7,481 nucleotides of DNA, from the IMG/VR virus record IMGVR_UViG_3300037558_002627, positions 1 through 7,481 of that record, one strand, 5' to 3'. Origin of the DNA: a virus. The notes under the pieces are model-generated. The model saw nothing but the letters and a program-made list of their open reading frames with translations. It was not told where the DNA came from and did no database searches. Shown here one piece after another: positions 1 to 7,481 of the stretch (within the stretch, counting starts at the first letter, position 1; every line of letters begins with the position of its first letter). The position numbers and the translations under genes were made by a program.

Positions 1-127
1 CATTATGCGAAGCCTAGGATGCACGGGAATGGCCTCACAGTGCCGCAGGCGGCGGGTTTACAAGCGGATTGTGGTTGGCGGTCTGCTGCACCGTTTCGCC
101 GGTCGACTCGCTACGCTCGCCACCGGC
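1..127. repeat. Left copy of the exact 127-nt terminal direct repeat (identical to 7355-7481); circular-contig overlap
   Basis: Base-by-base comparison shows 1-127 (cattatgcgaagcc...gctcgccaccggc) is identical to 7355-7481. Confidence 0.97.
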
Positions 128-1219
128 AAACGGCACAGCACCTAGCACGGATTCAGTCACGCCAACAGCCCGCGGGCCTGACCAGGGCGTGACCCATTCA
201 CCATTGAACTGGCAGCGATACTCCAGCCCGAGGCTAACCGGCTCGCAGTCGGCCATGGCCAGGTAAACCACACGCTGACCATCGCCGATCATGACCACGT
301 CGACCATATCGCCCTTGCCTGGCTCCAGGCGCTGCATATGCCCGGTAACACGCCAACGAAGCGACTCAACAGGCGCTTGAGGCTTTTCCCTAGCCTTGGG
401 CGCGGTAGCAACCAGCGGCGCAGACTGGAGCGTTTGCGGCGGCGGATTGGTTAGCACCAGTTCCTCGATAGGCTCAGGTTCCTTGACGGCGCCGAAGCCA
501 CTGGCAAACAGGCCGCTGACGTACCAGATACCCAGCGGAAACACGATGAACGGTGCCACGATGGAAAAGATCAAAAACGGAGAACGCCAGATAGTCGCCC
601 GCTTGTCCGCCCTGCTTTCGTCGCCTACATCGTCCGTTTGGCTCTTAGTTGCACTCTTGTAATAGAGCCAGACCTTTTCAGAGTAACTATCAAACGTCGA
701 GCGGATAAACTGCGTTTTCGGCGGGCGCTGACCTTTTGCAGCGCCCTCGTAAATATCAATGCGGAACTTGCCGGACGCGCCGACAGAATCAAGCTTGTGG
801 CTTTGATACGTCTTGTCGATCAATGTAAGGCAAAAGTGCGATAGCTGATCTAAGTCTTGAGTAACGAAAATAACCCGCGTTGTCTTGCCGTTGTCGCCGA
901 CGAGGTGGCCATGCTCAGCAAGAAAAGCCTTGTCCTTATGAGGGATCTTGTTTGCCGCCATGCCTTTCGGCCAGCGGCGCCAAAGTTCATCCAGCACGGC
1001 AACGCAACCAGGCGTGAAACTATCGAACAAATCGGCATCGTCGTACCACTTGTCATCTAACTGATGAATGAGCCCCGGAAACTCAACATGAGCCTTTTCG
1101 GTCAGCGGGATATTCGTGAAAACATGCCGCCCCTCTTTAAGGGACGGCAGGATCACATTCTTAACCACACTATAACTTTTGCCGGATCGCGGCCGTCCAG
1201 TATATGCATCGATAGCCAT
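35..1219 (-). CDS. gI: Assembly ATPase pI (Zot family), 394 aa
   Basis: ATG at 1219, 3 nt after the upstream stop. Walker A GRPRSGKS near the N-terminus, Walker-B-like VAVLDELW, and IFVTQDL resembling Ff pI IIFLVQDL (from memory). One TM segment (WRSPFLIFSIVAPFIVFPLGIWYVSGLF) followed by a Pro-rich periplasmic tail. Confidence 0.93.
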   Translation of the reverse strand: MAIDAYTGRPRSGKSYSVVKNVILPSLKEGRHVFTNIPLTEKAHVEFPGLIHQLDDKWYDDADLFDSFTPGCVAVLDELWRRWPKGMAANKIPHKDKAFLAEHGHLVGDNGKTTRVIFVTQDLDQLSHFCLTLIDKTYQSHKLDSVGASGKFRIDIYEGAAKGQRPPKTQFIRSTFDSYSEKVWLYYKSATKSQTDDVGDESRADKRATIWRSPFLIFSIVAPFIVFPLGIWYVSGLFASGFGAVKEPEPIEELVLTNPPPQTLQSAPLVATAPKAREKPQAPVESLRWRVTGHMQRLEPGKGDMVDVVMIGDGQRVVYLAMADCEPVSLGLEYRCQFNGEWVTPWSGPRAVGVTESVLGAVPFAGGERSESTGETVQQTANHNPLVNPPPAAL

Positions 1220-1222
1220 AAA

Positions 1223-1498
1223 TCACCCGATCAACGGAATACGGCGCAACAGGAAGCGCGCAATCAGTGCGGCCAAGATCATGGCAACACCTTCTGCAAT
1301 TGCGAACTTGCCCGCGAAGAACAGCACGGTGCTGGGAATACCGCCCATTGCGTTTTGAGCCTGATATACGAAGTCAGGCACCGGCAGTGCCTCAACAAAG
1401 CCAGCCAGTGAATCCATTAAATCCGCCCATATCTTTTTGGGCAGATACAGGAACAAGTCTTTTAACCACTCCGCAAACTTTTCAATGTATGACCACAT
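1223..1498 (-). CDS. gVI: Minor coat protein pVI-like, 91 aa (the ORF-track version 1223..1540 is probably an N-terminal over-extension)
   Basis: ATG at 1498 is preceded by GGAGG with a 7-nt spacer and lies 2 nt after the gIII stop. Hydrophobic protein ending ARFLLRRIPLIG, which I recall as typical of inovirus pVI-like (DUF2523-type) proteins. Position between gIII and gI. Confidence 0.75.
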   Translation of the reverse strand: MWSYIEKFAEWLKDLFLYLPKKIWADLMDSLAGFVEALPVPDFVYQAQNAMGGIPSTVLFFAGKFAIAEGVAMILAALIARFLLRRIPLIG

Positions 1499-1500
1499 AG

Positions 1501-2973
1501 TTATGCCTCCAGGAACACGCGAACAGCCGCCAATGCCCATATAGCAAGCATGACGTAATAAAGCGGGTCGAATAGATCAGCGTTCTGGCAAACCCAGTTA
1601 AACGAGATAGAGCCGATAACCGGGATAGTTGCACTGCCGAAGTTGCAAGAACCACCCGATGGCATGGCGATACCCTGGACAGCGGCAAAAACTGGGGAGT
1701 TGCCCGCCCTGGCGTAGAAAGAAGTCAGGGATTCGCCGAAGCCTGCAACCTCATCGTTGCCCGGTAGGTCGCCGCCAACCTCCTCTTCACCGCAATCAAC
1801 GATGCAATCGCCGTCGCCGGTTCCAGTACCATCGCCCTTACCAATGCCAGTACCGCACTTGGCTCCCTCGCACTTGGTCTCAGAGGACGTAGTATTGCCA
1901 TTGCCATCTTTGATAGTGACGTTTGTTGTCTTAGTCGTTACCGACTGGCAGGAATTAACACCAGTGCAGTTAACGTCTGTGCGTATATCCGTCTTAGTGG
2001 TGGTAGTACCACCATCAGGATTCGACTTTGTTTCGACCTTAGTGTCGATGCTGACACCATTGGAAGAAGGCTGTTTAGTGTAGTTGCAGTTCCACTCAGC
2101 ATTATTGAAAGAGCCACAATTGGTACTTTCACCGGGAACACCACGATAGTCAGACGACTGGCAGCTAACCATGCCCTCACCATCCGCATAGTAAGAACAC
2201 GGCTTGCGGTCAGTAATGACAGGCTCATCAGGAACGTCGCAAGATTCACCCTCTGGACAAACATCCGGAGAAGTAGCCGAAGGAACAAATGAAGGCGCAT
2301 CACCATCAGCAACTTCACCAGAGAAACTAACACCAACTTTACAACGCTGGGCAGGAGGGCCAAGAGTAATAGTTCCGGGTTTAGGAGTTGCCGGAGCCTT
2401 GCAATGCGAAACATCAATAACAGTAGCGACACAACCCTGCGAAATAACAGGAGGTGGCGGAATGGGATTGCCCTCACCGTCATATTCGACATAGACAGTT
2501 GTGGTACGGGTTGACTTAGACAAATGCTCGCATTGAGAAGGCTTGTCGGCATCATAGAAAGGAACACACTCACCTGATGCAGTGGTGATCTTGGGAATAG
2601 TTACACCAGCGATAACATGATCGCCGCACTTTTCACCGCCAGGCTCTTGAGGGGCCTCGCATCCGCCAGTGGTAGGATTATAAATGGAAGGCAGAGTGCA
2701 ACCAGATCCCTGCCTTACAACAGAATGCTGAGAAATAAAAACAGGACCCATATAGAGATAGCAGGCAGCAGTAGAGCCACCAGAATATTGAAGCTGATAT
2801 GTCCTGCCATTTTTGCTAGCAAGTTTAGAACAACTAGAATCAGGGGTCTCGCCCCTAGTTTGAGTATCAGAACCAATTTGCCAGTAGTAATCTTCAGCCA
2901 GCGAAACGCCAGAATAAAACGCCGACGAAAGAATCAGTATATACAACGCGATATAAAACCGAACCTTGCCCAT
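1501..2973 (-). CDS. gIII: Adsorption / minor coat protein pIII-like, 490 aa precursor
   Basis: First ATG is at 2973 (the track start at 2994 is TTG). Signal peptide MGKVRFYIALYILILSSAFYSGVSLA|EDYY. 24 Cys in the mature part, Pro-rich linkers (PIPPPPV, PATPKPG), a Gly-rich linker GTGIGKGDGTGTGDGD (1807-1854) and a C-terminal hydrophobic anchor LYYVMLAIWALAAVRVFLEA. Position after the coat gene. Confidence 0.85.
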   Translation of the reverse strand: MGKVRFYIALYILILSSAFYSGVSLAEDYYWQIGSDTQTRGETPDSSCSKLASKNGRTYQLQYSGGSTAACYLYMGPVFISQHSVVRQGSGCTLPSIYNPTTGGCEAPQEPGGEKCGDHVIAGVTIPKITTASGECVPFYDADKPSQCEHLSKSTRTTTVYVEYDGEGNPIPPPPVISQGCVATVIDVSHCKAPATPKPGTITLGPPAQRCKVGVSFSGEVADGDAPSFVPSATSPDVCPEGESCDVPDEPVITDRKPCSYYADGEGMVSCQSSDYRGVPGESTNCGSFNNAEWNCNYTKQPSSNGVSIDTKVETKSNPDGGTTTTKTDIRTDVNCTGVNSCQSVTTKTTNVTIKDGNGNTTSSETKCEGAKCGTGIGKGDGTGTGDGDCIVDCGEEEVGGDLPGNDEVAGFGESLTSFYARAGNSPVFAAVQGIAMPSGGSCNFGSATIPVIGSISFNWVCQNADLFDPLYYVMLAIWALAAVRVFLEA

Positions 2974-2974
2974 C

Positions 2975-3049
2975 TCACCACCCCCAAAAAACAACGCAGG
3001 CAGTTATTCCGCCCAAGAACAAAAAGATGGCCTCATAAAGTTCGAACAT
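2975..3049 (-). CDS. 24-aa hydrophobic micro-protein MFELYEAIFLFLGGITACVVFWGW (pVII/pIX-like tip protein or PfsE-like membrane peptide)
   Basis: Strong SD GAGGA 7 nt upstream of ATG 3049, immediately after the coat terminator. Its TGA lies 1 nt before the gIII ATG (TGAGATG). It is the tail of the implausible 86-aa track ORF 2975..3235. Confidence 0.5.
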   Translation of the reverse strand: MFELYEAIFLFLGGITACVVFWGW

Positions 3050-3062
3050 GGCGATTTCCTCG

Positions 3063-3089
3063 AATAAAAAAGGGGGCCTAAGCCCCCTT
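3063..3089 (-). terminator. Rho-independent terminator after the major coat gene
   Basis: Minus strand reads AAGGGGGC-TTAG-GCCCCCTT followed by TTTTATT. The 8-bp perfect stem is 3070-3077 / 3082-3089 with a 4-nt loop, 15 nt downstream of the coat stop. This is analogous to the post-gVIII terminator of Ff phages. Confidence 0.85.
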
Positions 3090-3104
3090 CCCAACTGGCC
3101 GTGA

Positions 3105-3239
3105 TTAGCGGCGAATAACCGACAGAAGCAGAGTGGCGCCTTTGATCGCCACGTAAGCCACAGCAAGCAGGCCTGCGATAGTGCCGATGCCGGTAGCGAT
3201 AGCAACGAAATCGACGTTTGCGAGTACGGCTTCAACCAT
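3105..3239 (-). CDS. gVIII: Major coat protein, 44 aa, no signal peptide: MVEAVLANVDFVAIATGIGTIAGLLAVAYVAIKGATLLLSVIRR
   Basis: Not in the supplied ORF track (below its length cut-off). ATG 3239 has AAGGGG 8 nt upstream and an in-frame TAA 5 codons upstream. Acidic N-terminus (E3, D10), a hydrophobic core of about 20 residues and a basic C-terminus (K33, R43, R44). Same size and layout as the Pf3 coat (44 aa, from memory). Overlaps the orf79 stop (ATGGTTGA) and is followed by a terminator. Confidence 0.85.
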   Translation of the reverse strand: MVEAVLANVDFVAIATGIGTIAGLLAVAYVAIKGATLLLSVIRR

Positions 3240-3471
3240 GAGAATTACCCCTTATTGCGTTAAGTAGAGCCTTGGCGCCGAGCCCCACGCTGATCGGCAC
3301 GGCACAGACCGTGAACCCAGCAGCGAAGGCCTTGACCAAGGCAGGAACGTCCAACGTTTCGACGCTGAACGGCTCAGGCATGGGGTAAAGCATCCACATG
3401 CCGGAACAAGAAGGAGCGCCGTCAGCGAGGATGCTGACAGTGCCCTGGCATACGAGCGTTACGAGTTCCAT
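3232..3471 (-). CDS. 79-aa small protein with C-terminal hydrophobic segment (possible minor coat or morphogenesis protein)
   Basis: ATG at 3471 (the track start 3474 is TTG) overlaps the upstream stop as TGATG. C-terminal AFAAGFTVCAVPISVGLGAKALL. Stop overlaps the coat start. Pyrimidine-ending codon usage like its neighbours. Confidence 0.6.
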   Translation of the reverse strand: MELVTLVCQGTVSILADGAPSCSGMWMLYPMPEPFSVETLDVPALVKAFAAGFTVCAVPISVGLGAKALLNAIRGNSHG

Positions 3472-3677
3472 CAAAGAGCCTCACCAGGGAGACACTGGCC
3501 CCGCTCAGCGAACCAGCAGCCAGGCTGACCACAAGAACAGATCGAGGCCGAATGACAGTCATCGCAAACGCGAAAATCAGGCGCCGGAAGCACGTCAGGA
3601 GCGCATGCAGGCTGATTCCAAAGCTGGCCCAGGAAGGCGCCGCAGAGGTCGCAGAAGCAACGGTCTAGAACGATCAT
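3471..3677 (-). CDS. 68-aa cysteine-rich protein (10 Cys; CxCxxC ... CxxCH ... CxC; zinc-ribbon-like)
   Basis: ATG 3677 lies 12 nt after the gV-like stop, and its stop is coupled to orf79 (TGATG). Codon usage matches neighbouring genes. Cys at positions 7, 9, 12, 25, 38, 41, 47, 49, 54 and 62. Confidence 0.6.
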   Translation of the reverse strand: MIVLDRCFCDLCGAFLGQLWNQPACAPDVLPAPDFRVCDDCHSASICSCGQPGCWFAERGQCLPGEAL

Positions 3678-3689
3678 GGCGCCCTACCC

Positions 3690-4037
3690 TTAGCTGGCAG
3701 CCTGGACGGCAGCAGCAGGCGGCTTGATTTGCATCTGGACGGGCTTGCGGTCGCCAGACAGCCAGAGGTCGTAACCAGCGTTCCCGGCCTTGGATGCCCA
3801 CGGACCGACGCGTACAGGAAGGCTAACGGCCTTGCCTTTGAGCTGGTCGTAAAGGTGCTGGATACCAGCTTCTACATCAGCTTTGGACAGCTTGATGCCG
3901 ATAGTTTTGGTCTCCTGGATGCCGTACTGATTGGTGTCTTGCACCTCAAGCAGGATCAGGTTGTCAGTGAACTGGTTGTTTCCAACGGTACGAGTGTTGG
4001 CTTTGAAGCCGTGGCACAGGCCGGTGAGCAGTAGCAT
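3690..4037 (-). CDS. Putative ssDNA-binding protein (gV-like by position), 115 aa
   Basis: ATG 4037 has GAGAGG upstream. Highly biased (expressed-type) codon usage. Position downstream of gII. Ala/Pro/Gln-rich C-terminal tail, as I recall for Pf1 gV. I see no direct similarity to M13 gV. Confidence 0.55.
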   Translation of the reverse strand: MLLLTGLCHGFKANTRTVGNNQFTDNLILLEVQDTNQYGIQETKTIGIKLSKADVEAGIQHLYDQLKGKAVSLPVRVGPWASKAGNAGYDLWLSGDRKPVQMQIKPPAAAVQAAS

Positions 4038-4040
4038 GGT

Positions 4041-4265
4041 TTACACCTCTCGGGGGGAACGTTGGGCCGGCTGGCCCGGTTGGGTAATCAGGAAAACGAG
4101 CTTGGGAAAAGGCATCGCCCAACGGGCAGCAAGCTGGATAGCTTGGCGGCGAGAAAAGGGGCCGTAGCAGCAGTATTGATTGGCAACTAACCATTGGCCT
4201 TGACTGCGAACAGCAGAAACACCAGAGCGAGCAGCACGTTGTTTGAGGACACGAAGACGGTTCAT
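4041..4265 (-). CDS. 74-aa basic protein of unknown function wedged between gII and the gV-like gene
   Basis: Its ATG (4265..4263) shares its A with the gII TGA (TGATG coupling), and its TAA lies 3 nt before the gV-like ATG. NNY-rich codons like the flanking genes. This is the 3' part of track ORF 4041..4412. Confidence 0.45.
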   Translation of the reverse strand: MNRLRVLKQRAARSGVSAVRSQGQWLVANQYCCYGPFSRRQAIQLAARWAMPFPKLVFLITQPGQPAQRSPREV

Positions 4266-4606
4266 CAGGCAGCCTCCACCGAAGGTTCGACGTACCAGTC
4301 CGGGCGCTGGGCGGAGAAGTCGACCTGCACGAAGCGCAGAAGCGGCACCACGTTGCCCTTGTCCACCTCGTGCAGCTTCTGCAAGGCGGCTTTCGAGAGG
4401 CCTGCCTCGCAAATTTCCGTTACGTGACGGTAAAAGGTGCGCTTGGCCATCGACTGCATAGTCTCGTCCCAGCCGTAATCCTTGATGCTGCGATAGGTGC
4501 GGAACAGGTTCCGGGCGTGGGAGTCGTTGGGCTGGCCTTTCCGGTCGTACTTCATGTGGCGTTCGGTCAGTGCGGCCAGCACTTTTTCGTCATCAATCTG
4601 TTTCAT
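4265..4606 (-). CDS. gX: Nested in-frame gX-like product (113 aa from Met297 of gII)
   Basis: Internal ATG at 4606 is preceded by GAAGG with a 7-nt spacer. FEGMTMKQIDDEKVLAAL aligns with M13 FEGDSMNIYDDSAVLDAI, where pX initiates (from memory). Confidence 0.5.
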   Translation of the reverse strand: MKQIDDEKVLAALTERHMKYDRKGQPNDSHARNLFRTYRSIKDYGWDETMQSMAKRTFYRHVTEICEAGLSKAALQKLHEVDKGNVVPLLRFVQVDFSAQRPDWYVEPSVEAA

Positions 4607-5494
4607 CGTCATACCTTCAAAGGCCGCAAAAATTGGAGCTGTGACCGCCTGCCAGCACTCTTGAATGAAGCAACGGCCCTCAACTGCAAGGGCCTGCTGG
4701 TGCGCGATCAGATCAACAAGCCGCGACGAGACGCCGCGACGCTCGAGCCAGCGGTGCATGACCGTGGCCTCGAACCGGAGCAGGTTTTTCGAGTGCTCCA
4801 GCAAGAGAGGGTTGCCCAGCACCTTGGCAGTGCGAGCAGCGGAAAGATCACCCCGCCCTGCCCGCTTCGCGTCATCGAGCTGGCGAAGAAATTCGGGATG
4901 CTTCAGATAGGCTTTCAGGCGCTTGAGGCGCGATTCTTTGGCGCCCCAATAGGCCGTTGTCTGATAGTTGTCGCCGCGCGCCTTGGTGGTGCCGTTGGAG
5001 GTGCCGCGCAAGGCGTCGATTACCTGCTGTGCGGTCCGCTCGTTGGGCATGCGCGCGCTGTAGGTACAGTCAAGGGCGTACACCTGGGAAGCCGAAACAT
5101 CGAGCATGGCGAACAACTTGGGATAGCTACCGGCGATCCACTTGAGCATCACCAAGGCGCCCTTTTCGATACAGGTTGGGCCAAACACGTTGTGGCCCTG
5201 GAGCAGCTTCGCCGGGCTGGCCTTGATCTCGACGCCGGGCATAAGCCGCTTTCCTAACGACTCGTGGAAAACCTTGAAGGCCAGCGGCGTAAAGCCGGTG
5301 GACAAGGATTCCCACGCATGGCGCAGGTAGTCAGCCTGTAGGCTGCCGTTTTCGTCCCTGCTGATTTGGCCCTGGAGAGGAATTTCCAGCAATTCAAGGT
5401 CAAAGTAGTGGACCGGTTCGGCTCGACCATCGACGCCCAAAAGCCGGATGTGCTCCAGCTTGAAGGGTACGAAAAGGTGGATTTTGTCGAGCAC
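4265..5494 (-). CDS. gII: Rolling-circle replication initiator, Ff gene II family (Phage_CRI-type), 409 aa, GTG start
   Basis: Long blocks match my recollection of M13 gpII (410 aa): VEIKASPAKLLQGHNVFG vs VEIKASPAKVLQGHNVFG, YLKHPEF vs YLKHVEL, and NVVPLLRFVQVDFSAQRPDWYVEP vs NVVPLVRFINVDFSSQRPDWYNEP. The codon at 5494..5492 is GTG, with AGGGA 9 nt upstream. Confidence 0.93.
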   Translation of the reverse strand: MLDKIHLFVPFKLEHIRLLGVDGRAEPVHYFDLELLEIPLQGQISRDENGSLQADYLRHAWESLSTGFTPLAFKVFHESLGKRLMPGVEIKASPAKLLQGHNVFGPTCIEKGALVMLKWIAGSYPKLFAMLDVSASQVYALDCTYSARMPNERTAQQVIDALRGTSNGTTKARGDNYQTTAYWGAKESRLKRLKAYLKHPEFLRQLDDAKRAGRGDLSAARTAKVLGNPLLLEHSKNLLRFEATVMHRWLERRGVSSRLVDLIAHQQALAVEGRCFIQECWQAVTAPIFAAFEGMTMKQIDDEKVLAALTERHMKYDRKGQPNDSHARNLFRTYRSIKDYGWDETMQSMAKRTFYRHVTEICEAGLSKAALQKLHEVDKGNVVPLLRFVQVDFSAQRPDWYVEPSVEAA

Positions 5495-5528
5495 GCTGGA
5501 AAATCCCTGTGCAAAAGTGATGTTGGCT

Positions 5529-5647
5529 AAAAATCACAAATGATGTTTTGTGACTTTATAGCTGAATCACACATGACATTGCAACACATGCAAAAATCAC
5601 GTCTGTCGGAAATCACGAATGATGGCGGAGTGAAATCACAGAAAATG
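5529..5647. promoter_or_regulatory. Iteron/operator field: five direct (A/G)AATCAC repeats plus one inverted copy in the divergent gII / RHH intergenic region
   Basis: TCAC cores at 5534, 5567, 5597, 5613 and 5636. AAATCACAAATGATG (5531-5545) and AAATCACGAATGATG (5610-5624) are 14/15 identical. Inverted copy TTTGTGACTT at 5547-5556. Confidence 0.7.
5555..5584 (-). promoter_or_regulatory. Candidate sigma70 promoter for gII (TTGCAA - 18 nt - TATAAA on the minus strand)
   Basis: -35 at 5579-5584 and -10 at 5555-5560 (plus-strand tttata), about 60 nt upstream of the gII GTG. The -10 lies between two inverted TCAC-core repeats. Motif match only. Confidence 0.3.
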
Positions 5648-5836
5648 GCCAAGACCTACAGATTGCGCGACGAAGCCGTGGAAGCCCTGAACGCAAAGAG
5701 AATCAAGCTGATCGTCGAGCGGAAAGAAGACGTGAAGGAGAGCGATCTGCTGGGGGCTTTGATCTGGAAGCACCTATCGACGCTGACAGCGCAGGACGTC
5801 AAGGCGTACCGGGAAACAGTGTTGGGGAAAGACTGA
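5645..5836 (+). CDS. 63-aa ribbon-helix-helix (Arc/CopG-like) DNA-binding protein, candidate repressor
   Basis: MAKTYRLRDEAVEALNAKR...VKESDLLGALIWKHL fits a strand-helix-turn-helix RHH pattern. Divergent from gII. The track's 98-aa form (5540 start) would translate through the iterons. No good SD, so the start is uncertain or the transcript leaderless. Confidence 0.65.
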   Translation: MAKTYRLRDEAVEALNAKRIKLIVERKEDVKESDLLGALIWKHLSTLTAQDVKAYRETVLGKD

Positions 5837-6024
5837 TGATCTGGGCGCTAGTGATAGCGACAACCATAAACGGCCCCGGAATCGATGCGGCGCAGTTTGA
5901 AAGCCGAGAACAGTGCAGAAGAGCCGCACTGATCATCGGTGAGATGGCGTATAGGACGGCCGTTGAAAGGGGCGGCGATGAAGAAGCCGCCGACATATAT
6001 GCCAGATGCGAAAAGCGCGAATAG
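5836..6024 (+). CDS. 62-aa protein with hydrophobic N-terminus and two Cys, unknown function
   Basis: ATG overlaps the RHH stop (TGATG), with GGGGA SD 7 nt upstream. Rare-codon rich (ATA, AGA, AGG), unlike the structural genes. An antisense minus-strand ORF also exists here (see rejected list). Confidence 0.5.
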   Translation: MIWALVIATTINGPGIDAAQFESREQCRRAALIIGEMAYRTAVERGGDEEAADIYARCEKRE

Positions 6025-6072
6025 TGCCACCGTGGCACAAAAGTCCACCATTAGAGTAGGTGGACTCTGATC
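6024..6072 (-). other. Ff-type plus-strand origin of replication (nick hairpin plus adjacent palindrome)
   Basis: Minus strand reads AGTCCACC-TACTCTAAT-GGTGGACT-TTTGTGCCACGGTGGCAC. The f1 core, as I recall it, is AGTCCAC-GTTCTTTAATA-GTGGACT-CTTGTTCCAAACTGGAACA. The 8-bp stem is 6042-6049 / 6059-6066 and the palindrome GTGCCAC-C-GTGGCAC is 6024-6038. Same strand as gII. Confidence 0.75.
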
Positions 6073-6221
6073 CCTCCCCGGTGCCCGGTCGCGGCGCCAA
6101 AGAATCAAAGCATGGCTTCGCCACTGGCCGCTGCGCGCCCATCGCAAATGTGCGGGTGTACCTCACGCGCATGAAAGAGAACGCCAACTAGAGCGAAAAG
6201 CGGGTTGGACAGTGAAGGGGC

Positions 6222-6326
6222 GGTACCGAAAACCGAAATCCTGGACGAAAGCTGAAGGCGATTTTGGTACCGTTTAGCGTCGACGTAGATCCTGGCCGGG
6301 AGCAAGATGCCGGCGAAGGCGGTACC
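6222..6326. promoter_or_regulatory. GGTACC-core palindrome array B (3 sites: 6222, 6266, 6321)
   Basis: Sites flanked by A/T runs and preceded by GAAGG(G)CG. Spacings are 44 and 55 bp. The first site begins 3 nt after the stop of the 123-aa RHH gene. Confidence 0.65.
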
Positions 6327-6329
6327 AAA

Positions 6330-6701
6330 TCAGGTGCGACCCTGGCGATTCAGGCGCGCCAGGAAATGGTCCATAGACTCATCGGCCTGGGGCAAGGTCT
6401 CCGGCTCGACGTGGTGCCGCAAACGCAACGGCGCAGTCTCTTTGGGTTGGAAAATATCGCCCTGACTCGCCACCTCAGCGAGCTGAATCGCAGCGTCACG
6501 TGCTGCTGCCAGGGTCTGCTGGTAGACCTTGGCTTGTTGCTTCAGCTCAGCAATCTCAGAACGCGCATGGCGCAGGTCAGCATCAAGGCGCAACGCCTGG
6601 CGAGCTGCATCAGCGAACGCTTTCGACGCGACACGCTCACCGGTGAAGGCAAACATCTTGGCGGCCAATTCGTCGTCGGCCTGGAACTTGACTAGCGGCA
6701 T
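6330..6701 (-). CDS. 123-aa RHH-like + coiled-coil protein (P3), paralog of P1
   Basis: ATG 6701 has GGAG 8 nt upstream and lies 2 nt after the P2 stop. N-terminus is LVKFQA (strand) - DDELAAKMFAFT (helix) - G21 - helix. ADLRHAR (41-47) begins a heptad-like helix. C-terminal tail of about 45 aa. Confidence 0.7.
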   Translation of the reverse strand: MPLVKFQADDELAAKMFAFTGERVASKAFADAARQALRLDADLRHARSEIAELKQQAKVYQQTLAAARDAAIQLAEVASQGDIFQPKETAPLRLRHHVEPETLPQADESMDHFLARLNRQGRT

Positions 6702-6703
6702 AT

Positions 6704-6934
6704 TCAGCGCTCCGGAAAGGCAGATTCAAAGAGGTCACAAACATCGTCGTCCTGATCACCCGACCAACAACCAGCGGCGTGAAGGCCAGCGAGAAAGTCA
6801 CCGAGTCGAACGGGCGAGATCAATCCACGCTCAAGGTCAGAGCAGTAATCATCAAGGCGCTCAACAGCAAGATGGCGATCACCAAGAAGCTGAGTAACGA
6901 GAGTGCGAAGACGAGCAAGCCTTACAGGTACCAT
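6704..6934 (-). CDS. 76-aa acidic orphan protein (P2), net charge about -6, no Lys
   Basis: ATG 6934 has GGAG 7 nt upstream (the track start 7012 is TTG). The ATG is fused to a GGTACC site (ATGGTACC). Tightly coupled to P3. NNT-rich codons. I recognise no family. Confidence 0.6.
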   Translation of the reverse strand: MVPVRLARLRTLVTQLLGDRHLAVERLDDYCSDLERGLISPVRLGDFLAGLHAAGCWSGDQDDDVCDLFESAFPER

Positions 6935-7057
6935 TTTAGTACTCCAGGATGTTCTGCAGGTGACAACAATGGTACCAAAACCATCGAGAGACAGCAAGCG
7001 CTTTGGTACCAAAATATCAACCAGGTGATCGAGCTCGAGGACTAAAAAGGTACCTTT
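6927..7057. promoter_or_regulatory. GGTACC-core palindrome array A (4 sites: 6927, 6971, 7005, 7049) filling the P1-P2 gap
   Basis: Perfect 12-bp palindromes TTTGGTACCAAA (7002-7013) and AAAGGTACCTTT (7046-7057). Spacings are 44, 34 and 44 bp. The outer sites overlap the P1 stop codon and the P2 start codon. Confidence 0.7.
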
Positions 7058-7286
7058 ACAACTCAGAGATCTGTTGCGCGATCAGTCGAAGGCGTTCGAC
7101 CAGGGCATCAAGTTCGGCTCCCTCTTGCTCTTGGCCAGCGAGGCGACGGCGAGCATCGCGAAGATCTGCGAGCAAAACAGGGTACTGAGAAAGGATCCAC
7201 TCGACGGCATCGGAGCCCTTGCGCCCTGGGGCGTACAGCTCGGCATCGCGGATGAGGTAGGAAGGTAGATCGAGGGGCTGTCGCAT
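7056..7286 (-). CDS. 76-aa RHH-like + coiled-coil protein (P1), Mnt-like architecture
   Basis: ATG 7286 has AGGGG 5 nt upstream. PLDLPS (strand) - YLIRDAELYA (helix) - G21RKGS - DAVEWILSQY (helix), then ADLRDAR (40-46) ...LDALVERLRLIAQQISEL coiled coil. Same geometry as P3. Confidence 0.65.
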   Translation of the reverse strand: MRQPLDLPSYLIRDAELYAPGRKGSDAVEWILSQYPVLLADLRDARRRLAGQEQEGAELDALVERLRLIAQQISEL

Positions 7287-7367
7287 AACGGCCCCTATGT
7301 TACGCGACGCCCGGAGCTACGCCAGTGTCCGGACGCCGCTCAACATAAGGGCGGCATTATGCGAAGC
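7278..7367 (-). other. Two inverted dif-like XerC/XerD sites forming a long imperfect hairpin (candidate folded attP and/or packaging signal)
   Basis: Minus strand 7367->7338 reads GCTTCGCATAA-TGCCGCCC-TTATGTTGAGC. Plus strand 7278->7305 reads CTGTCGCATAA-CGGCCC-CTATGTTACGC. In-register pairing gives 20 of 25 positions between 7291-7315 and 7328-7352, plus 8 bp between 7281-7288 and 7357-7364. Confidence 0.6.
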
Positions 7368-7481
7368 CTAGGATGCACGGGAATGGCCTCACAGTGCCGC
7401 AGGCGGCGGGTTTACAAGCGGATTGTGGTTGGCGGTCTGCTGCACCGTTTCGCCGGTCGACTCGCTACGCTCGCCACCGGC
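7355..7481. repeat. Right copy of the terminal overlap; 7389-7481 re-reads the 3' end of gI (not a second gene)
   Basis: Identical to 1-127. The gI stop codon at 35-37 corresponds to 7389-7391. Confidence 0.97.

What the first reader, a model, noticed from the sequence alone, without database searches (positions are those of the whole stretch)
6222..7054. All seven GGTACC sites of the genome cluster in two phased arrays
GGTACC starts at 6222, 6266, 6321, 6927, 6971, 7005 and 7049. By my scan it occurs nowhere else in the 7.35 kb. For this base composition I estimate about 2 sites expected genome-wide and about 0.25 in this 830-bp span. Every site has A/T-run flanks (consensus about TTTGGTACCAAA), and two are perfect 12-bp palindromes. 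Spacings are 44 and 55 bp in array B and 44, 34 and 44 bp in array A, close to 4x, 5x and 3x 11 bp, which places the sites near the same helical face. Sites coincide with gene boundaries: the P1 stop codon, the P2 start codon (ATGGTACC), and 3 nt after the P3 stop. This is the signature of cooperative binding by a dimeric or tetrameric protein, as in operator, centromere-like or looping arrays. It is not explained by coding constraints.
Basis: seen in the sequence. Interest (0 to 1): 0.7.

Follow-up and report, generated by a model that had tools for sequence, protein, structure and literature searches.

The report
Binding-site arrays flanking a phage regulator gene
The seven GGTACC sites are real and are most likely the docking sites of the small DNA-binding protein encoded between the two clusters, part of an uncharacterised, portable protein-plus-sites cassette found in many Pseudomonas filamentous phages and phage satellites.

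Summary
GGTACC occurs seven times in the 7,354-bp circular inovirus genome (0.9 to 2.1 expected), only in two clusters. The clusters bracket the minus-strand genes P2 and P1.

Comparative data show the clusters are functional DNA elements tied to P1:
- Every relative of P1, down to 45% identity, keeps the arrays. The upstream array has four sites spaced 44-24/34-44 bp. The downstream array is spaced 55-44 or 44-44 bp.
- The family has 119 protein clusters, all unannotated. The core hexamer changes with the protein's N-terminal strand while the 44-bp spacing stays the same. K-x-x strands go with GGTACC, T-I/L-R with GCTAGC, Q-L-R with GGTAGC and Q-I-N with CATATG.
- I chose four proteins with unusual N-termini before looking at their DNA. 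All four had the same architecture, and two had new cores.
- Phages that have the P3 or 63-aa "repressor" homologues but lack P1 have no arrays.
- The cassette also sits in dsDNA P4-like satellites and plasmids of P. aeruginosa, which argues against an ssDNA-hairpin role.

Best reading: P1 is a ribbon-helix-helix-like protein with a long coiled coil, resembling TraM or omega. Its dimers or tetramers occupy the palindromes, probably to autoregulate. The biological role (regulation, episome maintenance or incompatibility) is unknown. Binding itself is inferred, not shown.

The parts
7049..7054 (.). Array A, site 1 (AAAGGTACCTTT), 1 nt after the P3 stop codon
   Evidence: The equivalent site is conserved in L007, L011, L012, L013, L022 and L023.
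7005..7010 (.). Array A, site 2 (TTTGGTACCAAA), 44 bp from site 1
6971..6976 (.). Array A, site 3. It lies 34 bp from site 2; the same gap is 24 bp in most relatives and 34 bp in L023, L048 and L050.
6927..6932 (.). Array A, site 4, 44 bp from site 3. It overlaps the P2 start codon. In relatives without P2 it abuts the AAAGGAG ribosome-binding site of the P1 homologue.
6321..6326 (.). Array B, site 1, 3 nt after the P1 stop codon
6266..6271 (.). Array B, site 2, 55 bp from B1. The 55-bp unit has a conserved centre, CTCCCGGCCAGGATCT.
6222..6227 (.). Array B, site 3, 44 bp from B2
6330..6701 (-). P1, 123 aa, the proposed binder. It has an N-terminal strand-helix-helix (MPLVKFQADD...), a long helix (residues 27-83), a disordered linker and a conserved C-terminal helix (ESMDHFLARLNR). 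It matches phrog_8031 (unknown function).
6704..6934 (-). P2, 76 aa, an orphan gene inserted between site A4 and P1. It is present only in this subclade and is under purifying selection.
7056..7286 (-). P3, 76 aa, phrog_13909. It is a distant paralogue of the P1 family and is usually the gene upstream of array A. It is not correlated with the arrays.
7019..7026 (.). Second motif, ACCAGGTG (CACCTGGT on the minus strand), between sites A1 and A2
6944..6948 (.). CCAGG between sites A3 and A4
6981..6988 (.). CCATCGAG (CTCGATGG on the minus strand). This motif is conserved between sites 2 and 3 in all specificity classes.
6291..6295 (.). CCTGG (CCAGGATCT on the minus strand) within the B1-B2 unit
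6240..6244 (.). CCTGG within the B2-B3 unit

Best explanation
The two GGTACC clusters are the cognate DNA sites of P1, the 123-aa protein encoded between them. Together they form a self-contained cassette: array A, then P1 (here preceded by P2), then array B.

P1 is most likely a ribbon-helix-helix-type protein. The N-terminal strands of a dimer would pair and read one 8-bp palindrome (T-GGTACC-A) in the major groove. The long helix (residues 27-83) would join dimers into higher oligomers, so that sites held exactly 44 bp apart are occupied together.

Array A fills the whole gap between the upstream gene and the ribosome-binding site of the regulator gene. The immediate effect is therefore probably control of the cassette's own transcription. 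Array B, at the 3' end of the gene, would be a second anchoring point or a roadblock facing the convergent repressor operon.

Status of each step:
- Shown by comparison: the sites, their spacing, their dependence on the P1-family gene, and the co-variation of the core with the N-terminal domain.
- Inferred: the RHH fold, oligomerisation, autoregulation and any A-B bridging.
- Open: the cellular role. Candidates are a regulatory switch, maintenance or segregation of the episomal form, or an incompatibility/heteroimmunity determinant.
For: 1. Conservation. P1 homologues at 74%, 72%, 67% and 45% identity (L007, L008, L013, L011), plus L012, L022 and L023, keep GGTACC arrays. Spacing is 44-24-44 (or 44-34-44) upstream and 55-44 downstream, while the spacer sequences diverge.

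2. Same architecture, different core. The GCTAGC class has A = 44-24-44 and B = 44-44 in more than 25 loci. Phage silverpheasant213 uses GATAGC/GCTATC.

3. Prospective test. I picked proteins with unseen N-termini and then read their DNA.
   - MLIKIPDADD: TGGTACCA, 44-34-44.
   - MLVKLNPDDD: TGGTACCA, 44-34-44.
   - MLVQLRDFPED: GGTAGC, upstream sites about 44 and about 24 bp apart (site 4 degenerate).
   - MIVQINVSSD: TCATATGA, 44-32-44.
   All cores have the form NNTANN.

4. Specificity tracks the N-terminal 43 residues, not the coiled coil. The L022 coiled coil is 29/41 identical to a GCTAGC-class protein, but its N-terminus is 24/43 identical to P1 and its sites are GGTACC.

5. Co-occurrence is 44/47 versus 1/11. 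L010 is a deletion that lost the gene and keeps one site.

6. Sites inside coding sequence occur in different frames.

7. AF2 models show residues 1-9 extended, a helix at 10-20, a loop ending in the invariant Ser26, then one long helix. Mean pLDDT is 75.6 and 85.9.

8. There are weak but repeated hints of the FitA RHH: Pfam E = 0.033-0.14 and Foldseek 2bsq at rmsd 2.9 A over 42 columns.

9. Depositors of phage 36-2 labelled the homologue 'DNA-binding protein 7NUV-like'. The 7NUV code appears in the paper that reports the crystal structures of the pLS20 Aux2 tetramerisation domain, a TraM analogue (PMC8829557).

10. TraM is a precedent. It uses RHH dimers on 5-6-bp palindromic motifs, a strand lysine contacts guanine, Ser residues at the N-terminus of helix 2 contact the phosphate backbone, tetramerisation gives about 500-fold higher affinity, it represses its own promoter, and plasmid alleles differ in specificity (PMC3159463).
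Against: - No binding experiment exists.
- The RHH assignment fails every significance threshold. There is no Pfam, NCBIfam or PDB sequence hit and no significant Foldseek hit.
- No sigma-70 promoter consensus was found in or near array A, so autoregulation is unproven.
- A 44-bp centre-to-centre distance is far larger than in known RHH arrays (7-12 bp). No structure explains how it would be measured.
- A second motif (CCWGG, centred 14-18 bp from the cores) is conserved in all classes and is not explained by P1 binding.
- Array B is missing in some relatives (L015, L050).
- The loci are phylogenetically related, so counts overstate independence.
Confidence: 0.72

Rival explanations
1. The arrays are single-strand DNA structures of the filamentous phage, such as a packaging signal or minus-strand origin. 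The palindromes would pair with each other to form long imperfect hairpins in the packaged strand.
For: Array A has overall dyad symmetry. As ssDNA it folds better than dinucleotide shuffles (z = -3.07). It also folds better than controls with fixed cores and shuffled spacers in all 20 loci tested (z from -2.0 to -5.6).
Against: - Predicted pairings are inconsistent between relatives: nested 1:4 and 2:3 in some, 1:2 plus 3:4 in others.
- Array B folds no better than shuffles (z = -0.92) and has an odd number of sites.
- Each site is itself a palindrome, which a hairpin does not require.
- The extra stability is accounted for by the extended palindromic flanks and the CCWGG palindromes.
- Related phages such as 97-1 and 42-1 lack the whole module.
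- The cassette, with 44-bp spacing intact, sits in dsDNA P4-like satellites and plasmid pHS87b.
- A hairpin model does not explain the co-variation with the protein's N-terminus.
Confidence: 0.06
2. The sites are bound by another factor and P1 is only a neighbour. Candidates are P3, the 63-aa RHH-like 'repressor' (5648-5836), the Rep protein (as iterons), or a host protein.
For: P3 is a paralogue of the P1 family (hhalign probability 93%) and usually lies next to array A. The 63-aa protein's homologue is annotated as a repressor in phage 97-1. The conserved CCWGG motif suggests that at least one further factor reads these regions.
Against: - P3 is present without arrays (L004, L010, L017-L021), and arrays are present without P3 (L033, L051, L052, L053-L057).
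- The 63-aa homologue and a Rep gene with 75% nucleotide identity occur in phage 97-1, which has no GGTACC.
- Arrays persist next to unrelated repressors (HTH_3 in L012 and L013) and unrelated replicons (the P4-type primase).
- A host factor cannot explain at least four core types within one host genus that track the P1 N-terminus.
Confidence: 0.1
3. The cluster reflects restriction-modification biology or chance. GGTACC, GCTAGC and CATATG are classic type II palindromes and could be methylation or decoy sites, or a recently acquired segment with different composition.
For: All cores are 6-bp palindromes that are also known restriction sites. Other palindromes are enriched in the spacers: CTGCAG 15-fold, CTCGAG 15-fold and GGATCY 26-fold.
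Against: - The exact 44-bp spacing is conserved in more than 40 loci.
- There is no methyltransferase or nuclease in the cassette, and no PADLOC hit.
- The core type follows the adjacent protein's N-terminus.
- Chance is excluded.
Confidence: 0.02

Closest known systems
TraM of F-like plasmids and its Gram-positive analogue Aux2 of pLS20
   Same: - Small protein with an N-terminal RHH-type DNA-reading module followed by a long helical oligomerisation domain.
- Each dimeric head reads a short palindromic motif (GANTC, or A(G/C)CG(G/C)T in F).
- Several sites are grouped in arrays, and TraM represses its own promoter.
- Alleles differ in DNA specificity through the N-terminal domain (PMC3159463; PMC8829557).
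- Depositors annotated the phage 36-2 homologue as '7NUV-like'.
   Different: - There is no detectable sequence or Foldseek similarity.
- There is no oriT, relaxase or TraD partner. The context is inoviruses and P4-like satellites.
- Motifs are 44 bp apart, not 12 bp.
- Two arrays bracket the protein's own gene.
RHH centromere-binding and global repressor proteins of plasmids: omega of pSM19035, ParG of TP228, ParR/parC of R1 (from general knowledge)
   Same: RHH dimers bind cooperatively to arrays of short repeats placed at their own promoter. These arrays act as both operator and centromere. Specificity diversifies between related replicons. An omega-like RHH protein has been noted after zot in the Pseudomonas inovirus PMBT54, and its authors suggested a role in episome maintenance (PMC10534721).
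   Different: - Known arrays are contiguous repeats of 7-11 bp, whereas these sites are isolated palindromes 24-55 bp apart.
- No ParA or ParM partner gene is present in the window or in the relatives.
- P1 carries a roughly 57-residue helix that those proteins lack.
Arc, Mnt, MetJ and FitA RHH repressors
   Same: They share the strand-helix-helix pattern, a Ser at the N-cap of helix 2, palindromic operator sub-sites (the MetJ met-box is an 8-bp palindrome repeated in tandem), and use in phage regulation. The only, weak, database hints are to FitA.
   Different: All hits are below threshold. Those operators are compact (about 20 bp, or tandem 8-mers). None has a long coiled coil or flanking double arrays.
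NTPase-independent plasmid stability proteins: StbA/stbDR of R388, Par of pSK1, KfrA of RK2 (from general knowledge)
   Same: One DNA-binding protein, in Par and KfrA with a coiled coil, plus a repeat array next to its own gene forms a portable maintenance cassette on small episomes.
   Different: Their DNA-binding domains are HTH-type and their repeats are contiguous. No stability phenotype is known for the P1 family.

Membership tests
Ribbon-helix-helix (Arc/MetJ) superfamily | N-terminal beta-strand followed by two helices, with a G-x-(S/T) N-cap on helix 2 | tested here: met
   AF2 models show residues 1-9 extended, a helix at 10-20, a loop, then a helix from residue 25/27. Ser26 is invariant and Ala28 nearly invariant across 44 diverse members.
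Ribbon-helix-helix (Arc/MetJ) superfamily | Significant profile or structural match to a known RHH family | tested here: inconclusive
   The best hits are Pfam FitA-like_RHH at E = 0.033 and 0.14, below the curated cut-off, and Foldseek FitA 2bsq at E = 6.7, rmsd 2.9 A over 42 columns. There are no RHH hits in the PDB profile searches.
Ribbon-helix-helix (Arc/MetJ) superfamily | Intertwined dimer whose paired strands read the major groove | not testable with these tools
   Only monomer prediction was available. Indirect support is that the core hexamer co-varies with strand residues.
TraM/Aux2-type relaxosome accessory proteins | RHH head plus C-terminal helical tetramerisation domain | tested here: inconclusive
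   A long helix is predicted with pLDDT above 90. Pfam gives only coiled-coil-type weak hits. The oligomeric state is unknown. There is no sequence or Foldseek match to TraM or 7NUV. The '7NUV-like' label comes from the depositors.
TraM/Aux2-type relaxosome accessory proteins | Sites lie in an oriT next to a relaxase, and the protein couples to a T4SS coupling protein | tested here: not met
   The window is a complete inovirus (Rep of the Phage_CRI family, G5P, coat proteins, Zot) with no relaxase or T4SS genes. Relatives sit in inoviruses or P4-like satellites.
Type Ib/II partition systems (ParG, omega, ParR plus centromere) | Repeat array at the promoter of the operon, bound by the RHH protein encoded there | tested here: inconclusive
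   Array A fills the gap immediately upstream of the gene and its ribosome-binding site in all relatives. No promoter was identified and binding is not shown.
Type Ib/II partition systems (ParG, omega, ParR plus centromere) | Adjacent ParA- or ParM-type NTPase gene | tested here: not met
   There is no such ORF in the window or in the fetched contexts.
Type Ib/II partition systems (ParG, omega, ParR plus centromere) | Contiguous repeats of 7-11 bp | tested here: not met
   The sites are isolated 8-bp palindromes at 24/34/44/55-bp centre-to-centre spacing.
Type II toxin-antitoxin module with an RHH antitoxin | Conserved adjacent toxin gene | tested here: not met
   P2 is present only in the window, L006 and L023 subclade. 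Most family members stand alone between the arrays. P2 has no family hit.
Rep iterons or origin repeats | Repeats co-occur with the cognate initiator | tested here: not met
   Phages 97-1 and 42-1 share the Rep gene (74-75% nucleotide identity). 97-1 has no GGTACC and 42-1 has a single isolated site outside any array. Arrays also occur beside a P4-type primase replicon.

The most novel reading that the evidence does not exclude
The cassette could be a new kind of NTPase-independent maintenance, incompatibility or heteroimmunity determinant for small Pseudomonas episomes (inovirus replicative forms, P4-like satellite plasmids).

In this reading an RHH-headed coiled-coil protein acts as a rigid molecular ruler. 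It reads palindromes set exactly 44 bp apart and bridges the two arrays that bracket its own gene. Exchangeable N-terminal heads (GGTACC, GCTAGC, GGTAGC and CATATG types) would define mutually non-interfering groups. A second factor, still unidentified, would read the invariant CCWGG motif 14-18 bp from each core.
Probability: 0.2. Interest if true: 0.8.

Novelty: new variant of a known kind. Interest (0 to 1): 0.66.

Why it matters
- **An unannotated family gets a function.** The family has 119 clusters at 90% identity with no Pfam, NCBIfam, PADLOC or PHROG function. It is present in Pseudomonas and Stutzerimonas inoviruses. One member is on record in 449 index blocks of the assembly collection, and the places shown are in P. 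aeruginosa chromosomes. The analysis gives it a concrete, testable role: a sequence-specific DNA binder with known sites.

- **A natural recognition-code series.** Strand residues pair with outer base pairs of NNTANN cores on a constant scaffold. This is directly usable for specificity-swap experiments.

- **A spacing rule with no structural precedent.** The invariant 44-bp spacing, with variation only in steps of about one helical turn (24/34, 44/55), has no counterpart among RHH proteins.

- **Possible relevance to phage carriage.** Pseudomonas filamentous phages influence biofilm and virulence. A cassette that controls their gene expression, episome maintenance or mutual exclusion could matter for phage carriage and for engineering.

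Tried and rejected
- **Near-identity DNA search of phage records.** It found only a 47-bp hairpin match. The distant search found only Rep-region relatives that lack the module.
- **tblastn of P1 against phage records.** No match.
- **Family and sequence searches for P1, P2 and P3.** Pfam, PHROGs, NCBIfam and PADLOC gave nothing informative beyond phrog_8031 and phrog_13909, both of unknown function. PDB sequence and profile searches gave only coiled-coil noise.
- **Foldseek of both AF2 monomer models against the PDB.** Nothing significant.
- **Sigma-70 promoter scan of 5500-7481.** No site found. My manual attempts to place -35/-10 boxes in array A across the classes were unconvincing and I dropped them.
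- **First genome-collection scan with a 7-sequence P3 alignment.** It was redone with 4 sequences.
- **An 8-mer array detector.** It was too strict because the flanks vary. It was replaced by a hexamer detector.
- **ssDNA-hairpin model.** Tested and judged secondary.
- **IHF-site reading of the sequences next to CCWGG.** I checked this by eye against WATCAANNNNTTR and rejected it.
- **A-to-B loop phasing.** Distances of 265-606 bp show no common helical phase, so a phase-locked loop is not supported.
- **Literature searches.** Searches for the phage names, the motif TGCTAGCA, and inovirus RHH proteins found no description of this cassette.
Full report
**1. The observation**

GGTACC occurs exactly seven times, at 6222, 6266, 6321, 6927, 6971, 7005 and 7049. 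Dinucleotide-preserving shuffles give 0.90 on average and never reach 7 in 200 trials. Base composition alone predicts 2.1.

The window is a circularly permuted genome with a 127-bp terminal redundancy, so the unit length is 7,354 bp. The chance that seven random sites fall within 833 bp is about 1.5e-5 (analytic) to 4e-5 (simulation).

The stated spacings and the two perfect 12-bp palindromes are correct. Three small corrections apply:
- The site next to P3 lies 1 nt after its stop codon.
- The site next to P1 lies 3 nt after its stop codon.
- A/T flanks are a tendency, not a rule.

**2. What the window is**

It is a complete filamentous phage. The minus strand carries:
- Rep (Phage_CRI plus G2P_X_C, 4265-5494);
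- a G5P-like ssDNA-binding protein;
- coat genes;
- Zot (35-1219).

Its Rep region is 74-75% identical in nucleotides to P. aeruginosa phages 97-1 and 42-1. Relatives found later come from Pseudomonas and Stutzerimonas stutzeri.

Read on the minus strand, the region of interest runs as follows:
- Zot;
- a dif-like attP;
- P3 (7286-7056);
- array A, four sites (7054-6927);
- P2 (6934-6704);
- P1 (6701-6330);
- array B, three sites (6326-6222);
- about 200 bp of non-coding DNA;
- then, convergently transcribed, a 62-aa ORF and a 63-aa protein whose homologue in phage 97-1 is annotated as a repressor;
- Rep.

**3. Relatives keep the arrays**

P1 belongs to a small, unannotated family (14 clusters with the single-sequence search). 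I read the loci that encode homologues of 86, 74, 72, 67 and 45% identity, plus L012 and L022. Every one has GGTACC arrays at the same places.
- Upstream there are four sites spaced 44-24-44 (44-34-44 in the window and L023). The first site follows the P3 stop and the fourth abuts the AAAGGAG ribosome-binding site.
- Downstream there are sites spaced 55-44.
- The spacers between sites have diverged. The cores and the distances have not.

P2 exists only in the window's own subclade. There it is under purifying selection: 17 synonymous against 4 non-synonymous codon changes relative to L023. It is therefore an insertion between site 4 and P1.

**4. Same architecture, other cores**

P3 homologues led to loci in which the central gene is a more distant relative.
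- The coiled-coil part is conserved (…ARDAAxxLxExxGQGDMF).
- The N-terminus is different.
- The repeated core is GCTAGC, or GATAGC/GCTATC in phage silverpheasant213.
- The spacing is identical: 44-24-44 upstream and 44-44 downstream.

A profile search then defined a family of 119 clusters. All are 'hypothetical' and none has a relevant Pfam domain (two carry unrelated precomputed hits). More than 25 further loci from viral and metagenomic contigs showed the same pattern.

Across all fetched loci, 44 of 47 that encode a family member have one hexamer recurring at exactly 44 bp at least twice. Of 11 loci without a family member, 10 do not. These loci are related to each other, so the counts are not independent events.

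**5. The core follows the protein's N-terminal strand**

The pairing of N-terminus and core is as follows:

| N-terminal strand | Core |
|---|---|
| MPLVKFQ, MLIKFE, MLIKIP, MLVKLN (Lys at the same strand position) | GGTACC |
| LLTIRDV, LLTLRDV, TITIRDP, VITIRNP (Thr-x-Arg) | GCTAGC |
| MLVQLRD | GGTAGC |
| MIVQINV | CATATG |

The MLIKIP, MLVKLN, MLVQLRD and MIVQINV cases were a prospective test. I chose the proteins for their unusual N-termini before looking at their DNA.

All cores have the form NNTANN. Only the outer two base pairs change.

Domain shuffling separates the two halves of the protein. L022 has a coiled coil that is 29/41 identical to a GCTAGC-class protein and 20/41 identical to P1. 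Its N-terminal 43 residues are 24/43 identical to P1 and 8/43 identical to the GCTAGC class. Its sites are GGTACC.

**6. The constraint is on DNA, not protein**

In long-tailed variants (L008, L011, L033, L044, L048) the 55-bp pair of array B lies inside the gene, in the disordered linker.
- GGTACC is translated as V-P in one copy and G-T in the other.
- GCTAGC is translated as L-A and A-S.
- In the short GCTAGC-class proteins the stop codon TAG is itself inside site B1.

**7. Excluding other binders**

- P3 occurs without arrays (blackswan219-1, L010, L017-L021).
- Arrays occur without P3 (L033, L051, phage 36-2, the P4-like elements).
- The 63-aa protein and Rep have close relatives in phage 97-1, which has no GGTACC.
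- Arrays persist next to unrelated repressors (HTH_3) and unrelated replicons.

**8. What P1 looks like**

AF2 gives an extended N-terminus (residues 1-9), a helix at 10-20, a short loop and one long helix (27-83). A disordered linker and a short conserved C-terminal helix follow. The GCTAGC-class model is the same without the tail (pLDDT 85.9).

Ser26 at the start of the long helix is invariant. This is the strand-helix-helix pattern of RHH proteins, with the second helix extended into a coiled coil.

Database support is weak:
- Pfam FitA-like_RHH at E = 0.033-0.14;
- Foldseek FitA at rmsd 2.9 A but E = 6.7;
- nothing in the PDB sequence searches.

The depositors of phage 36-2 called the homologue 'DNA-binding protein 7NUV-like'. 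That code appears in the paper that reports the crystal structures of the pLS20 Aux2 tetramerisation domain. Aux2 is an analogue of TraM (PMC8829557).

TraM is the closest mechanistic precedent (PMC3159463):
- RHH heads sit on 5-6-bp palindromic motifs.
- A strand lysine contacts guanine.
- Serines at the N-terminus of helix 2 contact the phosphate backbone.
- Tetramerisation gives about 500-fold higher affinity.
- It represses its own promoter.
- Plasmid alleles differ in specificity.

P3 is a distant paralogue of the P1 family (hhalign probability 93%, E = 2.9e-7 over 72 columns).

**9. The single-strand rival**

Array A is dyad-symmetric and folds well as ssDNA (z = -3.07). It also folds better than controls with fixed cores and shuffled spacers in all 20 loci.

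Several points count against a hairpin role:
- The predicted pairings differ from locus to locus.
- Array B does not fold better than chance.
- The extra stability is what one expects from extended palindromic sites (T-core-A with A/T flanks) and from the CCWGG palindromes.
- The cassette, with 44-bp spacing intact, is present in dsDNA P4-like satellites. These occur integrated in P. aeruginosa chromosomes and as the 11.2-kb plasmid pHS87b.

I therefore rate a purely ssDNA function as unlikely.

**10. What remains unexplained**

- **A second motif.** CCWGG, often as CACCWGGT or CCAGGATCT, lies 14-18 bp from the core centres in all classes. It is 4.3-fold enriched inside the arrays (69 observed against 16 expected). 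CTGCAG, CTCGAG and GGATCY are enriched 15- to 26-fold. CTCGATGG is conserved between sites 2 and 3. Something else probably reads these sequences.
- **No promoter found**.
- **The 44-bp rule has no structural explanation.** Variation occurs only in steps of about one turn (24/32/34, and 44/55). This argues for a face-of-helix constraint, but the sites are not on one face at 10.5 bp per turn.
- **A-to-B distances (265-606 bp) share no phase.**

**11. Verdict**

The sites are best explained as the cognate arrays of P1, an RHH-like coiled-coil protein, within a portable gene-plus-sites cassette.

In kind it resembles TraM, omega and ParR-type systems. It fails their membership tests: no relaxase, no NTPase, non-contiguous sites, and no sequence match. 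I file it as a new variant of a known kind.

Its biological role is open. Autoregulation is the most economical first step. The diversification into specificity classes, and the presence on elements with an episomal phase, make an incompatibility, immunity or maintenance function worth testing.

Noticed in passing
window 7282-7366 (and its continuation at 1-12 through the terminal redundancy): There are two dif-like sites in inverted orientation: TCGCATAA-CGGCCCC-TATGTTACG, and the reverse complement of TTCGCATAAT-GCCGCCC-TTATGTTGAG. They are separated by a roughly 33-nt hairpin-forming spacer. This is the layout of the CTX-phi-type attP, which folds in ssDNA for XerCD integration. The P3 start codon (7286-7284) lies inside one XerC-type arm. 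The same layout is seen in L011, L012, L013, L033 and phage 36-2. L012 and L010 look like integrated prophages next to a host dif-like half site.
   Followed up: partly
window 1-127 and 7355-7481: There is an exact 127-bp terminal redundancy. The window is a circular genome of 7,354 bp opened inside the attP/Zot junction.
   Followed up: yes
window 6704-6934 (-): P2 is a 76-aa orphan with no family hit anywhere. It is present only in this subclade (window, L006, L023). It is clearly under purifying selection (17 synonymous against 4 non-synonymous codon differences versus L023). It is wedged between operator site A4 and P1, and its stop lies 2 nt before the P1 start.
   Followed up: partly
window 6240-6244, 6291-6295, 6944-6948, 7019-7026; all related arrays: A class-independent second motif, CCWGG (CACCWGGT or CCAGGATCT), sits 14-18 bp from the core centres. 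CTGCAG, CTCGAG, GGATCY and CTCGATGG are also strongly enriched in the spacers. It is not strictly P3, because loci without P3 keep them.
   Followed up: partly
L008 306-366; L011 749-809; L033 1755-1815; L044 611-671; L048 about 1762-1820: In long-tailed homologues the 55-bp pair of array B lies inside the coding sequence of the disordered linker and is read in different frames (V-P and G-T, or L-A and A-S). The 55-bp unit keeps a conserved centre, CTCCCGGCCAG, whether it is coding or non-coding.
   Followed up: yes
window 7056-7286 (-) versus 6330-6701 (-): P3 (phrog_13909) is a distant paralogue of the P1 family (hhalign probability 93%, 72 aligned columns). Its N-terminal strand carries Pro and Asp/Glu instead of basic or polar residues. 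It may be a non-DNA-binding partner or modulator.
   Followed up: partly
L053 (PP003922 vB_Pae_U10) 3438-3883; L054-L057; L059 (plasmid pHS87b): A GCTAGC-class cassette lies just downstream of the primase/helicase genes of a P4-like satellite of P. aeruginosa. It has a half array A (two sites 43 bp apart), the gene, and a full array B (44-44). The satellite also carries an integrase, Ogr/Delta and a P2-type capsid gene. It is found integrated in many chromosomes (the protein is on record in 449 index blocks of the assembly collection) and as an 11.2-kb circular plasmid.
   Followed up: partly
window 6043-6065 and about 6105-6160: The hairpin GTCCACC-ATTAGAGTA-GGTGGAC lies within the only stretch that is more than 90% identical to another deposited phage (5a-DAzarov). 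A block (ACCCGCACATTTGCGAT...GTGGCGAAGCCATGCTTT on the minus strand) is also recognisable in L011 and L012. Both are candidates for origin or packaging elements.
   Followed up: no
L004 (MZ474489 blackswan219-1) 6536-6615; L018 3703-3775: After the P3 homologue these phages carry a different module. Two copies of AGTAACGTTACCATAA, 63 bp apart, lie upstream of two minus-strand genes. This looks like another operator-regulator pair occupying the same genomic slot.
   Followed up: no
L058 (P. nitroreducens plasmid pPniHBP1_2) 1-8285: Tandem inovirus prophage copies carrying the cassette are integrated in a 128-kb plasmid. Tandem arrays are expected for CTX-type integration.
   Followed up: no
L002 (PQ758391 Pseudomonas phage 5a-DAzarov): The record is filed under Caudoviricetes, although its 7.3-kb genome encodes a G2P-type replication protein and aligns with inovirus Rep regions. 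This is probably a taxonomy error in the record.
   Followed up: no

Follow-up and report, generated by a model that had tools for sequence, protein, structure and literature searches.

A predicted ribbon-helix-helix protein, phased hexamer arrays and a clamp-binding-like motif in an inovirus gene module

Described systems and the layout of the locus

In Pseudomonas, Vibrio and other bacteria, biofilms and virulence are influenced by filamentous phages. To our knowledge, the small genes located between their assembly module and replication control are largely unannotated outside Pf4 and CTXphi. The closest described regulators are the ribbon-helix-helix (RHH) autorepressors of the MetJ/Arc type (Arc, Mnt, CopG and omega), and in particular P22 Mnt, whose RHH head carries a C-terminal coiled coil that makes tetramers. 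These are small proteins consisting of a strand, a helix, a G-x-S turn and a second helix with a helical C-terminal extension, and they recognize short (pseudo)palindromic operators on their own promoter through the β-strand. The RHH dimer places an antiparallel two-stranded sheet in the major groove, and the N-terminus of helix B contacts phosphate. Type Ib/II partition systems and omega systems are typified by RHH proteins on repeat arrays that flank their own operon. ParG/parH, pB171 par2 ParB with parC1/parC2, ParR/parC and omega all combine an RHH fold with autoregulation, with arrays to either side of the gene and with assembly into higher-order nucleoprotein complexes. RHH antitoxins likewise autoregulate and are translationally coupled to their partners. 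In acr-aca operons, a promoter with repeats is followed by a small acidic gene, which is a variable passenger, and by a small autorepressor. The MuC/Mor family of phage Mu provides small site-specific DNA-binding proteins with a near-consensus terminal clamp-binding motif (CBM; PMC12867686), and ORF13 of the Pseudomonas filamentous phage PMBT54 is an RHH-type protein encoded after zot that may have a regulatory or maintenance role (PMC10534721).

The window, i.e. the whole stretch of 7481 nucleotides analysed here, derives from the 7354 nt (7.35 kb) genome of a small filamentous Pseudomonas phage (inovirus). It contains three small genes, P1, P2 and P3, together with two groups of hexamer sites (Table 1). 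All three are real genes, as had been predicted, and are under purifying selection when compared with their relatives, with an overall pN/pS of 0.04-0.31 (P1 0.12-0.17; P2 0.04-0.16; P3 0.14-0.31). The stop codon of P2 and the ATG of P3 are separated by 2 nt (TGAATATG).

The expected dif-like hairpin next to the module was recovered (ΔG of -24 kcal/mol, z of -2.2). A dif-like element also precedes the module in L003, L007, L021, L037 and L038, the relatives are integrated prophages with Xer-type ends, and P1 is the first gene of the prophage copies. Across the related loci the order P1, operators, P3, operators forms a conserved unit. As the best overall explanation we favour, with some reserve, a conserved inovirus regulatory unit placed between an Xer-type attachment hairpin and the repressor/replication control region. 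Three "hypothetical proteins" would thereby become a defined module with a predicted DNA code, a predicted promoter overlap and DnaN as a candidate partner. The sequence is otherwise isolated: when the entire window was compared with 50 697 phage records by megablast, a single 47 nt match was returned, and an Rfam scan returned no RNA family. A scan of a genome collection with a narrow alignment yielded two loci, and two scans of viral contigs with distant family members gave no match.

Table 1. Positions of genes, protein segments and putative operator sites in the window
Feature	Position	Strand	Description
P1	7056-7286	minus	76 aa ORF
P2	6704-6934	minus	76 aa from ATG; 102 aa TTG form also listed
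P3	6330-6701	minus	123 aa ORF
P3 architecture	6330-6701	minus	RHH-like head ~1-38, coiled coil to ~79, Q80-G-D-I-F84, disordered linker, second conserved helix 106-118 (GESMDHFLARLNR-type)
P3 residues 1-38, predicted RHH DNA-binding head	6588-6701	minus	Strand PLVKFQADD, helix A, T20-G21-x-x-V-A-S26-K-A turn, start of helix B
P3 codons Q80-G81-D82-I83-F84	6450-6464	minus	Peptide resembling a β-clamp-binding motif
dif-like inverted pair	7291-7352	minus	24 bp hairpin in single strand; candidate XerCD attP; directly upstream of P1
Operator site 1 (GGTACC)	7049-7054		1 nt past P1 stop (TAAAGGTACC); core invariant in 9/10 aligned relatives
Operator site 2 (TTTGGTACCAAA)	7005-7010		44 bp from site 1
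Operator site 3 with flanks	6969-6977	minus	Coding strand TGGTACCAT; 34 bp from site 2
Operator site 4 (GGTACC)	6927-6932		44 bp from site 3; overlaps P2 ATG (6934-6932)
Operator site 5 (GGTACC)	6321-6326		3 nt past P3 stop (TGATTTGGTACC)
Operator site 6 (TTTTGGTACC)	6266-6271		55 bp from site 5
Operator site 7 (GGTACC)	6222-6227		44 bp from site 6

Hexamer arrays, their assignment to P3 and a candidate promoter

The hexamer GGTACC occurs seven times in the window, where 0.90 copies are expected from dinucleotide-preserving shuffles, and none of 200 shuffles reached this number. The seven sites fall into two clusters, starting at 6222, 6266 and 6321 and at 6927, 6971, 7005 and 7049. Their spacings of 24, 34, 44 and 55 bp, taken over the family, correspond to 2.2, 3.1, 4.0 and 5.0 turns at 11 bp per turn. 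In about 30 related inovirus loci, four phased sites with a spacing of 44-24/34-44 are located upstream of P3 and two or three further sites begin at the P3 stop codon, a layout that is independent of the presence of P1 or P2. The operator cores are invariant among the relatives, while the flanks have diverged to a mean column identity of 64%. One family member, L033, has no obvious array.

The original prediction described an array at the stop codon of each gene and interpreted this as a duplicated gene-plus-sites module. Sites do directly follow both stop codons, but the comparison with relatives attributes both arrays to P3 rather than one to each gene, because they bracket P3, co-vary with the strand at its N-terminus and also occur in loci that lack P1. 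That they could be P1 sites was ruled out, since L037 and L038 carry arrays without P1 and L001 carries P1 without arrays (P1 is also present in L003 and L004). They were equally rejected as Rep iterons, as they accompany P3 in loci whose Rep and repressor modules differ.

The N-terminal strand of P3 changes together with the hexamer. Strands of the type L-V/I-K are found with GGTACC, even in lineages that are only 33-45% identical to P3 (L012, L021, L032, L037 and L038). The strands M-L-T-I-R and L-L-T-L-R are found with GCTAGC (L022-L031), of which there are seven to eight copies per locus, six to eight of them inside the module, and the strand K-T-L-T-L-R is found with GCTATC/GATAGC in L002. 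This co-variation, which comprises only two or three evolutionary switches, suggests that the N-terminal β-strand of P3 carries operator specificity. The predicted DNA code would pair a Lys-containing strand with GGTACC and a Thr/Arg strand with GCTAGC.

The start codon of P2 lies within the fourth site (AAAATGGTACCTG), in agreement with the earlier claim, and GGAG is found 7 nt upstream of it. In loci without P2, the Shine-Dalgarno sequence directly abuts site 4. At site 3 the sequence TGGTACCAT resembles an extended -10 element (TGnTAnnnT). The CAT extension is unique to site 3 in all three operator classes (TGGTACCAT, TGCTAGCAT and TGATAGCAT; TGnTAnCAT), and site 3 is a candidate promoter element for P2-P3. 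A consensus promoter scan of the region returned no σ70 site at its threshold, and the variants with a 24 bp spacing have no fitting -35 element.

In the mechanism that we propose, P3 would be an RHH dimer extended by a long coiled coil, with its β-strands reading the GGTACC hexamers. The four upstream sites, phased at whole turns of about 11 bp (44-34-44), would cover the P2-P3 promoter and the 5' leader. P3 most likely represses its own operon through cooperative, and possibly looping, occupancy of the seven sites, which would buffer the amount of P3, and also of P2 in loci that have it, at a low level.

P3, its conserved C-terminal motif and the paralogue P1

P3 belongs to phrog_8031 (E of 1e-17) and has 14 close homologues. 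The wider family has 112 representatives at E<=1e-3; in its more than 110 cluster representatives, mostly about 85 aa long, an RHH-like head and a coiled coil are accompanied by a near-invariant Q-x-D-[LMI]-[FL] motif. The turn T-G-x-x-[TV]-A-S-K-A is conserved, and the best-conserved columns include T20 (101/123), G21 (90/123), A25, S26 (109/123), K27 and A28 (121/123). In the AlphaFold2 model of the monomer (pLDDT of 75.6), an extended segment 1-9, which cannot appear as a sheet in a monomer, is followed by helix 10-20, a turn at 21-26, helix 27-83, a disordered segment and helix 110-122. The long helices 27-83 of P3 and 24-75 of P1 are predicted with high confidence.

A profile link to the RHH class comes from the family. 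PF22513 (FitA-like_RHH) is matched by 12 of the 118 N-terminal domains (best E of 2e-5), so that the link of P3 itself is transitive, through 10% of the family members. There are single weak matches of these domains to RHH_1, VapB and CopG_antitoxin, and the best match in a PDB profile search is an RHH-type antitoxin (PDB entry 7e4j, E of 0.093). The window P3 has no significant match in Pfam, NCBIfam, PDB sequences or Foldseek. Searches with P1, P2 and P3 gave only coiled-coil noise in Pfam, NCBIfam and PADLOC, and profile searches of the PDB with their alignments gave nothing significant. Foldseek returned nothing below an E of 0.5 for the P3 model against the PDB and BFVD or for the P1 model against the PDB. 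By tblastn, no homologue of P3 was found in the phage records or in 72 556 plasmids, nor did a typical 85 aa family member match the phages. Taking head and arrays together, we infer that P3 is an RHH DNA-binding protein that would bind as a dimer to palindromic 6 bp cores.

The predicted architecture of P3 is similar to that of Mnt, as was originally proposed for both P1 and P3, but Pfam, PDB-sequence and Foldseek searches found no homology to Mnt or Arc. P3 has no detectable sequence or Foldseek similarity to Arc, Mnt, CopG or omega. Its seven sites are dispersed at distances of 24-55 bp on both sides of the gene, whereas those proteins use one compact operator or contiguous heptads and have no counterpart of the conserved C-terminal Q-x-D-L-F peptide. 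A third RHH protein had been suggested in the 63 aa product of this genome; it has no Pfam match and is not among the matches of the P3-family HMM.

P1 and P3 share the predicted geometry of a strand, a helix, a Gly/Ser turn and a long helix, which AlphaFold2 reproduces, and the segments ADLRDAR (P1 40-46) and ADLRHAR (P3 41-47) are present as described. P1 is modelled as an extended segment 1-8, helix 9-18 and helix 24-75 (pLDDT of 90.8). It is acidic (pI of 4.82) and matches phrog_13909 (E of 9.6e-21), and its 32 homologues come from prophages of Pseudomonas, Ectopseudomonas and Stutzerimonas; some of them bear the name "DASH complex subunit Dad3", which is coiled-coil noise. The family conserves A-P-G-R-K-G-S-D-A-V and has a variable N-terminal strand. 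None of its members matches the Pfam RHH families, and no cognate DNA site was identified for P1. The protein ends in ISEL, where the P3 families run on into the Q-x-D-L-F motif.

That P1 and P3 arose by duplication is borne out in so far as the two share remote homology: when the broad P3 family is compared with the P1 family by hhalign, the probability is 88% (E of 3e-6 over 71 columns). The duplication does not appear as a recent one. With narrow alignments of P1 and P3 the hhalign probability is 17%, and BLASTP gives no alignment between the two proteins. HMM scores between them are 8-27 bits, compared with a maximum of 13.7 in 3333 controls; coiled-coil composition could inflate such a homology, and the controls argue against this. 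By profile comparison P1 is a remote paralogue of P3, and the duplication is judged to be ancient rather than that of a gene-plus-sites module, given the remoteness of the homology, the silence of BLASTP and the assignment of both arrays to P3. As an old paralogue without the tail, P1 may modulate P3 via the coiled coil that both have, or it may recognize different sites.

Conservation across the P3 family is highest in the motif at the end of the coiled coil, a feature that the original prediction had missed. Its positions are Q in 117/124, D in 112/123, L, M or I in 114/123 and F or L in 107/121 members, with G, S, D, T, A or K at position 2 (Q-[G/S/D/T/A/K]-D-[L/M/I]-[F/L]). In about one third of the members it ends in L instead of F, and in 84 of 124 it lies at most six residues from the C-terminus. 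In the window P3 the motif is internal and reads QGDIF, with Ile at position 4; the peptide 76-88 that spans it is EVASQGDIFQPKE. The pLDDT of the model is below 50 from residue 83, such that disorder begins at the motif, where the helix ends.

The CBM of proteins that bind the β-sliding clamp is defined as Q-phi-x-[L/M]-[F/L] or a hexameric variant thereof (PMC11139829; rules for this motif are also given in PMC9690074). Positions 1, 3, 4 and 5 of the P3 motif fit and position 2 deviates. A non-aliphatic residue at position 2 lowers affinity in peptide studies, and the P3 family has Gly or another small or polar residue there; position 2 is also small or polar in the motifs of Pol III alpha (QADMF) and epsilon (QTSMAF) (PMC11139829). 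Ile at CBM position 4 has been reported as a weaker residue. Clamp ligands carry the motif in a disordered tail or loop, often at the C-terminus and next to acidic residues or a free carboxylate, and the placement of the P3 motif agrees with this. Apart from position 2, the Q-x-D-[LMI]-[FL] tail fits a β-clamp-binding motif, and it would probably dock onto DnaN. Short acidic-hydrophobic tails can also be contacts for different proteins, among them P1, Rep, RNA polymerase or proteases.

Among small phage transcription factors, the use of CBMs has a precedent in MuC of phage Mu (PMC12867686). For P3 as for MuC, coupling of phage gene expression to replication is expected, and toxicity on overexpression, likewise expected, would explain tight autorepression. 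MuC, from a transposing myovirus, has a helix-turn-helix and activates late promoters, whereas P3 is RHH-like, probably a repressor and encoded by a filamentous phage, and its clamp binding is deduced from the motif. If clamp docking is true, P3 would follow MuC as a second, independent example of a phage transcription factor linked to the replication clamp; it would also be the first such example from a single-stranded DNA phage and with an RHH scaffold.

On balance it is rather probable that P3 is an autorepressed RHH regulator that also engages DnaN. While bound to its arrays, P3 would dock the host clamp through Q80-G-D-I-F84, and this would couple the expression or replication of the adjacent control/origin region to passage of the replisome; alternatively, P3 would capture clamps locally. 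A wider interpretation, which is possible yet doubtful, is that P3 stands for a widespread inovirus family of site-specific clamp tethers. As RHH dimers or tetramers they would sit on phased arrays by the attachment site and origin and dock the β-clamp through the C-terminal Q-x-D-L-F peptide, such that prophage or RF expression, replication or Xer integration senses host replication. P1, lacking the tail, would then tune the system via mixed coiled coils, and P2 would be a passenger, possibly an anti-defence protein or a modulator of the clamp or P3.

P2 and alternative functions of the module

P2 is acidic, as predicted (10 Asp, 4 Glu and no Lys; pI of 4.58), although with a net charge of about -6 only moderately so, and its gene is tightly coupled to P3. 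Apart from one 99% identical IMG/VR contig, three homologues were found among 5.8e9 proteins. P2 has no match in Pfam, PHROG, NCBIfam, PADLOC or the PDB, and tblastn against phage records gave only noise. The gene is inserted between operator 4 and P3, where it is seen in five loci; it is absent from L003-L008, L012-L016, L019, L021-L032, L037 and L038, and in about 25 loci no other passenger gene occupies this position. Judged from this distribution, P2 is an insertion specific to its lineage, a passenger gene that was acquired recently and would make use of the regulated promoter of P3.

Residues 3-56 of P2 align without gaps to the N-terminus of a 159 aa plasmid protein of P. aeruginosa with 46% identity, a borderline match (database-wide E of 0.02-0.08) that covers the N-terminal domain only. 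This protein is encoded on 37 P. aeruginosa plasmids within a run of small same-strand genes. On the two plasmids that were inspected, acrF3-acrF-HTH follows about 3 kb downstream of the gene, and an antirestriction gene is present on one of the two, a neighbourhood that amounts to guilt by association. The match speaks for an anti-defence acr-aca operon, in which P2 would be an anti-CRISPR or other anti-defence protein made from a strong promoter and P3 an Aca-like autorepressor. The layout matches, with an operator-laden promoter (four conserved sites upstream of P2-P3, to which binding is presumed), a small acidic gene and a coupled small repressor, and, much as with acr and aca genes, a variable passenger (P2) precedes a regulator that is conserved. 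The same layout had led to the original suggestion of an acr/Aca operon. It is not the conserved layout, however: most P3 loci lack P2, which leaves P1, operators, P3, operators as the conserved unit, and the presence of P3 with its arrays in nearly all loci without P2 implies that regulation of an acr gene is not the primary role of the module. In Pfam, PHROG, NCBIfam and PADLOC, the P3 family, conserved alone in inoviruses, does not appear as a known Aca, and P2, moderately acidic and devoid of database matches, does not appear as a known Acr and has only the weak link to the plasmid gene near acrF3. We therefore regard this function as unlikely. The distribution of P2 bears in the same way on a toxin-antitoxin pair in which P3, as an autorepressing RHH antitoxin, would be paired with P2 as the toxin. 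Twelve N-terminal domains of the P3 family do match a FitA-like antitoxin family, but P3 stands alone in almost all loci, a putative toxin gene in first place is an atypical order, no toxin family matches P2 and the conserved tail is unrelated to toxin neutralization, which makes this pairing highly improbable.

Phased sites and a coiled coil would also suit bridging, as in episome maintenance, where P3 would be a centromere binder of the ParG, ParR or omega type and the arrays would pair RF copies for copy number or segregation through a host partner. An omega-like RHH protein encoded after the assembly module of PMBT54 was proposed to serve episome maintenance (PMC10534721). That protein, ORF13, was not returned by tblastn of the phage collection with P1 and P3, and neither arrays nor a clamp-like motif are reported for it. 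Unlike the described centromere binders, P3 has no partner NTPase of the ParA/ParM type, Zot being the only NTPase in the 7354 nt genome, and no homologues on 72 556 plasmids; its sites are more widely spaced, its relatives are integrated prophages and its tail resembles a clamp motif rather than a ParA/ParM-activating peptide. Maintenance is for these reasons quite unlikely. An immI-like switch, with P1 and P3 as Arc/Mnt-type repressors and P2 as an antirepressor acting against the divergent 63 aa main repressor, would account for two paralogous RHH-like proteins flanking a small gene next to the repressor/Rep control region. Control of P2 cannot be the main purpose of the P1/P3 pair, as most members lack P2; the three genes are moreover co-directional, in contrast to mnt/arc-ant, and have no similarity to Ant, Arc or Mnt. 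We consider such a switch very unlikely. Anti-defence, toxin-antitoxin and partition roles for the module are unsupported, and matches to a toxin, an NTPase or a known anti-defence family were found for none of P1, P2 and P3.

The P3 family would also offer a conserved anchor gene for finding passenger genes of inoviruses such as P2. The C-terminus of P2 itself reads DDDVCDLFESAFP.

Operator arrays and the protein they follow

The finding is real, but its interest differs from that of the original prediction, in which duplicated RHH (ribbon-helix-helix)-coiled-coil genes around an acidic orphan formed a regulatory or anti-defence cassette. Conservation centres on P3, a probably autoregulated operator-array protein of RHH-like type whose tail probably docks on the clamp, and on its tail-less paralogue P1; P2 is a passenger in few loci. 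The module falls functionally among the RHH autorepressors and is thus a known kind of regulator in variant form.

The predicted coordinates and sequence statements all hold, including the composition of P2 (10 Asp, 4 Glu, 0 Lys) and its coupling to P3, with 2 nt between the P2 stop and the P3 start. The pN/pS values against relatives (0.04-0.16 for P2, 0.12-0.17 for P1 and 0.14-0.31 for P3) indicate that P1, P2 and P3 are genuine coding genes. There are seven GGTACC sites where 0.90 would be expected, a count reached in 0 of 200 shuffles, and they form two clusters (6222/6266/6321 and 6927/6971/7005/7049). Site 1 abuts the P1 stop, site 4 overlaps the P2 ATG and site 5 comes after the P3 stop.

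Coordinates of the features discussed in the text
Feature	Position	Strand	Remark
P1	7286-7056	minus	ORF
P2	6934-6704	minus	ORF
P3	6701-6330	minus	ORF
P3 second helix, residues about 106-118, ESMDHFLARLNR	6348-6386	minus	conserved among long P3 variants
Rep	5494-4265	minus	phrog_702, E 1.6e-107
Large ORF	2994-1501	minus	sits where the adsorption protein is expected
Zot/pI	1219-35	minus	phrog_197
Two small genes	5540-5836 and 5836-6024	plus	convergent with P3
dif-like site and imperfect inverted partner	7291-7352, with TTCGCATAATGCCGCCCTTATGTTGAG at about 7359-7333	minus	24-bp single-strand hairpin, dG -24 kcal/mol, z -2.2
159-aa protein with P2-like N-terminal domain	L034 3989-4468 (NZ_CP024631); L035 6989-7468 (NZ_KY296095)		P. 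aeruginosa plasmids

The arrays were compared across prophages and contigs with P3 homologues. Loci in which P3 has an L-V/I-K strand each carry four upstream GGTACC sites spaced 44-34-44 or 44-24-44 (locus L032, with seven, is the exception) and two or three further sites spaced 55-44, the first at the P3 stop codon. Where P3 is longer, the 3' end of its reading frame encloses the 55-spaced pair. The spacings correspond to 2.2, 3.1, 4.0 and 5.0 turns at 11 bp per turn, and since 24 and 34 differ by one turn the sites remain in phase. Ten upstream regions were aligned; the hexamer cores do not vary among them, and the remainder has a mean identity of 64%.

One array per gene had been proposed; instead, the arrays go with P3. 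A P1-family gene lies just 5' of P3 in most P3 loci, L003 and L004 included, but two loci (L037 and L038) have the complete array set and an 85-aa P3 straight after the dif-like element without P1, while the black-swan inovirus L001 has P1 with neither array nor P3. The arrays also stay with P3 beside differing replication and repressor modules, the repressor neighbour being HTH_3 in L003, L013 and L014 and a 59-aa protein in L005-L008 and L016. Among distant relatives of P3, at 34-40% identity, those with the N-terminus MLTIRDVD or LLTLRDVP have zero GGTACC in the module; their loci hold 7-8 GCTAGC each, 6-8 of them within the module, in the geometry seen for GGTACC (44-24-44 / 44-44). The silver-pheasant phage (L002), with the strand KTLTLRDVPHD, has GCTATC/GATAGC in the orientation + - - + / - - -. 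As the hexamer changes along with the strand across loci, the case that it follows the P3 N-terminal strand, as expected if the strand reads DNA, is good but not overwhelming: the co-variation comprises two or three evolutionary switches only, and no array was seen in L033, which has a P3-family member. The apparent two-state code, K-strand to GGTACC and T/R-strand to GCTAGC, is clean and worth experiments.

The sequence at site 3 is TGGTACCAT in the window; almost every relative has TGGTACCAT, TGCTAGCAT or TGATAGCAT there, with a CAT extension that sites 1, 2 and 4 lack. TGnTAnnnT is an extended -10 pattern. In 34-spaced loci TTGC is found 17 nt upstream. Where P2 is missing, the Shine-Dalgarno sequence directly adjoins site 4. 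A strict consensus scan returned zero promoters; a P2-P3 promoter centred on site 3, which P3 would occlude, is thus an inference.

The DNA between the operators (window 6933-7048 and 6228-6320, and the arrays of L007, L022 and L002) is partly conserved, even between operator classes. CCTCGAGC and CACCTGGT are located after site 1, CTCGATGG 5' and CACCTGCAG...TCCTGGA 3' of site 3, and CCAGGATC within the downstream array. P1 or a host factor might bind these motifs, the partly conserved CCTCGAGC, CACCTGGT and CCAGGATC being candidate P1 sites.

P3, its tail motif and the paralogue P1

P3 matches phrog_8031 (E 1e-17), a family with no assigned function, and searching 1.84 billion representatives with a profile returned 112 matches at E <= 1e-3, mostly of 83-89 aa. 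The alignment of 124 family sequences contains a strand M-L-[VI]-K-[FIL]-D-A-D-D followed by a short helix, a turn T-G-x-x-[TV]-A-S-K-A, a long heptad helix ending in A-R-S-A-A-x-L-L-E, and a motif Q (117/124) - x - D (112/123) - L/M/I (114/123) - F/L (107/121), which is at most six residues from the C-terminus in 84 of the 124 members. The AlphaFold2 model of P3 is extended over residues 1-9, helical over 10-20, 27-83 and 110-122, and disordered from residue 83. The window P3 has no match in Pfam, NCBIfam, PDB sequences or Foldseek, and homology to Mnt or Arc is not supported. The proposed Mnt-like architecture, an RHH-like head with a coiled coil, is likely, because 12 of 118 family N-domains match the FitA-like RHH family PF22513 (best E 2e-5). 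Other RHH families gave single weak matches among these N-domains, and the best PDB match of the N-domain profile is an antitoxin (E 0.093).

Long P3 variants share a second C-terminal helix, (G/N)ES(M/I)DxFLxRL, that is absent from the 85-aa majority. In some relatives (L012, L013 and L021) this C-terminal extension of P3 has taken the downstream operator pair into the ORF.

The bacterial beta-sliding clamp (DnaN) is bound through Q-phi-x-[L/M][F/L], in which the Gln and the last two hydrophobics weigh most, position 3 mildly favours Asp and position 2 is tolerant; Pol III alpha has QADMF and epsilon QTSMAF, and such motifs mostly lie in tails that are disordered and have acidic flanks or a free carboxylate (PMC11139829; PMC9690074). 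The P3 family has QGDLF, QGDMF, QDDLF and QSDLF, the homologue P0086 has QADMF and the window protein QGDIF. Positions 1, 3, 4 and 5 and the location fit; position 2 departs. Our literature search turned up no publication that connects the clamp with an RHH protein or with a filamentous phage. MuC of phage Mu, a small DNA-binding transcription factor, requires two clamp-binding motifs and the clamp, and its over-production is lethal (PMC12867686). We consider docking of P3 on the clamp a tentative reading, at somewhat below even chance, and the tail motif merits experiments.

P1 matches phrog_13909 and is modelled by AlphaFold2 (pLDDT 90.8) with the same topology as P3. BLASTP of P1 against P3 detects no similarity, and comparison by narrow profiles gives 17%. 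A broad P3 HMM aligns 33/33 P1-family members in a single register at 8-27 bits, the maximum among 3333 shuffled or reversed controls being 13.7 bits; this register runs from the Ser capping helix B to the final L-L-E. With hhalign the two families match over 71 columns (probability 88%, E 3e-6). P1 ends exactly where P3 goes on into G-Q-G-D-L-F, and its N-terminal strand is variable. On these alignments P1 is best seen as an ancient paralogue of P3 without the tail. The public name "DASH complex subunit Dad3" of the P1 homologues P0015, P0023, P0028 and P0030 stems from a spurious coiled-coil match (PF08656, best E 5e-4, 13/33 members).

P2 and the rival readings

P2 has only three homologues among 5.8 billion proteins, plus one IMG/VR contig at 99% identity, all placed alike with the ATG within operator 4 and the stop 2 nt 5' of P3. 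It matches nothing among families and the PDB. Searching plasmids with tblastn gave one borderline relative (E 0.02-0.08): P2 residues 3-56 align gap-free, at 46% identity, with the N-terminus of a 159-aa protein whose gene is carried by plasmids in 37 P. aeruginosa records. In the two plasmids inspected (L034 and L035) this gene belongs to a run of small genes on one strand and lies about 3 kb upstream of acrF3-acrF-HTH. Its neighbours there encode a HEAT-repeat protein, an SRAP peptidase, AcrF3, a further anti-CRISPR (acrF) and an HTH regulator; L035 has in addition an antirestriction gene and a RelE/HigA pair. The region resembles an anti-defence island. The anti-defence idea thus gains some footing for P2, through an association at weak similarity, and a reading of the cassette as an anti-CRISPR gene with its Aca autorepressor is possible for P2 only. 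The toxin-antitoxin and partition roles also proposed are not supported, as the module lacks defining features of each.

The conserved acidic C-terminus of P2, DQDDDVCDLFESAFPER (6704-6750), includes C-D-L-F-E, similar to the Q-x-D-L-F of P3 but lacking the Gln; coincidence or competition for the same partner could explain the likeness.

Genome and surroundings

The inovirus genome is circular and 7354 nt long; the final 127 nt of the window (7355-7481) repeat 1-127 exactly. None of 50,697 deposited phages is a close relative. P1 homologues in Ectopseudomonas hydrolytica, Stutzerimonas and other Pseudomonas genomes indicate a pseudomonad host. Past the wrap-around the order is dif-like hairpin, P1, P2, P3, and no Rfam family overlaps the P1-P3 region. 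The hairpin is a candidate XerCD attP of the CTXphi style; the same element also lies 5' of the module in L007, L003, L021, L033, L037 and L038, and prophage copies start directly after it.

The ORF at 5540-5836, whose 63-aa core was predicted to be a third RHH protein, has no Pfam match and is absent among the matches to the P3-family HMM, which leaves that prediction unsupported. The core matches phrog_5219 (E 1.4e-28), a family without assigned function, and the ORF points away from Rep and sits where the phage repressor is expected. The sole nucleotide match to deposited phages (6019-6065; 47 nt, 91.5% identity with Pseudomonas phage 5a-DAzarov) folds as two adjoining hairpins (z -4.3) where P3 and the 62-aa gene converge, and could serve as a bidirectional terminator or as an element of the origin. 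In L016, a carrier of the P1-operators-P3 module, a CTX_RstB-family protein (PF07459) at 2837-3142, after Rep, ties this group of Pseudomonas inoviruses to the toolkit for CTXphi-type integration.

Follow-up and report, generated by a model that had tools for sequence, protein, structure and literature searches.

The 93-nt element at positions 7276–7368 of the window, the whole 7,481-nt stretch of DNA analysed here, is probably a phage attachment site that follows the CTXphi plan, carried by a filamentous phage with no integrase, and XerC and XerD of the host most likely insert the phage at chromosomal dif through this site in its folded, single-stranded form. The window is a circular inovirus of 7,354 nt, a small filamentous phage, with a terminal redundancy of 127 nt, and every structural gene lies on its minus strand, which is the packaged, gene-sense strand. 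A scan of all ORFs of the window detected Rep (Phage_CRI/G2P_X_C), a G5P-like ssDNA-binding protein, DUF2523 (pVI-like) and Zot, and no integrase or recombinase domain in any ORF. Toxin genes are absent from the phage, unlike CTXphi. As a result of the terminal redundancy the zot stop codon at 35–37 is equivalent to 7389–7391, 20 nt upstream of the base of the hairpin on the packaged strand, and the hairpin thus follows the last morphogenesis gene, as the initial annotation had noted. A search for near-identical DNA among deposited phages returned a sole match of 47 nt, to phage 5a-DAzarov and outside the hairpin. The features to which we refer are as follows.

7276–7368, minus strand: attP(+)-like hairpin of 93 nt (ssDNA fold, covariance model and pair counts)
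7367→7338, minus strand: site A, attP1-like, GCTTCGCATAA-TGCCGCCC-TTATGTTGAGC (dif-arm matching)
7357–7367, minus strand: predicted XerC-binding arm of site A, GCTTCGCATAA (10/11 match to the PAO1 dif XerC arm)
7349–7356, minus strand: centre of site A, TGCCGCCC, 8 nt (its opening TG matches the dif centre TGTATA)
7338–7348, minus strand: XerD-type arm of site A, TTATGTTGAGC (8/11 to dif; 10/11 to the CTXphi attP1 XerD arm TTATGTTGAGG, PMC3089051)
7306–7337, minus strand: upper stem and apical loop, the GCGGCGTCCGGAC ACTGGCGTAG CTCCGGGCGTCGC region (sequence variable among relatives, pairing kept)
7278–7305, plus strand: site B, attP2-like and inverted with respect to site A, CTGTCGCATAA-CGGCCC-CTATGTTACGC (dif-arm matching, 7/11 and 7/11)
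7278–7288, plus strand: XerC arm of site B, CTGTCGCATAA
7289–7294, plus strand: centre of site B, CGGCCC, 6 nt
7295–7305, plus strand: XerD-type arm of site B, CTATGTTACGC (9/11 match to CTXphi attP2 TTATGTTACGG)
7056–7286, minus strand: conserved 76-aa ORF, formerly 'P1', starting at 7286 (phrog_13909, E 9.6e-21)
35–1219, minus strand: zot/pI assembly ATPase gene, the last morphogenesis gene (Pfam Zot PF05707, E 1.8e-18; ORF table)

Sites A and B are inverted, approximately 90 nt apart (starting at 7367 on the minus and 7278 on the plus strand) and at least 20 nt past the zot stop. Both had been read in the initial annotation, and the sequence agrees with that reading: site A matches E. coli dif at 9/11 positions of the XerC arm and 8/11 of the XerD arm on either side of an 8-nt centre, and site B carries the 6-nt centre CGGCCC. 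Against the dif site of Pseudomonas aeruginosa PAO1 (GATTCGCATAATGTATATTATGTTAAAT; Carnoy & Roten, PMC2731167) the match of site A is 18/22, a score reached in 1 of 300 shuffled genomes when either strand and spacers of 6–8 nt are allowed. The bases of the site A XerC arm are found again at window positions 3–13 owing to the terminal redundancy. XerC cleavage and the crossover are predicted to fall between 7357 and 7356 on the minus strand. Compared with the dif centre TGTATA, site A opens with TG, and is unlike dif beyond it, and site B opens with CG (a T·G wobble and a G-C pair). The comparison of the central region with host dif, which had been proposed earlier, yields a compatibility rule: in addition to the shared TG of the window, bases 1 and 2 of the centre of site A or site B are shared with the host dif (as TG or TC) in 11/11 prophages.

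In single-stranded form this region folds into a 14-bp stem of the XerC arms, which is followed past a 2-nt CC bulge by a duplex of centre and XerD arm and then by an upper stem (12 bp) with its apical loop (12 nt); the reverse complement of site B (rcB) forms the bottom strand of the hairpin. The XerC arms pair at 7281–7288 with 7357–7364 (8/8 Watson-Crick) inside the stem 7276–7290 / 7355–7368, and of the 25 positions at which 7291–7315 faces 7328–7352, the minus strand forms 20 Watson-Crick and 4 G·T pairs and the plus strand only 20 pairs in all, so that the pairing described from the letters alone is reproduced and extended by the wobbles. The centre of site A is nearly all paired with site B, leaving over only the bulge, CC at 7354–7353; the duplex of centre and XerD arm contains G·T wobbles and one A/G mismatch. 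The fold calculation suggested in the initial annotation gives a minimum free energy of -32.5 kcal/mol for the minus strand (z -4.44, equalled by 0/200 shuffles) and of -27.0 kcal/mol for the plus strand (z -2.36), and a covariance model scores the window hairpin at 88.1 bits on the minus strand versus 43.9 on the plus strand. The defects in the two XerD arms are complementary, with a G at position 8 of the top strand and a C at position 9 of the bottom strand.

Homologous hairpins running from A to rcB were found in related phages and prophages in 41 distinct versions, and in 38 of these the zot-sense strand folds better than its complement (mean ddG -4.0 kcal/mol, Wilcoxon p 9e-8). In an alignment of 17 of the hairpins 97.4% of the cells expected to pair do so, versus 81.6% after shuffling and 31–44% with slid partners, and compensatory changes occur in 16/30 stem pairs; none of 500 shuffles reaches any of these measures. 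The upper stem (helix 3, alignment A2) shows compensatory changes in 9/11 pairs. The non-Watson-Crick cells on the sense strand comprise 42 G·T and 0 A·C, which argues for selection on the structure of the sense-strand nucleic acid rather than on a duplex palindrome, and on the strength of these alignments we conclude that the hairpin structure is under selection. Site B keeps a 6-nt centre in 36/41 relatives, its centre and XerD arm covary with those of site A, and in one relative (L013) both XerC arms are altered together. The centre of site A varies from 7 to 13 nt, with 9–13 nt in the majority and mostly 10–11, and the 8 nt of the window is the second shortest. An alternative parsing of site A in the relatives, with a 6-nt centre and the XerD arm TGACGTTACGT, was rejected; the alignment gives the XerD arm as TTACGTTTAAT and a centre of 9–11 nt.

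The carriers of the hairpin are Pseudomonas, Stutzerimonas and Cellvibrionaceae genomes and marine metagenomes, and include integrase-less Pf prophages of cystic-fibrosis P. aeruginosa isolates. The majority of distant zot relatives have no recognisable hairpin, and the device is therefore not universal in the clade; a strict regular-expression count over the post-zot regions likewise found neither hairpin nor dif junction in many distant relatives. The covariance model was built on the class of hairpins of ~100 nt; it does not recover the attP of CTXphi and recovers the forked hairpins of P. aeruginosa weakly (L190 and L043, 32–34 bits), so that prevalence estimated with it is an underestimate.

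The junctions of integrated relatives locate the point of exchange. In these prophages attL consists of the host XerC arm, the site A centre and the remaining hairpin, and attR of the phage XerC arm, the dif centre and the XerD arm; the complete dif centre is always in attR and the complete site A centre always in attL. This composition places the crossover at the XerC cleavage point of site A, at the border between XerC arm and centre. In relative L103, for example, attL is GATTCGCATAA, the PAO1 dif arm, joined to the site A centre, and attR is GCTTCGCATAA-TGTATA-TTATGTTAAAC. The same logic holds for five further relatives (L007, L046, L050, L138 and L028), and the arrangement of a prophage at dif was also met in L008–L010 and L101. 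All of the junctions show only the top-strand, XerC-side product. Tandem arrays are present in L007, L009/L010, L101, L103, L105 and L178, and across the relatives an identical XerC arm is followed by its own hairpin, by the hairpin of another phage or by the chromosomal dif centre; in the P. anguilliseptica array a single phage arm has three different right-hand partners. Duplex site B was considered as an alternative attP and rejected, as it predicts that zot adjoins attL in the opposite orientation and all junctions read zot, site A XerC arm, dif.

The initial annotation had looked to integrated copies adjoining dif, and these exist for relatives of the phage. The closest (L111) has 94% Zot identity and ~89% nucleotide identity over pVI–zot, and ends in GCTTCGCATAA-TGTATA-TTATGTTAAAT followed by unrelated DNA, that is, in an attR at dif. 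For the exact phage no integrated copy was found: site A of the window had no exact match among the viral contigs searched, and hence neither attL nor attR of this phage was recovered, and in the window, as in its twins L001 and L002, the phage is in free or circular form.

These observations, together with layout, covariation and wobble bias, agree with the earlier suggestion that a CTXphi-like XerCD substrate explains the missing integrase, and can be assembled into the following scheme. In the circular (+) single strand, which is the minus strand of the window, site A would pair with the reverse complement of site B to yield a perfect XerC-arm duplex, a centre with 8 nt in the top strand opposite 6 nt in the bottom strand, and a duplex of XerD arms in which G·T wobbles supply some of the pairs. 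XerC and XerD of the host would bind the site in this folded state and bring it into synapsis with dif on the chromosome, whereupon XerC would cut the top strand after ...CGCATAA and swap it with the top strand of dif, the shared TG beside the cut serving to stabilise strand exchange. The resulting pseudo-Holliday junction would be converted to a prophage through replication. We infer that the enzymes act on the folded ssDNA and not on duplex site A, that catalysis is by XerC only, and that this particular phage integrates. The attL so formed, a host XerC arm plus the phage hairpin region, would be inactive as its duplex centre is over-long, and new phage genomes would arise by rolling-circle replication rather than by excision. 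The attR, with the phage XerC arm, dif centre and XerD arm, would be a working dif, reusable by the next phage, hence the tandem arrays. For this phage the predicted attL is a non-phage XerC arm followed by TGCCGCCCTTATGTTGAGC, and the predicted attR is ...GGCTTCGCATAA followed by TGTATATTATGTTAAAT.

Part of this evidence would be explained equally by another route, in the manner of VGJ or cer, in which XerCD would act on duplex site A by itself in the replicative form, leaving site B and the hairpin as a relic or with some different function. Recombination at duplex site A would give identical junctions in the relatives, which makes entry as ssDNA or as duplex indistinguishable from them, and site A of the window has an 8-nt centre, a XerC arm at 10/11 and a XerD arm at 8/11. 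A centre of this length is non-canonical for dif, but XerCD tolerates an 8-nt spacer at plasmid cer, and duplex site A could for this reason suffice in the window phage; the arms of site B are weak. VGJ-type phages do integrate via a duplex site (PMC4246890). They have one site only, however, and a solitary duplex site would account neither for the constant 6-nt centre of site B and its covariation with site A in centre and XerD arm, nor for the concerted change of both XerC arms in L013, nor for 42 versus 0 wobbles on the sense strand; furthermore, most relatives use the same integration point with centres of 9–13 nt, too long for duplex Xer. We consider this route unlikely.

Two other readings assign the hairpin a role other than attachment. 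Its position directly past the last morphogenesis gene on the (+) strand is that of the Ff packaging signal, and its apical motif, GGA-N-AAT...GCTCC, recurs in the hairpins of the relatives and is unexplained by Xer binding. The element could accordingly be mainly a packaging signal and/or complementary-strand origin of an episomal phage, with its likeness to dif vestigial from integrating ancestors; the window is a circular free form, and the distant relative PMBT54 was assumed to be non-integrative by its authors (PMC10534721). We nevertheless regard this as very improbable, for the XerC arm, the adjacent TG and both XerD-type arms are intact and constrained as in integrated relatives, the close relative L111 is itself integrated, and a packaging or origin role could coexist with attachment. 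The bias toward sense-strand wobbles would fit an mRNA structure equally well, as sense RNA also forms G·U pairs, and the ATG of the conserved 76-aa ORF lies within the stem in many relatives. A stem-loop in the zot-operon transcript acting as terminator, stabiliser or translational gate of that ORF has, in our judgement, only a slight chance of being the explanation: there is no U-tract, a terminator and promoter scan around the hairpin found nothing, a search of the whole window against Rfam at E ≤ 1 found no family, and three relatives (L003, L033 and L056) are among several that keep the hairpin with no start codon in the stem. An RNA element would also leave unexplained the dif-like arms, the fixed 6-nt centre of site B and the crossover at site A. 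The attachment site remains the preferred reading of the element.

The initial annotation had also placed the start of 'P1' inside a XerC-like arm. The position stands, since the start ATG-CGA lies in TTATGCGA of rcB, within the attP2-like arm; the gene is a 76-aa ORF and not pI/Zot, which runs 1219→35. In 22/41 relatives the ATG inside rcB opens an ORF of 60 aa or more, and approximately 16 of these ORFs encode, as judged by eye, a protein of the MR..LYAPGR type; phmmer recovered four of the rcB-start ORFs at E ≤ 1e-3 (L034, L109, L033 and L178). Searches of the 76-aa ORF against Pfam, NCBIfam and PDB sequences returned only noise, and an AF2 model of its product has three helices and no significant fold match in the PDB or BFVD. 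As a speculation that we rate as unlikely, the hairpin might be three devices in one: a Xer site, an apical packaging signal or complementary-strand origin, and a start codon in the 3' arm that gates the 76-aa protein through folding of ssDNA or mRNA. The protein could then act as a hitherto unknown factor in Xer recombination or in assembly, comparable to XafT/XafV or PSB15, and the XerD-arm defects could belong to a general 'split-site' design in which dif-like contacts would be rebuilt in the heteroduplex only.

Integration of ssDNA via a folded Xer site has until now been tied to CTXphi/RS1 and inferred for CUS-1/Ypf, and the literature searched holds no earlier description of a CTX-type attP(+) in inoviruses of the Pseudomonas group. 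The same design is now seen in a broad set of phages and prophages, including the integrase-less Pf whose route of integration was left open. It provides exact prophage boundaries for annotation (attL as host arm plus hairpin, attR as rebuilt dif), explains the 'tandem' Pseudomonas inovirus arrays and predicts irreversible lysogeny. The natural attP(+) variants number over 40, their centres have 7–13 nt facing 6 nt, and they could serve Xer biochemistry as a resource from which to derive the rules of recombination on folded DNA.

Among the known systems, Pf 36-2 (OR621019), of the integrase-less Pf groups 4–7 of P. aeruginosa (Evseev et al. 2023), is a distant relative of the window, with the same gene order and a Zot that is 37% identical. 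Its record has TTCGCATAATGT at both ends and a forked A..rcB hairpin at the left end that is larger than that of the window (122–128 nt). Its authors went no further than suggesting 'host-encoded integrases', and neither dif nor the hairpin was identified in their work (PMC10675462).

The Xanthomonas phages Cf1c, phiLf and XacF1 share the XerC-arm end TTCGCATAA and TG with the window because the dif sites of Xanthomonas and Pseudomonas are alike. The 15-nt Xanthomonas core that the initial annotation had named, TATACATTATGCGAA, is indeed given in the XacF1 paper (PMC4076744) and corresponds to the end of the dif XerC arm together with the centre, read as the reverse complement; 11 of its 15 nt are shared with the window. 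Integration of the Xanthomonas phages at dif is XerCD-dependent (PMC4076744), and Cf1c and phiLf have been classed with TLC-type duplex integration (PMC4246890). Each has one site only, in which the dif centre TGTATA is complete, in contrast to the non-dif centre and inverted partner of the window. The TLC-type attP has a dif-like XerC arm and centre without a XerD arm, with XerD acting ahead of XerC in strand exchange. TLC-type integration was rejected for the window: its centre departs from dif after the TG, both of its sites have XerD-type arms, and the junctions of its relatives show the XerC side only.

The VGJphi-type phages (VGJ, VEJ, VSK and fs2) are also integrase-free at dif, with a first exchange catalysed by XerC and the same form of junction, and their XerC arm, ACTTCGCAT-A, resembles GCTTCGCATAA of the window. 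Their attP is one 29-bp site with a 7-nt centre, used reversibly as a duplex, whereas the window has two covarying inverted sites whose top centre is 7–13 nt across the relatives.

The closest parallel is the CTX-type class of IMEX, to which RS1, YpfPhi and CUS-1Phi also belong; CTXphi with its attP(+) lacks an integrase, as does the window. The two differ in host group, the window belonging with Pseudomonas and related Gammaproteobacteria and having a XerC arm adapted to the Pseudomonas-type dif (TTCGCATAA versus TGCGTATTA), and in the hairpin, which is 93 nt and unforked in the window and ~150 nt and forked in CTXphi. The centre is 8/6 nt and almost fully paired in the window and forms a larger bubble of 12/7 nt in CTXphi, where attP2 centres are 5–7 nt, the attP1 centre is 12 nt and both sites are inactive as duplexes (PMC4246890). 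Across the relatives of the window the centre lengths, 7–13 nt at site A and nearly always 6 nt at site B, agree with those of attP1 and attP2. Outside the Xer arms sequence homology is undetectable, with Zot less than 30% identical to that of vibrio phages, and the conserved small ORF that starts in the attP2-like arm sets the window apart from CTXphi. The plan is nonetheless the same. The CTXphi record reads ctxB, sense-strand attP1, ~90 nt, rc(attP2), rstR and rstA, and in the window the last sense-strand gene is likewise followed by the attP1-like site, ~90 nt on by the inverted attP2-like site, and then by the regulators and rep; in both, it is the site with the long centre that lies on the (+) strand and the one with the short centre that is inverted. 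The XerD arms are near-identical (TTATGTTGAG-/-TATGTTACG-), TTATGTTGAGC and CTATGTTACGC in the window corresponding to TTATGTTGAGG of attP1 and TTATGTTACGG of attP2. Both folds have a perfect XerC-arm duplex and a centre whose top strand is the longer, their XerD-arm duplexes share the G·T and A/G irregularities, and in both the sense strand folds better by ~5.5 kcal/mol (-45.1 versus -39.4 kcal/mol in CTXphi and -32.5 versus -27.0 in the window). The attL, attR and tandem arrays of the window's relatives are likewise as in CTX prophages.

The last 127 nt of the 7,481-nt window repeat its start, giving a circular genome of 7,354 nt. This terminal redundancy (1-127 and 7355-7481) arose when a circular molecule was assembled; its boundary falls within site A, the attP1-like, dif-like site on the minus strand, so that the XerC arm and first two centre bases of the site recur at 1-13. 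The ORF table and domain searches place all replication, structural and assembly genes on the minus strand:

5494→4265, minus strand: Rep (Phage_CRI and G2P_X_C)
4037→3690, minus strand: ssDNA-binding protein (G5P-like)
3239→3105, minus strand: coat protein (44 aa)
2994→1501, minus strand: adsorption protein (about 490 aa)
1540→1223, minus strand: pVI-like protein (DUF2523, a weak Pfam match below the curated cut-off)
1219→35, minus strand: Zot/pI (PF05707)

Two small ORFs beside rep have the opposite orientation. In Inoviridae the packaged (+) strand shares the polarity of the replication, structural and assembly genes, and the minus strand of the window is therefore the packaged strand. Domain scans revealed no recombinase domain in any ORF of the window. 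A DNA-level search of deposited phages returned no close match, and Zot comparison puts P. aeruginosa phage 36-2 (37%) and PMBT54 (36%) closest among named phages.

The initial annotation proposed two inverted dif-like sites that pair on the packaged strand, and both are found where it put them: site A on the minus strand at 7367→7338 (GCTTCGCATAA-TGCCGCCC-TTATGTTGAGC) and the attP2-like site B on the plus strand at 7278–7305 (CTGTCGCATAA-CGGCCC-CTATGTTACGC). Site A matches the PAO1 dif (GATTCGCATAATGTATATTATGTTAAAT; PMC2731167) at 18 of 22 positions, a score equalled by only 1 of 300 shuffles. The predicted pairing is likewise confirmed, with a minus-strand fold of −32.5 kcal/mol (z −4.4); the plus strand of the same region folds more weakly (−27.0 kcal/mol, z −2.4). 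The hairpin begins 20 nt downstream of the zot stop codon and, from its base, the minus-strand fold comprises a 14-bp XerC-arm stem, a CC bulge, 24 paired of 25 positions (20 Watson-Crick and 4 G·T) and a 12-nt loop.

Relatives were gathered using Zot as query together with exact-protein look-ups, yielding about 190 loci, and the family hairpin was defined as CGCATAA, 30–200 nt and TTATGCG, usually directly 3' of zot. Among these loci are 41 distinct hairpins with the same build, and some distant relatives without one. Sense-strand folding is under selection in this family. The zot-sense strand folds better in 38/41 hairpins (mean ΔΔG −4.0 kcal/mol), and when 17 hairpins of the ~100-nt class were aligned for covariation, pairing held in 97.4% of cells, versus 81.6% when shuffled and 31–44% with slid partners, with compensatory changes at 16 of the 30 pairs, some within the centre and XerD arm. 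Of the 42 cells whose pairs are not Watson-Crick, every one reads G·T on the sense strand and not A·C, a bias unexpected for a duplex palindrome and expected for sense-strand ssDNA or RNA. With a covariance model, the window reaches 88 bits on its minus strand and 44 on its plus strand. The model also recovers locus L013, whose two XerC arms have changed together to GCCATAA/TTATGGC, pointing to adaptation to a host whose dif XerC arm differs. The L013 hairpin (L013:8071-8169) is in an unusual position, about 1.9 kb upstream of zot.

Integrated relatives reveal that these phages enter dif through site A. In a large tandem array on the P. anguilliseptica chromosome, one sequence (...GAGGCTTCGCATAA) has three different right-hand partners:

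its own hairpin
the hairpin of another phage
TGTATA-TTATGTTAAGT, then chromosomal DNA

In one P. anguilliseptica prophage, site A (L009:11262-11291) reads GCTTCGCATAA-TTCAGGGA-TTATGGTGCTT, and its centre and XerD arm appear to resemble the ColE1 cer site, TTAAGGGA-TTATGGTAAAT. The P. anguilliseptica array (L008-L010; CP156749.1, about 995-1047 kb) holds at least seven tandem inovirus prophages at dif, belonging to two or more types, is interrupted by an IS66 element and contains one junction that joins a XerC arm from one type to the hairpin of another.

In a further array, L103, the leftmost copy starts with GATTCGCATAA, the PAO1 dif arm, the internal copies start with GCTTCGCATAA, and the array ends GCTTCGCATAA-TGTATA-TTATGTTAAAC; the pattern is repeated in L007, L046, L050, L138 and L028, each with its own host arm and dif centre (TGTATA or TCTATA). 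The related locus L111, whose Zot is 94% identical and whose pVI–zot stretch has about 89% nt identity, ends GCTTCGCATAA-TGTATA-TTATGTTAAAT and continues into unrelated DNA, and the phage 36-2 record carries TTCGCATAATGT at both start and end. The junction sequences therefore place the crossover on the sense strand, where site A's XerC arm meets its centre. The whole dif centre is always retained at attR, which, with the place of crossover, is the prediction of a XerC-only top-strand exchange followed by replication. Centre bases 1–2 are common to host dif and site A or site B in 11/11 cases.

The element is most likely a CTX-type attP(+), the folded ssDNA attachment site known from CTXφ. The ssDNA fold would be the substrate, XerC alone would catalyse the exchange, integration would be irreversible and the window phage itself would probably integrate. 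The main rival is that duplex site A alone serves as the XerCD substrate, and the site A centre, which is 7–13 nt across the family and mostly 10–11, is only 8 nt in the window, so that duplex use may still apply to this phage; the centres of 9–13 nt in relatives weaken this explanation, as does the conserved, covarying site B, whose centre is 6 nt in 36/41 hairpins in the correct register.

Other roles may accompany that of the attP(+). In about 30 of 41 related hairpins, even in the Cellvibrionaceae prophages L024 and L028, the apical stem-loop (7306-7337 in the window, with the variant GGACACTGGCGTAGCTCC) shares the motif GG(G)A-N-AAT...(A)GC(T)CC. Xer binding leaves this motif unexplained, and the upper stem-loop may also act in packaging or as an origin. 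The start codon of 'P1', a 76-aa ORF (7286→7056, minus strand), had been assigned to a XerC-like arm, and its ATG does fall within TTATGCGA of the reverse complement of site B; this in-stem start codon may have an RNA-level role alongside the att role. The encoded phrog_13909 protein (window 7056-7286, minus strand; 76-81 aa, motif LYAPGR..DAV...DYP) begins in many relatives at an ATG within the attP2-like XerC arm; its structure model predicts three helices, and no match was found by family or fold.

The window holds further repeats. The palindrome GGTACC, often as TTTGGTACCAAAA, occurs in 7 copies (0.9 expected by chance; 7 reached in 0/200 shuffles), in two clusters (6222-6326 and 6927-7054) flanking the small-ORF block, and these resemble operators of a phage regulator. 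Three to five direct repeats AATCAC(A/G)NATGA (5510-5647) lie in the divergent promoter region that separates the start of rep (5494, minus) from an 87-aa ORF (5573-5836, plus; phrog_5219) and are candidate operators or origin iterons. A 47-nt stretch (6019-6065), including the inverted repeat GTCCACC-ATTAGAGTA-GGTGGAC, shares 91.5% identity with Pseudomonas phage 5a-DAzarov (PQ758391), a genome otherwise unrelated; of the loci fetched, only the window's twins L001 and L002 have this stretch, and it may be a replication origin or other cis element.

The only members that reviews place beside CTXφ in the CTX-type class are RS1, YpfΦ and CUS-1Φ (PMC4246890), a paper on integrase-less P. aeruginosa Pf groups suggested host integrases and nothing further (PMC10675462), and the PMBT54 authors assumed episomal replication (PMC10534721). 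Searches of the literature, with few subscription journals among the sources, turned up no account of hairpins like these for Pseudomonas phages, and an earlier one may exist. Beyond the window alone, the hairpins would add a large new set of members to the class. The CTXφ attP1 centre is 12 nt and that of attP2 5–7 nt, neither being functional as a duplex (PMC4246890; PMC3089051), the same arrangement of long and short centres as in sites A and B of the family, and the XerD arms are almost identical.

XerD arms of the window and CTXφ
Site A / attP1: window TTATGTTGAGC; CTXφ TTATGTTGAGG
Site B / attP2: window CTATGTTACGC; CTXφ TTATGTTACGG

A CTXφ record also has the same order as the window (ctxB, sense-strand attP1, about 90 nt, rc(attP2), rstR and rstA), and its fold and strand bias match too (−45.1 versus −39.4 kcal/mol).
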